Assembly: GCA_963703315.1 (NCBI GenBank)
Contig: OY969811.1
Coordinates: forward strand, 1,344,001 to 1,408,000
Length of the DNA stretch: 64,000 nucleotides
Direction of reading: 5' to 3'
Origin: an uncultured cyanobacterium
GTDB taxonomy: Bacteria; Cyanobacteriota; Cyanobacteriia; Pseudanabaenales; Pseudanabaenaceae
Of the stretch, positions 1-64,000 are shown piece by piece. Under the pieces are notes generated by a model. It had not been told where the DNA came from and did not search any database. It was given only the letters and a program-made list of their open reading frames with translations. A program made the position numbers and the translations under genes. The first letter of the stretch is position 1; every line of letters starts with the position of its first letter.

Positions 1-2
1 CT

Positions 3-1493
3 CGTGCGCTTTTTCTTGATTTAAATCAGCAGTTAGATAAGTCTAATAGTGATATTAATGCTTCGGCTCCATTACAAGCCAATGCTCGATATCAAGCCCT
101 GCTAGCTCAGGTTCAAACTATAGAAAGTCAGATTGCGAAGGAATTGAGTATATTTCAAGAGAATACGGATCGCATTCAATCTTTGCGAGATCAAAGGGCA
201 AACTTAATACCTTTGTTAGTTCAAGAAGAAGAAAGAACCAAAGAACTAATTTCCAGTCAGATTCGAGAGTTAGAAGCTCGGCGTGATATCTTAGCACAGG
301 CGGAGGAAAACTTAAACCAGCAAGTGAAACAGCTATCTGTGATATCTCGTCAGTATACGGATATTCAGCAAGAGATTAAAATCACTAATGATAACCTCAA
401 TCAGTTTTTAGCAAAACGAGAAGCCTTACGCATTGATGCGGGACAGCGTAAAACTCCTTGGCAAATCCTGACTCCTGTCAATAATCCTGTTCCGTCCTCT
501 GCTGATGTTAAGCGTAATGGTTTATTGGGAGGAGTATTGGGATTGTTAACAGGGGTTGGTGTGGCTTTGTTGTTGGATAAGTTAAGTAATCTTTTGCGTA
601 CCCCAGAAGAAGCTGAAGAGGTATCAAAGTTACCTCTTCTTGGTGTAATTCCATTTAGTTCATCTTTAACCTTTGATGATAATTCTAATCCTTATAGCAT
701 TATGGAAACAGTTCCATTTAATGCAACTTTGTTGGCGGAAGAAGAGCCAAATACTGCTGGAAAGTTTTCCCCAATAATAAACTTAAAGTCTCTAATAGAG
801 CGATCGCAAAAAAAGATAGAAAAAGAGATGTCTTCTCCAAAATCATACTATACAACAGGGTCTCTGTTTTTAGAGTCTTTTAGATCTCTCTATACCAATA
901 TTCGTTTGCTTAGTCCTGATGACGAGATTCGTTCTATAGTGATTAGCTCTTCTATGCCTAGCGAAGGCAAATCTACTGTTTCTGTGAATCTAGCCCAAGC
1001 TGCTGCTGCATTAGGGAAACGGGTACTTTTAGTTGATGGGGATCTACGTCGTCCAAAGATCCATACTCAATTACAAATTAGTAATGCATTGGGGATGAGC
1101 AATCTAATTACTTCTGATCTAAGTGTGGATAAAGTGATCCAGCGATCGCAAATTGAGCCAACTTTATCAATCCTCACTGCTGGTCAAGTGCCTCCTGATC
1201 CAACTCGTCTGCTGTCTTCACAAAAAATGCAAAGTTTAATGCAACTGTTCCAAGAAACTTACGATTTGGTAATTTATGATACTCCTCCTTTGATAGGTAT
1301 AGTCGATGCCAAAATAATTGCTTCTGAAACAGATGGCATGATTATGGTGGTTGGACTGGATAAAACTAAGTCTTCAACTTTGACTCAGGCTTTAGAATTA
1401 TTGAGCAATTCTCCAATTGTAATATTTGGGATTATTGCTAATGGTTCAAAGGATTATGCTGCCAGTCTGAGTAATACCTATAAACTTTATTAA
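3..1493 (+). CDS. GumC/Wzc-family polysaccharide chain-length protein with BY-kinase domain (5' end outside window)
   Basis: Frame is open from base 3. Coiled coil, TM helix (GLLGGVLGLLTGVGVALL), Walker A SSMPSEGKST, A' DGDLRRP, Walker B YDTPP, C-terminal tyrosines. Confidence 0.9.
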   Translation, partial: RALFLDLNQQLDKSNSDINASAPLQANARYQALLAQVQTIESQIAKELSIFQENTDRIQSLRDQRANLIPLLVQEEERTKELISSQIRELEARRDILAQAEENLNQQVKQLSVISRQYTDIQQEIKITNDNLNQFLAKREALRIDAGQRKTPWQILTPVNNPVPSSADVKRNGLLGGVLGLLTGVGVALLLDKLSNLLRTPEEAEEVSKLPLLGVIPFSSSLTFDDNSNPYSIMETVPFNATLLAEEEPNTAGKFSPIINLKSLIERSQKKIEKEMSSPKSYYTTGSLFLESFRSLYTNIRLLSPDDEIRSIVISSSMPSEGKSTVSVNLAQAAAALGKRVLLVDGDLRRPKIHTQLQISNALGMSNLITSDLSVDKVIQRSQIEPTLSILTAGQVPPDPTRLLSSQKMQSLMQLFQETYDLVIYDTPPLIGIVDAKIIASETDGMIMVVGLDKTKSSTLTQALELLSNSPIVIFGIIANGSKDYAASLSNTYKLY

Positions 1494-1497
1494 AATT

Positions 1498-1587
1498 AGT
1501 AGCTGGAGAAAACCAGCCCAAAAACCTGTGGCGCACGCGCAGCGTGCGCCACAGGTTTTTGGGTTTTATATTTGCGCCCAGCTACTT
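1498..1587. mobile_element. MITE/REP-like element, family A (ends AGTAGCT...AGCTACT) with internal hairpin CCTGTGGCGCACGC-GCA-GCGTGCGCCACAGG
   Basis: Terminal inverted repeats and internal hairpin shared with copies at 4956-5053 and 9560-9664; the hairpin alone recurs at about 3094-3132. Confidence 0.65.
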
Positions 1588-1596
1588 CTATAATTT

Positions 1597-2043
1597 CTAG
1601 GCGGAAGTATTGAGGGTTGAGCTTTTTTGATAGAGATCTGTTAGCTCAAGCAAAAAATTAAGACTCTGTTTGCCAGTCATGGAGATCGGCGAAAATGTTT
1701 GTGAGCTTGAATATTTCAATATAATATCGCGCACTTCAGCTTGGTTCCCAATCTGGACTACTTTCATCGACCAAGCCCCAAAATTGCGCTGTTCAATTTC
1801 TGAGAAATCAATTAGTTCAGCATTGACATGACGTTTATCTAATAGAATTCGATTGTAAGTTTGGCTAACTACTCGCCGACTGCCTTCTAGCACCTGCAAA
1901 AACATCGAATCGCCAAAACTCAATATGCCCGTTATGCCAACTTGTTTATTGTTACGTTCCGACTTGGTCATGATATCCACGAAGTCGGGGTATTCTAGCC
2001 CTGCAACAGCCTGACTGACATAGATTAAACGATATATAGCCAT
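1597..2043 (-). CDS. Stand-alone BLUF blue-light sensor protein
   Basis: LIYVS (Tyr), SERNN, GITGIL, FLQVLEG (Gln), DKRH and WSM motifs of BLUF domains. Confidence 0.92.
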   Translation of the reverse strand: MAIYRLIYVSQAVAGLEYPDFVDIMTKSERNNKQVGITGILSFGDSMFLQVLEGSRRVVSQTYNRILLDKRHVNAELIDFSEIEQRNFGAWSMKVVQIGNQAEVRDIILKYSSSQTFSPISMTGKQSLNFLLELTDLYQKSSTLNTSA

Positions 2044-2210
2044 AGGTTAGTTATTTGTAAAAATGTATGTACTACCTTCCCCGTAAATATAGCGGTTTTC
2101 AAGTAAGCGAGTTACAGAGGATTGTTTACCCGCCTTTGGCGGGTAAACAATCCCGTATTTCACTAGGCTGTGAAACACAATAAGTGGTGTATGGCTTTGC
2201 CATGCACCAC

Positions 2211-2990
2211 TTATTGTGAAGTTAGTGATGAGCCAATGCCTTGGAAGAAAGCCCATGAAAGAAAGAAATTACTGATAAAAATAGCTAGTAAAGCAGTGAC
2301 AACGGCGGTAGTTGTTGATTCTCCTACGCCTTTTGCGCCACCCGTGGTGGTTAAGCCCCATGTCGTACCGATCGCTGCAATTAAAACGCCAAAGATGCTG
2401 GATTTGATTAAGGCAGCAATTAAATCCCAAGGTTTGAGTAAGTCTTGGACAGAGGTAAGAAACATATTGGGGGAGATGCTATACATGGCATCTGATAGAA
2501 ATAAGCCACCAGCCATACCTGTTAAAAATCCTAAGATTGTCAAGATTGGCAACATTAATAAACAGGCGATCGCGCGAGGAGTAGCGAGATAATCTACAGG
2601 ATTTGTCCGCAGCATATAGAGGGCATCGATTTGCTCAGTTACTTGCATTGTGCCAATTTCCGCAGCAAAGGCGGAACCAACTCGTCCCGCAATGATCACG
2701 GCTGTTAGGACAGGAATTAACTCACGAGCTAAGGCGATCGCTAAAATCCCCCCAATCGCCTGTTGTGCGCCAAAGTTAATAAATTCCCTTGCAACTTGAA
2801 TGGTAAATACTGCACCGACAAAGGATGCGGTAATCAAGGTTATGAGCAATGACTCAGTACCAACCATTGACATTTGCTCAACTGTATTGCGCCAGTGAAA
2901 GCGTCGGTAGATCAAAATATGGGTGATGATTTGTCCAATGAGGAGACAACTTTGCCCAAGCTTAGCTAGCCAAATGCCAAAATTTCCCAT
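2211..2990 (-). CDS. mlaE: MlaE/Tgd1-family lipid ABC transporter permease
   Basis: RELIPVLTAVIIAGRVGSAFAAEIGTMQVTEQIDAL and GGAKGVGESTTTAVV signatures. Confidence 0.92.
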   Translation of the reverse strand: MGNFGIWLAKLGQSCLLIGQIITHILIYRRFHWRNTVEQMSMVGTESLLITLITASFVGAVFTIQVAREFINFGAQQAIGGILAIALARELIPVLTAVIIAGRVGSAFAAEIGTMQVTEQIDALYMLRTNPVDYLATPRAIACLLMLPILTILGFLTGMAGGLFLSDAMYSISPNMFLTSVQDLLKPWDLIAALIKSSIFGVLIAAIGTTWGLTTTGGAKGVGESTTTAVVTALLAIFISNFFLSWAFFQGIGSSLTSQ

Positions 2991-3162
2991 GCTCCAACTT
3001 TCCTATGTCCTGCCAGACAAATAATAAATTGCCTTAATTATTTCATCGTAACGCCCATCGCAATTATAGCTGCTTAGTTAAACATAAAACTCTAAAACCT
3101 GTAGCGCACGCGCAGCGTGCGCTACAGGTTTTAAATCTGTTTTTTAATGATGACGATTTGTA

Positions 3163-3266
3163 ATACCAATTCACAAAAGTGTGACAATATTTCTGTGGAT
3201 TTAAACGCCCAACTCAGTAAGAGTTTTTCAAACTAAAAATGGCGTAGCCATTTTTAGTTTTGGTAT
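3163..3266. mobile_element. About 104-bp two-hairpin dispersed element (ends ATACCAA...TTGGTAT)
   Basis: A similar copy lies in inverted orientation at 13611-13713; both carry AACTAAAAATGGC-nnn-GCCATTTTTAGTT. Confidence 0.65.
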
Positions 3267-3327
3267 GATTTGGCGATCGCTCATTCATCTTAGGTTTTAA
3301 TAGGATGAGTAGAGAATTATTTGATTT

Positions 3328-4005
3328 ATGCCTAATAAAATTGGATTTTGGTTGATTTGGATTTTATTTGCGGTCTATGCCTTCATTTTCGCCCCGCCCG
3401 ATCGTCCTGAAACAATGGCACTCATCCAAAAACTAATTGCTGGTGATTGGCAAAGCACCAATGCTTATATTGTGGCACTCTTTAACTTGATGGGCGTGTT
3501 TCCATTAGTTTATGCTTGCATATTAGCCAGTGATGGGCGCGGACAGAAAGTACCTGCTTGGCCATTTGCGACACTTTCATTTTTTGTTGGAGCCTTTGCA
3601 TTACTTCCTTACTTTGCCTTGCGTGAGCCAAATCCTCTATTTACAGGCAAAAAGAATTGGCTGATTAAAGTATTAGATTCACGATGGATAGGGATTGGAA
3701 TTGCGGCGATCGCAATTTACTTTTTGGTCTATGGGTTTGCCAATGGTAACTGGGCAGACTTCCTTCAGCAATGGCAAACTAGCCGATTTATCCATGTAAT
3801 GAGTTTAGACTTTTGTATGTTATCGCTGATGTTTCCGTGGTTGCTCAGTGACGATATGGAAAGACGTGGCATGACCGATGATCGCTTTTTTACATTTATT
3901 GCGCTGATTCCTTTAATTGGTGCATTGATTTACCTATGTTTGCGATCGCCTGTAATTGAGAGTGAAGATCTATCTACACAAACAGCGACTCAATCATCCG
4001 ATTAG
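3328..4005 (+). CDS. Conserved cyanobacterial membrane protein (DUF2834-like)
   Basis: Multiple TM segments; FNLMG, AFALLPY and SRFIHVMSLDF motifs. Confidence 0.65.
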   Translation: MPNKIGFWLIWILFAVYAFIFAPPDRPETMALIQKLIAGDWQSTNAYIVALFNLMGVFPLVYACILASDGRGQKVPAWPFATLSFFVGAFALLPYFALREPNPLFTGKKNWLIKVLDSRWIGIGIAAIAIYFLVYGFANGNWADFLQQWQTSRFIHVMSLDFCMLSLMFPWLLSDDMERRGMTDDRFFTFIALIPLIGALIYLCLRSPVIESEDLSTQTATQSSD

Positions 4006-4831
4006 CTTGGGAACCGTAACCACCACCAAAGAGATTGAAGTGATTGAGAATGTGATAGAGATTGTAGAGAGTTTTGCGCTGTTGATAGCCTGCATCAATT
4101 GGATAAGCGGCATTGTAAGCACGATAGAACTGGGATGGGAAACCACCAAATAATTCGGTCATGGCGAGATCAACTTCGCGATCGCCAAAGTATAAGGCAG
4201 GATCAAAAATCACAGGTTCACCATTGATAAAAGCAGCATTACCACCCCAGAGATCCCCATGTACCATTGCGGATTGTGGTTGGTAATCGCGAAAGAACTT
4301 GGGTAAGGCTTCATAGATTCTCTCTTCAGGGATAGCGCAACGCCAACCTTTGCTTTTAGCTAAACGGATTTGAAAAGCGAGCCGATATTCTCGCCAGAAA
4401 TCAATCCAATTATTTGTCCAATTATTAATCTGTGGAGTTGCGCCGATCGTATTGTCACGCTGCCAACCAAAGCCGCGATCGCTAGTTACTTGATGTAACA
4501 ATGCCAGATGGCGACCCATCGCTTCCCAGTCTTGACGACCCCCTAAATCAAGATTTTCCATGACTAAATACGCGGCATCACCAGCGATCCCCCAACAAAT
4601 TGGCTGCGGCACACGAATGGTTTGGGTTGCATACATTTGATTGAGGGCGATCGCCTCTGCCACAAACATATCTAACTGAGGCGCGGTATTCGTTTTCACA
4701 AAAAAGTCACGCTTGCCATCGGATATTTTACAGGTCTGATTAATGCAACCACCCGACTGATCTTGGCGGCGATCGCTCGTAAATTTTGCACCCGTTGCCT
4801 GAGAAATGGCGATCTCTATTTCATCCCACAT
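3974..4831 (-). CDS. Fructosamine/ketosamine kinase family protein
   Basis: GGCIN, FFVK, HGDLWGGN, FDPALYFGDREVDLAM, LYNLYHILNHFNLFG; likely ATG at 4831. Confidence 0.92.
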   Translation of the reverse strand: MWDEIEIAISQATGAKFTSDRRQDQSGGCINQTCKISDGKRDFFVKTNTAPQLDMFVAEAIALNQMYATQTIRVPQPICWGIAGDAAYLVMENLDLGGRQDWEAMGRHLALLHQVTSDRGFGWQRDNTIGATPQINNWTNNWIDFWREYRLAFQIRLAKSKGWRCAIPEERIYEALPKFFRDYQPQSAMVHGDLWGGNAAFINGEPVIFDPALYFGDREVDLAMTELFGGFPSQFYRAYNAAYPIDAGYQQRKTLYNLYHILNHFNLFGGGYGSQANRMIESLFV

Positions 4832-4955
4832 ATTCCATCCCACATAAATTTTGCTCCGAAACATCATTTGATTTAACATCAGTTCTCAATAAAACGTAAC
4901 CCCAAATTTTAAAGACGATTCGTATACTGTGAACTAACACATTGAATTATCTATC

Positions 4956-5053
4956 TAAGTAGCTCATAGTTAAAACCCAAAACCAGAGCTTGTGCCGCCC
5001 GCGTAGCTGGCGGCACAAGCTTCTAGGTTTTAAGTTTACTTATTAGCTACTTA
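4956..5053. mobile_element. Family A MITE/REP-like element
   Basis: TAAGTAGCT...AGCTACTTA inverted ends and a central GC hairpin (GCTTGTGCCGCC...GGCGGCACAAGC). Confidence 0.6.
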
Positions 5054-5087
5054 ATAGATCTATAAAAACTATCCTAATTGGTGAAAT

Positions 5088-5399
5088 ATGATGAACGACA
5101 TTGGTAAGTACCGCTTTGTTTGCACCCTCACCCTTAGCGATATTTTGGGTCAGGTGATTGTTTGGCTAGGCGTGATTTTTGTAGCCCTTGCCTCAGCACT
5201 CTCACTAATGAGTAAGCCCGTTTATTCCTTTGGTGCAGTTGGGTTAATTGTGGTCACATCTTTACCATTTTTGCTATTTACCTTCGTCACCACATTATTT
5301 AATCACATTGATATTGTGCCTCTGACAGAAGAAGAAATTAAGCGAAATAATTCTAAAATATCAGGTGTACGCAAAACCTCTGCTAAAGCTTCTGCATAA
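5088..5399 (+). CDS. Conserved small two-TM cyanobacterial hypothetical protein
   Basis: KYRFVCTLT..DI.GQ and SLPFLLF.FVTTL.NHI pattern; two hydrophobic helices. Confidence 0.7.
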   Translation: MMNDIGKYRFVCTLTLSDILGQVIVWLGVIFVALASALSLMSKPVYSFGAVGLIVVTSLPFLLFTFVTTLFNHIDIVPLTEEEIKRNNSKISGVRKTSAKASA

Positions 5400-5509
5400 G
5401 GATTGGGGGGCGGATTGCGTCCCCTTCTCTATGGACGTTTCTATGGACATTATGGGCATTGTTTGATAAACCATAGCTAAGAATTGTATAGAAACAAGGT
5501 TTAATCACC

Positions 5510-5857
5510 GTGCGCCAGCTTAATTTTGTTGTTATTTTTAGCGTTGTTCTTGCTTTAGTACTGTTTGCCCTAGAGAATACTGCCTCAGCACCGATCCAGA
5601 TAATTCCACAATTAAAGGTCTCAGCCCCGATTTCAGTTGAACTAATTTTAGCAATGGGCTTAGGTGCAGTTTTAGCTTGGATCTTTAGTGTCTGGTCGGG
5701 CTTGCAAAAAACGATTGAATTGCGTAACCAGAATGTCCAGATCCAGAATTTGAAAGAAACTGTCCAAAATTTAAGTGTAGAGATTGAAGAGCGCAAACGC
5801 TTAGTTTCTGCATCAGCGATCGATGTCGAGATTGATGAAGATAAAACCAGAAACTAG
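5510..5857 (+). CDS. LapA (lipopolysaccharide assembly protein A) domain protein
   Basis: MRQLNF..LALVLFALEN, second TM helix, C-terminal coiled coil. Confidence 0.75.
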   Translation: MRQLNFVVIFSVVLALVLFALENTASAPIQIIPQLKVSAPISVELILAMGLGAVLAWIFSVWSGLQKTIELRNQNVQIQNLKETVQNLSVEIEERKRLVSASAIDVEIDEDKTRN

Positions 5858-5897
5858 AATAAAGGGCGCTAAGCGCCCTTTATTCTAGTTTCTGGTT
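5845..5897. terminator. Perfect 25-bp-arm hairpin overlapping the LapA stop codon
   Basis: AACCAGAAACTAGAATAAAGGGCGC-TAA-GCGCCCTTTATTCTAGTTTCTGGTT. Confidence 0.6.
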
Positions 5898-5949
5898 ATA
5901 AATCTCTCCAATTAGTGATATTTTTAAACATTCGCTTCTTGCAAGCTCC

Positions 5950-6771
5950 ATGACCCTATCGATCGCCGAATCAGTTACTAAAGATGCTATTGCCCTATTG
6001 ATCGACCTTACAGAACGAGGTGAGATTGATCCTTGGGATGTGCAGGTGATCGATGTTGTGGATCGTTTCTTGTCGAGGTTGATTGTGAGCGATCGCCGTG
6101 ATTTGTACGATTCGGGTCAGGCGATGCTCTATGCGGCGATGTTGGTCTTACTCAAGGCAAATTCCTTATCTGATAGTCAAAGCGCCTATGATCAGACTGA
6201 AGAAACGGTTGATGATCTGGAATTAGAGTCAGATGCGATCGCGGCATCTTTGCGCTTGCCGACAGATTTTGATCAACGCTTACGTCGTTTGCCTGTGGCA
6301 TTACCCCCCAAAGCCCGACGCATCACCCTCGAAGAGTTAATTGCTCAGATCGAAGCGATCGCTGAAATCGTAGATCGTAAAACTAGTAAGCCTGCTAAAC
6401 GTCCAAGTCAAAGTAAAGTGGCACGTAAGGCAGCGATGAAGGCGATCGCCCAACTTGCCCACAAAGAAAATCTCTCGGAGATGGTCGAAGAAATTGAGCG
6501 TTATTTTCTGCTCCATCCTGATGAAGAGATTGAGATCAGTGATTTAGCAGAAGTATTTAATGATCGGGTGGGGGTATTTTGGGGCTTATTACTGATGTCA
6601 TCCCAGTCTAAGGTGGAATTATTTCAAGAAGAATTTTATGGCAAAATCCAAATCGTGCCTACCCTGAAAGTGCCATCGATCAAAGAATTACCATTTCCTA
6701 GCACCACTAATTCCACAGTAGAATCTACTCAGCTACAATTGACTTTCTCCGAATTAAAAGAAGTTTCGTGA
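5950..6771 (+). CDS. scpA: Segregation/condensation protein A (kleisin)
   Basis: GEIDPWDVQVI, AAMLVLLKA and FWGLLLM..SKVELFQEEFY motifs. Confidence 0.88.
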   Translation: MTLSIAESVTKDAIALLIDLTERGEIDPWDVQVIDVVDRFLSRLIVSDRRDLYDSGQAMLYAAMLVLLKANSLSDSQSAYDQTEETVDDLELESDAIAASLRLPTDFDQRLRRLPVALPPKARRITLEELIAQIEAIAEIVDRKTSKPAKRPSQSKVARKAAMKAIAQLAHKENLSEMVEEIERYFLLHPDEEIEISDLAEVFNDRVGVFWGLLLMSSQSKVELFQEEFYGKIQIVPTLKVPSIKELPFPSTTNSTVESTQLQLTFSELKEVS

Positions 6772-7250
6772 AATATCTACATTTTCCCCCTGATCAAATC
6801 TATCTATGTTTGCCTGTGAGAATTATCTCTGGATTGGGTGTAATCGCTATTTGTCTCGGTTTTGCACCTGATGCGATCGCCCAAGCTCGTAGTTCCGTAT
6901 ATAAGCCCGCAGCGATATCTAGTGGTGTTGATGTTAACGATATGCTCACTGATAAAGATATTCCCACAGGTCAGAAAGGATTTGCCCGTGACTACATCCT
7001 TGAAGCTCAAAAAGATGAACGTTTAGAAATTACTGTGACCTCTGGAAATTTTGACACCGTTTTGAGTTTGTTAGATAGCAAGGGTGATGTGATTGCCGAA
7101 AATGATGATGCAGTGAGTGATAGTACGAATTCTTTAATCTTTTTTAAAGTGCGCCAATCAGGAAGTTATACGGTACGAGTTTCATCTTTTGGTGGTAGTA
7201 GTGGCGGTAAATTTACATTGAAGGTTAATAAACTGCGAATTGTCAATTAA
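6768..7250 (+). CDS. Secreted PPC (pre-peptidase C-terminal) domain protein
   Basis: Signal-like segment ending AIA; S..FDTVLSLLDS.G.VIAENDD...NS and G.Y.VRV.S motifs. Confidence 0.8.
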   Translation: MKYLHFPPDQIYLCLPVRIISGLGVIAICLGFAPDAIAQARSSVYKPAAISSGVDVNDMLTDKDIPTGQKGFARDYILEAQKDERLEITVTSGNFDTVLSLLDSKGDVIAENDDAVSDSTNSLIFFKVRQSGSYTVRVSSFGGSSGGKFTLKVNKLRIVN

Positions 7251-7323
7251 AACTTGTAACAAAGCACAAAATGGCGCAGCCATTTTGTGAGAACGGGATG
7301 TAGGGACATTGCCCCTACATCCC

Positions 7324-9525
7324 TCACGAACCTATAATACGGAGCATTCGCGATTCTATCTGTTCCCAAGTTTTGCGAGAAACGGCGATCGCCCGATTTT
7401 TACATTGCACCATTAATAAATTGGCATAGAGATAGTTCTCTAACGCTTCTACTTCCTGATGTGAAATTTGATTTAATTCCATCGGTAGATATAGTGTTTG
7501 TAGCCATGTACGGCTGATTTGATTGCGAAAAGTTTCTCGTACTTCAAAGGATTGATCATAGCTTGGTGACTGAGAAGCTAGGGACTCTAACCTCGTGCTT
7601 AAAGCCATGAAATTAATATTTTTTTTGTCAAAATCAATTTTGGCAAGAGATTGTTCCAATTCGCTACAAAGTTGGATTGCTAAGTTCAGTTCTGTCGCAC
7701 TATCAAAATCAAGAGCATGGGCAAGGCTCAGGGAAAGATCGGCGGCAAAAATCTTATCAAAATTTAAAGATAAATCAAAAGTCTTATACAAATCCTGTGC
7801 AAGTCCTAGAATCCTTGTCAAAATTAGAGCAGGAGCAAGTTCTGGCAAGAAACGAGGACGTGCTAGAAAGATCGCCGCAATGCGTTTAGCCACAGATTTT
7901 AATTCACCTTTAGAATTTAGATTTATTAGTTCTATCCAATCTAAAATATCGCGTAACTTATTAGTATTGATGTAGTTAGAAGTCTGTAACTCAATTGCTA
8001 ATAGAAGCTCTTCAGAATCACCAACTGCCATACCTGCTAGTAATAGAAAAATGTTCTGCCAACGGCGATCGCTCAAATACTGAGGAACGATTAATTTAAT
8101 CTTATGGTGATTATAAATATAACGAGCCGCAAAATATTCTTGAAAAGTAATGTGACTAAATAGAAAACTTGTAGAATTTCTAGAAGTGTTAATCTTACAA
8201 ATACCAATCTGCCGTAAAACTTTTAAGATAAAATCAACTTCGACCCCGTCGATAACACCCATGTAATTAGAGATTATTTGTTGTAAATACTCAGTTAAGT
8301 CTTGAAATGGTAAAAGTGACTGTCGTATTTCAAAACTTTTATAAGCAATTTCCGATAGTAAGATATCTAATATATCGGTACTAATAATATTGTTAGCTTG
8401 ATCATTTAGTAATTGACATTTTAACACTTGTTCTTCTAATACTAAATTGATTGCTTTTTGGTATAGACTACTCACATTACTCGGTAAACTATAGCGGCGA
8501 TCGCATAGTAAGCACAAAAATGATAGGCATAAAGGTGAATTAGCTAAATCTCTTGCCACACTATTTAATTGTAATATTTTCCAGCATCGTTGCGCTTCTT
8601 CCGATGCCACATCTTGTTCCGACCGAGCAGACTCGGCATTACTAGTATTTGCTTCTTGAGTAGTCCTTGACTCAGATGCGATCGTGAACCACTTATGGAT
8701 GTATTCCTGAACATGAAGATCATCCCAAGTCTGAAGTTCTAATTCCAAAAACTGCCCCAAACTACTTTGGTAAGAAGCTAAACGGCTAGAGACAATATAA
8801 CGATTTTTAGGATAGGCTTTGACAAAATCTCTTAAATGATTGGATAGATATTTTTGCGATAATGGTGATTCATTCAATCCATCAATCAAAATCAGCAGTT
8901 TCCCTTTCTCTAACATCCATATAGCTAGCTCTTGCGACTCAGGAAAACCACATTTTTCTAACTCTTCAGCGATCGCCTGCAACAAAGTATCGTCATTGTG
9001 ACAAAACTTCCATAAATGCAAAAAAACAGGCAAAACATCATGTTTATATCGAGATTCTGGATAATACAAAGCTTCCATTCCAATGTATTTCAGAAAAGTC
9101 GTCTTCCCTACAGCAGGTTCTCCTAAAATTGTCAGATAAGCTTCTTCGTTCGCAATGTTTAATCCTAAAAGATTATTCCCCTTACTATAACTACTTCTCT
9201 GAAGATCACGAGAAAAAGCTTCTTCTAGTTCATCAACAGACTCAAAACTACGAACAGAAGTATGTGCCTGTTTCAGTCTCTGAGAAATATAGATCGACAA
9301 TAGTGTGGTCAGACTTTGACTGCCAAATATCTGTATGAAAGCGTAAGACTTTACATAATTGCGAGCATATTGAGTTGCAGCCTTAGAAACAGCATGGCTA
9401 AAATAAACTTCATCTACCTCACATTCCCTCCCTTTTGCACTCTCCGTAAACCCAGACAATGCCGTCTTAAATCTTTTGACAACCTCACGAATAGTTTGTT
9501 CTTGCTTGATGTTCATTGTCAACAT
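7324..9525 (-). CDS. NACHT-family STAND NTPase with C-terminal helical (NCH2-like) domain
   Basis: Walker A GEPAVGKTT, Walker B LLILIDGLNE, SSR sensor, SPLCL, FSHITFQEYFAA; C-terminal YLYANLLMVQC..W..IE.RML. Confidence 0.88.
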   Translation of the reverse strand: MLTMNIKQEQTIREVVKRFKTALSGFTESAKGRECEVDEVYFSHAVSKAATQYARNYVKSYAFIQIFGSQSLTTLLSIYISQRLKQAHTSVRSFESVDELEEAFSRDLQRSSYSKGNNLLGLNIANEEAYLTILGEPAVGKTTFLKYIGMEALYYPESRYKHDVLPVFLHLWKFCHNDDTLLQAIAEELEKCGFPESQELAIWMLEKGKLLILIDGLNESPLSQKYLSNHLRDFVKAYPKNRYIVSSRLASYQSSLGQFLELELQTWDDLHVQEYIHKWFTIASESRTTQEANTSNAESARSEQDVASEEAQRCWKILQLNSVARDLANSPLCLSFLCLLCDRRYSLPSNVSSLYQKAINLVLEEQVLKCQLLNDQANNIISTDILDILLSEIAYKSFEIRQSLLPFQDLTEYLQQIISNYMGVIDGVEVDFILKVLRQIGICKINTSRNSTSFLFSHITFQEYFAARYIYNHHKIKLIVPQYLSDRRWQNIFLLLAGMAVGDSEELLLAIELQTSNYINTNKLRDILDWIELINLNSKGELKSVAKRIAAIFLARPRFLPELAPALILTRILGLAQDLYKTFDLSLNFDKIFAADLSLSLAHALDFDSATELNLAIQLCSELEQSLAKIDFDKKNINFMALSTRLESLASQSPSYDQSFEVRETFRNQISRTWLQTLYLPMELNQISHQEVEALENYLYANLLMVQCKNRAIAVSRKTWEQIESRMLRIIGS

Positions 9526-9559
9526 AAATCCACCGAAATAGTCTCATTTCTATCTCCTA

Positions 9560-9664
9560 TAAGTAGCTAGGCATAATTAAAAACCAGAGTAGAAACCTGT
9601 GACGCACGCGCAGCGTGCGCCACAGGTTTCTGGGTTTTATCTTTAAATTGCGCCCAGATACTTA
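9560..9664. mobile_element. Family A MITE/REP-like element
   Basis: TAAGTAGCT...AGATACTTA ends; same GCGCACGC-GCA-GCGTGCGC hairpin (one mismatch) as 1498-1587. Confidence 0.65.
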
Positions 9665-9775
9665 GTTGTCGCTAGTCTAGTTAGGACACAAATCCAGAAG
9701 ATCAGTTGCGGCGTTTTGTGCCGTAACTCGCTTCTTGGGTTTTGATTCGTCCTAATGCAAATGGCAACAGCTATA
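9665..9775. mobile_element. Degenerate family B element (ends related to TAGCTGTCGCCAGTCTTGTTAGGACA)
   Basis: GTTGTCGCTAGTCTAGTTAGGACA ... GTCCTAATGCAAATGGCAACAGCTATA; solo ends at about 35536-35557 and 59073-59096. Confidence 0.5.
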
Positions 9776-10241
9776 TATTAAATTGCAATCAAATAAAATC
9801 CAAATTTTTCTATCAAAGAGACACTTTTTATCGCTTCCAACACAAAACTTAGATCTCCTTGAGTAAAAGCAGGACATAAATACTCTATGCTGCACATTTG
9901 GATCTAGATCCAGCAAAAAAATCACAAAAAATATTTAACTAAATTTGATAACAAATGTTACAAAGTTTAATAGATATTATTACATTTTTAGGCTTATGAG
10001 AATTGGTTACATTGTGCAAGTTTCTGTAGATAAATTGTAAAGCTCAACAAACATATTGTTAATATATTTATTTTAATTGATCTATAGCAATTACGACACT
10101 TGTGAAACTCTATATATCTATAGGGTTACTCAAACAAGCAGACTTGTTTTGAGTAAAAATACTTGCAAATTGCTGATATATTGATTGTTGTAGAGTCTTA
10201 TATTTTCTTTAAGAACTTATTATTTTGTACTTGATATTCCC

Positions 10242-10269
10242 CAACACATCTATAATTAGAGATGTGTTG
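10242..10269 (+). promoter_or_regulatory. Putative operator overlapping a -10 box upstream of the globin operon
   Basis: Perfect 10-bp inverted repeat CAACACATCT-N8-AGATGTGTTG with TATAAT at 10251-10256. Confidence 0.4.
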
Positions 10270-10447
10270 AAATAAATAAATTTGCGCTATTTAAAAACAC
10301 AACTTAATTAGGTAATTGTTCAACTCACAAATCTACAGCCGTTAATTTAAAAAATACATTTTTAGATTAAGAGAAACTATCTTGGGGTGATAGAAAATCT
10401 GTAAAGAGTTATTTTGTTTTCCAGAAAAATCCACTTAAGGAGTATTT

Positions 10448-11005
10448 ATGGCTCTCGATCCTCAGGTCTTCATGACCACCATGGAAACACGGATATCTTT
10501 CACCGCCGCAGATAAAGCTTTGCTAAAAGCCAATGCAGCGTGGGGGAATTCGATCGCTAGGCAAATGGCAGAAGTGTTTTACGCCTACCTTGCGCGTGAT
10601 CCAGAAATGAACGCTATTTTAACTGCCAAAGAAGGAAGAATGCACCGTTTAAATGAAACTTTCGTCGAATGGTTTGGCGAAATGTTTACGGGTATGGATG
10701 ACTGGGGGAGCGCTTATGCCGCACGTCGTTGGCGTATTGGCTTAGTCCATGTCCAGATTGGTATTGGACCACAGCACGTCGTTCCAGCAATGGCAACTGT
10801 CGTCAATGAAGTGGGGAAACAACTCAAGTCAGCAGGACTGGCTGAAGATCTAAGAGATGCTTTAGGACGCATTTGTATGATTGATCTTGCATTTATTGAG
10901 CAAGCCTATGTCGAGGTCTCTTCTCAAGCGGTTTTACGCGAGACGGGATGGACTGAGGCACTATTCAAACGCATGATTTCTACAGGTGCGGCAAGCATGA
11001 AATAG
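10448..11005 (+). CDS. Protoglobin / globin-coupled-sensor-type single-domain globin
   Basis: FT.AD..LL, EVFYAYL (B10 Tyr), RIGLVHVQIGI (proximal His F8), DLAFIEQAY; RBS AAGGAG upstream. Confidence 0.88.
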   Translation: MALDPQVFMTTMETRISFTAADKALLKANAAWGNSIARQMAEVFYAYLARDPEMNAILTAKEGRMHRLNETFVEWFGEMFTGMDDWGSAYAARRWRIGLVHVQIGIGPQHVVPAMATVVNEVGKQLKSAGLAEDLRDALGRICMIDLAFIEQAYVEVSSQAVLRETGWTEALFKRMISTGAASMK

Positions 11006-11041
11006 AAAAAGATTAATTCTTGAAAATTTTGGAGGCTATAT

Positions 11042-11500
11042 ATGCGTGCAGAACTTGGCGAATTTAGCAGTATTGTTTGTTTCAAAGCCATAGTTACTGG
11101 GGCTGAAGAGGCACTGGGTGAAAAGGCGGCAATGATCACGCTGATCGCCGCAGGTCGCGCTCGTGGTAAACAACTTGCAGAACAGCTTGGATTAAAAGGT
11201 GTGGGTACTGACCATGAACACCTAGTTCCCCTGCTCCAAAAGGCATTGGGTAAAGATGGAACGAGACTTTGCATTGTAGACAAAATTGAACAAGACGGTG
11301 CATTAGTGAGAGTTTACTGTCGAGAAACAATTTGTTCGGCTGGTGAACCTGAAGGTTCTCCTCGCAAACTGACCTTCACCCTAGGCGCAATCCAAGGAGT
11401 GATCGAACAAGTTACAGGGGAACGTTTACGGGGTAAGCAAACGGAGTCCGTTTTGCGTGGTGGTTCCCATGATGTCATTGAGTTTGAAGTTATTGGATAA
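11042..11500 (+). CDS. V4R-like small-ligand-binding protein
   Basis: AG.ARG..LA, ETICSAGE, FTLGAIQG.IE and QTESV.RG..HD.IEF fit the V4R/H-NOX-like fold; RBS GGAGG. Confidence 0.72.
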   Translation: MRAELGEFSSIVCFKAIVTGAEEALGEKAAMITLIAAGRARGKQLAEQLGLKGVGTDHEHLVPLLQKALGKDGTRLCIVDKIEQDGALVRVYCRETICSAGEPEGSPRKLTFTLGAIQGVIEQVTGERLRGKQTESVLRGGSHDVIEFEVIG

Positions 11501-11571
11501 TTAATTTCCTCTTCCTCAAACTCCACCGTATTTACAGACAATTTACAATAATTCAAAACAAGGAAAAAGAA

Positions 11572-11943
11572 ATGAGCATTAACGTTGCGAAGTTGGAAAG
11601 TATTTTACAAAATTTGGTCACTAGTACTAGTGATGTACAGGGCGCAGCACTTGTGTCTCCCGATGGGCTACCTCTAGCCTCAACTTTGCCAAGTGGCATG
11701 GATGAAGAACGTGTATCAGCAATGTCGGCAGCAATGCTCTCATTAGGTGAACGCATTGGTAATGAGCTAGCTAGAGGTGGCATCGATCGCCTGTATGTAG
11801 AAGGTGATAAGGGCTATGGCATCCTGACTAGTTGCGGGGAAGAGGCTGTTTTACTAGTTTTGGCAAGCAAGGCAGCAAAACAAGGTTTATTGATGTTAGA
11901 AATTAAGCGTGTCACAAGCGAACTTAAAGCAGCACTTGCCTAA
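11572..11943 (+). CDS. Roadblock/LC7 (MglB-like GAP) protein
   Basis: VQGAALVSPDGLPLAS, ERVSAMSAAMLSLGERI, VEGDKGY, GLL.LE. Confidence 0.92.
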   Translation: MSINVAKLESILQNLVTSTSDVQGAALVSPDGLPLASTLPSGMDEERVSAMSAAMLSLGERIGNELARGGIDRLYVEGDKGYGILTSCGEEAVLLVLASKAAKQGLLMLEIKRVTSELKAALA

Positions 11944-12055
11944 GTTGTTTGAGTATTCATCCCCAGTCACGGTTTTAAGTTTGCTTACGGCAAAATCAAA
12001 ACCGTGACAACAGTTCAGATTTTAGGGTGACAAAGGGAAGGGACAAAAGAGATTT

Positions 12056-12598
12056 ATGGAAATCATGAGGTTGGTTGTGGCTGGTACTGTTGGTGCGGGG
12101 AAATCAACTTTCATTCGGACTGTGAGCGAAATTGATGTTGTCGATACCGATCGCCGTGCTACAGACGAAACAGCAGAAATAAAACACAAAACTACGGTAG
12201 CAATGGACTTTGGTAGATTAACCTTTGGTCCAGATATGGCTTTACACATTTATGGAACCCCCGGACAGCAGCGTTTTGACTTTATGTGGGATATTTTGAT
12301 CCGTAAAGCCCATGCATTTATTTTATTAGTAGCGGCACATCGTCCCCATGAGTTTCGTTATGCCCGTCGCATTCTCAGTTATATGAATCGGCGCGTCCAA
12401 ATTCCTTACATCATTGGGATTACGCACATGGATTGCGAAGGTGCTTGGTCAAGTGAGAATATTAAACTAGCACTAGGATTTGTCGAACAAAAGGATCAAC
12501 CACCCGTAGTGGTTTTAAATGCAGAAGAACGAGATACTGTCATTCAGGCGATTGTGGCTCTAGTGCAGTACTATATTGCAAATCAATCCGTTGCGTGA
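12056..12598 (+). CDS. MglA-like (conservon CvnD-type) small Ras-like GTPase
   Basis: G1 GTVGAGKST, switch I TTVAMDFG, G3 YGTPGQQRF, G4 variant THMD. Confidence 0.92.
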   Translation: MEIMRLVVAGTVGAGKSTFIRTVSEIDVVDTDRRATDETAEIKHKTTVAMDFGRLTFGPDMALHIYGTPGQQRFDFMWDILIRKAHAFILLVAAHRPHEFRYARRILSYMNRRVQIPYIIGITHMDCEGAWSSENIKLALGFVEQKDQPPVVVLNAEERDTVIQAIVALVQYYIANQSVA

Positions 12599-12695
12599 TT
12601 GTGAGCATCGATCATTATTGTTTTTAATTGATCTTGTTAGGAATTACAGCTATTCTCAGCTATAGATTTGGGCATTAACTCTCTGGTTTACAGTT

Positions 12696-13565
12696 ATGGC
12701 AATTACAGGCTCTTTATCCGAGTTCTCTCTCCCAGAGATATTCCAGTTTTTAGATCAGGGACAAAAAACTGGAATATTAACGATTAGAGATCCTCAAGAC
12801 TTGCGGACAGGCAAGCCATTTTTACGTCATATCTGGTTGCATAGTGGACGGGTAGTAGCTGCGGGCGATCGCCTCGACAATCGGGGTTTAACGAGATTGA
12901 TCGAACAAAGGGGCTGGATTACAGAAGCAAATCGTTCTCAAGTAGAGCAGTTAATTCAAGAAAATATCCCTTTGGGGCTAAATCTCAAAGCATTGGGAAT
13001 ATTACAACCCGATCAACTGAAATTATTATTTAGCGTACAGGTGCTAAGACAGGTCTGTTCTCTGTTTCAAGTTGAGACAGGACAATTTCGCTTTGATGCC
13101 AAAAGTGATTTACCCAAAGCGGAAATGACAGGGTTGAGTTTGCCTGCAACAGAAACAACGTTAATGGGGTTACGCAGTCTCAAGGATTGGACAGTTTTAC
13201 AAAGTAAGTTGCCTGACACCAGTTCGACATTATTTAGGCTTGGTAGTGATGAGCCACATTTACGTTTAGATGCCAGTGAGACGCAAGTACGTGGACTTGC
13301 TGATGGTTCCCTAAACCTTAAAAAAATAGCGGAGAAATTACAAGTTCCTTTACCTAAACTTCAGCAAATTGCATTTCGCTTGATTGTCGTTGGGCTAGTA
13401 GAAGAAGTACCTGATATTGATGTGGGTATGGCAATAAATAATGATAATAACTCCCAAGAAATTGAGGGGGATACTAGTGGGGCAGTGATGAGTTCTTCGG
13501 CGAGAACTGAGATTAGTAATTCATTTTTACAAAGCCTCGTAGGTTTTTTACAACACAAAGTGTAG
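12696..13565 (+). CDS. DUF4388/PATAN-domain protein with C-terminal winged-helix-like region
   Basis: MAITGSLSEFSLPEIFQFL..GQKTG.L, G.F.F, ADG..NL..IA..L..P..LQQIAFRLIVVGLVEE. Confidence 0.85.
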   Translation: MAITGSLSEFSLPEIFQFLDQGQKTGILTIRDPQDLRTGKPFLRHIWLHSGRVVAAGDRLDNRGLTRLIEQRGWITEANRSQVEQLIQENIPLGLNLKALGILQPDQLKLLFSVQVLRQVCSLFQVETGQFRFDAKSDLPKAEMTGLSLPATETTLMGLRSLKDWTVLQSKLPDTSSTLFRLGSDEPHLRLDASETQVRGLADGSLNLKKIAEKLQVPLPKLQQIAFRLIVVGLVEEVPDIDVGMAINNDNNSQEIEGDTSGAVMSSSARTEISNSFLQSLVGFLQHKV

Positions 13566-13610
13566 TTATAGAGTGGCGGCGCGAAGCGCTGCCACTCTAT
13601 TTTCAGCATA

Positions 13611-13713
13611 ATACCAAAACTAAAAATGGCATAGCCATTTTTAGTTTTGAAAACCCTTACGGAGTTTGGGTTTTAATTCACGAAAGTGTGACAACACTTT
13701 CGTGAATTGGGAT
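13611..13713. mobile_element. Second copy of the two-hairpin element (inverted relative to 3163-3266)
   Basis: Reverse-complement similarity to 3163-3266. Confidence 0.65.
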
Positions 13714-13769
13714 AACGGGAATGACGACAGGTATATTTTTGTAGTAGGTTTACATTTGTAAAACAGTTT

Positions 13770-14477
13770 TTGGGTACGACATTGTCACTTCAAGGCAAAA
13801 GTATTGCGATAACAGGTGCTTCAGGCACGATGGGTAGAGCGTTAGTAGCTGAGCTTAGCAACCGAGGGGCGCAGATCATTGCTCTAACGACCTCGCCTAA
13901 TGCAACCTTTGATATTAACAACCAAAAAGTGGAAGTCCTAACATGGCAAATCGGTCATGAAGCAGACCTACGCGATCGCTTACACAAAGTTGATATTCTC
14001 ATTCTCAATCATGGCATTAATGTATTAGGCGCAAGGGATTCGGCATCTATTTATCAATCCTATGAAGTGAATACTTTTTCGGTTTTCCGTTGGATTGATT
14101 TATTTCTGGAAATAGTCGCGCAATCTCAAGATAAAGCCAAGAAAGAAATTTGGGTAAATACTTCCGAAGCCGAAGTTAATGCGGCGCTGAGTCCATTGTA
14201 TGAGCTATCCAAACGGGCGATCGGGGATTTGGTGACATTGCGCCGCCTTGATGGTGCTTGCACAATTCGCAAATTGATTTTGGGACCTTTTAAAAGCGAT
14301 CTCAATCCCTATGGTGTGATGTCTGGAAAGTTTGTGGCTTGGGCGATCGCTACTTTAGCCCAATTGGGTTTTCGCGATATTATTGTTACCATTAATCCAA
14401 TTACCTTCATTGCCTATCCTGTTAAAGAATTTTGGCGATCGCTTTATTTTCGCGTATTTTCTCGCCCTCAACCATAG
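13770..14477 (+). CDS. Short-chain dehydrogenase; C-terminal half of the cyanobacterial sterol-desaturase/SDR family, possibly 5'-truncated
   Basis: TGASGTMG, LNHGINV, WVNTSEAE, YELSK, LGPFKS.LNP. TTG start; in-frame upstream residues resemble the desaturase-SDR junction. Confidence 0.75.
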   Translation: MGTTLSLQGKSIAITGASGTMGRALVAELSNRGAQIIALTTSPNATFDINNQKVEVLTWQIGHEADLRDRLHKVDILILNHGINVLGARDSASIYQSYEVNTFSVFRWIDLFLEIVAQSQDKAKKEIWVNTSEAEVNAALSPLYELSKRAIGDLVTLRRLDGACTIRKLILGPFKSDLNPYGVMSGKFVAWAIATLAQLGFRDIIVTINPITFIAYPVKEFWRSLYFRVFSRPQP

Positions 14478-14484
14478 AACCGAT

Positions 14485-15360
14485 ATGAATCCCGCATTAC
14501 AAACAGAAATTTATCAGTTTATTCGTGAGATTGGTCAAAAGGCGATTCATCTGAGAAAGGCAGGTTTTCAAGTTGATGAAAAAGGCTTTGATGATTATGT
14601 AACCAATGTTGATCGCGAACTTGATCTTTTACTGAGTCAACAGTTTCAAGCGTGGTTTCCCAATGATGTGGTGATTAGTGAGGAAAATCCGCGATCGCAG
14701 GAATTATGGAAGCAATATTCAGAACTTAAGCAAAAGTACTGGTTTATCGATCCGATTGATGGTACTGATGACTTCATTCATGGTCGTGAGTTCTATTCCG
14801 TGATGGTGGGCATCTTAGAAGCATTTCAACCTGTATGTGGTTGGATCTATGCACCAAAGAGCGATCGCCTTTATTTTGGCGGTACTGCCATTAATGGTCT
14901 ATTCACGGTTACTAATGGCAATGTCCCTGAAGTTCTACATCCTGTACCACCAATTGGGACTAGCCGCGATCGCGTGATTGTCAGTAAAAAAGATGACATC
15001 GCTTATGGGGATGCTATTCGCGCCGCCGTTCCCAATGTCGAGTTTTATAGTCTTGGTAGTTTTGGCTTAAAGGTAATGGAAGTAGTTCAAGGTCGAGCTA
15101 GTGCCTATATCTATCTCAATCGCCGCGTTAAGCTCTGGGATACCGTTGGTCCTTTAGCGATCGCTAAAGCGGCAGGGTTAGTATGTTGTGATCTCACAGG
15201 TCGAGAAATTGGCTTTGGTTTTGATGATATTGATCCTGAGAAGTTAACTCATAATCAAGTAGTCGTGATTGGTTGGTCAGAGTTTATTGATGGATATCTG
15301 GAGGCGATCGCCCAAGAACTTACCGCAGTTTCCGATCAAAAGAACCAAGAAAAATTTTAA
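14485..15360 (+). CDS. CysQ/inositol monophosphatase family phosphatase
   Basis: VT.VD, SEE, WFIDPIDGT and WDTVGP motifs; ATG at 14485. Confidence 0.88.
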   Translation: MNPALQTEIYQFIREIGQKAIHLRKAGFQVDEKGFDDYVTNVDRELDLLLSQQFQAWFPNDVVISEENPRSQELWKQYSELKQKYWFIDPIDGTDDFIHGREFYSVMVGILEAFQPVCGWIYAPKSDRLYFGGTAINGLFTVTNGNVPEVLHPVPPIGTSRDRVIVSKKDDIAYGDAIRAAVPNVEFYSLGSFGLKVMEVVQGRASAYIYLNRRVKLWDTVGPLAIAKAAGLVCCDLTGREIGFGFDDIDPEKLTHNQVVVIGWSEFIDGYLEAIAQELTAVSDQKNQEKF

Positions 15361-15399
15361 AAGCGTTGCGAAGCAACGCTTTTAAAATTTTTCTTGGTT
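15343..15399. repeat. Perfect 27-bp-arm hairpin with GAA loop overlapping the 3' end of the CysQ-like gene
   Basis: AACCAAGAAAAATTTTAAAAGCGTTGC-GAA-GCAACGCTTTTAAAATTTTTCTTGGTT. Confidence 0.75.
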
Positions 15400-15740
15400 T
15401 GGGTTTGAGCGCAAAGCGCTGTAGCAATTTCGAGATATAGCCATAAATAGCCATAAAGAGAATAACGGCGCTTTGCGCCGTTATTCTCTTTATAAAGATG
15501 AGATCGGCTATTTAGCTGATGCAAAAATCATGCTTCTTTGAGAAGCTACAAATAGCAACATAGATGTTTCGTTAAGCCCATTTGTAGCGAGATTTGAACT
15601 TACAAGTTTAAGTCTCGCTATTTTTGTTGATATTTCTATCAATGTATCTATTCAATGCAATAGATGTTTATTTGTGGTTATTTATTGCAAGTAAGTATAA
15701 TAGCATAAACTAAAAGACCTAGTCAGAAATTTTTGCTTTT

Positions 15741-16331
15741 ATGGATGTAACCCTTATTCGTCAACTTGTATGGCTAGACTATCGATTAGCTCTGCTATTT
15801 CTAGTATTTATCCCTTTTGTACTTTTAGTTTGGGCTTTTCGGACTAAGAGTGAAGCAATTAAGCGATCGCTGATTCTCTATTGGCGCGTAGCCAGTCTGA
15901 TGTTGATTACTATTTATTTGGCGATCGGTAGCTTAGGCATATCTTTTATATCGGGCATTATTGCCGAGATTTTAATTGTGTTAGCACTTTGGTTCTGGCA
16001 AGACTTAAACGAAGATATTGAGGCTTCTCGTACCAGCCTACAGCCTATTTACTTGGGATGGCGTTGGGCGGTGAGTGTGTATTCTGTTTTGAGTATTGGC
16101 TTCCGATTGTTATTTGCTAATGGCGCATTTATTAAGACTGAACAGCTTAGCGATATTTATAAAATTTGGTTTGAGCCACCTTTAAGTTTTAGTCATATAT
16201 TTCATAATGGTGTACCTGTTGAGAACTTAGCCTTTGCAGGTGCGGTCGGGGGAATTGTTTATACTTTGTACCTTTTTTCCTTTCTTGCCTTTAGTTTACC
16301 TAAAACTGGCAGAATCGCCTTTCGCGACTAA
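15741..16331 (+). CDS. DUF3177-family membrane protein
   Basis: LVWLDYRLA, YWRVASL..IT.YL and LWFW.DLNE.I motifs. Confidence 0.8.
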   Translation: MDVTLIRQLVWLDYRLALLFLVFIPFVLLVWAFRTKSEAIKRSLILYWRVASLMLITIYLAIGSLGISFISGIIAEILIVLALWFWQDLNEDIEASRTSLQPIYLGWRWAVSVYSVLSIGFRLLFANGAFIKTEQLSDIYKIWFEPPLSFSHIFHNGVPVENLAFAGAVGGIVYTLYLFSFLAFSLPKTGRIAFRD

Positions 16332-16385
16332 TTTTATAGCCTTGCAAAACCCAAAAAGCCTCGCAAAGCGAGGCTTTTTGGGTTT

Positions 16386-17327
16386 TTAATCAGAAGTGCG
16401 ATAGTGATTGGAATAACGCACTCTAGCTCCTGTCCATAACAGCTTTTGTCGCAATGCTTGATAGTAAGAATATTCTTCTCGTAAAACTATGAATTGTGCT
16501 TGATGCTCTGACATACGGATATCCACTCTCTGCCCCGGAAAAATTGAGGTGGCAATCACACCATCTGTCCATAACTTTAAACTGAAGTCATCAGTAGCAA
16601 GCGGCCAAATGCTCACCGTTAACTTGGGTGGAATCACGATCGCCCGACTCGATAAGCTCAAAGGACAAATTGGGGTAATGGCGATCGCGTGCATTCCCGA
16701 ATGCACAATTGGTCCATTCGCTGCCACCGTATAGGATGTAGAGCCAGTGGGTGTCGCGACAATCAACCCATCACCATGATATTGATCGACCACTTCGCCA
16801 TCAATTTCTAACTCTAAGGATGCGGTCACCATGCGATCGGGGGATGCAGGTTTGACACACATTTCATTGAGACATAAAAAGGGACCCGATGGTTGTCCTA
16901 AGCGACTACCTAGCCCCTCATCAACATTGATCACTTTTGACTCCAACATCATCCGTCGCTCGATCGCAAAGCGATCGGATAACAAGCGCTCCCAAATTTC
17001 GACAGTATTGCCACATTCCTCGATCGAATGAGTCAAGAATCCTAAATGTCCACCCACATTAATCGCTAAAATCGGGACTCCCAGCTTTGCTAAATATCTA
17101 GCTGCCCCCAAGGTTGCCCCATCACCACCTAGTACTACCGCTAAATCAATTTCTTGATGCATAGATTCTAGAAAAACAGGATATGGGTTATCATTTGCGC
17201 CCGTTGGTCCAATTAATACCTTGACTCCCATTGCTTCTAGTTCACAGCTACATCGCTCTGCCCAGACCTTACCAATTTGACTACCCGACTTATAGGCAAT
17301 TATTGCTTTACTAATCTTCACGGACAC
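16386..17327 (-). CDS. nadK: NAD(+) kinase
   Basis: GGDG, GHLGFL, LNE and GDGLIVATPTGSTSY motifs. Confidence 0.93.
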   Translation of the reverse strand: MSVKISKAIIAYKSGSQIGKVWAERCSCELEAMGVKVLIGPTGANDNPYPVFLESMHQEIDLAVVLGGDGATLGAARYLAKLGVPILAINVGGHLGFLTHSIEECGNTVEIWERLLSDRFAIERRMMLESKVINVDEGLGSRLGQPSGPFLCLNEMCVKPASPDRMVTASLELEIDGEVVDQYHGDGLIVATPTGSTSYTVAANGPIVHSGMHAIAITPICPLSLSSRAIVIPPKLTVSIWPLATDDFSLKLWTDGVIATSIFPGQRVDIRMSEHQAQFIVLREEYSYYQALRQKLLWTGARVRYSNHYRTSD

Positions 17328-17621
17328 CTCTCAAACTGGAGTTGTTAGTTAGCGAGATAGGTAGTTTAAAGCTCTACCTATGGGGATATGTTATGAGAGA
17401 ACGTCGCAAAGCAGCGCAATGCGCTCTTAAGATTAAACCGAAAGCGAGTGGCGGCACTTTGCGCCGCCACTCGCTTTCGGTTTTGAAGATGTCGGAATTT
17501 GTCTGCCTAGAGTCAGAATTGTCATGAAGTTTTCTCAATTAATGAAAATTAATGATACAAAAAACAAATTTTTGAGATAAGATTTGACACTAGGTAAAAT
17601 TCTCGGTGTGAAGGGTAAGTC

Positions 17622-18707
17622 ATGAGTCAGGCAGGATTTGGCGATTCATCATCACAAAAGAGCACTAATCCATCGATCCCAGAACCGCAATCTCAGTTTC
17701 AGAGTGTATCTGCAAACGTAGTTGGAGAGATGACGACTCCACTTAATGCTTTGCCCAGACAAGTCTTAGAGCAAGAGCTACAGTTTTGCAATGAGCGTAG
17801 TCAGCAAGCTCAGGTTTTATTGCAGCAAGCTCAGGAGCAATTGCAACTATCGCAGCTAGTCATCCAACGTCAGGAAACTTTGACTCAAACCCTGCAATCG
17901 CGGATTGATCAACTAGAGCGTGAGTTGCAAGATGTCCATGCTAATAGTGATGAGTTGCGCGATCGCCTCAAGCGTCAACAGCATCACACCTCACAGCTAA
18001 AGGCTGCCCTCGAACGTTGTCTTGATACCTCCACCCCTGCCCCACAGGATATGGCGCTGTCAGCATTAGAGTCTTGGTCGATCGCCAAACTTGCCGATGA
18101 AAAGATTACACCAGTCGAGGCAAATACAGACTCAATATTACAGAATGTTGTCAAAATCGTTCCTGCACCTCAGCCTATTGATTCTATAGATAATTCTGAA
18201 CCAGAGCCTTTGGTGATTGAGTCACATCAGCCTAAACCCATTGTGGAGATTGAGGAACCACCACATCTGTCGATGCCTACTAAAAATCAACCAATCTCAC
18301 CTCTGATTGTTAGACCTCACAAAGCATTTCAAGGTTCACCGATCGCCCCTAATTTACCGACCTTACAAAGTGTGAACTCCTTTGCCGAAGATAAAGTTAA
18401 TTGGCGAGCTGAAGTCCAGACTAAGCCTATAGCGATCGCCGAGAGTGCAGAAAATCTTGCAGCTTCTAGCAATGTCAAAGATCCGTTACTGTCTTCAGCT
18501 TCAGCCGTGACTAACTCAACCATGGTTGCTACTGTTGCTACGCCTAAGTTTATGCAAGCTTTGTATGGTAGTAACAATGGCAATAATAGCGATACAGACA
18601 AAGAAACAGACCAAGCTAATCAGTTAGCGATCGCTAGTTCTCGCAAAGCGGTTACCTCTCTGGCTGCTGTCCAACTTCCGCAGTTTCCACCGTTACCGCG
18701 CCGATGA
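17622..18707 (+). CDS. Cyanobacterial coiled-coil hypothetical protein, translationally coupled to ruvA
   Basis: Long Q/E-rich coiled coil ending RQQHHTSQLKAALERCL, disordered tail, terminal VQLPQF; ATGA overlap with ruvA. Confidence 0.65.
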   Translation: MSQAGFGDSSSQKSTNPSIPEPQSQFQSVSANVVGEMTTPLNALPRQVLEQELQFCNERSQQAQVLLQQAQEQLQLSQLVIQRQETLTQTLQSRIDQLERELQDVHANSDELRDRLKRQQHHTSQLKAALERCLDTSTPAPQDMALSALESWSIAKLADEKITPVEANTDSILQNVVKIVPAPQPIDSIDNSEPEPLVIESHQPKPIVEIEEPPHLSMPTKNQPISPLIVRPHKAFQGSPIAPNLPTLQSVNSFAEDKVNWRAEVQTKPIAIAESAENLAASSNVKDPLLSSASAVTNSTMVATVATPKFMQALYGSNNGNNSDTDKETDQANQLAIASSRKAVTSLAAVQLPQFPPLPRR

Positions 18708-19345
18708 TTGGTTATCTCCGTGGTGCGATCGCCGATTGCAAAGCCGCCGACAGTTCTCGAAAAAATACACCTACCTACTGGCTCACCCTTGATGTACAGG
18801 GTGTTGGCTATGATATTCAAGTTACAGCTAGCACTGCTAGTAAATTACCGCCCATCGGTGAAGAAACGCAAATATTTACGCATTTGATCACTCGTGAAGA
18901 GCAGATGGTTTTGTTTGGATTTGCCACGCTTGCCGAGCGCGAATTGTTTCGCCAATTAATCAGCGTTTCAGGGATTGGTACACAGGTGGGCTTGGCACTG
19001 CTCAATAGCTTAGGTATTCAAGATTTAGTCAAAGCGATCGTGGCAGGAAACACGCGAGTATTAAGCCTTACTCCAGGGGTCGGTACGAAAACGGCGGAAA
19101 GGCTAGCTTTAGAATTAAAAACTAAATTAGCCGATTGGCGCTTAGCTCAGGTTGGCTCAAGCTCGTCTGGTAGCGTGGTGAGTGCGGGAGTACAAGAAGA
19201 GTTAGAAATGACTTTGTTAGCCCTAGGCTATACGCCTGCTGAAATTAGCAATGCCCTCAATGCGATCGCCAGTTTACCGATTCTGGCTAAGACTCAAGAT
19301 GTGGAACTGTGGATTAAAGAGGCGATCGCATGGCTTTCTCGGTAA
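18704..19345 (+). CDS. ruvA: Holliday junction branch migration protein RuvA
   Basis: MIGYLRG, GVGY, LFGF, LISVSGIG, PGVGTKTAERLALEL. Confidence 0.96.
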   Translation: MIGYLRGAIADCKAADSSRKNTPTYWLTLDVQGVGYDIQVTASTASKLPPIGEETQIFTHLITREEQMVLFGFATLAERELFRQLISVSGIGTQVGLALLNSLGIQDLVKAIVAGNTRVLSLTPGVGTKTAERLALELKTKLADWRLAQVGSSSSGSVVSAGVQEELEMTLLALGYTPAEISNALNAIASLPILAKTQDVELWIKEAIAWLSR

Positions 19346-19373
19346 TCGATGAAAACAAAATTTATTTTTTTAC

Positions 19374-19401
19374 TTGCCAAGATTGCACACTATGTTATTA
19401 T
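19374..19401 (+). promoter_or_regulatory. Sigma70-type promoter of tRNA-Arg
   Basis: TTGCCA-N16-TATTAT with extended TG, 16 nt before the tRNA. Confidence 0.55.
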
Positions 19402-19417
19402 TAGATTCGCGAGTTAA

Positions 19418-19491
19418 GGGCTTGTAGCTCAGTGGACTAGAGCACGTGGCTACGGACCACGGTGTCGGGGGTTCGAATCCCTCCTGGCCCG
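19418..19491 (+). tRNA. trnR: tRNA-Arg(ACG)
   Basis: Cloverleaf; anticodon arm CGTGG-CTACGGA-CCACG; GTTCGAATC T-loop; CCA not encoded. Confidence 0.96.
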
Positions 19492-19496
19492 TCTAA

Positions 19497-19528
19497 TAAA
19501 AAAGCAGCACTTAGTGCTGCTTTTTTAT
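19497..19528 (+). terminator. Intrinsic terminator after tRNA-Arg
   Basis: AAAAAAGCAGCAC-TTA-GTGCTGCTTTTTT. Confidence 0.75.
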
Positions 19529-19547
19529 GAAAATTTTTTAGGTAATC

Positions 19548-19604
19548 TAAAGAAGCAATTTTTTGTAACGTGGCGAAGCCACGTTACAAAAAATTGCTTC
19601 TTTA
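19548..19604. repeat. Perfect 27-bp-arm hairpin with GAA loop including the LCP stop codon
   Basis: TAAAGAAGCAATTTTTTGTAACGTGGC-GAA-GCCACGTTACAAAAAATTGCTTCTTTA. Confidence 0.75.
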
Positions 19605-20672
19605 TTTGGTTTTAAATTTGCCGATGATCGCCTGATCGACATCATTGGGACTAGCAATCCAATAACTAAAGCGAAACTCATTTGGATCGCTTGGTCTTCC
19701 TTTGAGGCTAGAGGATTGAATTTGTTCGGGTTTTAAAGTCATGGCAAAAGTAGCGATCGACATCATTTCGTCAAAACTGAGGTTAGAGTCCACGTGTTTT
19801 TGCATGACATTAATCAAATCAGGAAGATGCAGTACCACCATAGGATTAGCAATTTTGGCTTTGACTGCTTTTAAAATGATCTGCTGACGTTGAATGCGCC
19901 CAATATCCCCCTCTTCATCATGGCGAAATCTGGCAAAACCTTCAGCTTGCTGACCATTGAGGGTTTGTAACCCTGCATAGAGATCAATATTTAGCTTTTG
20001 AGTTTTGTCAACATACTTCATCCGCTTAGGGACATTGACCTCAACGCCGCCAAGGGCATCAACTAAAGCCGCTAAACCAGAAGTATCGACTCGTACATAG
20101 CGATCGATCTCAACACCATTCAATTTCTCAGCAACAACTTCTTGGGCAAGGGCAGCACCACCATAGACATTAGCAGAATTGATTTTCGTGACCCCGTAGT
20201 TAGGGATGGGAACTTGCGTATCGCGAGGAATTGATAGCATCTTTATTGAGCGATCGCTTGGATCTAGACGCACTAGCAACATCCCATCACTACGACCATT
20301 GAAAGATTCGGGAGAGCCAAGAGGTGCATCAAGTACACGATCCACACCCATGACTAAAATTTGATAGGGACGCTCTAATTTGCGACCTAAACCTTCAATC
20401 AAGACTTCTTCAGGCTTACGACCCGTCATTAAGCCGCCCCAATCGAGGGCATTAATCGGCATAATACGTCCTAAAAAAGCACCTGCACCAATGGAGACTA
20501 ATAGGGATAATGTAAAACCAATTTTTGCAAAGGGGATCTGCGGAGCTTTCTTGGGCAGAACTGGCTTTGCTACATCGACTTGCATAGTTTCTAGTGTAGT
20601 GGTAGGCAAATCAGCGCGATGGGAGTAGTCGGCTGACCGAATTTTCGATGCTGTAATCGGTCTATTAGGCAC
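19602..20672 (-). CDS. LytR-CpsA-Psr (LCP) family protein
   Basis: TM helix, ILVMGVD, RSD, SIPRDT, KIN, FARFRHD..GDIGRIQRQQ. Confidence 0.92.
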   Translation of the reverse strand: MPNRPITASKIRSADYSHRADLPTTTLETMQVDVAKPVLPKKAPQIPFAKIGFTLSLLVSIGAGAFLGRIMPINALDWGGLMTGRKPEEVLIEGLGRKLERPYQILVMGVDRVLDAPLGSPESFNGRSDGMLLVRLDPSDRSIKMLSIPRDTQVPIPNYGVTKINSANVYGGAALAQEVVAEKLNGVEIDRYVRVDTSGLAALVDALGGVEVNVPKRMKYVDKTQKLNIDLYAGLQTLNGQQAEGFARFRHDEEGDIGRIQRQQIILKAVKAKIANPMVVLHLPDLINVMQKHVDSNLSFDEMMSIATFAMTLKPEQIQSSSLKGRPSDPNEFRFSYWIASPNDVDQAIIGKFKTK

Positions 20673-20732
20673 ACACTACTCCATGCTTCTATAATGCTCA
20701 ACAAATAACATATACCGCAAGTCATCAACTCT

Positions 20733-21686
20733 ATGCAAGCTGTAATTATTGCTGGTGGGAAAGGAACACGCCTCAGACCCTTGACCTATGGATGTCCTAA
20801 GCCGATGCTACCTTTGGTTGATCGCCCATTTTTAGAATGGATGATTAATCGCTGTCGTGAAGCTAGTGTGAACGACATTTTGTTAAATGTGCAGTATCAC
20901 TCGCAACAAGTGATTGATTATTTTGGTGACGGCGATCGCTTTGGCGTAAAAATTCGCTATGTCGAGGAATCAACGCCTCTAGACACCGCAGGAGCAATTA
21001 AGCTTGCAGAGCCATATTTTACAGGCGAATCATTGATTGTGTTCAATGCTGACATTCTCACTAATTTAGACTTGACGGCACTGATAAAGTTTCATAAGGA
21101 CAATCAAGCCGATGCAACTTTGACTTTAACGAGAGTTGAAGACATTACGCCATTTGGCTTGGTGGAGATTAATGCTCAAAGCCAAGTTCAAGCATTTCGC
21201 GAGAAACCTAATGCTGAACAGGCAGTAGAATTTTTAGCTCAAGGTATTAATACAATTAATGCAGGAACCTATATTTTAGAGCCAAAGATTTTTGACATCT
21301 ATCCTACGGGTGAACCTTTGAGCTTTGAACGAAAAGTCTTTCCGAATGTGCTGGAGCGTGGCTTAAAAATGATGGGCTTTGTTTGGGATGGCTATTGGAT
21401 GGACATGGGAACTCCTGAGAAGTATTTCCAAGCACAGGTAGATGTGTTGGAAGGAAAGGTTCCCTTTGATTTTGGCGATCGCTCTGAGCAGAAAAGTACA
21501 GGGGTGTGGGTTGCTAAAACTGCCAATGTTGCGGAAGGTGCAGTTTTAGAAGCGCCTTGCTTTATCGGTGATAATGCTTCTATTGGTAAAGATGCACGTA
21601 TTCCTTCGCAAACTTTAATTGGTGCAAACTCTCTGATTAAAAAGGAAGTTCCTTCAGGGATGTATGCCGCAGGAACTTTTTTATAG
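20733..21686 (+). CDS. NDP-sugar synthase / mannose-1-phosphate guanylyltransferase-like nucleotidyltransferase
   Basis: AGGKGTRLRPLT..PKP, DTAGA, NAD, EKP, W.D.GTP, short hexapeptide-repeat tail. Confidence 0.88.
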   Translation: MQAVIIAGGKGTRLRPLTYGCPKPMLPLVDRPFLEWMINRCREASVNDILLNVQYHSQQVIDYFGDGDRFGVKIRYVEESTPLDTAGAIKLAEPYFTGESLIVFNADILTNLDLTALIKFHKDNQADATLTLTRVEDITPFGLVEINAQSQVQAFREKPNAEQAVEFLAQGINTINAGTYILEPKIFDIYPTGEPLSFERKVFPNVLERGLKMMGFVWDGYWMDMGTPEKYFQAQVDVLEGKVPFDFGDRSEQKSTGVWVAKTANVAEGAVLEAPCFIGDNASIGKDARIPSQTLIGANSLIKKEVPSGMYAAGTFL

Positions 21687-21748
21687 AATGCAAATTTTCT
21701 ATGGCGTGGCTTTGCCACGCCATAGAAAATTTGGTTGCTGACTGTCAA

Positions 21749-24700
21749 TTAACTCGATGATCGCAGTTCTAAGCCTAATACTTGCGTATGTTCTCCACGG
21801 GCTTGAGTTACGCCGATAGTGCGCTCGGAGGCTTCGATCATCGGGCGGCGAAGGCTGACCACGATGAATTGGGCGAGATTGGCTTGCTTGCGTACCATCT
21901 TCGATAGACGCTCGACATTGGAGCCATCAAGGAACATATCGACTTCATCGAAGGCGTAGAAGGGCGAAGGACGATAGCGCTGCAAAGCAAAGATAAAGCT
22001 GAGAGCGGTCAAGGATTTTTCGCCGCCAGACATGGAGGAGAGGTTCTGAACTTGTTTACCCTTGGGGTGTGCGACTAGGGTTAAGCCACCACTTAGGGGC
22101 GCATTCGGATTTTCTAATTGCAGGTAGCCATCACCATCGGAAAGCTCAGAAAATATTTCTTTGAAATGTCCATTAACCGCATCAAAGGCTTGCATAAAGG
22201 CACGTTGACGTAAGGTCGTGAAATTCTCAATCCTGATTAAGAGTTCAGTACGCTCTTGGTTGAGGGTTTCTAAGCGGCTACTCAGTTCATCGAGACGTTC
22301 CGATGTTGCTTCGTATTCCGCGATCGCCATCATATTCACAGGTTCCATCGACTGGATGCGCTTGAGAAGGCGACGTTGCTCTAGTTGCAACTGTTCGAGG
22401 GTCATCGTCTCAGGCACTTCAGGAACGATATCGGGAAGTTCGATTTGATTAAGTTGTTCTGTAAATTGAGCAATTTGTTGTTCGAGTTCAACTTGGCGTT
22501 CACGATTTTTTTGTAACTGCCATTCCTGTTGTTGATATTGCTGCTGTTGAGCGCGGAGCGATCGCTCTGCCGCATCGCGTTCTTGTTTAGCAGCACCGAT
22601 AGTTTGCTCTAGGGCATCAAGACGACTTTGGTAAGAGGTGATCGCCTGTTCTGTTTGCTTGATTTGATGCTGAATTTGCGAAGTACTATTGATTAGTTCG
22701 GCTTGGGTACTGCGAAGTTCTTGCAGACGAGTTTGACGCTGCGCCATCTTTTCGAGGGCAAGTTTATGCTGATTCTCTAATTCACCTAATTGTTGCTTAG
22801 CAGTTCGCAGTTCGATTTCAGCAGTATTTAAGAGAGCGTCTTGACCTTGCAAAGCTTCTTGCGCCTGTAACCAACGGGTATGGGTTCCCGATTTCTCCAG
22901 TTCCGTGAGTTCGGCACGCTTGACTAAAAGTTTAGCTTCGAGTTCGGCAATATTGCCATCAAGGGTATTGAGTTGAGCTTGTCCGATCTCAATGGCGGCG
23001 CGAGTTTTTTGAATTTGGTCTTGCAGACGTGTGCGATCGCGGCTATTGCGTTCGATTTGTTCGTAAATGCGATCGCGTTTGAGTTGGGCTTCACGGTGAG
23101 TGGTTCGCGCCGATTGCAACTGCTCTTCGTACTTGGCGATACCCGTCAATGCGCCGCGCAGACGTTGATTCAGCCGCGCTAACATTTGGTCAATTTCCAA
23201 CAGGCGATCGCGCAATTGCTTCGTTTCCGAAGACTCCGCAGGCTTGGCATTACCAAAATGGAGACTGGAGTGCAATGGCGCACTACCACCCGTCATTGCC
23301 CCTGAAGTTTCCAGAATCTCACCTTCCAGCGTCACCATCCGATATTTGCCGATGTGGAATCGTGCTTGATTGAGATTCTCAAATACCAGCGTATTTCCAA
23401 ATACAAAGGAGAAGACATCTTGATAGCGGTCTTCGTAGGTGACGAGATTAAAAGCGTAGTCAATCGCTCCTAGTTTTTGTGCTTCCACACGGGAAGGGAA
23501 TTTGGCAGGCTGCAATTTATTTAATGGCAAAAAAGTGGCGCGTCCTGCCCGTTCCTTTTTGAGTAAGGCGATCGCCTCCGCAGCCACTTCATCGCTCTCA
23601 ACGACCAGATTTCCTAATCTGCCACCCGCACAAATTTCTAGCGCCAATTGATAGCGTGGTTCCACTAATCCCAATTGGGCAACCAGTCCATAAACCCCCA
23701 ACATATCCGCTTCGATGATTACCTGTGAAGCCCTAGTACCTTGAACTTCGCGGCTTGCCTGTACCTGAGCTTCCAGTTTATCTAATTGACGAGATTTTAC
23801 CCGTTGCTCTTGATTAAGGCGATCGATTGTTTCATTTTGCAGTTGCACTTCTAATTGTGCTTCCGCCAGATTTTTGGCAAGGGTTTGTACTAAGGATTCT
23901 GCACCATTGACCTCAGCTTCCTGTAAGCGCAGAGCATCCTCTAAGGACTGATTAGAGAGCATATCTACCGCATAACGTCCTTCGCCCGCCACAATCTCTT
24001 TAAGTTCCTTCTCTTGGGATTCTAATTGTAGCGATCGCTGATTGAGGACTTCCTTAATCCGAGTTTGTTCTTGTTTTTGTGGATCGAGTTCTGCTTGAGC
24101 CGTATCAACATCTTGTCTAAGTTGAGTTTGCTGGCGCACCCATTCCGAAGATGCCGAGGCGATCGCTTGGACTTCCTTGCGATATTGCGAAACAATTGAC
24201 GACTGTTGATCGCGAGCTTTTTCCGCCGTGACCACCGCTTCTTCTTTAAATTGCTTTTGCGATTCTAACTGTTCCGATTCCCGTAGGAGGCGATCAATTT
24301 CTTCTTGCGTGCTGACAATGTGATTTTGATTATTTTGATAGGAACTAGTTAGCGATTGCTGCTGCCGTTGCAAACCGCGCAATTCTGCCTGTTGCGCTGA
24401 TAGATTGCTCGATACCGAGAGATACTCTTCTTCACCGAGAGTATGCACGCGATCGCTAAGTTCATTAAGCTGAACTGTCCCTGTTTCAATTACTTGGGAG
24501 AGTTCCACTAAGGATTTCTCAATACCTTCACATTGTTCGCGATTGTTAATTAATTCAACATTACGCAATGATTGCTGATAAGTAATTTCACGCTGTTGCA
24601 GCACCGCCTCCGATGCCTCCATGCGTTCATATTCTAACCGCAGCGCCTTATATTTTTCCGCCTTAACGCGATCGCCCTTTAGCTTCTCTTTATTCGCAAT

Positions 24701-25348
24701 CAATTCCTGCTCAACAATCCTAAAACGTTCTTCCTGCGCCTTCACATCATCAAGCTTGTCCTTGGCTGTGGAAATTTTGCGATCAAACTCACCGACACCC
24801 GCCAGTTCATCAATAATCTCGCGCCGCTCCCGCGAATTCATGGAGATAATGCCCGTGACATCCCCTTGCAGCACAACATTATAGCCTTCAGGATAAATAC
24901 GGAACTTGGCTAACTGTTCATGCAGTTCGCTTAAATTGCAAGGAGTTCCATTGATATAGTAAGTAGAAGTATAAGTCCCCTGACTCGTCACCCGCAACTT
25001 CCGCATTACTGTCCATTCGCCCTCGGTCTGCCCCTCAGATCTGGGAATGTCCACACCTTCACTTTGCAGCGCCGCCATCTCTTCCGCTTCTAGCGCAAAG
25101 GTGACGATCACACTCGCCTCGACCATCCGCCCTTTTTTGCTATGGGCTTGGTTAACCAAATCTGGCAAGCGATCCGCCCGCATCCCCTTCGAGCCTGCCA
25201 ACCCCAGCGCAAATAGCAACGCATCCAAAATATTCGATTTGCCCGATCCATTAGGTCCTGAAACTACCGTAAACCCCTGCAAAAGCGGGATCGATACGGT
25301 CGAGCCGAAGGACTTAAATCTGGTGAGTTCTACGTTTTTAATGTACAT
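21749..25348 (-). CDS. smc: Chromosome segregation protein SMC
   Basis: GPNGSGKSN, long coiled coils, hinge GRATFLPL, MSGGEKS, FDEVD. Confidence 0.97.
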   Translation of the reverse strand: MYIKNVELTRFKSFGSTVSIPLLQGFTVVSGPNGSGKSNILDALLFALGLAGSKGMRADRLPDLVNQAHSKKGRMVEASVIVTFALEAEEMAALQSEGVDIPRSEGQTEGEWTVMRKLRVTSQGTYTSTYYINGTPCNLSELHEQLAKFRIYPEGYNVVLQGDVTGIISMNSRERREIIDELAGVGEFDRKISTAKDKLDDVKAQEERFRIVEQELIANKEKLKGDRVKAEKYKALRLEYERMEASEAVLQQREITYQQSLRNVELINNREQCEGIEKSLVELSQVIETGTVQLNELSDRVHTLGEEEYLSVSSNLSAQQAELRGLQRQQQSLTSSYQNNQNHIVSTQEEIDRLLRESEQLESQKQFKEEAVVTAEKARDQQSSIVSQYRKEVQAIASASSEWVRQQTQLRQDVDTAQAELDPQKQEQTRIKEVLNQRSLQLESQEKELKEIVAGEGRYAVDMLSNQSLEDALRLQEAEVNGAESLVQTLAKNLAEAQLEVQLQNETIDRLNQEQRVKSRQLDKLEAQVQASREVQGTRASQVIIEADMLGVYGLVAQLGLVEPRYQLALEICAGGRLGNLVVESDEVAAEAIALLKKERAGRATFLPLNKLQPAKFPSRVEAQKLGAIDYAFNLVTYEDRYQDVFSFVFGNTLVFENLNQARFHIGKYRMVTLEGEILETSGAMTGGSAPLHSSLHFGNAKPAESSETKQLRDRLLEIDQMLARLNQRLRGALTGIAKYEEQLQSARTTHREAQLKRDRIYEQIERNSRDRTRLQDQIQKTRAAIEIGQAQLNTLDGNIAELEAKLLVKRAELTELEKSGTHTRWLQAQEALQGQDALLNTAEIELRTAKQQLGELENQHKLALEKMAQRQTRLQELRSTQAELINSTSQIQHQIKQTEQAITSYQSRLDALEQTIGAAKQERDAAERSLRAQQQQYQQQEWQLQKNRERQVELEQQIAQFTEQLNQIELPDIVPEVPETMTLEQLQLEQRRLLKRIQSMEPVNMMAIAEYEATSERLDELSSRLETLNQERTELLIRIENFTTLRQRAFMQAFDAVNGHFKEIFSELSDGDGYLQLENPNAPLSGGLTLVAHPKGKQVQNLSSMSGGEKSLTALSFIFALQRYRPSPFYAFDEVDMFLDGSNVERLSKMVRKQANLAQFIVVSLRRPMIEASERTIGVTQARGEHTQVLGLELRSSS

Positions 25349-25525
25349 AGTGGTGATCTGGGGGTGCGATCTGGGGGCTGATCGGTGAGGGATGGTCAGG
25401 GAATGGAGATCGGGCTATGCTAGTTTTTGACAGCACGAAAGTGCCAATAGGCTATCACATCTTGTCAAAAATGGTGTAAGTATCGCCAAGATTTCAGTAA
25501 TTCTCATTAACCATGAATCACCCCT

Positions 25526-25987
25526 ATGAAAATACATTATTGCCTTGTCTCTAGCGCGATCGCCTTACCTCTATATTTCTCACTCGTGCAAACTGCGATC
25601 GCTAATCCAGTTAGTCAATTATTAGAAACTAGAGCCTGTTATGAATGCGAGTTAAGTAATGCCAATCTAGTTGAAGCAAAACTCAATGGTGCAAATCTGA
25701 GCTTGGCAAAAATGCGGGCAGCAGACTTGCGGAAGGCAAATTTAATCGGGGCAAATTTAATCGGGGCTTACTTAAGAGATGCCAATTTTCAAGATGCTAA
25801 TCTACGCTGGGCAAACTTTACTAATGCGGACTTAGAGAATGTGGATTTTCGAGGTGCAGATTTGAGAGGAGCAAAGTTTAATGCAGCTTTATTGAAGGAT
25901 GTTAACTCTCAAAAGAGCATCTTTTGCCGCACGATTATGTCTGACGGCAAGCTCAATAATCGTGATTGTCGATTATCGGGCGATTGA
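25526..25987 (+). CDS. Exported pentapeptide-repeat protein
   Basis: Signal peptide ending AIA, C..C.L, A(N/D)L repeats, CRT.M.DG..NNRDC. Confidence 0.9.
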   Translation: MKIHYCLVSSAIALPLYFSLVQTAIANPVSQLLETRACYECELSNANLVEAKLNGANLSLAKMRAADLRKANLIGANLIGAYLRDANFQDANLRWANFTNADLENVDFRGADLRGAKFNAALLKDVNSQKSIFCRTIMSDGKLNNRDCRLSGD

Positions 25988-26062
25988 ACTGCCAGACACT
26001 GACCGCTTAGGCGTTACAGCGCCCACTTTCTGATTCAATGGGAATATCCGTCTAACAAAATC

Positions 26063-26195
26063 ATGGACAGCTTCCCCACAATCTTTCTATCTCATGGTGC
26101 GCCAGATTTGGGGATTAGAGTCTAAGGGAGTCCAAATCCACAGCAGCTATACCTATGGTGTTTTCAGTATGGCAGCTTACGCATTTAGATCGTAG
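26063..26195 (+). pseudogene. Internally deleted DODA/LigB-type extradiol ring-cleavage dioxygenase remnant
   Basis: MDSFPTIFLSHGAPDLGIR (family N-terminus) is joined out of frame to ESKGVQIHSSYTYGVFSMAAYAFRS* (family C-terminus); the central part is missing. Confidence 0.75.
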
Positions 26196-26204
26196 AGTCG
26201 CAGG

Positions 26205-26308
26205 GCGATCGCCCCTAATCTCAATAATAAAGCGATCGCCTAAAATATCCACACTTTCACGAACAAGCGATCGCCCCCAACCAACCAACAACATCAAACA
26301 GCGATCGC
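26205..26308 (+). repeat. HIP1-punctuated repeat array 1 (units A-B-C, 4 HIP1 sites)
   Basis: GCGATCGC at 26205, 26232, 26267 and 26301, separated by A (CCCTAATCTCAAT..), B (CTAAAATATCCACACTTTCAC..) and C (CCCCAACCAACCAACAACATCAAACA) spacers. Confidence 0.9.
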
Positions 26309-26380
26309 TTATAACCTAAATCACAAAGTGATGTATTTAATGTATTGACATCATGTATTTCACTTGGTTACATTAGAGAC

Positions 26381-26692
26381 ATGGACTTTGAATGGGACAA
26401 CAAAAAGAACAACGCCAATATCGCAAAGCATGGAATTGATTTTGAGTTTGCTAAGGAAATTTTTTCAGGTATTTGGATTTCAAAACCTGACAATCGCAAA
26501 GATTATGGCGAATCTCATTTTATTGCTCTTGGAGGTTTGGAAGGTTTTGTTCTCCTTGCTGTCTACACTCTGCGAGGACAAAGAATACGTCTCATTTCTG
26601 TAAGGCTTGCAAATAAAGAGGAAAGGAGAATTTATTATGGCTATATCGAGAGAAGAACAATTGAAAATCCTTGGTCGGATGAAGGATTCTGA
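26381..26692 (+). CDS. BrnT-family toxin
   Basis: MDFEWD..KN..N..KHGIDF, D.R.DYGE, VYT.R...IRLIS.R.A...ER. Confidence 0.88.
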   Translation: MDFEWDNKKNNANIAKHGIDFEFAKEIFSGIWISKPDNRKDYGESHFIALGGLEGFVLLAVYTLRGQRIRLISVRLANKEERRIYYGYIERRTIENPWSDEGF

Positions 26693-26891
26693 TATTGACT
26701 ATACGGACGCTCCTGCGACAAATGCTGACTTTTGGGAAGATGCAACGGTTAACATTCCACCTGTCAAGGTTCCTGTTACGTTGAGACTTGATCCGAATGT
26801 TTTAGCTTGGTATAAACAACAAGTTCCACGAGGTTATCAAACTCTAATCAATAATGTTCTACAAAAATACATGACAGATCATCAAGCCTAA
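26637..26891 (+). CDS. BrnA-family antitoxin
   Basis: DIDYTD.P....FW..A and VTLRLDP.VL.W.K...GYQT.IN.VL; RBS AAGGAG before the ATG at 26637. Confidence 0.9.
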   Translation: MAISREEQLKILGRMKDSDIDYTDAPATNADFWEDATVNIPPVKVPVTLRLDPNVLAWYKQQVPRGYQTLINNVLQKYMTDHQA

Positions 26892-26902
26892 ACTTGAGTT
26901 AT

Positions 26903-26982
26903 GCGATCGCCTAAAATATCCACACTTGCACCACACAAGCAATCGCCTCTCAACAAACCAACAACATCAAACAGCAATCGCC
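26903..26982 (+). repeat. HIP1-punctuated repeat array 2 (units B-C)
   Basis: One GCGATCGC plus two degenerate GCAATCGC with the same B and C spacers. Confidence 0.85.
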
Positions 26983-27002
26983 TTATTAATTTGTGGCAAA
27001 AA

Positions 27003-27455
27003 CTAGAAAGATTTCCTTGAATCAGTTGATGGAGGATGCCAACCAACTTTCACCCATGCTTGTCTGGCTCTCACAATTTCTGTTTCACTGCGAACTTCAT
27101 CATTCAAATCTAGCCGATTTACAGTTGCTCTTCCCACTTCCGTAATACCAATAATTCTACAGCCATCTTCACTCCAAATAAAATGCTCATTCCATACTTG
27201 CTGGCGAGGATGAAATAGATTTACTGCGTTTAATGTTGCTGGATCTTTTCCTTGTGTGAAGTTGTAATGATGTGAGTTGCAGCGCTGACAAGCTAGGGCT
27301 AAGTTATCTATATTGTCTGAACCTCCAATAGATCTTGGTTGAATGTGATCTATCTCAAACCTTGCAGGGCTAATTTCTTCTGAAGAATGACAATATTCAC
27401 ATAAAAAACTAGCTCTTTGTCTTATTTGGAGTCTTACTGCTGTAGGAATTGCCAT
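27003..27455 (-). CDS. HNH endonuclease
   Basis: CEYC, IDHIQPRS.GG....NLALACQRCN, LFHPR.Q.W.EHF, GRAT...L.LN, GWHPP; likely ATG at 27455. Confidence 0.9.
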   Translation of the reverse strand: MAIPTAVRLQIRQRASFLCEYCHSSEEISPARFEIDHIQPRSIGGSDNIDNLALACQRCNSHHYNFTQGKDPATLNAVNLFHPRQQVWNEHFIWSEDGCRIIGITEVGRATVNRLDLNDEVRSETEIVRARQAWVKVGWHPPSTDSRKSF

Positions 27456-27462
27456 ATAAAAT

Positions 27463-27702
27463 CTAGGCTTCGCTAATAATTTTGGCATTAAGCAAGGTAA
27501 AAATTTGATCTAATTCCAAAATCCCTGCTAATTCTGCTTTTTCTTGGTCATTTAGTCCGATTCCTTTAAGACGCTCATTCAAATTATCTAGGCGCTCTTG
27601 TAATGGCTCAGAGAATTTAAATAAATAGCGATCGCGCACTTTTGCGGTAATAATTCCTGTGGATATCCACGAAGAGGGCTTTACCATTGTTTGAGTCATC
27701 AT
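27463..27702 (-). CDS. Small helical protein co-transcribed upstream of the HNH gene (putative antitoxin)
   Basis: 79 aa; FKFS..LQERL..L.E......L...E.AEL.GI.EL..IFTLLNA; 7 nt from the HNH start. Confidence 0.65.
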   Translation of the reverse strand: MMTQTMVKPSSWISTGIITAKVRDRYLFKFSEPLQERLDNLNERLKGIGLNDQEKAELAGILELDQIFTLLNAKIISEA

Positions 27703-27739
27703 TTGTTTAACTCCATTCTCTTGCTAGTGACAATTATAA

Positions 27740-28257
27740 GCGATCGCCTAAAACATCCATGCCTTCGCTAAATAAGCGATCGCCCCTAATCTCAATCAAA
27801 AAGCGATCGCCTAAAATATCCTCACTTTCACCAACAAGCGATCGCCCCTCAACAAACCAACAACATCAAGCAGCGATCGCCCCTCAATATACCAACAACA
27901 TCAAACAGCGATCGCCCCAAATCACAATCAAATAGCGATCGCCCAAAATATCCACATTTTTACCCACAAGCGATCGCCCCCAACCAACCAACAACATCAA
28001 ACAGAGATCGCCCCTAATCTCAACCAAAAAGCGATCGCCTCAAATATCAACACTTCCACCACTCAAGCGATCGCCCCCTCAACAAACCAACAACACCAAA
28101 AAGCGATCGCCCCTAATCTCAATCACAAAGCGATCGCCTAAAATATTCATACTCTCACCACACAAGCGATCGCCCCTCAACAAACCAACAACACCAAACA
28201 GCGATCGCCCCAATCTCAATCAAATAGCGATCGCCTAAATTATCAACACTTTCACCA
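27740..28257 (+). repeat. HIP1-punctuated higher-order tandem array 3 (16 HIP1 sites; order B A B C C A B C A B C A B C A B; ABC unit about 96-99 bp)
   Basis: HIP1 at 27740, 27776, 27803, 27838, 27873, 27908, 27935, 27970, 28004 (GAGATCGC variant), 28031, 28067, 28103, 28130, 28166, 28201 and 28227. Confidence 0.95.
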
Positions 28258-28421
28258 TAGAGATATTTCGCCCAGCCTGAGTAGGTACAATATTTTTTCA
28301 TAGTAATTTAGATCAGTTTGGTTAAAGTCTCATATATTTTATATTTAACAAATACTCACTATTGCCGCTATTTGTCCACTATCATTTATATCAGAAGCTT
28401 TCTTTTAAGGTTGTATAAGCG

Positions 28422-29606
28422 ATGAGTTTACATAGACTTCCACTCGATTCTAAAAAACTTGAAGTATTGATCAAGAAAGCTAGGCACTACAACATTTTTC
28501 CCATGTATTTTTCACAGTATATGCCTAATGCTCGACAGCACCCAATCAGTGAGTGTTTAGCTGATTTAGTGAATGATGCCTATGAGTATTTATCTGCATG
28601 TAGTGAAAGTGAAATTGAAGGGCTTATTGATCATATGCCCACGGGTTACAGAATAACGTTTGATCTATTTGGTGGTAAATTGCAAGTAGTAACAGAGGAA
28701 CATCGACGAAGGTTAGCTTTTTGCATTGTTGCATTTGAAGTTGAGCTTAGTTACTTTAGTTTTAAGGGAGTAATTGAGCAAGATTTATCTCAGAGTGAAA
28801 TAATAAAAATTTATCCAGAGCTAAAAAATAAGTTTGATAAAGATGGATTACTTCATATAGATTCTAATTTTATTCTCTTTGATGGTGGAGTTGAATATAA
28901 AGGACACATTCTTCACTACCATCAACTTCTTAGGCGAGGATACACATCCAATCCTAACTTTGATTTTCTCGATAGATTTATAAGTTATTATCACCGCACA
29001 AAACATGAAAATCAGTTCAGAATAGCCATTGATCACCGAAGAATTATGACGAAAGAGTTTTATACTCAGATTGGAGAAATGGATGGATGGCGTGGATTAC
29101 CGTTTGACAAAAATAAATTAGATGATCCAAACTATATCGGATTGACTGTTGTAGAGCGAAATAAGAAATCATTATTTGGAATGACTTGTGACCTTGATCG
29201 TACTGAATTCTTTTGGAGTTATCGTGATGGTATTAAAACTTTTGAGATTGAGGAAATATCAGGAGATAGCTATATATTTGATCATTACTACTTTAATCGA
29301 TATGTGCATAGTGAGCGTGACATTAAAACAAAATTATTTCGGCATTTAGATGGAGCAGTGAAAGTATATCTCAAAGATAGTTATCAAGACAGAAAAAATT
29401 CATTTATGCCAAAGGAATTAAAGAGTCATACCAAAGTTAAACTCTGGCGCATTGATGGTGATATAAAATTAGAGGTTTGGAGTAATCTAATCTCATATTT
29501 TTTCAAAAACAATGAGATGATTACTCAATATTTTGATCCCGAAGGATTTGAGAAGATATTTGATTTGCGAGTTCGTGATTTTGAGGCATGGAAACTTTCT
29601 CAATAA
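28422..29606 (+). CDS. Hypothetical 394-aa protein, AT-rich and HIP1-free (probably horizontally acquired)
   Basis: Long intact ORF with no family I can recognise; no GCGATCGC seen in it. Confidence 0.75.
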   Translation: MSLHRLPLDSKKLEVLIKKARHYNIFPMYFSQYMPNARQHPISECLADLVNDAYEYLSACSESEIEGLIDHMPTGYRITFDLFGGKLQVVTEEHRRRLAFCIVAFEVELSYFSFKGVIEQDLSQSEIIKIYPELKNKFDKDGLLHIDSNFILFDGGVEYKGHILHYHQLLRRGYTSNPNFDFLDRFISYYHRTKHENQFRIAIDHRRIMTKEFYTQIGEMDGWRGLPFDKNKLDDPNYIGLTVVERNKKSLFGMTCDLDRTEFFWSYRDGIKTFEIEEISGDSYIFDHYYFNRYVHSERDIKTKLFRHLDGAVKVYLKDSYQDRKNSFMPKELKSHTKVKLWRIDGDIKLEVWSNLISYFFKNNEMITQYFDPEGFEKIFDLRVRDFEAWKLSQ

Positions 29607-29610
29607 AGCT

Positions 29611-30000
29611 CTAATGTAATATTGCTATTGGAATTATTTGAAGCAATATATCACCTAAACTTCTTTTTGCTTCCATTAACTCATAGGCATAATGCAACCG
29701 CAAAAAATAACCATCCGACAAGCCAAAATAGCGACATAACCGCAAATCAACATCCGCAGTCGTCGGAGCCTTACCTTGAATAATTTGCTGCATACTCAAA
29801 TATGGCAACCGCAAACTCTCAGCCAAGCTATTTACACTAATATCTAACTCTTCTAAAAACTCATATTGCAAGATTTCGCCAACATGAGGATTACGCAGTA
29901 AAGTATCTTCCATATCAGGATGCTTGAGAGTCGTAAGATCGAATAAATCTAAAACATCTTCATCTTCATCAAACTTTTTATCTAACTCTTCAGCTTTCAT
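29611..30000 (-). CDS. HigA-family addiction-module antitoxin with an N-terminal CopG/BrnA-like fragment
   Basis: PHVGEIL..EFL, LA..L and T..D.DLRL.RYFG.S.GYFL.L (HigA). The first 29 aa (MKAEELDKKFDEDEDVLDLFDL) resemble a different antitoxin N-terminus. Confidence 0.78.
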   Translation of the reverse strand: MKAEELDKKFDEDEDVLDLFDLTTLKHPDMEDTLLRNPHVGEILQYEFLEELDISVNSLAESLRLPYLSMQQIIQGKAPTTADVDLRLCRYFGLSDGYFLRLHYAYELMEAKRSLGDILLQIIPIAILH

Positions 30001-30009
30001 ATAAATTGG

Positions 30010-30231
30010 CTAAGCTAGCTGCAATACTTGAGGTGAGGGTAAAGGTTTATCCGTTGCTTCGTAGTCTTCGATTAAAAGTTCTAATACCTCCTCTGCATTA
30101 GCGATCGCCTCTGCATAAGTATCTCCATGCGTAAAGTATCGCTGCAAGGCATTAGAAAACTCAGGTAACTCTACTAGATAACATTTATCTTCATCTGACC
30201 AAACAATATTAACGCGATACTTATGTTGCAT
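30010..30231 (-). CDS. HicB-family antitoxin (short form, no hicA partner)
   Basis: Y.V.I.WS.ED.CY.V..PE and THGDTY.EA..NA.EVL......P.P.P. Confidence 0.88.
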   Translation of the reverse strand: MQHKYRVNIVWSDEDKCYLVELPEFSNALQRYFTHGDTYAEAIANAEEVLELLIEDYEATDKPLPSPQVLQLA

Positions 30232-30235
30232 AGTT

Positions 30236-30469
30236 TTAGCCAACTGATGATTGAGGCATAGACTCGATTAAGGCTCTTAGCACTTTGTTAACGGCTTCAG
30301 GCGTAGTGAAAACTCTTGCCACATCTTCATCTAAAACCACAATATTTAGGCTTTTAGCTTCACTACGATTAGCAAAACGATTGGGTTTAGCCTTCTGATA
30401 ATCAAAGTTATATTCAGGTAAAAGATCATCATCAGTATTTAATTGATTTCCAAAACTATTGCTGTTCAT
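30236..30469 (-). CDS. Antitoxin partner of the adjacent BrnT toxin
   Basis: DDLLPEYNFDY.KA.PNRFA and VVLD.DVA.VF.T.EAVN.VLR.LI; overlaps the toxin stop. Confidence 0.75.
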   Translation of the reverse strand: MNSNSFGNQLNTDDDLLPEYNFDYQKAKPNRFANRSEAKSLNIVVLDEDVARVFTTPEAVNKVLRALIESMPQSSVG

Positions 30470-30728
30470 ACTTTTCACGCTCTGTTCTAGTGGCTATACG
30501 GGCGCTAATAATCCGAATATTAGTGGAGCGTTCCGTAAAAGAAATAATCAATAATCTATTGCGTTGCGAGTGACCAATAATGATCTCTCTTAACTCATCA
30601 AAAGAATGTGCCTCATCATCAAAGATTACTGCTAGAGGATTATCAAATACTGTTTGAGCTTCCTCAAAGCTAACACCATGCTTTCTCAGATTAGCGATCG
30701 CTTTTGCATTATCCCACTCACACTTCAT
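30456..30728 (-). CDS. BrnT-family toxin
   Basis: EWD..KA..NL.KHGVSFEEA.TVF.NP, D..HS..E.R...IG.S, IRIISAR.AT..ER..YE. Confidence 0.92.
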   Translation of the reverse strand: MKCEWDNAKAIANLRKHGVSFEEAQTVFDNPLAVIFDDEAHSFDELREIIIGHSQRNRLLIISFTERSTNIRIISARIATRTEREKYEQQ

Positions 30729-30777
30729 AAACGTATTATAACCAACTATCAAATTATTCTGGAATACAGATAAATAA

Positions 30778-30797
30778 CAAGGGGCTTAAGCCCCTTG
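30778..30797. terminator. Short palindrome CAAGGGGCTTAAGCCCCTTG downstream of gltB
   Basis: Perfect palindrome just after the gltB stop. Confidence 0.5.
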
Positions 30798-30808
30798 CCT
30801 CTTGTTAT

Positions 30809-33800
30809 CTAGCTGCCACCGATACGGGCAACATCGCGGGAATTGGCTTCAAAAGCAGCATTGAGCGCATCATCACCACTCAAACCATCTTCCAATGCTT
30901 CCTTAATCGCTTGCAATACCCGCTTGTAATCCTTGGGCATTACCTTCACGAATTTAGGAGCGATCGCATTCCAATCAGCGAGAACTCGTTCACCGATCGC
31001 ACTTTCCGTATAGTCAACATGCTGTTGAATCAACTGCTTCAGATCCTTGATTTCTTCGGGATCTTCGAGCTTTTCTAAGCCGACCATTGAAGTATTGCAA
31101 CGGGTTGCGAAATCGCCTGAATCATCGAGAATGTAGGCAATACCGCCACTCATGCCAGCCGCGAAGTTCCGTCCTGTTAAGCCCAAGACCACGACCTTAC
31201 CGCCAGTCATATATTCGCAACCATGATCGCCGATGCCTTCGACTACGGCATTTACGCCAGAGTTGCGGACTGCAAAGCGTTCGCCAGCGATACCGCGAAT
31301 GTAGACTTCACCACTGGTTGCGCCGTAGAGTGCGACGTTACCTGCGATCACGTTCTCTTCCGCAACAAAGGTAGAAGCTTTATCTGGATAGAGAATGATT
31401 TTGCCGCCGCTTAGTCCTTTGCCGAGGTAGTCGTTGGTATCGCCTTCGAGTTCCATCGTTACACCAGAGGGAACGAATGCGCCAAAGCTTTGACCAGCAG
31501 TACCTTGGAAATGCAGATGCACGGTATCGTCGGGCAATCCTTCCCAATGGCGCTTGGTGATTTCGTTGCCGAGGATCGTGCCGACGGCGCGATTGATATT
31601 ACGGATGGGAACGATCTCATGGATTGGTTCGCCATCAACGATCGCAGCTTGGCACAAATCCAACAACACAGTCATATCAAGGGACTTATCTAAACCGTGA
31701 TCCTGTGGAATTTGGCAATAGCGACCGACATCTTCGCCAACTTCGGGTTGATAGAGAATCTTCGAGAAGTCTAAACCCTTGAGTTTCCAATGCTCGACGG
31801 CTTGCTTCGCTTCTAGGACTTCAGTACGACCGACCATTTCATCAAGGGTGCGGAAACCGAGTTTTGCCATCAATTCGCGGACTTCCATCGCGATGAAGGT
31901 CATGAAGTTGACGGTGTGGGCGGGATCGCCTGTGAACTTCTCGCGCAGTTGCGGATCTTGGGTGGCGACACCGACGGGGCAGGTGTTGAGATGGCAGACG
32001 CGCATCATGATACAACCAAGAGTAACGAGGGGCGCGGTGGCAAAGCCGAACTCTTCTGCTCCCAGTAGCGCGGCGATGACGACATCACGACCTGTTTTCA
32101 TTTGTCCATCGGTTTCCACAACGATGCGGCTGCGGAGGTTGTTGAGAACGAGGGTTTGGTGGGTTTCCGCGAGTCCGAGTTCCCAAGGTAAGCCAGCGTG
32201 TTTGATTGAGGTTTGGGGCGATGCACCAGTACCGCCATCGAAGCCAGAGATGAGAACCACATCAGCATGGGCTTTAGAAACCCCTGCGGCGATCGTGCCT
32301 ACGCCCACTTCCGATACTAACTTGACGCTGATACGGGCGGCGCGGTTGGCATTTTTTAAATCATGGATCAACTCAGCGAGGTCTTCGATGGAGTAGATGT
32401 CATGGTGAGGCGGTGGTGAAATCAATCCGACACCTGTGGTGGAGTGGCGAACTTTGGCAATCCAAGGATAGACTTTCTTGCCAGGGAGTTGACCGCCTTC
32501 CCCTGGTTTTGCGCCTTGAGCCATTTTGATTTGAATCTCTTTGGCTTGAGAGAGATAGAGGCTAGTTACGCCGAAACGTCCAGAGGCTACTTGTTTAATA
32601 GCGCTATTTTTGGAATCGCCAAACTCGTTTGTCCATGTGTAGCGATCGGGATCTTCACCGCCTTCGCCTGTGTTGGACTTGCCACCGATGCGATTCATGG
32701 CGATCGCTAGAGCTTCATGGGCTTCCTTAGAAATCGAACCGTAGCTCATCGCACCCGTTTTGAATCGGCTCAAAATTGATTCAATCGGTTCTACTTCATC
32801 AATGGAAATAGATTCGCGCGATTTGAAATCGAGTAAGCCGCGCAGAGTGAAATGCTGCTGATTCTGTTCATTGACGAGGGCAGAATATTTCTTGAACAGT
32901 TCATAGTTACCATCGCGTACCGCCTTTTGCAAAGCGTGAATAGCTTCAGGGCTGAACAAGTGCGCTTCGCCATCCTTGCGCCATTGATAATCACCACCGA
33001 CATCGAGGGTATTGCCACTGGCAGGGCGATCGGGGAATGCATGGGTATGACGGGCGATCGCTTCTTTGGCGATTACTTCCAAATCTGCGCCTTCAATGCG
33101 TGAGGCTGTCCAAGTGAAGTATTTCTTGATCACATCATGATTCAATCCAACCGCTTCAAAAATCTGAGCGCCACGATAGCTTTGGATTGTGGAAATACCG
33201 ATTTTAGAAGCAACCTTAGTTACACCCTTTGTTGCCGACTTGATGAAGTTCTTGCAAGCAGTTTTGAACTCAACATTCACTAAGAGACGTTGATCGATCA
33301 TGTCTTTGATCGTTTCAAAGGCAAGGTAAGGATTGATTGCGCCGCAACCATAGCCAATCAACAATGCAAAATGATGCACTTCTCTAGGTTCGCCAGATTC
33401 GAGGACTAAGCCGACTCTGGTACGGGTTCCTGTACGAATGAGATGGTGATGTAAGCCTGATACCGCTAGCAATGCAGGGATAGGAGCATTGTCAGGATTC
33501 ACGCCCCGATCGCTTAAAATCAAAATATTCACACCATCAGCGATCGCTTGATCCGCTTTTTCACAAATTTGCGAAATCACTGCTTCTAATCCAGTTACTC
33601 CTGCTTTTGGATCAAACAAAGTAGAAAGAGTAACCGATTTAAAACCACCTTCATTAATATGCTTCAACTTCGCAAGTTCGGCATCGCTGAGAATAGGAGT
33701 CTTTAGCTCGATCAAGTGACAGCTTTCTGGTTCAGGCTTGAGTAAATTCCGTTCTGCACCAATGGTTGTCTCCGCAGAAGTAATAATTTCTTCGCGAATA

Positions 33801-35404
33801 GAGTCAATCGGTGGATTGGTTACCTGTGCAAATAGCTGTTGGAAATAATCATAGAGAAGTTTCGGGCGATTGGAAAGAACTGCTAAAGGCGTATCTGCTC
33901 CCATTGCGCCGATCGCTTCTACACCATCACGCGCCATTGGTGTTAATAGCAAACGCAAATCTTCAAAGGAATATCCAAAAGCCATTTGACGCTGAGTGAG
34001 TGCAGGAGATTCCACTTCGGCAGTAACTTCTGCATCCTTCAAACTGGCGATATCCACCATGTGCTGATTAATCCATTCACGGTAAGGCTGCTCAGTCGCG
34101 ATTTGATGCTTGATTTCTTCATCAGCAACAATCCGCCCCTCTTGCATATTCACAAGGAACATCCGCCCTGGTTGCAAGCGACCTTTCGATTCAATCATTT
34201 CAGGAGCGATGTCTAATACACCTGCTTCCGACGCGAAGATAACCAAATCATCCTTAGTGACATAGTAGCGAGAAGGACGCAAACCGTTGCGATCCAACAC
34301 AGCGCCGATCATTGTGCCATCGGTAAAGGCGATCGAGGCGGGACCATCCCAAGGTTCCATCAAACAAGAGTGATATTCATAAAAGGCTTTCTTTTCATCA
34401 CTCATCGACTCATGGGCTGTCCAAGGCTCAGGAATCATCATCATCATCGCGTGAGGTAGCGATCGCCCAGCCAGCACCAACAATTCCAAAGCATTATCAA
34501 AAATCGTCGAGTCACTGCCTTCGATGTTAATGACTGGCTTAATTTTCGAGATATCATCACCAAACAAATCGGACTCAAACATCGCCTGACGAGCGATCAT
34601 CCAGTTAGTATTGCCGCGCAAAGTGTTAATTTCGCCATTGTGGGCAATGTAGCGGTAAGGGTGCGATCGCTCCCAACTGGGGAAAGTATTCGTACTAAAG
34701 CGGGAGTGAACCAGAGCCAGAGCGCTCTCCATGTCTGGGTCGTGCAGATCGTGGGCGTAATACTGTCCGACTTGAGCCGTCATCAACATCCCCTTATAGA
34801 CGATGGTGCGACAGGAGAGACTGGCTGGATACCAGTAAGCATCAATATTTGAAGTACGGATCGCCGTGTGAGCTAGTTTGCGAATTACATACAATTTGCG
34901 ATCAAAGGCTAGGTCATCAGCAAGATCGGGCGATCGCGCAATAAACACCTGCTGCATGAATGGCTCACTGGATTGAGCCGTAGCCCCCAATGACGAGTTA
35001 TCGGTGGGGACATCACGCCAACCTAAAACTTTTAAACCTTCAGACTCCACCAGCTTTTCAAAAGCCTTTCTACCATTTTGGCGGGCTTGCGGATCTGGCG
35101 AAGCGTAGACCATGCCCACGCCATATTGACCGACCTCTGGCAGGGAAATATTTGCGGCGGCGGCAGCTTTTAGCAAAAACTTATGGGGGATCTGCATCAA
35201 AATCCCAGCACCGTCACCCGTATTCGTTTCGCAACCGCACGCGCCGCGATGTTCCAAGTTCTCCAAAATCGTCAGCCCCTGCTCGACGATCGCATGGGAT
35301 TTTTTTCCTGATTTATGGACGATAAAGCCGACCCCACAAGCATCGTGTTCAAATTGGGGATCGTATAAACCTTGTTTTACGGGTGTTGCGTTGCTATTCA
35401 TCAT
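30809..35404 (-). CDS. gltB: Glutamate synthase large subunit (GltB type)
   Basis: [43 protein letters not shown] 3Fe-4S motif, GXGXG domain. Confidence 0.95.
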
Positions 35405-35647
35405 GGACTGCAAAGGTGTGATATCTAAAGGATTATGTGAGCTTCAACGTAATCGAAAGGTTACGGGGGCTACATTGGATTGTACTAATAAATTTATGTC
35501 TTAGGTAGGATGTTTTCAAGAAATGTTCCTAGCTATAGCTGTCGCCAGTCTTGTTAGTCTAGCTGAGCAAATAGTCGCAGACTCGTACTTTTAGGTGAGG
35601 ATCACTTTATCATGAGCAGTATCTAGCATTTTTTACGCAGCTTTTGT

Positions 35648-38600
35648 ATGACTGCTCCTGTCCATATCGACAATAAATCTCAGCGCGATCGCCGTCAGCT
35701 TTCCCTAAAGATATTGCTGATTGTTCCTTTTGTGACACAGGTAATTGCCGCAGTGGGGATTACAGGGTGGCTGTCAGTGCAGAATGGACGTGAGGCAACT
35801 CAAGAGTTAGCTCCTCAAATTGGGCAGGAAGTAACTAATACGATCGAAACTCATGTACGCAGTTATTTCGATGTACCTTTAGAAGTTTTGCAAGTTCAAG
35901 GTGCAACAGCCAGAGCAGGAAATCTATCTTTTGAGAACTTAGACACTTTAGATAAATTGTTTTGGCAGCAGATGCGCCAATCTCAAAATTTATATTTTTT
36001 CTATGCAGCCAACCCTCGTGGGCAGTTTATTGGGGTTGAGCGCCGAGAAAACGATACTTTAGCGTTACATCGATCGCTATTACCAGAAACATCACTAGGC
36101 AAAGTGCCTAATTCATCCCTGAAAAAGTTAGTCTATCGGCTGGATGATAAGGGCAAAATCATCAACCAGATTCAGGCAGATATTTACGATCCCCGCGATC
36201 GCCCTTGGTATCAGAAGTCAATCAAAGCAGGTCAAACGGTATGGAGTCCGATTTATGTATTTGTGGCACGTCCGATTTTGGGAATTACGGCTTCCCTGCC
36301 CATCTATAGCGAATCAGGAAATTTGCGTGGAGTATTAGCGATCGATGTCACCCTTTCTCAAATTGGAGACTTTCTCAAACGCCTAAAGATATCCAAAACT
36401 GGACAAGCATTCATTCTGGAGCAATCAGGAGAAATAGTAGCGACATCAACTTCAGAAGCTCCATATATCTCTACAGGCAAACAGCAAAATAAACAACCAG
36501 AAAGGATTCATGCCCTTAATAGTACAAACCCTCTACTTCGCTTAGCATTTCAGCAGCTTCAACAGCGTTATCCAAACTTTGCCGATATTCCCAATCAGCA
36601 ACAAATTCAACTGGATTGGGAAGGATCAACTCAGTATATCCAGATTACGAGATTACGCACTCCGCAAGGGCTAGACTGGCTGATGATTGTGACAATATCT
36701 GAGCAAGATTTTCGCGATCGCATTAATATCAATACCCGCAATACGATTGTTTTATGCTCTCTAGCGCTAATTCTCGCAAGTTTAACAGGTTTTTATACAT
36801 CAAAATGGATTGCTAAACCTGTCGAGAGATTAATTGAAGCTTCCCATATACTAGCGACATTATCTGCTTCTGCTGACATGGCTAGTGGTCACCACTATCA
36901 ACCGATTGAAACTGCCAATGTAAAAGAGCTATCGATCTTAGCGGATTCATTTAATCAAATGGCGCAACAATTGCAAGTCTCCTTTATGGAACTTGCTCAA
37001 AGTAAGGAAGAATTGGAAATACGAGTTGAACAGAGAACTGAAGATCTCAAATCTAGTGAGACTAAATATCGTACTCTTGTAGAAGTCGCTAATTGTATTA
37101 TTTTGCGAAGGGATATTGTCGGCACAGTTAAATTTATTAATGAATATGGTTTAGATTTCTTTGGATTTGTCGATGAATCAGAAATCATTGGCAAGAATAT
37201 TAACGGGACTATCTTTAAAGAGGGTGATGATAGTACTAGTTTGCCCATTTGGAAAACTAGTGTTGAGTCATCAGAGCCACGTATGTTCCAAGAAAGTCGC
37301 AATACTCGTAGTGATGGTGAGCAGGTATGGATATCTTGGTCAAATCGTCCTATCTTTGATGAAGAACAGAATTTAGTAGAAATCCTCTCAATTGGTGTTG
37401 ATATTACCGAACGAAAGCGCATCCAGTCTACTCTCGAAGAATTTTTAAGTTTACAAAGAGCTACCTTTGAGTCGATCGCTGATGGCATTTTGGCAGTGGA
37501 TCGCATTGGGCATATCACCAGCTATAACCAGCAGTTTGTCGATATGTTCTCTCTCTCTCAAGAAGTGCTATCCCTACCCGATTATGCCTTGAGATTGGAA
37601 TTTCTCGCAGAACAGATGATTGATCCTCAAAAGTTTATGGAGCGATCGCGTGATTTCTATCAGCATCCTGAACAAGAAAGTTATGACATACTTGAACTCA
37701 ATGATGGCAGGGTGTTAGAGCGCTATTCCCGTCCGCAAAAATTGGGTGATCAGATTATCGGGCGGGTCTGGAGTTTTCAGGATATTACAGCGCGTGTCCA
37801 AGCCGAAAAAGCTCTTGAAGAACAGAAGACTTATTTACGCCTGATCATTGATAGTATTCCCCAACAAATTTTCTGGAAAGATGTAAATCTAGTTTTTCGA
37901 GGCTGTAATAAAAACTGGGCAATGTACGCCCAGATTGATCATCCCGAAAGTGTGGTGGGCAAAACTGATTACGACCTAATCAATAATCCCCAATTAGCTG
38001 AGAGCTTCCGTAAGCATGATCAGCTAGTTATGGAATCAAATGTTCCTGAAATGCATATCATTCAGCGCAAACTGAATCCAGATCGGCAGGGACATTCTAT
38101 TTGGTTAGATATGAGTAAGTTACCGATCATTGATGCTGAGGGGAAGACTATTGGTATTTTAGGAGTACTTGATGATATTACGGAACGGAAACTGGCGGAA
38201 GAAGCACTCTATGCCGAACAAGAAAAATCAGAGAGATTGTTATTAAATATTCTGCCGAAAGCGATCGCCGATCGTCTCAAACAATCTCATGGGGTCATCG
38301 CCGATAGCTATGAATCCGTTACAGTCTTGTTTGCCGATATTGTCAGTTTTACGAAAATGTCGTCAGAACTCTCTCCCCAAGATTTAGTAGATCTTCTCAA
38401 TCTAATTTTCTCTAACTTTGATACTCTCTGTGAAACTTACGGATTAGAGAAAATCAAAACCATTGGTGATGCCTACATGGTCGCGGGTGGTATTCCCATT
38501 CCTACTAAAAATCATGCCGAGGCGATCGCTTGTATGGCGTTAGATATGATTGATAAAGTTGCCGAACTTCGCAACTCAACGGGTCGGAAATTACAACTTC

Positions 38601-38860
38601 GCATCGGTATTCATACGGGAGCCGTGATTGCGGGGGTAATTGGTACGCAAAAGTTTATTTATGATCTTTGGGGAGATACAGTCAACGTGGCTAGCCGTAT
38701 GGAGTCCCATAGCGAAGTCGGCAAAATCCAAGTTACATCAGCAACCTATGAAATTCTCAAACATAAGTTTGATTTAGTAGAACGTGGGGCGATCGAGGTC
38801 AAAGGCAAGGGGAAAATGCAAACCTATTGGCTGACCAGCAAAAAATCTTCCAATCAATAA
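35648..38860 (+). CDS. Membrane adenylate cyclase (dCache - HAMP - 3xPAS - class III cyclase)
   Basis: YDPRDRPWY (dCache), three PAS domains ending DIT.R, FADIVSFT, KIKTIGDAYM and YDLWGDTVNVASRMES (Lys/Asp pair indicating ATP specificity). Confidence 0.92.
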   Translation: MTAPVHIDNKSQRDRRQLSLKILLIVPFVTQVIAAVGITGWLSVQNGREATQELAPQIGQEVTNTIETHVRSYFDVPLEVLQVQGATARAGNLSFENLDTLDKLFWQQMRQSQNLYFFYAANPRGQFIGVERRENDTLALHRSLLPETSLGKVPNSSLKKLVYRLDDKGKIINQIQADIYDPRDRPWYQKSIKAGQTVWSPIYVFVARPILGITASLPIYSESGNLRGVLAIDVTLSQIGDFLKRLKISKTGQAFILEQSGEIVATSTSEAPYISTGKQQNKQPERIHALNSTNPLLRLAFQQLQQRYPNFADIPNQQQIQLDWEGSTQYIQITRLRTPQGLDWLMIVTISEQDFRDRININTRNTIVLCSLALILASLTGFYTSKWIAKPVERLIEASHILATLSASADMASGHHYQPIETANVKELSILADSFNQMAQQLQVSFMELAQSKEELEIRVEQRTEDLKSSETKYRTLVEVANCIILRRDIVGTVKFINEYGLDFFGFVDESEIIGKNINGTIFKEGDDSTSLPIWKTSVESSEPRMFQESRNTRSDGEQVWISWSNRPIFDEEQNLVEILSIGVDITERKRIQSTLEEFLSLQRATFESIADGILAVDRIGHITSYNQQFVDMFSLSQEVLSLPDYALRLEFLAEQMIDPQKFMERSRDFYQHPEQESYDILELNDGRVLERYSRPQKLGDQIIGRVWSFQDITARVQAEKALEEQKTYLRLIIDSIPQQIFWKDVNLVFRGCNKNWAMYAQIDHPESVVGKTDYDLINNPQLAESFRKHDQLVMESNVPEMHIIQRKLNPDRQGHSIWLDMSKLPIIDAEGKTIGILGVLDDITERKLAEEALYAEQEKSERLLLNILPKAIADRLKQSHGVIADSYESVTVLFADIVSFTKMSSELSPQDLVDLLNLIFSNFDTLCETYGLEKIKTIGDAYMVAGGIPIPTKNHAEAIACMALDMIDKVAELRNSTGRKLQLRIGIHTGAVIAGVIGTQKFIYDLWGDTVNVASRMESHSEVGKIQVTSATYEILKHKFDLVERGAIEVKGKGKMQTYWLTSKKSSNQ

Positions 38861-38888
38861 TCACGGCGGAGCCGCGATTATTGATGTT

Positions 38889-39857
38889 TTAAATCGCCGT
38901 ACCCAGTAAGTACAACAGACTCATCCGAATTGCCACACCATTGGTTACCTGTTTATCGATCAAACTTAGGCGTGGATCATCCATCAAGTCAGAGCTAATT
39001 TCCACACCGCGATTAACAGGACCAGGATGTAAAACCTGAACATTGGGCGCACATTTAGATAAGCGATCGCGAGTGATGCCATAACGTGCATGATATTCCC
39101 GTAAACTAGGAATTAGGAATTGTCCCATCCGTTCCATTTGTAAACGCAGAGTCATCACAAAATCAGCATCCTCAAGGGCAGGTTCGAGAGCATAATGGAT
39201 TTTTGCGCCATATTCAGCAAATTCTGGCGGTAATAAAGTCGGTGGTGCAGCCAGATGCACTTCTGCGCCATTGGTCAGCAAACTCCACAGATTCGATCGC
39301 GCTACCCGTGAATGCAAAATATCACCCACGATCGCCACTTTTTTACCCTTCAGGTCTTTGGCGGTAGGAGCATTGGGCTTCAGATACATACAGATGGTGA
39401 GCAGATCCAGCAAGGCTTGAGAGGGATGTTCATGTTTACCATCACCAGCATTGAGAATCGCCACTTTGCCACTGAGGGCATCCATATCTTTAGCGATCGC
39501 CAATGGCACACCTGCCGACTGATGGCGGATCACCATAATGTCCGTTCCCATCGCCAAAAAAGTCCGCGCTGTATCGAGGATTGTCTCGCCTTTGGAGAGT
39601 GAAGAAGTTCCGGGGGCAAAATTTAAAGTATCGGCCGAGAGACGCTTGGCGGCAAGCTCAAAACTATTGCGAGTACGTGTTGAAGATTCAAAAAACAAAT
39701 TAGCAACAACTTTGCTCTGCAAGGTTGGTACTTTTTTGTTACGCCGTGAGAGAACTTCTAAGAAGCTAACGGCTGTCTGCAAGACCGTTTCATAGTCATT
39801 GGTTGTAAAGTCAGACAACGAGATGATATGTCGTCGTTGCCAAGTAAGTTCAGTCAT
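38889..39857 (-). CDS. pyrB: Aspartate carbamoyltransferase catalytic subunit
   Basis: [32 protein letters not shown]. Confidence 0.97.
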
Positions 39858-39869
39858 GGTGCTGTGAAG

Positions 39870-40022
39870 CTATGAAATAAAGCTATGGGATAACATCGCA
39901 CCGATGGGCGCAGGGGCAACCATGTCGTCAGGTAAAAAAGCACGGGAGCTAACTAGTACTAGGGTAAACAGGAAAATTGCAAAAATGATGATTGGTGCAA
40001 TGTACTGACGAAAGAATGACAC
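39870..40022 (-). CDS. Small single-TM conserved cyanobacterial protein (about 50 aa, GTG start)
   Basis: FRQYIAPIIIFAIFLFTLVLVSSRAFLP.DM.APAP motif. Confidence 0.6.
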   Translation of the reverse strand: MSFFRQYIAPIIIFAIFLFTLVLVSSRAFLPDDMVAPAPIGAMLSHSFIS

Positions 40023-40140
40023 AGGTGTATTTTGATAAATAATAGTTATATTATACCGTTTTGCAAATTTTGCGTAAGTCCTCACAGTCTCAACTCCCAA
40101 AAAGTGAGTCGCGCCGCGACTCACTTTTTGGGTAGCTATT

Positions 40141-40602
40141 TTAAGATGACTGATCGCCTGAAGTCAGTAATAACTTCAACTTGAGATCGATTAAATTAAT
40201 ATCAGCTAAACCTATCTGTACATCACCTTCTAAAACAATGCCTGTGCTAATTAAGCGATCGAGAAGTTCTAAAATTGAGGACTCACTCGATGACTGATCG
40301 GGATAGTAGGCTCCGCGTCTAGGTAGAAGCTTCCCAAATTCACCGAGATCAAGATTGAGATCTTCAGGATCGATGTCTAAAACTTCACAGAGATTAAAAA
40401 TCTGTTTTTCTAGAGCTTGCAAACTATCGGCGGCTCTCTCGATTTCTGACTCCGTTAACTTCTCGGCATCCATACGCCGAATTACCTGCGCTTCCATTAA
40501 CTGACGCAATAACTCCACCAGTGTCAGAATCAATGGAGCTAGTCCAGATTTTTTGGGTTTGACGATTAAACTATCATTACTATCAGCATTATCAGCCATC
40601 AT
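40141..40602 (-). CDS. gvpK: Gas vesicle protein K
   Basis: GLAPLILTLVELLRQLMEAQVIRRM, DLNLDLG, and GvpA-like tail LELLDRLI.TGIV.EG. Confidence 0.9.
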   Translation of the reverse strand: MMADNADSNDSLIVKPKKSGLAPLILTLVELLRQLMEAQVIRRMDAEKLTESEIERAADSLQALEKQIFNLCEVLDIDPEDLNLDLGEFGKLLPRRGAYYPDQSSSESSILELLDRLISTGIVLEGDVQIGLADINLIDLKLKLLLTSGDQSS

Positions 40603-40665
40603 GGAAACCCGTAAATAATATTTTCCCAAAGATGGGCGGCGCAAAGCGCTGCCCATCTTTGGATT

Positions 40666-41286
40666 CTATGCTATCTTGCCATGGGCGATCGCCCATGTTT
40701 GATCTGCCATGGAGTCAAGCTCTTCAGGATCATGAGTAACCACCAGAATTGTCCAATTTTTCTTGAGCTCTTGCAAAATACCCAGAATTTGTTTCCGCAT
40801 TGACCAGTCTAAGCCTGCGGTTGGCTCATCAAGCAGTAATAAACTAGGTTGACGAATTAACTGCACGGCAAGGGCTAAACGCCTCTGTTGTCCGCCGCTT
40901 AACGACTGAGGTGAAGTATTAGGATTGAGATGGCTTAAACCCACTGAACTGAGCGCTCCCTGAATGCGATCGCCATCAAGATCAATATGCCCTAACCTTA
41001 ATTCTTCTAAAATTGTGCTACCGCAAAAATGCCGTTCAGGAAATTGAAATACTAATCCACAGATCTGTTGTAAATGATCTGGCAGTAGTTCTTGAGATTT
41101 CCAGTAAATGCTGCCACTAGACCACTCTACAAATCCTGCCAAAATTTCTAGTAATGTACTTTTGCCAGAGCCACTGGGACCTACCATTAACCCCAATTGG
41201 TGATCTTCTAACTCAAAGGATATATCTGTGAGAATGGCTTCAGGTGTGGCAGGAGGGTGATAGCAAAGATTTCTGATAGAGAGCAT
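40666..41286 (-). CDS. ABC transporter ATP-binding protein (EcfA/CbiO-like)
   Basis: GPSGSGKST, VFQFPERHF, LSGGQQRR, LLDEPTAGLD, VTHD. Confidence 0.9.
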   Translation of the reverse strand: MLSIRNLCYHPPATPEAILTDISFELEDHQLGLMVGPSGSGKSTLLEILAGFVEWSSGSIYWKSQELLPDHLQQICGLVFQFPERHFCGSTILEELRLGHIDLDGDRIQGALSSVGLSHLNPNTSPQSLSGGQQRRLALAVQLIRQPSLLLLDEPTAGLDWSMRKQILGILQELKKNWTILVVTHDPEELDSMADQTWAIAHGKIA

Positions 41287-41294
41287 AAAAAGCC

Positions 41295-41345
41295 AAGTTA
41301 GAATAAATGGTTTGCAGCTTTGCTGCAAACCATTTATTCTAACTT
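41295..41345. repeat. Perfect 24-bp-arm hairpin spanning the kinase stop codon and the ABC gene leader
   Basis: AAGTTAGAATAAATGGTTTGCAGC-TTT-GCTGCAAACCATTTATTCTAACTT. Confidence 0.75.
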
Positions 41346-43826
41346 AGCAAGTTCTTGGCAAGCGACTTGATATTGATGCTCAATTTCGATAAATAGCTCA
41401 AGTAAACCTGTATTGTCTCCACGTTTACCTTTGAGTTCGGCTTCAAAACAGAGCGTACCTAATGCTTTCGCACCTAAAATATTGCTACTTCCCTTTAAGG
41501 TGTGAGCATTGTAACTCACCTGTGGGAGATCATTATCGGTGATCGCCTGTTGGAGGTTTTTTAATAGCATCGGTGCTTCTTCAGCAGTAAATAACCTAAT
41601 CATGCGTCCAATTAGTTTGGGATTAATTTGTTCAAGGTTTTTAATCGCAGTTTGATCAATAACTGAAGGAATTAATTGCTCAACAATGTTGTGAGAATTA
41701 GCTTCCTCCACATGAACACCTACCGCCCATTTCTCGATGGTACGTTGCAGTGAATCCATCATGATCGGCTTACTGATGTAATCATCCATGCCAGCCCGTA
41801 AACACATCTCGCGATCGCCTTGCATGGCACTAGCAGTCATCGCAATAATTGTCGGACGTTCATAACCTGTTTGTAGCTCATGCCAATGATTGACCAAATA
41901 AGTGGCAGTTTCTAGTCCATCCATTTCGGGCATTTGGACATCTAGTAATAACAGATCATAATGCTCTACCTGTAATGCTTCTAACACCGCTAAGCCGTTG
42001 TCTACCACATCAGGCTGATATCCCATTTTAATCAGCATCGCCATCGCTAATTCTTGGTTAATCAAATTATCTTCGGCAATCAAGATTTTTAATGGTACGC
42101 GATCGCCTAGCCGACCGACCACCTCAGATCTCTTGGCGATCGCCTCTTGCAAAGTGTAATTTGGCTGATGCTTGGCAATTTGGGTAGTCACCGTGAATGA
42201 AAAAGTAGAACCTTGCTCGGCTTTACTTTCCACTTGAATGTTGCCACCCATAATTTCCACTAATTTCTTACAGATGACTAGACCTAACCCCGTACCACCA
42301 TACTTGCGGGAAGTAGAAGCTGTTGCTTGCGAAAATGGTTGGAACAGTCGCTGCATCTGCTCATCCGAGATCCCAATCCCTGTATCACTAACCGAAAATA
42401 GTAGTTGAAATGGATGATCGGCAATGGGAGCTTTTTCAGAAGCTAAACGTACCCCAATGCGTACTGAACCTATATCTGTGAATTTGAGAGCATTAGAAAC
42501 TAGATTCAATAAAATTTGTCTTAACCGTGTCACATCACTGATAATAAATGGCGGCACATTCGACTGCATACTGACTTCAAATTTTAAGTTCTTCTCCTTA
42601 GCTTTAGCTAACTGCACATCGTAAATATCCCGTACTAAGGCGCGAACATCTAACGGTGCATTTTCTAATTCCAATTTACCCGACTCAATTTTTGAGAAAT
42701 CCAAAATATCATTTACCACTGAAAGCAGCATTTCCCCACTGACTTGAATTGTGCGTACATACTTTTCCTGCTCAGGACTAACATCCGTCCCTGCTAAAAG
42801 CTGCGTCATCCCGATCACCCCATTGATCGGCGTGCGAATCTCATGACTCATCATCGCTAAAAAAGCTGCCTTGGTGCGTACTGCTTCTTCCGCTTCTTCT
42901 TTCGCTTTTCGCAAATCCTCCATCAGTTGCATCTGGCGCTGATCCGCTTGCTTTTTGGCAGTGATATCACGGAAACACCATATCAATCCAAAAAATTTAT
43001 TTTGCTCAGAATTCACAGGACTGGTGTAGTAGTCAAATACGCGATCGCGATAAACAATTTCCCCACGTCTCACCACATCAGGCTCATCATAAGTATTTTC
43101 TAACAGATTAATTAAAACGTCAGGAAGATCGGATTTAATCAGAAATGTGCCTAGGGGCGATCCATTATAAAATTCAGGCTTCTTACCATCGCTAGCAAAT
43201 AAATCATGGGGTATATTCCACATTTCACAGAAGCGCCGATTGAAACTGGCGATCCGTCCTTGCTCATCTACGGCAAAAATTCCATCGATCGCTGCTTCTT
43301 TTTGAGCATGGAGTAGTAGGTTTGTGCGTTGGAGATCCCTCAATACGCCGACTCGATCAAAGATTGCCTGTGAAAGTTCGTGATTTTTTTGAGCAAGGTT
43401 TAATTGCAAATGTCGCAATGCCAAATGTAAATGCAGCCTTGCAAATATTTCTCCAAGTTGGAGGGCTTCCCCTAGTTGGCTTAATTGGATCGTAATGTAA
43501 TCAGAAGCACCACTATCAAAAGACTGTAACTTTTCTTGGAGGTCATCCTTTGTGCTGATAAAAATAATGGGCAGATCTTCGGTGACTGTATCGGCTTTGA
43601 GGATGCGACAGACTTCATAGCTGCTGAGCCTTTGGACGGATATATCTAATAAAACGAGGTCAGGATGTTGGGATTGCACAGATAGCAAAGCATCGCTGCC
43701 GTTGTCAGCCGTCTTGACTTTATAGCCATGATCTTTCAAGGCTGATGCTAGCTCACGACGAATATTTGGATCATCTACAACCACAAGTACTGTGGCTTGA
43801 GAAACATCGATCACATTAGCTTGCAC
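41334..43826 (-). CDS. Hybrid histidine kinase (REC - PAS - HisKA - HATPase - REC - Hpt)
   Basis: MSHEIRTP, NLVSNALKF, DTGIG, GGTGLGL, DVQMP, AHTLKGSS. Confidence 0.93.
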   Translation of the reverse strand: MQANVIDVSQATVLVVVDDPNIRRELASALKDHGYKVKTADNGSDALLSVQSQHPDLVLLDISVQRLSSYEVCRILKADTVTEDLPIIFISTKDDLQEKLQSFDSGASDYITIQLSQLGEALQLGEIFARLHLHLALRHLQLNLAQKNHELSQAIFDRVGVLRDLQRTNLLLHAQKEAAIDGIFAVDEQGRIASFNRRFCEMWNIPHDLFASDGKKPEFYNGSPLGTFLIKSDLPDVLINLLENTYDEPDVVRRGEIVYRDRVFDYYTSPVNSEQNKFFGLIWCFRDITAKKQADQRQMQLMEDLRKAKEEAEEAVRTKAAFLAMMSHEIRTPINGVIGMTQLLAGTDVSPEQEKYVRTIQVSGEMLLSVVNDILDFSKIESGKLELENAPLDVRALVRDIYDVQLAKAKEKNLKFEVSMQSNVPPFIISDVTRLRQILLNLVSNALKFTDIGSVRIGVRLASEKAPIADHPFQLLFSVSDTGIGISDEQMQRLFQPFSQATASTSRKYGGTGLGLVICKKLVEIMGGNIQVESKAEQGSTFSFTVTTQIAKHQPNYTLQEAIAKRSEVVGRLGDRVPLKILIAEDNLINQELAMAMLIKMGYQPDVVDNGLAVLEALQVEHYDLLLLDVQMPEMDGLETATYLVNHWHELQTGYERPTIIAMTASAMQGDREMCLRAGMDDYISKPIMMDSLQRTIEKWAVGVHVEEANSHNIVEQLIPSVIDQTAIKNLEQINPKLIGRMIRLFTAEEAPMLLKNLQQAITDNDLPQVSYNAHTLKGSSNILGAKALGTLCFEAELKGKRGDNTGLLELFIEIEHQYQVACQELAKLE

Positions 43827-44056
43827 GACTTGATCACCTTGCTAGAAAGTTTCACCAATATAAATGCTTTTCATAATATAGCGATCGCTGCTAAAAAAAC
43901 GAAAAAACAAAGCTTAGCATTTACACAGAACTTCATTAAGCCCTCACTCCTAGCCCATTCTCCCGCAGGCTACGCTGTTAACAGTATTGTGGGGACACAA
44001 AACCAGAAGACGAGTGGCGGCGCTTTGCGCCGCCACTCGCTTCTTGGGTTTTGTGT

Positions 44057-45526
44057 TTAACGACCACCAACGGTAATCGCATCGACTTTGATATGGGGTT
44101 GACCAACGGTGACATAGATACTGCCACTGACAGATCCACAAAAACCTGCGGCAAGTTCGAGATCTCGTGAACTCATCGAGATTTCTTGCATGATTTCTTT
44201 AGCATCACCGATTAGAGTTGCGCCCTTGAGTGGTTTGGTGATTTTGCCATTTTCGATTAAATAGGCTTCATCCACCGCAAAGTTAAATTGACCAGTCGGT
44301 AGCACGCTGCCGCCGCCCATTTTTTTGCAATAGATACCTTTATCGACAGAGGCAAATAGATCATCTAAAGAAAAGTCACCCGCCCCGATGTAAGTATTTC
44401 GCATCCGACTCGCGGCGGGATAGGCATAGCTCTGGCGGCGACCGCTACCTGTGCGGGGATGTCCTGTGCGTAACTCCCCTGCGCGATCGCTAATAAAGTT
44501 TTTCAGAATGCCATTCTCAATTAACAGAGTGCGTTGAGTGGGCATTCCTTCATCATCCATATCGATTGTCCCAAAAGCTTCCTCAGAGCGACCTTCATCC
44601 CATGCTGTGAGATTTTCATGAGCGATCTTCTGACCTTTTTTGTCAGCAAAGGGAGTAGTTTTCGCTTCGATGCCCGTAGTTTCCAGCAAATGACCACAGG
44701 CTTCATGGAAGATCACGCCGCCAAATTGATTTGCCATGATGATCGGATAGGAGCCAGATTCGACATAATCGGCATAAAGCATTTTCCCTGCGGCTTCCAC
44801 GATTTCATCAACAACGGGTTCATAGTTCCAATTGCGGAGATAGCTAGGATCGCTGGTTCCACCAACGCGCTTACCAATGGAGGAGCGATTTACCCCATCC
44901 GCACAGAGCAAATTAGAGCCAATGGATTGGGTGAGGCGAATATCTCTGGCAAATGTCCCATCACTCGCTGCAACTAAAATTTCCTGCCAGTCACGGAAGT
45001 ACATCGATCGCCTTGATTGGATATGCGTACCTTTTTTAGCCAGCAGTTGATTGGCTCCGAGTAGAATATCTCCCATTTCCCTCATTGGGCTGCATTGAGC
45101 AATCCATGATTCTTTATTCTTTTTGGTGGCATAGTCACGGAATAGTTCCAGATGAATCGATGGAATAATCGAGTTTTGGGAAGGAAGCGTTAATCCTAAA
45201 ATCGAAAGAGCGCGTTCGAGGGCAGATTTTAATCCTAGAAAAGTCAAGTCATTGGTACTGACATAGCAATCTGCCTTACCTTTAAAAGCGCGAATCCCTG
45301 CTCCTGTTGATAACCTTGGGGAGATGCTCGTGATTGCCTCATCTTCTGCTAGACAGCTAATGTAGTTGGTGCGCTCTAAGAAAAACTCTACAAAATCTGC
45401 ACCTGCGGCTCTTCCTAGTCCTAGCAAAATCGATAGAGGTGCTTCCCATGTTTCGTCAAAGCGATCGCCGATCAGTGAATATTGTAAATTAGATAGCTCT
45501 TTGGTCAGTAGCAGTTGATTACTCAT
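44057..45526 (-). CDS. tldD: TldD/PmbA-family metalloprotease (TldD type)
   Basis: HEACGH zinc motif, DDEG, RMRNTY, GFCGS..G...V..GQP. Confidence 0.9.
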
Positions 45527-45667
45527 GGGGACTCTCGCTGGTTGATTACTAATGCAAGTGTAGCAAATCGATAAACCTAGCAAAGAAAAGGGTTAGCCAA
45601 TTATCTGCTTGTATTTACTTAAAATTTATGGAGCTTATGAAAAATGCTTGGAAACCCGCATTTCATC

Positions 45668-45695
45668 GTAGGATTAATTCATGAGTTGCCCCTAC
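45668..45695. repeat. Degenerate GTAG-family REP
   Basis: GTAGGATTAATTCATGAGTTGCCCCTAC; a related GTAGGGACATTGCCCCTAC lies at about 7299-7318. Confidence 0.5.
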
Positions 45696-45979
45696 ATTTT
45701 GTTTTTTCGGGCGTAAGTCTGAGTTTAGTATTATATCAAATCTGAACTAATCAGTGTTTTGGGGCTTTGTCGCACGCCACTAAAAGGGGAGTATCTAAAT
45801 CAAATTTAGTACTATGGCGGTAGCGATAAAATTAAAGTTACGCATATTGGCTATACTGATAAAGAAATAGCTTGAGCAGATTTCCTGCTTATGGGTAAAT
45901 AGGGGAAGTAGTCAAATTGACGAAAATATCTATCTCTAGATACCATCATCAATTTTGCAAACTATGAAAAGCTGTAACT

Positions 45980-48900
45980 ATGAGCAACTTGTCCGCTAAA
46001 TCAAATGTTGACAATGTGCTTTCAAAACAAGCTACAGCAATTGATGTCGAGCATATCCATTTGAGTTTAGCAATGGAAAAATCAAGATCAAGACTGCTAC
46101 TTTGTTCGGAAGTTGTGCAAATTTTGTGCCAATCTGAAAATGTAGTAGATAGTTTGCTAGAAATTACGAAAAAGATTCTCAATTTACTTCATGCTGCTCA
46201 TGTTTCTATCTATCAATTAGAGCAGTCTATAGGTACTAACAAGACTAGCAAGAGAAATAAATTTAGGGGAAAGATTGTTGCAGAGGCGATCGCCCCATAT
46301 TATGACGCTTGTTCACGAGTTGATATTAAAAATATTTTGCTTGATGAATATCGCTTGAGTCAGAGCATAACGGATCTAATTATTGATCGCTATACAACAG
46401 GAACAAATAGATGGGAGGTTGATTTAGCAGAGATCTTTACTGGCAAAGCTTATCTATTAGTGCCAATTGTAATATCAGAGGGCAATGCGACAAATCTACT
46501 CTGGGGATTTTTAACAGTACATCAATGTACAGGACTAGAGAATGGAACTGCTCAAAGTCGATGGGATCAAGATGATGTGCTAATGCTCCAACAAATTGCG
46601 ATGCAGATCGAGATGAGTTTGCAAAAAATTCAGCTTCGGGATAGCCTATTGACTCAATTACAAGAAGCAGATCAAGCCTATACAATTTTATATCGTTGGA
46701 CTCATCAATATCGGTCTTTAGTCGAGCAAATACCCAGTGTTTCCTATGTCTTGCCAATCAATAATAATGCCGAACTAGCGTATATCAGTCCCCAGATGCA
46801 AGAGCTTTTGGGTGTACCAGCTTCAGAATGGAATGCAGGGTTTTTGAATACTTGGGCTGATTATATCCATCCTGACGATCGCGATCACGTTTATCAAGAT
46901 GTTCGACAGACTATCGCAACGGAAGCCCCTTTCTGTTGCGAATATCGGATGATTAAATATGATGGCACGGTGATTTGGGTGCGCGATACGGCTCGAATTG
47001 GCTTAGCCGTTGATGGTGAAACTAGGCTTTTACGCGGTTCTGCCTTTGATATTAGCGATCGCAAACTGACTGAGGCAAAACTAGATCAAAATAAAAACCT
47101 ACTTAATTTAACGATCGCCAATGTGCCAGTTGGCATTGCCACCTTTAATTTGCAAAGTGAATTTTTGACTGTAAATAGAGGCTTCTGCAAAATATTTGGC
47201 TATACCGAAGCAGAGTTGTTGAAGATGACTGTGAACGAACTCACCCATCCCAACTCTATGGAGACAACTTTAACGGCTCTATATCGCTTACTAGCAAATG
47301 AAGTAACTAGCATTAAAGTCGAAAAACAGTACACTCATAAAAAAGGTCATGCGATCGATGTGATCAGTCGATTTGGGTTAGTCAGGGATGAGAATGACAA
47401 ACCAATTCAATTTGTGGTAGGCGTGGAAGATGTCACTGAACGTAAGCAAACTGAAGCGAAACTAGCGGCGGCTCAGGTGGCGGAATCTGCCAACAAAGCC
47501 AAAAGTGAATTTCTCGCGGTCATGAGCCACGAACTCCGCACCCCCATGAATGCCGTCATTGGCATGACCGAGATTCTCGAAAATACACCACTATCTCCAC
47601 AACAGCAACAATATGTGTCCACAATTCGCAATGGCGGACAGGTATTGCTATCGGTGATTAATAATATTCTGGACTTTTCGCGCATTGAGTCAGGGCAGTT
47701 TGAACTGGAAGTACGTCCCTTTAAGCTAGAGCAATGTATCGAGGAAGTTTTGGATCTGATGACATCGCGCACAGCCGAAAAATCTCTAGAACTATCGGCA
47801 TTGATTAATTCCGATGTGCCGCAGCAATTTCTTGGAGACTATAATCGCTTGCGTCAGATCTTAGTCAACTTAGTCAGTAATGCGATTAAATTCACAGAAG
47901 CTGGTGAAATTGCGATTACCGTAGATGCTCGATTAATCAAGCAGGAGACTAATACTTACGAATTACTAGTGGATGTTCGTGATACAGGAGTCGGCATTGC
48001 ACCTGAGGCGATCTCCCGACTGTTTAAAGCTTTTAGTCAAGCTGATAGCTCGATCGCTCGCCAATATGGCGGTACGGGCTTAGGTTTAGCGATTTGTAAA
48101 CAGCTTTGCGAACTGATGGGAGGAGAGATATGGGTGAATAGTACTGTCGGTAAAGGATCAACCTTTAGTTTTAAAATCGTGGCTGAGTCGATACCGACCG
48201 AGCCAATGCCAATTGCTCCAGAGTTAAAAGGCAAGAGAATCTTAATCATTAATTCTAATTCCACAATTCAAGAAGTAATCTCTATATACGCTCAAGCATG
48301 GAAACTGATTCCCCAATGTGCCTATTCGCCGACAGAAGCTCTGCAACTCTTAAGTGAATCTACCTTTGATGTAGTTTTAATTGATGTCCAGATGGTAGAT
48401 AGTTTACAAATTAATGCTTTAGAACTTGCTCAAAGTATTCAAGAGGTTTTTCCAGATCTCAAATTAGTTCTCTTAACCTCGGTTAAAGAAATTGGTGATT
48501 CTCTGACCGTTCGTTTTGCAGATTATATTACCAAACCGATCTCTGCCTCAAAGATTTACCAATCCTTAGTCAATGTTTTTACCCTGAAAGCTCCCATTGC
48601 CCGTTCCCATTATCCAAGTCCTCAAAAATTCAATAAAATCTTTTCCCAGTCTTATCCATTTCGCGTTTTAGTTGCGGAAGATAATCCTGTGAATCAGCAG
48701 GTTCTATTATTAATGCTAGAAAATCTAGGTTGTCATGCCGAGTCAGTCGAGAATGGTCAAAAAGCGATCGCGTCTTTGGAGCGTAATACCTATGATGTCA
48801 TTTTTATGGATATCCAAATGCCAATCATGGATGGGGTAACCGCAACTAAGGGTATTCGTCAGTTAACCAATCGGCATCCTTGGATTATCGGTTTATCGGC

Positions 48901-49429
48901 AAATGCTTTTGTGGAATCTCGCGAGTCTGCTTTACTTGCAGGGATGAATGACTATCTCACCAAGCCGTTACAAGTCGAAAACTTAATTGCCGCATTGCAA
49001 AAAGTGCCACAACAGCGCCCTGTAGAATATCATGCTCCTCCTATAATTACTGTAAATGACGCTGAGCCTGTACTTGACCTGTCAACTTTAGCAAATTTAG
49101 AAGATTCCATCGGTTCCCAAAACTTAGATGAATTAATTCTTGTCTATTTAGAGCATTCACAACAGGCGATCAATACGATGAAAGAAGCATTCAAAGAGAG
49201 AGACATTATCAAGATTGAATCAGAAAATCATGCTCTTAAAGGGGGAAGTGGCACTTTTGGCGCTACGAAACTGCTGCGGTTCTGTCAAAGTCTCCAATCT
49301 TTATGTAGGACTTGCTTAGCATCCCAGCAAGTGCCTTATGAGCATATAGAACAGATTGGCAGTCTTTTGAGAAATATAGAAGAAGAATATAGTTATCTGG
49401 CTCAAGCCTTTCAACTTAGAAATTATTAA
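45980..49429 (+). CDS. Hybrid histidine kinase (CBCR-like GAF - 2xPAS - HisKA - HATPase - REC - REC - Hpt)
   Basis: LLVPI..LWG.L.VHQC GAF, IHPDDR PAS, MSHELRTP, GGTGLGL, DIQMP, HALKGGS. Confidence 0.93.
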   Translation: MSNLSAKSNVDNVLSKQATAIDVEHIHLSLAMEKSRSRLLLCSEVVQILCQSENVVDSLLEITKKILNLLHAAHVSIYQLEQSIGTNKTSKRNKFRGKIVAEAIAPYYDACSRVDIKNILLDEYRLSQSITDLIIDRYTTGTNRWEVDLAEIFTGKAYLLVPIVISEGNATNLLWGFLTVHQCTGLENGTAQSRWDQDDVLMLQQIAMQIEMSLQKIQLRDSLLTQLQEADQAYTILYRWTHQYRSLVEQIPSVSYVLPINNNAELAYISPQMQELLGVPASEWNAGFLNTWADYIHPDDRDHVYQDVRQTIATEAPFCCEYRMIKYDGTVIWVRDTARIGLAVDGETRLLRGSAFDISDRKLTEAKLDQNKNLLNLTIANVPVGIATFNLQSEFLTVNRGFCKIFGYTEAELLKMTVNELTHPNSMETTLTALYRLLANEVTSIKVEKQYTHKKGHAIDVISRFGLVRDENDKPIQFVVGVEDVTERKQTEAKLAAAQVAESANKAKSEFLAVMSHELRTPMNAVIGMTEILENTPLSPQQQQYVSTIRNGGQVLLSVINNILDFSRIESGQFELEVRPFKLEQCIEEVLDLMTSRTAEKSLELSALINSDVPQQFLGDYNRLRQILVNLVSNAIKFTEAGEIAITVDARLIKQETNTYELLVDVRDTGVGIAPEAISRLFKAFSQADSSIARQYGGTGLGLAICKQLCELMGGEIWVNSTVGKGSTFSFKIVAESIPTEPMPIAPELKGKRILIINSNSTIQEVISIYAQAWKLIPQCAYSPTEALQLLSESTFDVVLIDVQMVDSLQINALELAQSIQEVFPDLKLVLLTSVKEIGDSLTVRFADYITKPISASKIYQSLVNVFTLKAPIARSHYPSPQKFNKIFSQSYPFRVLVAEDNPVNQQVLLLMLENLGCHAESVENGQKAIASLERNTYDVIFMDIQMPIMDGVTATKGIRQLTNRHPWIIGLSANAFVESRESALLAGMNDYLTKPLQVENLIAALQKVPQQRPVEYHAPPIITVNDAEPVLDLSTLANLEDSIGSQNLDELILVYLEHSQQAINTMKEAFKERDIIKIESENHALKGGSGTFGATKLLRFCQSLQSLCRTCLASQQVPYEHIEQIGSLLRNIEEEYSYLAQAFQLRNY

Positions 49430-49433
49430 CATA

Positions 49434-49583
49434 TAGGACTTACGCAAAATCCAAATTGCCCTCATCCCCCAACCCCTTCTCCCTTTCTGGGAGAAGGGGA
49501 GTAAGAGATTTTTCTTGTTCCCATCTCCCTTTTTGGGAGAGGGGCTAGGGGTGAGGGTCTTAGAAAATTCTGCGTAAGTCCTA
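49434..49583. mobile_element. 150-bp MITE with 13-bp terminal inverted repeats TAGGACTTACGCA...TGCGTAAGTCCTA
   Basis: Perfect TIRs ending in TA; nested internal hairpins (CCCTCATCCCC..CCCCTTCTCCC..GGGAGAAGGGG..GGGGTGAGGG); solo ends at 40071-40082 and about 45710-45720. Confidence 0.75.
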
Positions 49584-49646
49584 ACATAGCAAAGCAAACT
49601 CCAACATTAAAAAATAAAGGCGGCGCTAAGCGCCGCCTTTATTTTT

Positions 49647-49991
49647 TTAATACTCAATCGTCATGCTCTCGTAAGTTACGCCATGAATTTTTTGGATGCG
49701 CTCAGTGGGCTTAGCCTTAATTTTATTCACAAACTGAGCTTCAGACATCTCTGCACTCACCGCGCTATTGTCAACATCGAGATCCAGTTGGGCAAGGTTA
49801 CGATCTAATTCTGCAAGGCGATCGATTATTTGTTGCTGGCGATCGCATACTCGCACTAGCTCTTCCTGCAAGCGCTCTTTCTCATTGGCGAGTTGGTGCA
49901 TCTGAATGTAGATTGCCGAAGGTGTCTTCCGCAAAGGCATAGAGCGCAACTTAGGCTGAATTGGTCTACGGGATGCACGAGAGATAGTCAT
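49647..49991 (-). CDS. gvpV: GvpV-like gas vesicle accessory protein
   Basis: I.PKL..MP, Y..M..LA.EK.RL..EL coiled coil, C-terminal M.IEY. Confidence 0.65.
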   Translation of the reverse strand: MTISRASRRPIQPKLRSMPLRKTPSAIYIQMHQLANEKERLQEELVRVCDRQQQIIDRLAELDRNLAQLDLDVDNSAVSAEMSEAQFVNKIKAKPTERIQKIHGVTYESMTIEY

Positions 49992-50046
49992 AGGTTTAAC
50001 CCTGATAGAAGCTTGAGTGTGACAATAGAGAGTATTTCTTTCTATG

Positions 50047-50400
50047 CTATTTAGGAGTAGGCTCAAAGAATACTTTATATAAGATAAATCCGACTAGCGC
50101 CAGAATGCCGATAGAGATCGCCGCCGTCACCAGTTTAAACACAAAATTCAGAATTGTAAATGCAACTAAGCCAATCACGACGATCGCCGCAATTTTAGTA
50201 GCACCAGTCAGGCTATTTACCCAAGCAATCAGACTGCCTAGACCAGTTTTAGCCGCATCAACACTTTGACTAATAGCGACAAACTCTGGCTCAGCCCGTT
50301 TGTCAGGATTTTGAGGTTGGTTGGTCGCCTGTTGCTTATTACCCATTACTTCGCGTTCTAATTCACGAAAGCGTTCTTCAAGGTTATCAGTTTGACTCAT
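50047..50400 (-). CDS. Hypothetical membrane protein
   Basis: N-terminal LEER..ELE coil and two C-terminal TM helices. Confidence 0.65.
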   Translation of the reverse strand: MSQTDNLEERFRELEREVMGNKQQATNQPQNPDKRAEPEFVAISQSVDAAKTGLGSLIAWVNSLTGATKIAAIVVIGLVAFTILNFVFKLVTAAISIGILALVGFILYKVFFEPTPK

Positions 50401-50482
50401 AGCCGCAAATGAATAAAAATCTATGGCTTATTCTACTGCATACCGTAGGTCAAGATCCTAAGCGAATAGCGGCGCTACTCGC

Positions 50483-51679
50483 TTAGGATCTTCTTGATGC
50501 TACCCATTGGCTAATATCTTGACGATTAATTGCTGCTGCCATCAAGTCAGGAAATAAATCGGGAGTACAGGCAAAAGAAGGCACGCCAAAACTAGCGATC
50601 GCAGTTGTGTTGTTATGGTCATAAGAAGGAGCGCCATCATCATTTAAAGCTAAGAGCGTGATAAATTGCACCCCTGAAGCCACCAATGCCGCAATCCGTT
50701 TTAGCATTTCCTGATTATTGCCGCCTTCATACAAATCACTAATTAAGACCAAAATTGTTTCCTGTGGTTGTCTGATTAAGCCTTGACAATAGGCGATCGC
50801 TTGATTGATATCTGTGCCGCCGCCCAACTGCGTACCAAAGAGAACTTCCACAGGATCTTGTAGCAATTCCGTTAAATCGACAACCGCAGTATCAAATACC
50901 ACCATACTTGTCTTGACCGCAGGCAAAGAGGCTAGTACCGCGCTAAAAATTCCTGCATAAACTACTGATGTCGCCATCGATCCGCTTTGATCAACACAGA
51001 GAATGATATCGCGGAGAGAAGAGCGCTTGCGTCCATAGCCAATTCGCGTTTCAGGAATGATCGTGCGATATTCGGGTTGATAATTTTTGAGATTAGCGCG
51101 AATGGTGCGATGCCAATCGATTTCACTATGGCGAGGTCGGCGATTGCGAGTGGCGCGATTTAAACTGCCTAAGATCGCTTGTCTAGTAGGATTTTCTAGT
51201 TTGCGCTGAAGTTCCTCAACGACGCGCCGCACTACTAGTCTTGCGGTTTCCTTAGTTTTCGCAGGCATCACCCCACTGAGAGATAGCAAGTTTGATACGA
51301 GATGCACATCTGGCTCGATCGCTTCCAGCATTTCTGGTTCTAGTAACATTCGCTGTAAGTTCAATCTCTCCAAAGCATCCTGTTGCATAATCCGTACAAC
51401 CGAAGTAGGGAAGAAAGTACGAATATCTCCCAGCCATCTTGCCACTTTGGGAGATGAACTTCCTAATCCTGCCTTTCGCTCTTGAGAACCATCGGGATTT
51501 CCATCATTGCCATACTCATCATTGCCATACAATGCGGCTAAGGCTCTATCCATTGCTAAATCGCGATCGCCCAAACCACCACCAATGCCATCGGCTGCAC
51601 CACCACCTAAAATCAATCGCCAACGTCGCAGACGTTCATCGGCGGAGGATATTTGTGAGTTGGGATTAGCTGCTTGCAT
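50483..51679 (-). CDS. VWA domain protein (CoxE/YehP-like)
   Basis: RRWRLILG, MIDAS DQSGSM, GGGTDI, ISDLYEGG. Confidence 0.88.
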   Translation of the reverse strand: MQAANPNSQISSADERLRRWRLILGGGAADGIGGGLGDRDLAMDRALAALYGNDEYGNDGNPDGSQERKAGLGSSSPKVARWLGDIRTFFPTSVVRIMQQDALERLNLQRMLLEPEMLEAIEPDVHLVSNLLSLSGVMPAKTKETARLVVRRVVEELQRKLENPTRQAILGSLNRATRNRRPRHSEIDWHRTIRANLKNYQPEYRTIIPETRIGYGRKRSSLRDIILCVDQSGSMATSVVYAGIFSAVLASLPAVKTSMVVFDTAVVDLTELLQDPVEVLFGTQLGGGTDINQAIAYCQGLIRQPQETILVLISDLYEGGNNQEMLKRIAALVASGVQFITLLALNDDGAPSYDHNNTTAIASFGVPSFACTPDLFPDLMAAAINRQDISQWVASRRS

Positions 51680-51711
51680 GATGTAATTAGGCAAAATGTA
51701 ATTAGGCAAAA

Positions 51712-53523
51712 TCAAAACTGAGGTTGACTAGCAGGTGGCGTGATGAAAATAGCGATCGCATTATGCACAGGTGCAATTTCGGTAATAGAACGATTGAGAA
51801 TATTCCCACCCAGAAATAAAGTGGAAGAGCTACCACCATCGAGATTTAGGGCATCTACAGCACCTAGCTTTTTGAGAACTTCCGCAGTTTGCAAAAGATT
51901 GGGAGCAACACCTTCAGGAGCCGCTTGCACAGTGGCTAGCAGCAGTTTACCTTTCTCTCTAGTTGTGGCGATCGCACTACGATTAGCTGCTTGCGTATCG
52001 AAACCTGCTTGGAAGTTTTCGAGTTTGCCATCTAAAGACAAAGTTCCATTCTTCAGTAGGAGAGGTCCTGCACCAATTAAATTAGGAAAACCTGCAAATT
52101 TATCGGGAATGTAAGATTGACGACCGCGCACAGTCATGCCGACAGGTAATTGTTTAGCAGCTTCAGGAGATTGTCTTGCCACTAACACATAGCCATCACT
52201 AGGAATTGCTACCTGTCCTACCCCAACAGCACCACCTTGATACTGAGCAATTACGCGATCGCCACGTACCACAATTAGAAGTTCGTTTTCGGTTAGAGGA
52301 ATGTAGTTACTGCCCCAGTTGGGCGTGTAGCGGGCGATTCCCCTCTGCACATAGGCACTATTGAGATTAGTCAGGACAATTTTGGGTTGATTGGGTGTAC
52401 TGATTTCTTCGGTAAAGTTAAGGCGATCAATTAAGGTTGCACCCTTCTCATTCCATGCGATCGCCCCTCTCACTAAAGCTGTTCCTGCGATCCAACGATT
52501 TCCTTCGCGAATTGCGCCCACAGGTAACTGTCTGGTGCGATTAAAGAATCCACCATTAATCGCACCTACCGCTTGTGCCTTATCGACCATTTGTGGCACA
52601 GGACTTAAGCCCAAAATGCCATTGGTTGAGCCATCAGGATTACTCCAAATAGGACGCAATTTTAAGTTTGGTTGCTTAAGATCAACTTCTAAAGCCGTCA
52701 CTGAAAACTTAATTGTTTTGGGATCTTTATCAGTTTTTGGCTTGTTAGGAATTTCGATAATTTTTTCAATTCTGCGTAATCCTTCTGCCCATTGCACCGT
52801 TAGACTCGGTGGTACATAGTCACGCCGCAGATCAATGACCATGCGCGGCGTGGGACTACTCAGCATCTCGATCGCAGGATTAATCGATGCATTCGTTTGA
52901 ATCTGGATTTGGGTTAACTTACCCTGTGGTTGCACCGTTACTGACTTGACTAGATTTCCAGCAGTCTCATTTTTGTTAGTAGGTACATCGGTCGTAACTT
53001 CCGCCGATACTGTGACTGTAATCGTATTGTCCTGATGACTAACCCGCCAAGGTGTACGCCGATTGAGGTCGATCACAAGGCGATCGCCCCAAGCCTGTTT
53101 ACTACGCCGCACCGCCTGTATTTTCGTGTCAGGGGTATAGATATTTAGAGAATTACCAACTATTTCCGTCCGCCATTGCTCAGCAAAGGGCGCGAGATCG
53201 AGATAGCGAAACCTGCCTGTACTATCAAAGGCAACTCGCGAAAAGATAGGGCTAGAGAACCAGCGTACTCGTTGGCGATCGGATTTTTCTGAATCCAGCA
53301 TCTGCACACCTAAACCGCCCGTCAGCCAGTCTTCCTGCACATAAAAACTTTGCTGCCCTTGTTCTACTTTCCTGATCCAACGTCCTGACCAGGGTTGTCC
53401 ATTTAGTTGAATGACATTGCCGCTATCAGGTATGGGAGCAGAAGGAGCGCTATCAGCAATGAGAAACTGGCAGCTAACAGCAGCAAGCAAGGGAATTAGC
53501 GTTTTACGGGAGGTCATTTTCAT
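51712..53523 (-). CDS. Exported phosphodiester glycosidase (NAGPA) family protein
   Basis: Signal peptide, AMIN-like region, INGGFF, GAGP, RSAI, ALNLDGGSS. Confidence 0.85.
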   Translation of the reverse strand: MKMTSRKTLIPLLAAVSCQFLIADSAPSAPIPDSGNVIQLNGQPWSGRWIRKVEQGQQSFYVQEDWLTGGLGVQMLDSEKSDRQRVRWFSSPIFSRVAFDSTGRFRYLDLAPFAEQWRTEIVGNSLNIYTPDTKIQAVRRSKQAWGDRLVIDLNRRTPWRVSHQDNTITVTVSAEVTTDVPTNKNETAGNLVKSVTVQPQGKLTQIQIQTNASINPAIEMLSSPTPRMVIDLRRDYVPPSLTVQWAEGLRRIEKIIEIPNKPKTDKDPKTIKFSVTALEVDLKQPNLKLRPIWSNPDGSTNGILGLSPVPQMVDKAQAVGAINGGFFNRTRQLPVGAIREGNRWIAGTALVRGAIAWNEKGATLIDRLNFTEEISTPNQPKIVLTNLNSAYVQRGIARYTPNWGSNYIPLTENELLIVVRGDRVIAQYQGGAVGVGQVAIPSDGYVLVARQSPEAAKQLPVGMTVRGRQSYIPDKFAGFPNLIGAGPLLLKNGTLSLDGKLENFQAGFDTQAANRSAIATTREKGKLLLATVQAAPEGVAPNLLQTAEVLKKLGAVDALNLDGGSSSTLFLGGNILNRSITEIAPVHNAIAIFITPPASQPQF

Positions 53524-53530
53524 GGTGGCA

Positions 53531-54583
53531 TTAAGGCGCAGGATTGAAATAGCGGGCATGAATTTGGTCAATTTCTGCCAAAATCTCAGCACTTAACTGA
53601 ATATTAGCACTGTCGATATTTTCCTTGAGTTGTTCCATCGTAGTTGCGCCAATAATGGTACTAGCCACAAACCAACGACTTCGCACAAATGCTAGCGCCA
53701 ATTGGGTCGGAGATAAATTATATTTTTGGGCGATCGCCACATATTCAGCCGTTGCCGCCTGTACATTCACTTTTTTATAGCGTTGCCCAAAGCTGGGAAA
53801 TAGCGTAATTCTGGTATTTGATGGTGAACCTTGGACATATTTTCCCGACAGATGCCCAAAGGCAAGGGGACTGTAGGCTAGTAGCCCCACCTGTTCACGA
53901 TAGCAAGCTTCTGCTAAGCCACTATCAAAGGTACGATTGAGTAAGTTATAGGCATTTTGAATCGAGACAATCTTCGGTAAACCTAGCTGTTTGGCTGTAT
54001 GACTAAATTCACAAATGCCCCAAGGCGTTTCATTACTGACTCCCAAATAGCGAATTTTGCCTACTTGAATTAATTCCGCAAAGGTGGCTAACTGTTCTGC
54101 AATATCAACCATTTCGCGTTCATTTTGAGGCTCGAAGGCAACTTGTCCAAACATCGGCACATTGCGATCGGGCCAGTGGATTTGATAGAGATCGATATAG
54201 TCAGTTTGTAGGCGTTTCAGGCTGTCATCCACCGCTTGCAAAATATTCTGACGACTGAGGGCAGCGATCGCATCATCTCTTAACCATTTGTAATTGCGTC
54301 CCGTACCTATGATTTTTGTAGCAATAATTAATTGATCGCGTTTTTGCCTAATCTGCGGTTGTGCTAACCATTCGCCAATATATTGCTCAGTTCGACCCTG
54401 TGTCTCAGAATTGGGAGGTACTGGATACATTTCCGCCGTATCAATGAAATTAATGCCCTGCGCGATCGCATAGTCCAGTTGCTCATGGGCTTCAGCGATC
54501 GTGTTCTGTTGCCCATAGGTCATCGTGCCTAAACAAAGTTCGGATACTAATAGATCGCTTGTACCCAGTCTCTGATATTCCAT
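53531..54583 (-). CDS. NADP(H)-dependent aldo-keto reductase (Tas-like)
   Basis: LGTMT, DTAEMY, ATK, LYQIHWP, GVSNE, YSPLAFG, IIGAT. Confidence 0.92.
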   Translation of the reverse strand: MEYQRLGTSDLLVSELCLGTMTYGQQNTIAEAHEQLDYAIAQGINFIDTAEMYPVPPNSETQGRTEQYIGEWLAQPQIRQKRDQLIIATKIIGTGRNYKWLRDDAIAALSRQNILQAVDDSLKRLQTDYIDLYQIHWPDRNVPMFGQVAFEPQNEREMVDIAEQLATFAELIQVGKIRYLGVSNETPWGICEFSHTAKQLGLPKIVSIQNAYNLLNRTFDSGLAEACYREQVGLLAYSPLAFGHLSGKYVQGSPSNTRITLFPSFGQRYKKVNVQAATAEYVAIAQKYNLSPTQLALAFVRSRWFVASTIIGATTMEQLKENIDSANIQLSAEILAEIDQIHARYFNPAP

Positions 54584-54668
54584 GTTTGATGCATATAAAC
54601 CGCAAACATAACAATACCATCGCATAAAGAAGAAAGGCTCGCTAAGCGAGCCTTTCTTCTTTGTTAAA

Positions 54669-55907
54669 TTAAGCGTCCTTTTTCAGAATTTCCACTTTAT
54701 CTAGACGTTCCCAAGGAAGATCGAGATCGTTGCGACCTAAATGACCATAGGCTGCAACATCTTGATAAAAACGACCACCTCTAGAGCTTGGTAAATTTTG
54801 CAAATCAAAATTCTTGATAATTGCCGCAGGGCGTAAATCAAAATTGTCCTTGACTAAGCGTAATAAAGTTTCTTCATCAACCTTGCCAGTGCCGAATGTC
54901 TCGATGTGCATACTGGTAGGACGCGCCACACCGATCGCATAGCTGATTTGTAACTCGCACTTACTGGCAAGCCCAGCAGCCACAATATTTTTAGCAGCAT
55001 GACGAGCTGCATAAGCGGCACTGCGATCAACTTTTGTGGGATCTTTACCTGAGAAAGCACCGCCACCATGACGTGCATAGCCGCCGTAGGTATCAACGAT
55101 AATTTTGCGTCCTGTTAGACCAGAGTCGCCTTGTGGTCCACCAATTACAAATTTACCTGTGGGGTTAACTAGGTAGCGAGTTTGATCATTGGGCTTGATC
55201 GATGTATCAGCAAAACTAGGCAAAACTACATGTGTCCAGAGATCAGCTTTGATCCGTTCTTGGACTTTGGCTTCATCGCTAATGCCATCGATCGCCGCAT
55301 CATGCTGCGTAGAAATTAGGATCGTATCGATCGCCACAGGCTTGTCACCTTCATAAACCACGGTGACTTGAGTTTTACCATCGGGACGCAAATAAGCTAA
55401 AGTGCCATTTTTACGAACGACTGATAACTGACGTGCTAAGCGATGGGCGATCGCGATCGGCATGGGCATAAACTCAGGGGTTTCGTCACAAGCAAACCCA
55501 AACATAATCCCTTGGTCACCAGCGCCAACTGCTTCGAGGGCTGCATCTTCTTCTGCACCAGTGCGGGCTTCAAGTGCTACATTCACGCCTTGAGCAATGT
55601 CTGGGGACTGCTCATCAAGGGCGACCATCACTGCACAGCTATTTGCTGAAAAGCCATTATCCGCATCGGTATAACCAATTTCCGCAATTTTTTTACGAGC
55701 AATATCGACGTAGTTGACATGCGCTTTAGTTGTGATTTCCCCTGTGATCAAGACTAGACCCGTGTTAACTACAACCTCGGCTGCGACACGCGATCGCGGA
55801 TCTTGAGCCAACAAGGTATCGAGAATCGTATCGGAAATTTGATCACAAATTTTATCAGGGTGACCTTCCGTAACCGATTCAGATGTAAATAAGAAGCGAC
55901 TAGCCAA
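54669..55907 (-). CDS. metK: S-adenosylmethionine synthetase
   Basis: [31 protein letters not shown] start with RBS AGGAGG. Confidence 0.97.
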
Positions 55908-56289
55908 CTATGTTTCCTCCTAAACGCAAGAAGTGTAAGGCAAATTTTTGGTATCTCTTAAGATTTACCCATCATAGTACAAGGCGTTATTGGGTCGTTA
56001 CTTGTTTTCGCTAGTTTAATTGCCGCTAAGTGACCGCAAATTTAGATGATTTAGGGTGGCGGCGTAAGCGCCGCCACCCTAAATTGGGATTTTTTCCCTA
56101 TCGAAGCTAATCCTCTGTACCTCGGCTTGAAAAGCGCTATAAATCGGATTTGGTATTAGACATTAGCTATGCAAACAAATTCTCAAAAAATATTTAAAAA
56201 ATTCTATAAAAATGTGGCTGTGTATGGGTATAGTCTGATCAATCTAATTACTACTATTGATTGCCAAAATCACCAAGTTTTCTAAACCT

Positions 56290-56790
56290 ATGGAGGCAAA
56301 TAACTTGAAATTTCAAACTACTGCTCAAGAAGCCTGTTATGAAAAAGTAGTAACGTGGATGCAAGAGATATTTGGCAAATATCCCTGCGCTCGCCAAGAT
56401 GTGCCAGGATTAGGCGTATTTGTCGGCTCAGCCTTAGTAGAAGTACTGATTTTCCCTTGGGATCAAAATGATGCAATTATCAACACGCGATCGTATGTTG
56501 TGGTTGGTGCAGAGTTAAAACCTGACCTGATGCGCTACTTACTTGAAGAAAATGCCAAGATGGTCTTTGGAGCCTTTGGGATATCTCCAGATAGTGAAAT
56601 TCTGTTTGAGCATTCAATAGTTGGTTCGACTTGTGATATCAAAGAGTTGGAAGCATCAGTCAAGGCAGTAATGGAAATTGCTGATGAATATGACGACAAG
56701 ATTGTCGATCGCTGGGGTGGTAAACGAGCATTAGATAGAATTCATGCAGGTACATTGTCAAACAACGGTTGGTCATTACCAAAGTTATAA
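56290..56790 (+). CDS. YbjN / T3SS-chaperone-like domain protein
   Basis: F.T.AQE.CY, GSA.VEV, L..LL.EN....FGAF, ADEYDD.IV.RWGG.RA. Confidence 0.75.
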   Translation: MEANNLKFQTTAQEACYEKVVTWMQEIFGKYPCARQDVPGLGVFVGSALVEVLIFPWDQNDAIINTRSYVVVGAELKPDLMRYLLEENAKMVFGAFGISPDSEILFEHSIVGSTCDIKELEASVKAVMEIADEYDDKIVDRWGGKRALDRIHAGTLSNNGWSLPKL

Positions 56791-56892
56791 AAAGTCATAA
56801 ACAGCGAAAGGGGTTACCTAAGTAACCCCTTTCGCTGTTTATGAGAGCGCAAAGCGCTATATTCTAGATCACTCCCAAATTAGCAAAGTTCT

Positions 56893-58059
56893 ATGTCCCA
56901 AATGATCGCCGATATTAATGCCAAAATCAAAGCTGGCAAAGCTAAAGTCCTCACGGCTACCGAACTCAAAGCCCTTGTCGCAGATATTGGTGTAACTCAA
57001 GCGGCTAAGCAGGTAGATGTGATCGTTACAGGTACATTCGAGCCGATGGAATCATCGGGGGCAATTCTGAATTTAGGACATACCGATCCGCCGATTAAGA
57101 TTCGGACTTGTTGGATAGATGGTGTTCCCGCCTATGCAGGATTTGGAGCCGTTGATATTTATTTAGGCGCAACTCAAGAAGCTGATCCTACTGATGAAGC
57201 CCCATCATATCGTGGTGGTGGTCATGCGATCGCCGATTTGATCGCGGGCAAAACAGTAAGCTTTAAAGCGATCGGACATCCCAATGATTGTTATCCTCGT
57301 GCTAATTTTGAAACCACAATTACTAAAGAATCGATTAATCAGTTCTATCTCTTTAATCCTCGTAATCTCTATCAAAATTTTATTGTCGGCGTTAATGGAG
57401 GCGAAGAAACTCTCTACACTTATTTAGGACCTCTTCAGCCACGATTAGGGAATGCTGTGTATTCTAACCCTGGGGCAATTTCACCACTATGGAATGATCC
57501 CGATTTGCAACTGATTGGCATCGGTACAAGAATTTTTATGGGTGGCGGCATTGGGTATGTCGCTTGGGAAGGAACCCAGCATTTCCCATTGCAAAAGCGT
57601 TTAGAGAATCGTACTCCCATTGGACCTGCGGCAACATTGGCTTTGATTGGTGATGCGAAGCAAATGACTCCTGAATGGGTGCGTGGCTGCTATTTCCGCA
57701 ACTATGGTGCATCTTTGATGATGGGTGTGGCGGTTCCATTACCAGTAATTAATGAAGAGGTGGTAGCAAGAGCCGCCGTAATGGATGAAGACCTAGTTGC
57801 GCCCGTTATTGATTTCTCAATTCCGCGCAGAGTGCGTCCGATTTTTGGTTCGGTGTCTTATGCTCAACTGAAGTCTGGCAAAATTGCGATCGCAGGTTCA
57901 ACGGTGCGGACTGCGCCTTTAGCGAGTTTACATTTGTCTGAAGAAGCAGCTAAAACTCTGAAGGATTGGATTGAGAAGGGTGAGTTTACGCTTACGGAAC
58001 CTGTGGCAATGTTGCCAAGCGATCGCACATTTTTACCTCAAGATGTACGTGGATTTTAA
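56893..58059 (+). CDS. DUF39/COG1900 homocysteine-biosynthesis-family protein
   Basis: IN.KI..G.A.V.TA.E, VDV..TGTF, GHTDPPIK, GGGH, DCYPR, NPRN.YQN, IGIGTRIF.GG. Confidence 0.85.
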   Translation: MSQMIADINAKIKAGKAKVLTATELKALVADIGVTQAAKQVDVIVTGTFEPMESSGAILNLGHTDPPIKIRTCWIDGVPAYAGFGAVDIYLGATQEADPTDEAPSYRGGGHAIADLIAGKTVSFKAIGHPNDCYPRANFETTITKESINQFYLFNPRNLYQNFIVGVNGGEETLYTYLGPLQPRLGNAVYSNPGAISPLWNDPDLQLIGIGTRIFMGGGIGYVAWEGTQHFPLQKRLENRTPIGPAATLALIGDAKQMTPEWVRGCYFRNYGASLMMGVAVPLPVINEEVVARAAVMDEDLVAPVIDFSIPRRVRPIFGSVSYAQLKSGKIAIAGSTVRTAPLASLHLSEEAAKTLKDWIEKGEFTLTEPVAMLPSDRTFLPQDVRGF

Positions 58060-58179
58060 ATTTAACCCAAAAGAGAGTGGCGGCGCTTCGCGCCGCCACT
58101 CTCTTTTGGGTTAGCTAGTGCTATACAAAACCACACGAGAAGTTGATAATTATACAAATAGTGATTGACGAGTAATGAC

Positions 58180-58926
58180 ATGGGAACAATGAAGGCTAAG
58201 GTTGCCACAAAATTAAAAATTCGTCCAGTTGATTCATCACAACTTACAAAACCTAATGAAACCATTGATGTTCCAGTAGGTAAAACCTATGGATTCGATC
58301 GCTTTGAACCAGCCGAAAATGGACATATAAAAGTAACATTGGCAGCTAATAGTGGTACATATTTTGCTTTTCCTCCCCATTGGGATGGACTAGTCCCTGC
58401 GATCGCCCAAATTGTCAGCAAGCAACAAGCTGAAGCTCTCTTTGGCAACCCCATTAGTGATGTGCAGCTTCAAGATTTAAATGCCTGCCTGACGCGCTAC
58501 AAGATTACTACTGCCCCCAGATTGCGCCATTTCCTTAGTCAAATTGCCCATGAGTCAGGTGGCTTACTCTATACCCAAGAACTTGCTGATGGCTCAGACT
58601 ATGAAGGTCGAGACGATCTTGGTAATGTGAAGGCAGGTGATGGACCAAAGTATAAAGGGGCAGGAGTGATTCAGCTTACGGGACGCGCAAATTATCAGGC
58701 TTTTAGCAATGCGATCGCTGATCCAAAAGTAATGGATGGAGTTGCCTATGTTGCCAGTAAATACCCCTTTACCAGTGCAGGTTTTTGGTGGGACAACAAT
58801 GATATGAATGCACTATGTGATGGTGGTGCAACTGTTAAACAAGTAACTTTAAGAGTGAATGGCGGCTATAACGGTCTAGAAGATCGTCAACATTACTATC
58901 AAAAAGCTTGTGGCATTTTTGCCTAA
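58180..58926 (+). CDS. Glycoside hydrolase family 19 (lysozyme/chitinase-like) with a cyanobacterial N-terminal beta domain
   Basis: [19 protein letters not shown]...GDG..YKG.G.IQLTGR.NY, VNGG.NGL.DR. Confidence 0.88.
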
Positions 58927-59155
58927 ACTTCAGATCCTCACATAATAAGAAACCAGATTTTTTGTGGCGCGACGAAGCCGCACCACAAAAAATCTGGTTT
59001 CTTATTAACAATGTAAGTTTTGCTTAGCCCCAAAGATTAATAGCGCCGCTATCAATCTTTGGGGTTTTAATTTGTCCTAACAAGACTGGCGATCGCTTAG
59101 ATACAAAAGAGGGCATTGCCCTCTTTTGAGTTGGGATAATGTATACTTTTACTAA

Positions 59156-59341
59156 GCTCCTCTGTGGCGTGCGTGACTACCGATAATGTTCTTGATCGAT
59201 AATTGTTTTTTAGGAGTCTTCGCAGTCTTCGCCGCAGTATACCAGACTTGCATCTGGGAACTTTAAGTTAGGCGCAGCGCTTCGGCTCCACCTGGTTTTA
59301 CCGGGTCAAACAACTGAGGTAAGACGGCGTTGCGGAGGGGT
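59156..59341 (+). ncRNA. ssrS: 6S RNA (cyanobacterial SsrS/6Sa)
   Basis: About 186 nt; 5' CTCCTCTGTGGCGT pairs with 3' GCGTTGCGGAGGGG; conserved cyanobacterial core CTTGCATCTGGGAACTTTAAG..GGCTCCACCTGGTTTTACCGGGTCA; TATACT -10 at 59142-59147; hairpin follows at 59346-59404. Confidence 0.85.
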
Positions 59342-59411
59342 GAAACTCAAAAAATTTTAAAAGTGGCTCTGTGCATCACAGAGCCACTTTTAAAATTTTT
59401 TGAGAAAATGC

Positions 59412-59439
59412 TTGCAATTAAATCAAACCATGTTATATT
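59412..59439 (+). promoter_or_regulatory. Sigma70-type promoter of tRNA-fMet
   Basis: TTGCAA-N16-TATATT with extended TG. Confidence 0.55.
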
Positions 59440-59454
59440 AGCTAAGCGAAGCAA

Positions 59455-59528
<74 letters not shown>

Positions 59529-59534
59529 TTTAAT

Positions 59535-59572
59535 AAAAAGAAACCGTCCTAATACAGGACGGTTTCTTTTTA
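59535..59572. terminator. Bidirectional intrinsic terminator
   Basis: AAAAAGAAACCGTCCT-AATAC-AGGACGGTTTCTTTTT between convergent genes. Confidence 0.75.
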
Positions 59573-59578
59573 TGGTTT

Positions 59579-59842
59579 TTATGAGTTAGTAATACTTCTA
59601 AACAAGTAGCCGACTACGACACCAATTATGAGTGCCCAAATTTGACCAGAGCTTACAAATTTATTCCAACCTCTACTCATGTCTCCGACAACATCTTGCT
59701 TAAATTGTTGAGCAAGTAAATCCATATTTATGTGTGAATGGCTATCAGCAATATTGAAGTGAAAACTATTAGCAAGATCGATCGCTGAAAGGTGAAACGA
59801 TGAATCAACGCTAGTTACTAAATGTTGGGCTAAGTCAAGCAT
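59579..59842 (-). CDS. Small conserved cyanobacterial membrane protein
   Basis: LLAQ..D....W..FV.SGQIWAL.IG...GY motif. Confidence 0.7.
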   Translation of the reverse strand: MLDLAQHLVTSVDSSFHLSAIDLANSFHFNIADSHSHINMDLLAQQFKQDVVGDMSRGWNKFVSSGQIWALIIGVVVGYLFRSITNS

Positions 59843-59873
59843 AATATTTCAGAATAAGATTACAAGATGAATT

Positions 59874-61262
59874 TTAATTTACTAGAGTTTTGTCTTTGAT
59901 ATGCAAAACCACTAGGGTCATGTCATCGGTATGAGTATGCCCTTCTCCAATAAAGTTTTGCACTTCTTGGAAAATATAGTCAAGAATCATTTGTGGGCGC
60001 GTTACATCTTCGGATAGCGGGAAGCAATGCTGACAAGCCCAGTCTAACGCCTTGCGGAGATTTTCTTCGTCAAAGCGATCGCCTTCAGGACTCGCTGCTT
60101 CGGTAAAGCCATCGGTGTAATAAATGACGACATCACCAGAATGTAAATGCGTCTTGCGTTCCTCATACTTAGAGCCAGCCTCTAGACCGATTAACGCTCC
60201 CATCGTGTCAAGGGCATGAATGCTACGAGTTTTTGCGCGCCAATGCAATGCAGGAGTATGAGCAGCATTACTAAACGAAAGAATCTGCGTAGTGGGATCG
60301 TATTCTGAATAAAACATCGTTACGAAGCGATGGGATTTTTCCAGATCCTCATACATCACTTCGTTGAGATGTTCCAAGATTTTGCTAGGGGAATGATTGT
60401 TTAACACCTCTGCTCGTAACATCCCCCGTGTCATTGTCATGATTAAACCTGCGGGAACCCCCTTACCCATGACATCGCCGACTACAAAACTCCAGCGATC
60501 GCCCTTTTGCATGGGAATAAAATCATAATAATCGCCACCCACACGGCTCGCTGTCGAACATCGTGCTGAGATTTCAATACCTTCGATTTTCGGACAATTG
60601 CGCGGTAAGAGTTGGCGTTGAATTTCAGCACCAATCTCCATCTCGCGATCTTGACGCTCTTTTTTGATCAGTTCACTGGTGAGTTCGTGATTTTCTAAAC
60701 CTACCGATGTTTGATCGGCAACTAACCGCATCAAAGTACGCTTGTTATCTGTCCAAATATAATCAGGTTTACGACTAAATATATATAGACGACCACGCAC
60801 TGCATTTTTGACTAAAACCGAAGTGCCGTACAAATGCACATCTGCACCCAAATAGCGACTAACCATTTCATCAAGGGCGGTGGGGCTACCTGTTAAAACC
60901 TGTTGGATCGCTCGTTCGATCGCCGTGCGTACCTGTTGCGCTTTCATGCCACCTTGATTACGCTCAGGACAATGCAACGACTCTAGGCGCATCTGTCCAC
61001 TGGCTTTAAACAAAATTAGCGCACCACCATCGGAGTCAGTTACGCGACTGGCAATCAGGGGGATTAATTCTAAAAATTGGTTGAGGTTACTAAAGCTGCG
61101 GAGAGCGTAACCCAAGAAGCTAAGCAGCTCATGGATTTTATTTTGATCCTGACTCATCCGTTTGAGCAGGTCTTTGAGATCTTTCATCACCATTACAGAC
61201 GCATTGTCTATGTCTGGCTGTGGTGATAATGATCTGTTTCTAGGTGGCAATGATAGAGACAT
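59874..61262 (-). CDS. GAF - PP2C (SpoIIE/RsbU-like) serine/threonine phosphatase
   Basis: VGGDYYD, GDVMGKG, YTDG.TEA and DDMT motifs. Confidence 0.92.
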   Translation of the reverse strand: MSLSLPPRNRSLSPQPDIDNASVMVMKDLKDLLKRMSQDQNKIHELLSFLGYALRSFSNLNQFLELIPLIASRVTDSDGGALILFKASGQMRLESLHCPERNQGGMKAQQVRTAIERAIQQVLTGSPTALDEMVSRYLGADVHLYGTSVLVKNAVRGRLYIFSRKPDYIWTDNKRTLMRLVADQTSVGLENHELTSELIKKERQDREMEIGAEIQRQLLPRNCPKIEGIEISARCSTASRVGGDYYDFIPMQKGDRWSFVVGDVMGKGVPAGLIMTMTRGMLRAEVLNNHSPSKILEHLNEVMYEDLEKSHRFVTMFYSEYDPTTQILSFSNAAHTPALHWRAKTRSIHALDTMGALIGLEAGSKYEERKTHLHSGDVVIYYTDGFTEAASPEGDRFDEENLRKALDWACQHCFPLSEDVTRPQMILDYIFQEVQNFIGEGHTHTDDMTLVVLHIKDKTLVN

Positions 61263-61465
61263 ACCAATGCTGCAACGCTAGGTGGTTTATAGGAAAGCTA
61301 TTTTGTGAAAGCTAATTTAGTCAAACAGTTTAGCCTTAGTTGGACAAAAAATACGACTAATTTTTTTAATTGAGAGGCGCTTTGCATCTCTCAAGTTTAA
61401 TCAACTAAAACTACAACCTGAGGCGCTCGCCTCAGGTTGTAGTTTTAGCTCAATTAATTGCGTAC

Positions 61466-63124
61466 TTAATTGCTTAATAAAGCCTCGACAAATTCGTAGC
61501 TCGAAAATGGGCGCAAGTCTTCAATGCCTTCACCAGCACCGATAAATCTGATCGGTAATCCTAATTGTTGGACTACCGCGATCGCCACACCACCTTTAGC
61601 CGTACCATCAAGTTTTGTGAGAATTACACCCGTAATGCCTGCGGATTGGGCAAAGACTTCTGCTTGCTTTAGTCCATTTTGACCGAGGGTGGAGTCTAGA
61701 ACTAGCAGAGATTCGATCTTGGCATCGGCAGATTTTTTATCGACAATGCGGCGAATTTTGCTGAGTTCTTCCATCAGATTCTTCTTGTTTTGCAATCTGC
61801 CAGCAGTATCTACCAGTAATAGCTCTGTACCTCTAGCTTGAGCAGCAGAGATCGCATCAAAAACGACGGCGGCGGGATCAGCGTTTTGGGCGGGGTTACA
61901 AATTACGTCCACATTCGATCGCTGTCCCCAACTCTTGACTTGTTCAACCGCAGCCGCACGGAAAGTATCGGCAGCAGCAATGAGAGTTTTATAACCAGAT
62001 TTGACACTCAGGTGGGATAGCTTGCCAATGGTCGTGGTTTTACCTGCACCATTTACACCTGTAATCAACCAAATATTCAGTTGATTTTTTTCAGGGATCA
62101 GCATTGGGATTGGCTCACCCCCCTTCTGGGCTGATACATCGAGCATCTCCCGTAGAATTTGTTTGAGATAGGCGATCGCCTCTTCTGGTGGCAAAACTTC
62201 TTTGCGGAGTTTGTCTTGCAATTTAGCAATAATTTGATCAGTTGCCTTGACCCCGACATCTGCCTGTAAAAGCAATGCCTCAATATCATCAACGGAGTCA
62301 GCACTAAGCGGACCTTGCCCAACGATCGCCTTTAGCTGATTAACCAGTGATAAACGAGTTTTATCTAAGCCTTGACGCAGACGATTTAACCATGTGATTT
62401 CTTCGACAGAAATTTCTTCAGGGCGACGACCTTGAGATGCGAGGACTTCAGCTGACCAGATAAAATCATCATCAAACTTGATCGTGGCTTTGCGTCTAGG
62501 TGGAACTTTAACTTCTGGCTCTGGTTCAACGATCGCCGTAGCTTCGAGGGCAGCAATGCGGGCAAGGCGATCGCTTTCTGACTGCATCCAAAAAGGTACA
62601 GCCGCAGTTTCTGGTTCTGCTGTAGTTTCGATGCTTGTTTCAGCGATCGTTGTTGCTGGTGGTATTTCTTCTAGTGATCTTTCTATTTCGTCTAGTAATC
62701 CTTCTACATATGTCTCAACTGCATTCACAGCAACTGTTTCAGGGGTTTTTACTGTCGCTGCAATAATTTCTGGTTCCTCAAGCTTGGATTCAGGATCAGG
62801 ACTTTCAGGATCAATTTCTGAATCAATAATTTCAGGTTGAGTGATTTCAGCTTCAGTAATTTCTGGCTTAGTGACCTCTGGCTCAGCAACTTCTGGCTCA
62901 GCAACTTCAGAGGCTTTATCCTCAGTAATTTCTGCCTGTTGCTGCACATTGGCATAGGCTGCCTTTGCCCAATTGAGTAAATCTTGAGAGGCGGGTGAGG
63001 CGATCGGGCTATTGTCGTCAATGGGTGCAGCTTCAGGTACTGATTCAGTTGGGGCTGACTCTACAGGTTGATCCTTTTCATCTTTTTCATCATCAAACTT
63101 TCGCCGAAACCAGTTAAACACCAT
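61466..63124 (-). CDS. ftsY: SRP receptor FtsY with long acidic N-terminus
   Basis: GVNGAGKTTT, DTFRAAA, DTAGR, TKLDGTAKGG; acidic pentapeptide-like repeats (EVAEP/EVTKP/EITEA). Confidence 0.96.
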   Translation of the reverse strand: MVFNWFRRKFDDEKDEKDQPVESAPTESVPEAAPIDDNSPIASPASQDLLNWAKAAYANVQQQAEITEDKASEVAEPEVAEPEVTKPEITEAEITQPEIIDSEIDPESPDPESKLEEPEIIAATVKTPETVAVNAVETYVEGLLDEIERSLEEIPPATTIAETSIETTAEPETAAVPFWMQSESDRLARIAALEATAIVEPEPEVKVPPRRKATIKFDDDFIWSAEVLASQGRRPEEISVEEITWLNRLRQGLDKTRLSLVNQLKAIVGQGPLSADSVDDIEALLLQADVGVKATDQIIAKLQDKLRKEVLPPEEAIAYLKQILREMLDVSAQKGGEPIPMLIPEKNQLNIWLITGVNGAGKTTTIGKLSHLSVKSGYKTLIAAADTFRAAAVEQVKSWGQRSNVDVICNPAQNADPAAVVFDAISAAQARGTELLLVDTAGRLQNKKNLMEELSKIRRIVDKKSADAKIESLLVLDSTLGQNGLKQAEVFAQSAGITGVILTKLDGTAKGGVAIAVVQQLGLPIRFIGAGEGIEDLRPFSSYEFVEALLSN

Positions 63125-63158
63125 ACTAATACCCTCGCGCAATGCCTCAATCTACAAC

Positions 63159-63215
63159 AAACTCAATCGTAGTTTTAGAGAGCCAGTCTGGCTCTCTAAA
63201 ACTACGATTGAGTTT
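63159..63215. repeat. Long perfect hairpin upstream of ftsY
   Basis: AAACTCAATCGTAGTTTTAGAGAGCCAG-T-CTGGCTCTCTAAAACTACGATTGAGTTT. Confidence 0.75.
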
Positions 63216-63417
63216 ATTATCAGCTTACTAGGATAGTTTACGGTGTATGGGTTATTAGCACTTAATCTGGGCTAGACGGTTTTCCGAAATCACAAAAAAA
63301 TAAGCGACACAATGTGTCGCTTATAAATTACCCAAACCTGTAAAGTTTCGCCCCTGCGGGGCGAAACTTTACAGGTTTGGAATTTATTTACAAATCGTAT
63401 TTACAAATCGAAGATGT

Positions 63418-63771
63418 TTATCTCTTTTTAATATCTTTCGCCATATTCAAGAAGATATCCATGCTCGAATCTACACGATTATTAAGTCTCTTTGGTTCAA
63501 ATGTAGATGGAGAAATTGATGCAGATGAACTGCTGCTAGTGGTTTCAATTTCTGTACCTTCTGTTTTCTCGGTTGCAGACACGACTTCCACAATTTCAGC
63601 GCCTTTTTTGCCGTTAACAGTGGGGAATGTTTTTTTGACCGCTTTGGGGGTTCGCATATAGTCAATATCACCAAAGGTCTTAGCAGAATCTTGATCGAGG
63701 AAAAACTCAGAACCTTGCTTGTCTGAGTCTTCATTTTTATCTTTTTTGCCAAATAAGCCAAAAAGAGCCAT
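63418..63771 (-). CDS. Conserved cyanobacterial hypothetical protein
   Basis: LFGLF, FFLD.D.AKTFGDI.YMR....KKTFP and D.SMD.F.NMA..I motifs. Confidence 0.75.
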   Translation of the reverse strand: MALFGLFGKKDKNEDSDKQGSEFFLDQDSAKTFGDIDYMRTPKAVKKTFPTVNGKKGAEIVEVVSATEKTEGTEIETTSSSSSASISPSTFEPKRLNNRVDSSMDIFLNMAKDIKKR

Positions 63772-64000
63772 GTATTTATACCTTTTTCTAAATTTTTATT
63801 GAATTTATTTTTATGTTGTGATGTGTAACATTTTAGCAATATAAGTCTATAAAAATAAATCAATTGATAAATAAATCACAAAAAATATAACTTCAGATGG
63901 TTGTTGGATTTGCAAGCCCAAGAAATGATTGGCGGCGCTTAGCGCCGCCAATCATTTCTTGGGCGATGGCTATAGCGCTTTTCAAGCCAGTGAGATGCAG

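Follow-up and report, generated by a model that had tools for sequence, protein, structure and literature searches.

The entry of signals into MglA systems of groups 2–5 has been described in the literature as largely open, and the operon described here raises the question whether a GTPase of this kind could take its input from a soluble, stand-alone globin. The operon lies in a stretch of 64,000 nucleotides from an uncultured cyanobacterium (contig OY969811.1; hereafter the window), for which a sequence-only reading had proposed an O2-, NO- or redox-responsive G-protein module. Gene co-conservation, other O2-type proteins in the same operons and a weak predicted contact with the roadblock protein favor this proposal, whereas two of its parts, a Myxococcus-type GTPase and a fixed V4R partner, have had to be abandoned.

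Five co-oriented open reading frames have been confirmed on the + strand, separated by gaps of 36, 71, 112 and 97 nt. They encode a stand-alone sensor-type globin (10448..11005, 185 aa; PF11563 Protoglobin, E 6.7e-19), a V4R/Bet3-fold protein (11042..11500, 152 aa; assigned by a model of pLDDT 87.5 and Foldseek), a Roadblock/LC7 (MglB-like) protein (11572..11943, 123 aa; PF03259 Robl_LC7, E 1.5e-19), an MglA-family small GTPase (12056..12598, 180 aa; Pfam ATP_bind_1/Ras/Arf) and a DUF4388/PATAN protein (12696..13565, 289 aa; PF14332, E 6.6e-28).

In the reading that we prefer, the group-5-type MglA GTPase would work with the roadblock protein as partner and the PATAN protein as adaptor. The globin, likely an oxygen or gas sensor, would dock on the roadblock dimer and thereby tune the GTPase cycle, with docking depending on the ligand, possibly via the conserved C-terminal tail of the globin, and the PATAN protein would likely relay the GTPase state to the type IV pilus motor. 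That the globin feeds the roadblock/GTPase module we regard as likely, and that the signal is O2, NO or CO as reasonably probable. Pilus motility as the output, suggested by analogy, is a tentative assignment that falls a little short of an even bet, and the same holds for the complete path from globin-sensed gas through roadblock/GTPase and PATAN to the pilus motor.

The GTPase and Its Roadblock Partner

The core of the operon is already published, a module of MglB, MglA and PATAN having been listed in 2014 as MglA group 5 (Wuichet and Sogaard-Andersen, PMC4316618, row tlr1990), where Cyan7425_5249 also appears as a group 5 locus. What has not been catalogued is the input side; the main text and the three supplements searched do not mention a globin, and V4R and hemerythrin are absent from the same three supplements. 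A characterized member of the group 5 systems has not been found in the literature consulted. The operon thus names candidate inputs for a group 5 system, one of them with a crystallized orthologue, together with a candidate binding partner.

The GTPase keeps the G1, G2 and G3 motifs noted beforehand (GTVGAGKS, TT and GTPGQ). GTPGQ and a Thr replacing the Arg beside the G2 Thr are invariant (37/37), as is characteristic for MglA groups 2–5, and the coupled MglB and PATAN neighbors are those of group 5. In contrast to the group 5 description, G4 reads THxD (His in 36/37) and not [NT]KxD; since proteins matching listed members deviate here too (SHAD at locus L114, TRQD at L192), we give this motif descriptive weight only, and our assignment of the GTPase goes no further than orthology to a listed member. 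With the L114 GTPase, which matches the listed tlr1990 in length and neighborhood, it shares 63% identity and one clade (support 96/98), and group 5 as a whole, comprising cyanobacterial, Deinococcus/Thermus and other clades, is not separated from groups 2 and 3 in a 34-row tree. As a single query the GTPase has found no match in a PDB sequence search, and its profile has matched Arf and Ras.

The polarity switch of Myxococcus and Thermus (MglA/MglB, group 1) likewise joins a small GTPase to a roadblock protein, and the window GTPase had been read in its light. It is not of group 1, however, as it carries KTTVAMDF and GTPGQ in place of the intrinsic arginine finger and TVPGQ and clusters with a protein that matches a listed group 5 member; unlike group 1, the window also has candidate sensors in the operon. 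The roadblock protein, the only clear one in a scan of this genome, matches 7f8m (3e-25), 9jue (7e-19) and CvnB5 (9e-11) in the PDB, and Myxococcus-type MglB at 0.2. Conservons, the actinobacterial G protein systems or AGPSs (CvnA-D, MfpB/C/D/E), likewise combine a roadblock protein with a GTPGQ-type GTPase lacking the arginine finger, and a sensor presumably acts on them via the roadblock or the GEF. The MfpD roadblock dimer is a GAP for the GTPGQ-type GTPase MfpB, whose proposed catalytic Lys61 precedes Thr65 by four residues, the same spacing that separates the invariant K43 from T47 in the window GTPase. Membership among these systems has been rejected, as Pfam finds neither the CvnA histidine kinase nor CvnC (DUF742) among the five proteins, the operon holding a soluble globin and V4R instead and, in addition, the PATAN protein.

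The PATAN Protein and the Output

The DUF4388 protein comprises a PATAN domain, an HTH-like domain, a variable linker and a conserved C-terminal helix. PATAN is the domain called DUF4388, and in Synechocystis this domain by itself suffices for binding to PilB1 and PilC (Han et al.). The PatA-type regulators PixE, PixG and LsiR share this domain, whereas the window protein lacks a C-terminal receiver domain (no PF00072 match), ends in its short conserved helix and belongs to no chemotaxis-like locus. The idea that the protein is a PatA regulator in which a helix has taken the place of the receiver has been dropped, since significant support is confined to the DUF4388 domain; similarity to one PatA-like regulator is not significant (E 0.21), and the model (pLDDT 72) has no fold match at E ≤ 0.001. 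Given the HTH-like domain, the missing structural match and this E value, the pilus output rests on analogy; if it applies, the operon would couple O2 directly to motility in photosynthetic mats.

The same input might instead act on gene expression or another non-motility target, with the HTH-like domain binding nucleic acid or serving as an exchange factor like CvnC/MfpC, a reading that we judge unlikely, though far from negligible. It would agree with the weak HTH matches of the window protein (HTH_47, E 0.006) and the MarR_2 matches of its relatives, but the HTH matches stay below Pfam cut-offs and Han et al. speak against PATAN regulators binding DNA. The group 2–5 motifs of the GTPase recur in conservon GTPases, and AGPSs, in which MfpC has been reported as a GEF, control metabolism and gyrase protection; the operon, on the other hand, lacks DUF742. 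A further point in favor of such an output comes from a plasmid operon of T. brockianus, which contains three globins and ends in EAL and HD-GYP genes.

The Globin as Candidate Input

Returning to the preferred path and its first step, the globin matches PDB 8h17 over its full length (E 1.5e-81) and, judged by sequence, is orthologous to the structurally solved Tlr1989 (PDB 8H17). The proximal His and B10 Tyr reported earlier have been recovered, as His101 (in IGLVH) and Tyr45 fall opposite a His and a Tyr in an alignment with the globin-coupled kinase 5ohe and are invariant in 81/81 globins; we take these positions to be F8 and B10, respectively. Over two globin clades (81 sequences aligned) F44, Y45, H101, Q152 and L172 are invariant, and a C-terminal tail of about residues 152–180 is conserved beyond the Pfam domain. 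With PF11563 above cut-off, a proximal His, a distal Tyr and no fused output domain, the protein is a single-domain globin of the sensor family; it would probably bind haem and O2. Such globins lack a fused output, and the roadblock protein would give one family of them a partner. A REC-DUF4388-globin fusion has been found in a single sequence (P0253). The 8H17 structure was presumably described by Mathur et al. 2023.

Among 151 cyanobacterial genomes, the GTPase has been found in 21 and the globin in 16, all GTPase-positive and each with a globin copy at most 3 kb from the GTPase, while none of the 130 GTPase-negative genomes holds this globin. DUF4388 occurs in 21 of the 151 genomes (20 shared with the GTPase) and V4R in 17 (15 shared). 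In the own genus, the GTPase is present in 18 of 24 genomes, and globin and V4R in 14 each, both only in GTPase-positive genomes, the six GTPase-negative genomes lacking both; as the genomes are related, co-occurrence counts are not independent.

Neighborhoods have been counted for the 61 of 80 GTDB loci whose flanks extend 2.5 kb or more in each direction. A roadblock gene is found in 58 of the 61, roadblock and GTPase together in 56, and all five genes in 25. The survey has therefore upheld the link of the globin with roadblock and GTPase, but not the five genes as a fixed set, V4R being dispensable. The five-gene grouping recurs in several bacterial lineages, with the gene order reshuffled and the genes remaining co-oriented, and globin and V4R genes mostly adjoin the roadblock gene. 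A plasmid of T. thermophilus has the order DUF4388, GTPase, roadblock, globin, and locus L114, whose globin is identical to Tlr1989, the order globin, roadblock, GTPase, DUF4388, hemerythrin; the Tlr1989 operon thus lacks the V4R gene of the window. Hemerythrin follows DUF4388 at L115 also, which makes two of the 21 GTPase-positive genomes, and the window's genome carries an orthologue ∼98 kb away; tlr1993 and Cyan7425_5247 are among the O2-binding-type hemerythrins (PMC4919030).

Globins of a second clade, 21–30% (about 26%) identical to the first, show the same context in 13 of the 16 loci with enough flank (66 loci in total). At L118 such a globin heads an operon with a GTPase that the tree places within the cyanobacterial group. 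Globins also stand beside TVPGQ-type GTPases (L143, L153, L175), and beside a roadblock gene with no GTPase near (L018, L057, L160). What the globins track is the roadblock and not the type of GTPase. A regulator near some loci, which we took to be RpaA-like, proved to be a mixed response-regulator cluster and has been set aside.

A prediction of two roadblock chains with globin and haem has scored 0.59, with the best of three controls at 0.00; at least 94% of the contacts are common to the runs, and partner pLDDT is at least 88. The mark for this score is reached by 116/157 solved and 2/215 mismatched pairs, counts that are only rough here, and the mark-reaching pairs at or below 0.60 include 18/157 solved pairs and both mismatches. 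The score of 0.59 falls in a band rated by the tool as more often wrong than right unless a complex is likely beforehand. The model points weakly to a globin–roadblock contact.

The globin might, however, be co-expressed yet separate, acting in NO/O2 detoxification or buffering or in sensing of haem status, and physically uncoupled from the GTPase cycle. Orphan copies speak for this, nine of them (L100–L108) from GTPase-positive genomes with neither roadblock nor GTPase nearby and others at L073, L082, L092, L127 and L130, as do modules without a globin (no first-clade globin in 5/21 GTPase-positive genomes, none at the Deinococcus loci L187 and L192); genome G033 has a globin and no GTPase match. 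We nevertheless consider a separate role improbable, in view of the missing globin in GTPase-negative genomes, a roadblock adjacency that survives both reordering and replacement by the other globin clade, the conserved tail outside the Pfam domain and the weak predicted binding.

The V4R/Bet3-Fold Protein

The product of the second gene has no Pfam match, PF02830 included, and no match in PDB sequence searches. Foldseek aligns its model with PoxR (E 1.3e-6, TM 0.70) and Bet3 (E 7e-6, TM 0.66), and more weakly with H-NOX (E 3e-4). The fold consists of helices and a four-stranded sheet with two GxxxG pairs, G38/G42 and G115/G119, both invariant in the alignment; two such pairs are a feature described by Podar et al. 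The four-cysteine site of some V4R relatives is lost, with C98 alone kept and the last two Zn-type cysteines replaced by an invariant S136 and by V/L/I beside an invariant D144, and mouse TRAPPC3 has likewise replaced its Zn site. The relative at L121 both exceeds the PF02830 cut-off and carries the four-cysteine zinc site, so that the link to the V4R family runs through relatives. H-NOX gas sensors have a conserved proximal His; 38 sequences of the window family show no conserved His, and an H-NOX identity has been rejected. The V4R family is nearly always stand-alone (132 representatives). In two apparent DUF4388-V4R fusions (P0263, P0264) a Met marks the point at which the stand-alone V4R proteins begin; these may be read-throughs and have not been counted as evidence.

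V4R, absent from six of the 21 GTPase-positive genomes, cannot be the fixed partner of the globin that had been supposed, and would instead be a second, optional input acting via the same roadblock. One may alternatively regard it as a Bet3-like structural subunit that forms a TRAPP-like GTPase exchange factor with the roadblock dimer, the globin regulating the complex. The TRAPP core (Bet3, longin dimer and Rab) and the Asgard set of TRAPPC3, roadblock and GTPase likewise join a Bet3 fold and a roadblock/longin-type platform to a small GTPase; MK-D1 GTPase genes, unlike that of the window, generally do not lie in one operon with the others. Bet3/TRAPPC3 among the top fold matches, the invariant GxxxG pairs, the replaced Zn-type cysteines, the roadblock adjacency of V4R (62/75 and 5/5 cases) and the distance of the roadblock's best solved matches from Myxococcus MglB are in line with this. 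Yet phenol-sensor V4R domains outrank Bet3, and TRAPP uses a longin heterodimer flanked by Bet3 subunits and not roadblock domains. Moreover, the missing V4R genes and several divergent V4R paralogues in tandem V4R-roadblock arrays are easier to reconcile with interchangeable sensors than with a core subunit, and the TRAPP-like arrangement appears slightly more improbable still than a separate globin.

Extending the preferred reading, one may envisage a kinase-free bacterial G-protein system built around the roadblock dimer as a hub into which exchangeable sensors plug (two haem globin clades, hemerythrin and Bet3-fold V4R). In Thermus, Chloroflexi-like bacteria and mat-dwelling cyanobacteria it would convert the O2 level directly into the state of the GTPase and the direction of the pilus. 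In this full extent it is rather unlikely; if true, it would mean a molecular route of O2 taxis that needs no chemoreceptor and a bacterial equivalent, within a single operon, of the TRAPP/Ragulator architecture. Signaling to a neighboring STAND NTPase in a stress or defence response, instead of to pili, is very improbable, since the NACHT gene adjoining the operon in 17/80 loci (on the other side at L029) and the co-oriented NB-ARC/TPR-type genes after the cluster in 8/80 are each limited to one lineage, the NACHT gene of the window is divergent with several paralogues in the genome, and no such cluster is among the recurring neighbors of clade II loci.

Noncoding Elements

The palindromic hairpin 3′ of the last gene (13568..13600, + strand), earlier thought to close the operon, does exist, but it belongs to a dispersed repeat family with ∼162 matching places in the genome and is therefore not operon-specific evidence for an operon end. 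A terminator scan has picked it up (4 sites versus 4.5 in shuffles), and it may still act as a terminator. Promoter and terminator scans have returned sites no more frequently than in shuffles, two sub-threshold Rfam matches have been judged as chance, and the upstream regions of 18 Pseudanabaena-type loci have no common motif, sharing the GGAG ribosome site alone. Between the roadblock and GTPase genes, 11944–12055 folds with −28.5 kcal/mol (computed without shuffle control) and contains a hairpin (11966..12008, + strand) with only three weak look-alikes elsewhere in the genome.

Conservation of the five-gene module

The five-gene module is real and conserved. Its GTPase core has already been catalogued but is unstudied. 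On the input side stand O2-type and V4R candidate sensors; in the literature searched, with most subscription journals outside its scope, we have found no paper linking a globin or a V4R protein with an MglA/roadblock system. As the sequence-only reading had it, five co-oriented open reading frames are present on the + strand with intergenic gaps of 36-112 nt, encoding a globin (10448-11005), a V4R-fold protein (11042-11500), a roadblock protein (11572-11943), an MglA-family GTPase (12056-12598), and a DUF4388/PATAN protein (12696-13565). Pfam matches above cut-off have been obtained for four of the five proteins, and each gene is single-copy in the window's own genome.

Of 151 cyanobacterial genomes taken in a single draw, 21 have the GTPase, 16 the globin, 17 the V4R gene (two broken), and 21 DUF4388; as related genomes, they are non-independent samples for all co-occurrence counts. 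The expected co-conservation of globin and GTPase is borne out, as all 16 globin genomes are GTPase-positive, each with a copy within 3 kb; the same holds for GTPase presence in 15 of the 17 V4R genomes and 20 of the 21 DUF4388 genomes. Within the window's own genus, the GTPase is carried by 18 of 24 genomes, and the globin (14) and V4R gene (14) occur exclusively within those 18; two of the six GTPase-negative genomes are less than 90% complete. A GTDB scan with the globin retained 80 of 309 relatives, and with 19 set aside for flanks below 2.5 kb, the remaining 61 loci contain roadblock in 58, roadblock plus GTPase in 56, V4R in 43, and DUF4388 in 35. Conservation of the complete set has been seen in part: 25 of these 61 loci have all four partners within 3.5 kb. 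Counter-evidence is provided by orphan globin copies, by genomes with the switch but without the globin, and by one genome (G033) with a globin and no GTPase match.

Pseudanabaena has the order glb-v4r-rob-gtp-duf, Calothrix and Rivularia have duf-gtp-rob-(v4r)-glb, and Coleofasciculus has V4R-roadblock arrays in tandem; operon order is thus lineage-dependent. The Coleofasciculus arrays (L046, L050, L051, L068, L093) reach six V4R and five roadblock copies, with one globin and one GTPase among them. A further cluster, duf>v4r>rob without a GTPase, followed by a 399-aa receiver-domain protein, has been observed at L113:3793-7351 (-).

The GTPase core and the DUF4388 protein

The proposed likeness to Myxococcus MglA stands for the roadblock-GTPase pairing, but not for the GTPase type, which has the group 2-5 signature described by Wuichet and Sogaard-Andersen (PMC4316618) and lacks the group 1 arginine. 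In the alignment, the G4 motif is THxD and K43 is invariant. The tree, in which groups 2, 3 and 5 are not separated at the base, places the window GTPase in one cyanobacterial clade (support 96/98) with that of L114; the globin encoded upstream of the L114 GTPase has the same sequence as Tlr1989. The published table (PMC4316618) enters tlr1990 MglB>MglA>PATAN as group 5. In the DUF4388 protein, alignment and model show PATAN and an HTH-like part; the linker is variable, and the final helix is conserved. A second, distant small GTPase is encoded at G000:C1:1157382-1157942 (-), for which the genome scan found no roadblock partner; by its motif we take it to be Rup-like.

The candidate sensors

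A PDB sequence search has identified the window globin as an orthologue of Tlr1989 (PDB 8H17), which we take to be the structure of Mathur et al. 2023. The proximal His and B10 Tyr, previously read as kept, are invariant in the aligned globins (His101, Tyr45). Beyond the Pfam domain, Q152, A153, Y154, E156, L163, E165, E170 and L172 of the C-terminal tail are common to two globin clades that are only ~26% identical.

For the second protein, Pfam and NCBIfam searches gave no match, and its assignment as V4R-type is upheld by language-model neighbours, which are V4R clusters, together with a model (pLDDT 87.5) matching PoxR/MopR V4R sensors, Bet3 and Thorarchaeota TRAPPC3, more strongly than H-NOX. 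The glycine pairs described by Podar et al. (PMC2253512) are retained, but only one of the four cysteines kept by relatives such as L121. V4R genes are broken or interrupted beside otherwise intact neighbours at L028:4613-6791, in the L103 genome (G065:C33:353183-353491) and on G134:C107, in line with a dispensable V4R protein.

The roadblock protein as probable hub

Gene context points to the roadblock protein as the hub of the module, because both candidate sensors adjoin it (48 of 86 globin genes and 62 of 75 V4R genes; 24 of the 86 globin genes adjoin a V4R gene), because the globin retains a roadblock neighbour where no GTPase is nearby, and because L008 has one roadblock copy for V4R and another for the globin. 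Complex prediction of two roadblock copies, globin and haem from row-matched alignments (81 sequences) scored 0.59, the best control 0.00, with at least 94% of contacts in agreement between runs and partner pLDDT of at least 88. In calibration, the mark is reached by 116 of the 157 solved pairs and by 2 of the 215 mismatched ones, and scores of 0.60 or under comprise only 18 solved pairs yet both mismatches, counts that apply only roughly to this case; the score falls in the weak band, a point against, and weakly supports the predicted contact, for which the run gave no interface. To our knowledge, no globin-roadblock complex has been solved on which the prediction could be drawing.

By analogy to MfpD/MfpB (PMC13343842, PMC13015309), where a roadblock dimer is the GAP, the roadblock dimer here would be the GAP for the GTPase, and globin ligation would alter its availability. 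By analogy to PixE (bioRxiv 2021.06.11.447907), PilB/PilC would be the target of the PATAN protein. That the globin binds through its tail is an inference, as are the direction in which the regulation runs and the output of the module, which by analogy may be motility.

Intergenic and flanking features

The hairpin at 13568-13600, earlier read as closing the operon, exists but is not operon-specific, as it belongs to one of two dispersed palindromic repeat families (~162 places; the other, at 9585-9640, ~120 places). The roadblock-GTPase gap (11966-12008; L020-L039) has stable folds in the 18 loci examined, often of dissimilar sequence (-23 to -90 kcal/mol, without shuffle control), and could bias expression toward roadblock. 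Divergent from the operon lies a NACHT/NCH2 STAND NTPase gene (7324-9525, -), a relative of which is found next to the operon in 17 of the 80 loci, in L029 at the opposite end. In 8 of the 80 (L043, L044, L049, L066, L070, L072, L081, L084), the GTPase or roadblock gene is directly followed by co-oriented NB-ARC/TPR-type genes.

Related modules in other lineages

A hemerythrin gene lies 3' of DUF4388 in L114 and L115, the only such cases among 21 GTPase-positive genomes; in the window's own genome, an orthologue 56% identical to that of L114 is unlinked (G000:C1:1454707-1455126, -, outside the window). Judging by locus tags in PMC4316618 and PMC4919030, Cyan7425_5247 next to Cyan7425_5249 may be a third case.

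The second globin clade (clade II) heads rob-duf-gtp in L118, whose globin has relatives named Halothece, Chloroflexi and Deinococcus among the 120 of 380 matches listed. A metagenome scan for this clade (66 loci) has found, at E <= 1e-3, roadblock in 45, GTPase in 34, DUF4388 in 24 and V4R in 5; 13 of the 16 loci with enough flank contain roadblock plus GTPase, and all five gene types are present in L121, L122, L134 and L151. A DUF4388-roadblock fusion lies directly 5' of a clade II globin at L153:5236-5967, with a TVPGQ-type GTPase and more roadblocks alongside.

Nine of 150 plasmid matches have been examined, three of them group 2 and 3 references. Two Deinococcus records have the V4R family of the window operon 3' of roadblock, globin and V4R both being absent in two others, and two Thermus records have globins inside the operon. 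In L188 (Thermus brockianus pTB1), three protoglobin-domain genes in the operon are followed by EAL and HD-GYP genes.

Follow-up and report, generated by a model that had tools for sequence, protein, structure and literature searches.

Comparison of the genome under study (G000) with its relatives in the genus Pseudanabaena showed that modules with fixed ends recur between arrays of short repeat units, in varied orders, at varied loci and next to varied neighbours, and in a single orientation. The units are of three types, A, B and C, each anchored by HIP1. From these comparisons we lean to the view that ABC arrays delimit toxin–antitoxin (TA) modules that are interchangeable, and that they probably act as recombination joints without an integrase. 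The cassette architecture with HIP1 joints is real and widespread and apparently undescribed.

The window analysed is a stretch of 64,000 nucleotides. Units A, B and C were defined by splitting the locus at HIP1-like sites. The features of the island are listed below. The anchor gene is one that we take to be gltB from the sequence-only reading, not from a family search.

26063..26190, plus strand: remnant of a LigB-family dioxygenase gene (PF02900) with an internal deletion; left boundary of the island
26205..26308, plus strand: array 1, ABC plus closing HIP1 (A at 26205, B at 26232, C at 26267, closing HIP1 at 26301)
26301..26332, plus strand: degenerate A-like unit plus partial HIP1, the left junction of the BrnTA module (alignment of 7 copies)
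26345..26374, plus strand: promoter-like site of the BrnTA module, TTGACA-18-TACATT (consensus scan only)
26381..26692, plus strand: brnT, type II TA ribonuclease toxin (PF04365, E 8e-23)
26637..26891, plus strand: brnA antitoxin (PF14384, E 3e-11)
26903..26981, plus strand: array 2, B and C plus closing degenerate HIP1 (HIP1-like site splitting)
27003..27455, minus strand: HNH endonuclease gene of the HNH1 module, a putative TA-like pair (PF01844, E 1e-15)
27463..27702, minus strand: 79-aa ORF lying upstream of the HNH gene; relatives have the same pairing
27740..~28257, plus strand: array 3, BABCCABCABCABCAB, the gltB-proximal long array of 16 units (HIP1-like site splitting)
28422..29606, plus strand: 394-aa ORF with array 3 on its left only; the right side is repeat-free
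29611..30752, minus strand: repeat-free variable zone with HigA (fused to a BrnA-like start), a HicB-like gene, an 80-aa ORF and a second brnT (family searches)
30809..35413, minus strand: gltB, glutamate synthase large subunit, the conserved hotspot anchor; its 3' end has matches in genomes of the same genus

Every unit begins with GCGATCGC (HIP1) and all units lie on the plus strand. Unit lengths are 26–27 nt for A, 35–36 nt for B and 34–36 nt for C, and the ABC period is about 98 bp. Two HIP1 copies of array 2 are degenerate to GCAATCGC. The sequence-only reading had described three arrays of the same three subunits in one orientation; the splitting bore this out and reproduced its unit string (ABC, BC and BABCCABCABCABCAB) exactly. 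Gene pairs alternate with the arrays on opposite strands as it had said, with brnT/brnA on the plus strand and the 79-aa ORF and HNH gene on the minus strand. The array pattern is not chance, despite how common HIP1 is (1.79 per kb here; 8,189 sites in a genome of one 4.57-Mb contig): of 121 close HIP1-like triples, 61 had two G-poor spacers, compared with 0.9 expected when spacers were permuted.

Several genes around the arrays gave partial or no family assignments. Relatives carry the dioxygenase gene intact, at 258 aa, and the 5' and 3' pieces of the remnant match its two ends, which there lie about 720 bp from each other. Consensus scanning found 4 promoter-like sites compared with 6.3 in shuffled sequence, so the site upstream of brnT is not evidence of function. 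The HNH gene had weak PtuB-type PADLOC matches, and profile searches with the 79-aa ORF returned no family. The 394-aa ORF had no match in Pfam, PADLOC or NCBIfam, occurred among the fetched loci only here and in one relative (cluster c40, G003), and had atlas matches of only 0.90 or lower. Gene content of the repeat-free zone beside gltB varies among relatives.

The same units occur throughout the genus. The long array had matches in all 48 genus genomes (E ≤ 0.001), the weakest of which may be to other HIP1-chain families. An exact C-unit motif was present in 25 stretches of the GTDB collection, assigned to Pseudanabaena, Pseudanabaenaceae or an unclassified cyanobacterium. It had no match in viral contigs, and a phage source was rejected on that result. 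A plasmid source was also rejected, with one weak match only, to a Pseudanabaena plasmid beside a PemK/MazF gene. Of 24 stretches with the 3' end of gltB, 13 carried an ABC array, 4 did not and 7 were too short, so that 4 of the 17 long-enough gltB loci had no array. ABC arrays also occur between lipA and fmt in two relatives (G006 and G047), and G000 has two further ABC loci, one with a second brnT/brnA at 4.367 Mb and one with yefM/yoeB at 3.021 Mb. The far flank of the gltB arrays is unlike between most genomes. A pentapeptide gene had matches in 10 relatives, where a different gene lay next to it and the left flank was uninformative.

The DNA between ABC arrays is nearly always a gene pair of 0.6–0.9 kb, mostly TA. 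Module types include two of BrnT/BrnA, YefM/YoeB, PIN/CopG, other PIN pairs, DUF433/DUF5615, MNT/HEPN, HTH/Gp49, ParE-like and two HNH pairs. Larger blocks also occur, namely DUF488–DUF488–DuOB (PADLOC candidate PDC-M45) and radical SAM/TcmP, and the PADLOC candidate defence systems among the modules are PDC-M45, M28 and M30. Twelve module queries found 67 copies across 26 of the 31 ABC loci. The 11 copies of HNH1 had six types of left neighbour and five of right neighbour. Module orientation was uniform in every one of the 18 multi-module loci, with no inversion; a more distant yefM/yoeB type that the module query did not match is reversed in G022. Relative to the arrays, modules and anchor genes occur on either strand.

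Module order is not constant. The first BrnTA type precedes HNH1 in G000 and follows it in G022, and precedes yefM/yoeB in G005 and follows it in G003 and G021, in a comparison of related, non-independent genomes of which many are fragmented and may be mis-joined at repeats. Loss from a single ancestral array is insufficient to explain these conflicting orders. In two near-closed assemblies the slot between lipA and fmt is occupied differently, by HNH2 in G006 and by HNH1 in G047. Identical cassette content across genomes would have argued against the sequence-only reading, and content was found to differ. Duplicate modules within one genome were 94.0% and 88.8% alike and are thus not fresh tandem copies. 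Distances between modules correlated weakly with those between gltB genes (rho 0.40 in 10 genomes; 0.24, not significant, in 8), with pairs that are not independent. Array-free copies of the same modules exist; the homology they share spans promoter to stop codon only, and their original joins are unreadable.

Breakpoints had been predicted to fall in the units or at HIP1, and module alignments placed them at the arrays, mostly at HIP1. Homology between module copies mostly extends as far as a HIP1, complete or partial (…GATCGC, GCGAT…), and past the HIP1 at a module end the unit varies between copies, being A, B or C. Two left module ends, those of HNH2 and of hyp99/PIN, lie inside unit C and not at HIP1. 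Among 395 closed units from 34 loci, with 13 units unclassified, the A→B→C phase was kept in 257 of 292 classified transitions, and the remaining 35 were whole-unit gains or losses at HIP1. If recombination took place at the bare palindrome, which is symmetric, inverted modules would be expected, so it is likely the units that give direction. The absence of inversions in the compared loci favours exchange by oriented unit homology over recombination at the bare palindrome. Metagenome contigs also showed joints between units, but reads from different repeat copies or different strains would look alike there, and the joints say nothing about circles.

One relative, G021, has a 3' piece of gltB and two defence-candidate genes (PDC-M28) inside its array. 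This gltB fragment comes from another lineage, sharing 95.4% identity with the resident gene, and its join to the array lies within the ATCGC of HIP1. ATCGC is present at this position in 19 of 21 gltB alleles. An overlap of 5 bp is probably too small to have arisen as an artefact of k-mer assembly, so we read the join as a capture caught in place. Its position would agree with joining between nucleotides 3 and 4 of HIP1.

Modules are separated by 1–30 units of the three types. In a sample of 370 units from 83 arrays, units of long arrays differed by 0.153 among themselves, by 0.161 from units in the remaining arrays of their genome and by 0.166 from units of different genomes. Divergence within arrays is thus about that between genomes, and long arrays are therefore patchworks. 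Recent tandem amplification of the long array was rejected, the units being as unlike as those across genomes. The sequence-only reading had proposed that this array is the scar of emptied slots. The patchwork of units is compatible with this, but exchange out of register gives the same pattern.

We propose that after uptake of DNA from relatives, the oriented ABC period of about 98 bp would let it pair with a resident array, that homologous recombination by the host would resolve the exchange, and that clustering of HIP1 would raise the rates of both uptake and crossover. Such exchange would swap, add and delete modules while the A→B→C phase and the orientation are preserved, and long arrays would become patchworks. 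New DNA would be captured by rare joins at microhomology of 3–8 bp within HIP1, as suggested by the piece of gltB in G021 and by the module ends that carry a partial HIP1. DNA between direct repeats is easily deleted, so modules that are addictive or protect against phage would be the ones that stay. The genome carries the competence genes comEC and dprA. In the available text of one study, homologous, methylated HIP1 raised transformation of PCC 7002 up to >100-fold, and HIP1 in homology arms raised integration up to 7-fold with no need for AddAB (bioRxiv 10.1101/2024.09.10.611283). The sequence-only proposal that the ABC unit may be a site for capture and loss of TA cassettes is partly supported, by the ties to TA genes, the differing content and the breakpoints.

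Three observations sit less easily with exchange by homology: most sampled TA genes lie outside arrays, array-free modules exist, and the repeat-free zone beside gltB is equally variable. The 27–36 bp of a unit, at about 85% identity, is short for RecA. Spacers also avoid G, for which the exchange model has no account. Spacer G content was about 1%, a figure biased by a filter allowing at most 3 G per spacer. A>G changes occurred at 0.006–0.014 per base in units compared with 0.035 in module cores, and units were otherwise the more variable.

This suppression of G suggests a structural constraint, which is one of the points in favour of a site-specific recombinase acting in trans. Such an enzyme, Xer-like or HIP1-directed, would cut and rejoin at HIP1, take direction from the asymmetric flanks and give circles. 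The clustering of junctions at or inside HIP1 would fit. G000 encodes a 507-aa Xer-like tyrosine recombinase at 1.754 Mb whose R-K-HxxR-H-Y catalytic motif is apparently intact by eye, and hits of similar length occur across the genus. The accessible parts of one source connect HIP1 with site-specific recombination in PCC 7002 and place the insertion of the repeat SDR5 between HIP1 nucleotides 3 and 4 (PMC4390886). Against this, there is no constant site, given 1–30 units of three types between modules; spacer families at other loci are unrelated; and the genome has 8,189 copies of HIP1. The only integrase-like gene adjoining arrays is a TetR fusion with a degenerate integrase domain, found at one of the 31 ABC loci (the second ABC locus of G000), and no serine resolvase was found in G000. 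We regard a recombinase in trans as rather unlikely.

Searches for enzymes gave few candidates. The window had been read as free of integrase and transposase genes, and tblastn with three recombinase queries, at limited sensitivity, also found none there. Over 66 array loci tblastn returned one IS110 fragment only and missed the TetR fusion, again showing limited sensitivity. The fusion was rejected as the enzyme of the system; its first catalytic Arg is absent by eye and it falls below the PF00589 cut-off. IS110 (7 copies in G000, far from ABC arrays) and Y1 transposase (a single PF01797 match about 1 Mb away) were rejected as partners. Across the loci examined, no recombinase was consistently linked to the arrays.

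It is unlikely that the repeats are passive scars of micro-insertion and slippage at HIP1 that accumulate in TA hotspots, with whole hotspots replaced through core genes and deletion made easier. In favour of this, most TA genes are not repeat-flanked and the repeat-free zone beside gltB also varies. The sole pairing in the predicted structure of the long array is between neighbouring HIP1 copies, in 8-bp stems, which would favour slippage, and a HIP1-to-HIP1 deletion at smtB is described in the accessible text of one paper (PMC13756078). However, the three units are kept across the genus at about 16% divergence with a bias against G, and the conflicting orders and moves between loci require insertion, not loss alone. 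Moreover, replacement through core genes would lack a second core anchor because the far array flank differs in most genomes. It is very unlikely that the arrays are regulatory spacers between TA operons, as insulators, protein-binding sites or unstructured RNA with recombination incidental: they are intergenic, strand-biased and constrained in composition, but have no fixed relation to transcription, with modules and anchors on either strand, and vary from 1 to 30 units, and the arrays gave no terminator in a scan and no Rfam match.

Of known systems, the NIME arrays of Neisseria come closest in layout, and integrons and the dif modules of Acinetobacter are similar in cargo and in shuffling; the arrays are a member of none of these. 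In the accessible text on NIME arrays (dRS3 plus RS), a short palindrome likewise alternates with spacer families in dynamic, syntenic, intergenic arrays, recombination with incoming DNA through homology or a recombinase is proposed, and NIMEs flank surface-protein genes for allele exchange in a different phylum and with different sequences (PMC1797815). ABC units have no dRS3 motif (PMC1797815, by inspection), and their neighbours are TA genes. Unlike NIMEs, HIP1 arrays delimit whole modules, for the most part TA, which are subject to gain, loss and changes of order. The arrays are anchored by HIP1, which occurs throughout the genome and in other cyanobacteria is a target of methylation.

Integron arrays are rich in TA cassettes. 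Like the modules here, the cassettes of integrons and CALINs are small and oriented, and the available text of one report describes them as defence-rich (bioRxiv 10.1101/2024.07.02.601686). The island had been called integron-like, and this holds for the layout only, a variable array of oriented cassettes with fixed ends. By contrast, HIP1 arrays have neither IntI nor the attC fold, and the number of units between modules varies. The best IntI score in G000 was 32 bits against the TIGR02249 cut-off of 265, and a crude scan for attC (RYYYAAC…GTTRRRY) at 25300–31000 of the window found none. Integrons of the genus are a separate system: IntI was above cut-off in 23 of 48 genomes, and among 17 stretches at 16 IntI genes the same scan found attC-like sites in five, and ABC units were found in none. 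Eight array loci gave four weak attC calls, and the two inspected begin inside the yoeB coding sequence. A CALIN left by a lost integron was rejected, the arrays being without attC and the integrons of the genus without ABC units.

Sites of the dif type bind Xer proteins and alternate in orientation. In the part of the literature seen, Acinetobacter dif modules (pdif/XerCD) are likewise bounded by repeats, often TA, and shuffled by a host enzyme encoded elsewhere, with Xer-binding dif sites and with inversions (PMC13141974). Unlike these, the HIP1 units are chromosomal, all direct and share only HIP1, and no inversion was seen in the 18 multi-module loci. CRISPR arrays have a constant repeat longer than 20 nt and unique spacers, and REP/BIME-RAYT systems have hairpin REP units beside a Y1 transposase. 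The arrays also differ from CRISPR, with a constant part of 8 nt and spacers that recur as three types, and from REP/BIME-RAYT, with only HIP1–HIP1 stems that fold and the single Y1 match far away. A minimal mobile element consists of variable genes between two conserved flanking genes. The lipA–fmt slot fits this in G000, G006 and G047, whereas at gltB the gltB side is constant and the far side variable. Such elements are named in the accessible text of PMC1797815. As in them, variable genes here lie by a conserved gene (gltB; lipA–fmt), in a genome with competence genes and without a mobility gene. Unlike them, the arrays have internal repeat joints that would let single modules move, and the far flank at gltB is not conserved.

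HIP1 lies at other recombination and insertion junctions too, namely the smtB deletion, plasmid recombination in PCC 7002 and SDR5 (PMC4390886, PMC13756078, PMC5861425). As far as the available text of these papers goes, the first two are single events, SDR5 is a 21-nt repeat reported only from Nostocaceae, and gene arrays jointed by repeats do not appear. The accessible parts of a review of repeats (PMC3184786) and of the HIP1 papers mention the same single deletions, plasmid recombination and SDR5, and not gene arrays. Our literature search found no description of HIP1-jointed TA arrays, with partial coverage of subscription journals, so that a prior mention is possible.

What HIP1 does has been an open question for some 30 years, according to the available text of two papers (PMC5861425, PMC13756078). 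With HIP1 at mapped junctions of gain, loss and capture, the idea that it is a recombination hotspot becomes testable on defined substrates of about 100 bp. A broader proposal, which we put forward tentatively and with low confidence, is that in many cyanobacteria a methylation-guided, HIP1-directed pathway independent of IntI and attC uses HIP1 chains with G-free spacers as docking sites, where TA and defence modules are captured and traded between lineages. If true, such a cassette platform would give HIP1 a concrete cellular job. Should integration be directed by short HIP1 chains, these might be used as compact landing pads for engineering cyanobacteria.

To look beyond the ABC units, HIP1 chains with G-poor spacers were defined from DNA alone. 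G000 has 172 such chains, 73 of them outside long ORFs. A TA-family gene was present in 19 of 25 chain-bracketed intervals outside the window; four others held DUF4926/DUF6883, DUF29, DUF2283 or Uma2, and of the last two one held LysE and the other had no match. The sample of TA genes comprised 80 BrnT, PIN, ParE and DUF433 matches, with one PIN match in a 378-aa frame excluded. Counted in this reverse direction the link is weaker: nineteen of the 80 lay within 1 kb of a chain, compared with 112 of 1,433 other small ORFs, and a HIP1-anchored direct repeat bracketed 20 of the 80 compared with 51 of 600 controls. About three quarters of the sampled TA genes were outside such arrays. Tabulation of flanking genes thus tied the units to TA genes, as the earlier reading had anticipated.

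Class-wide, we searched for the pattern HIP1–16 non-G–HIP1–16 non-G–HIP1. It occurred in 26 of 151 genomes, with 142 overlapping matches: in 10 of 10 of the genus and in 16 of 141 others, which belong to 10 other families. An A-free control pattern gave 13 matches in 8 genomes, six of which were the G/T-rich opposite strands of G-free chains. Since TA arrays in ten further families can be found from a DNA pattern with no other information, and some modules match PADLOC candidates, the pattern offers a handle for new TA and defence genes. Spacer families at these other HIP1-chain loci are unrelated. Twenty loci from 13 of the 16 outside genomes were inspected, and DUF433/DUF5615, DUF4160/DUF2442, UPF0175/DUF3368 and XisH/XisI were presumed to be TA-type. 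A TA-type gene was within 900 nt in 15 loci, one of which had XisH/XisI only; of the remainder, one had Uma2 and four had neither. By this count, chains adjoin TA genes in 11 of the 13 genomes examined outside the genus.

The arrays of HIP1-led repeat units A, B and C, which separate mostly TA gene modules, may also be chromosome rearrangement breakpoints, because the housekeeping gene that lies across the gltB array from gltB is different in most genomes (maps of loci L020–L048). Among the far-side genes are those for LpxD, YlmH, CynS, RNase II, enolase and phycocyanin, as well as others. To the left of array 1, the window contains a junk zone:

25992–26190: end of a multicopy element, followed by the remnant of a LigB dioxygenase gene

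The multicopy element has seven matches in one relative (G044). Of the LigB gene, only ~55 bp at either end are left. An intact copy occurs in three relatives and no array follows the gene in these.

We also inspected the right ends of the HNH1, HNH2, and MNT/HEPN gene-pair modules that lie between ABC arrays.

27725–27747 and equivalent module ends, minus strand: TATAAT or TAAAAT hexamer against HIP1 (by eye)

In all three modules one of these hexamers directly abuts the right-end HIP1. Because of this position, the adjoining repeat unit could be the source of a −35 region. The promoter scan made no call at these hexamers.

Two features lie between the arrays and gltB:

28422–29606: 394-aa ORF without a family match
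29611–30000: fusion of the start of a BrnA-like antitoxin to a HigA antitoxin

Among the fetched loci, the 394-aa ORF is shared only with G003, a relative's genome. It gave only weak atlas leads (0.90 or below), part of which are ADP-ribosyltransferase-like. In the second feature, which is in the repeat-free zone, residues 1–33 of a BrnA-like antitoxin are fused to HigA, and this suggests that a deletion joined two TA loci there.

The TA load of the source genome (G000) is very high genome-wide, with matches to BrnT (9), PIN (21), ParE (22), and DUF433 (29). Some other direct repeats in this genome contain HIP1 without being G-free, and several of its TA genes lie between copies of them. Examples of these are listed here together with genes beside chains (HIP1 copies joined by G-poor spacers):

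G000 near 1.598, 1.640, 1.870, 2.177, and 2.801 Mb: examples of TA genes bracketed by repeats that are not G-free
L057:8584–9177 and L144:4184–4836: DUF6883/DUF4926 pair between chains
L106:5001–5130: related HIP1 chain on Pseudanabaena plasmid NZ_AP017566.1

Because the DUF6883/DUF4926 module recurs between chains in two families, it is a candidate TA pair. The plasmid chain has a restriction-endonuclease gene on one side and a PemK/MazF gene on the other.

Tyrosine recombinases and integron-associated repeats were found at these positions:

L055:12586–13833 (G000 4367585–4368832): fusion of a TetR regulator with a degenerate tyrosine-recombinase domain
G000 1754114–1755637: Xer-like recombinase, 507 aa
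L111:13778–13901, L114:5733–5895, and L115:6729–6806: direct repeats beside intI in Pseudanabaena

The TetR fusion gene is divergent from its neighbor, which we take to be a desaturase-like gene. The Xer-like protein has two integrase domains, of which the extra, N-terminal one is degenerate and the C-terminal one appears to be intact; matches of similar length occur across the genus. IntI scored above the cut-off in 23 of the 48 Pseudanabaena genomes, and genuine integrons with classical attC sites occur in this genus (L107, L108, L109, L111, and L119). In three of the four loci scanned, 40-bp direct repeats adjoin intI.
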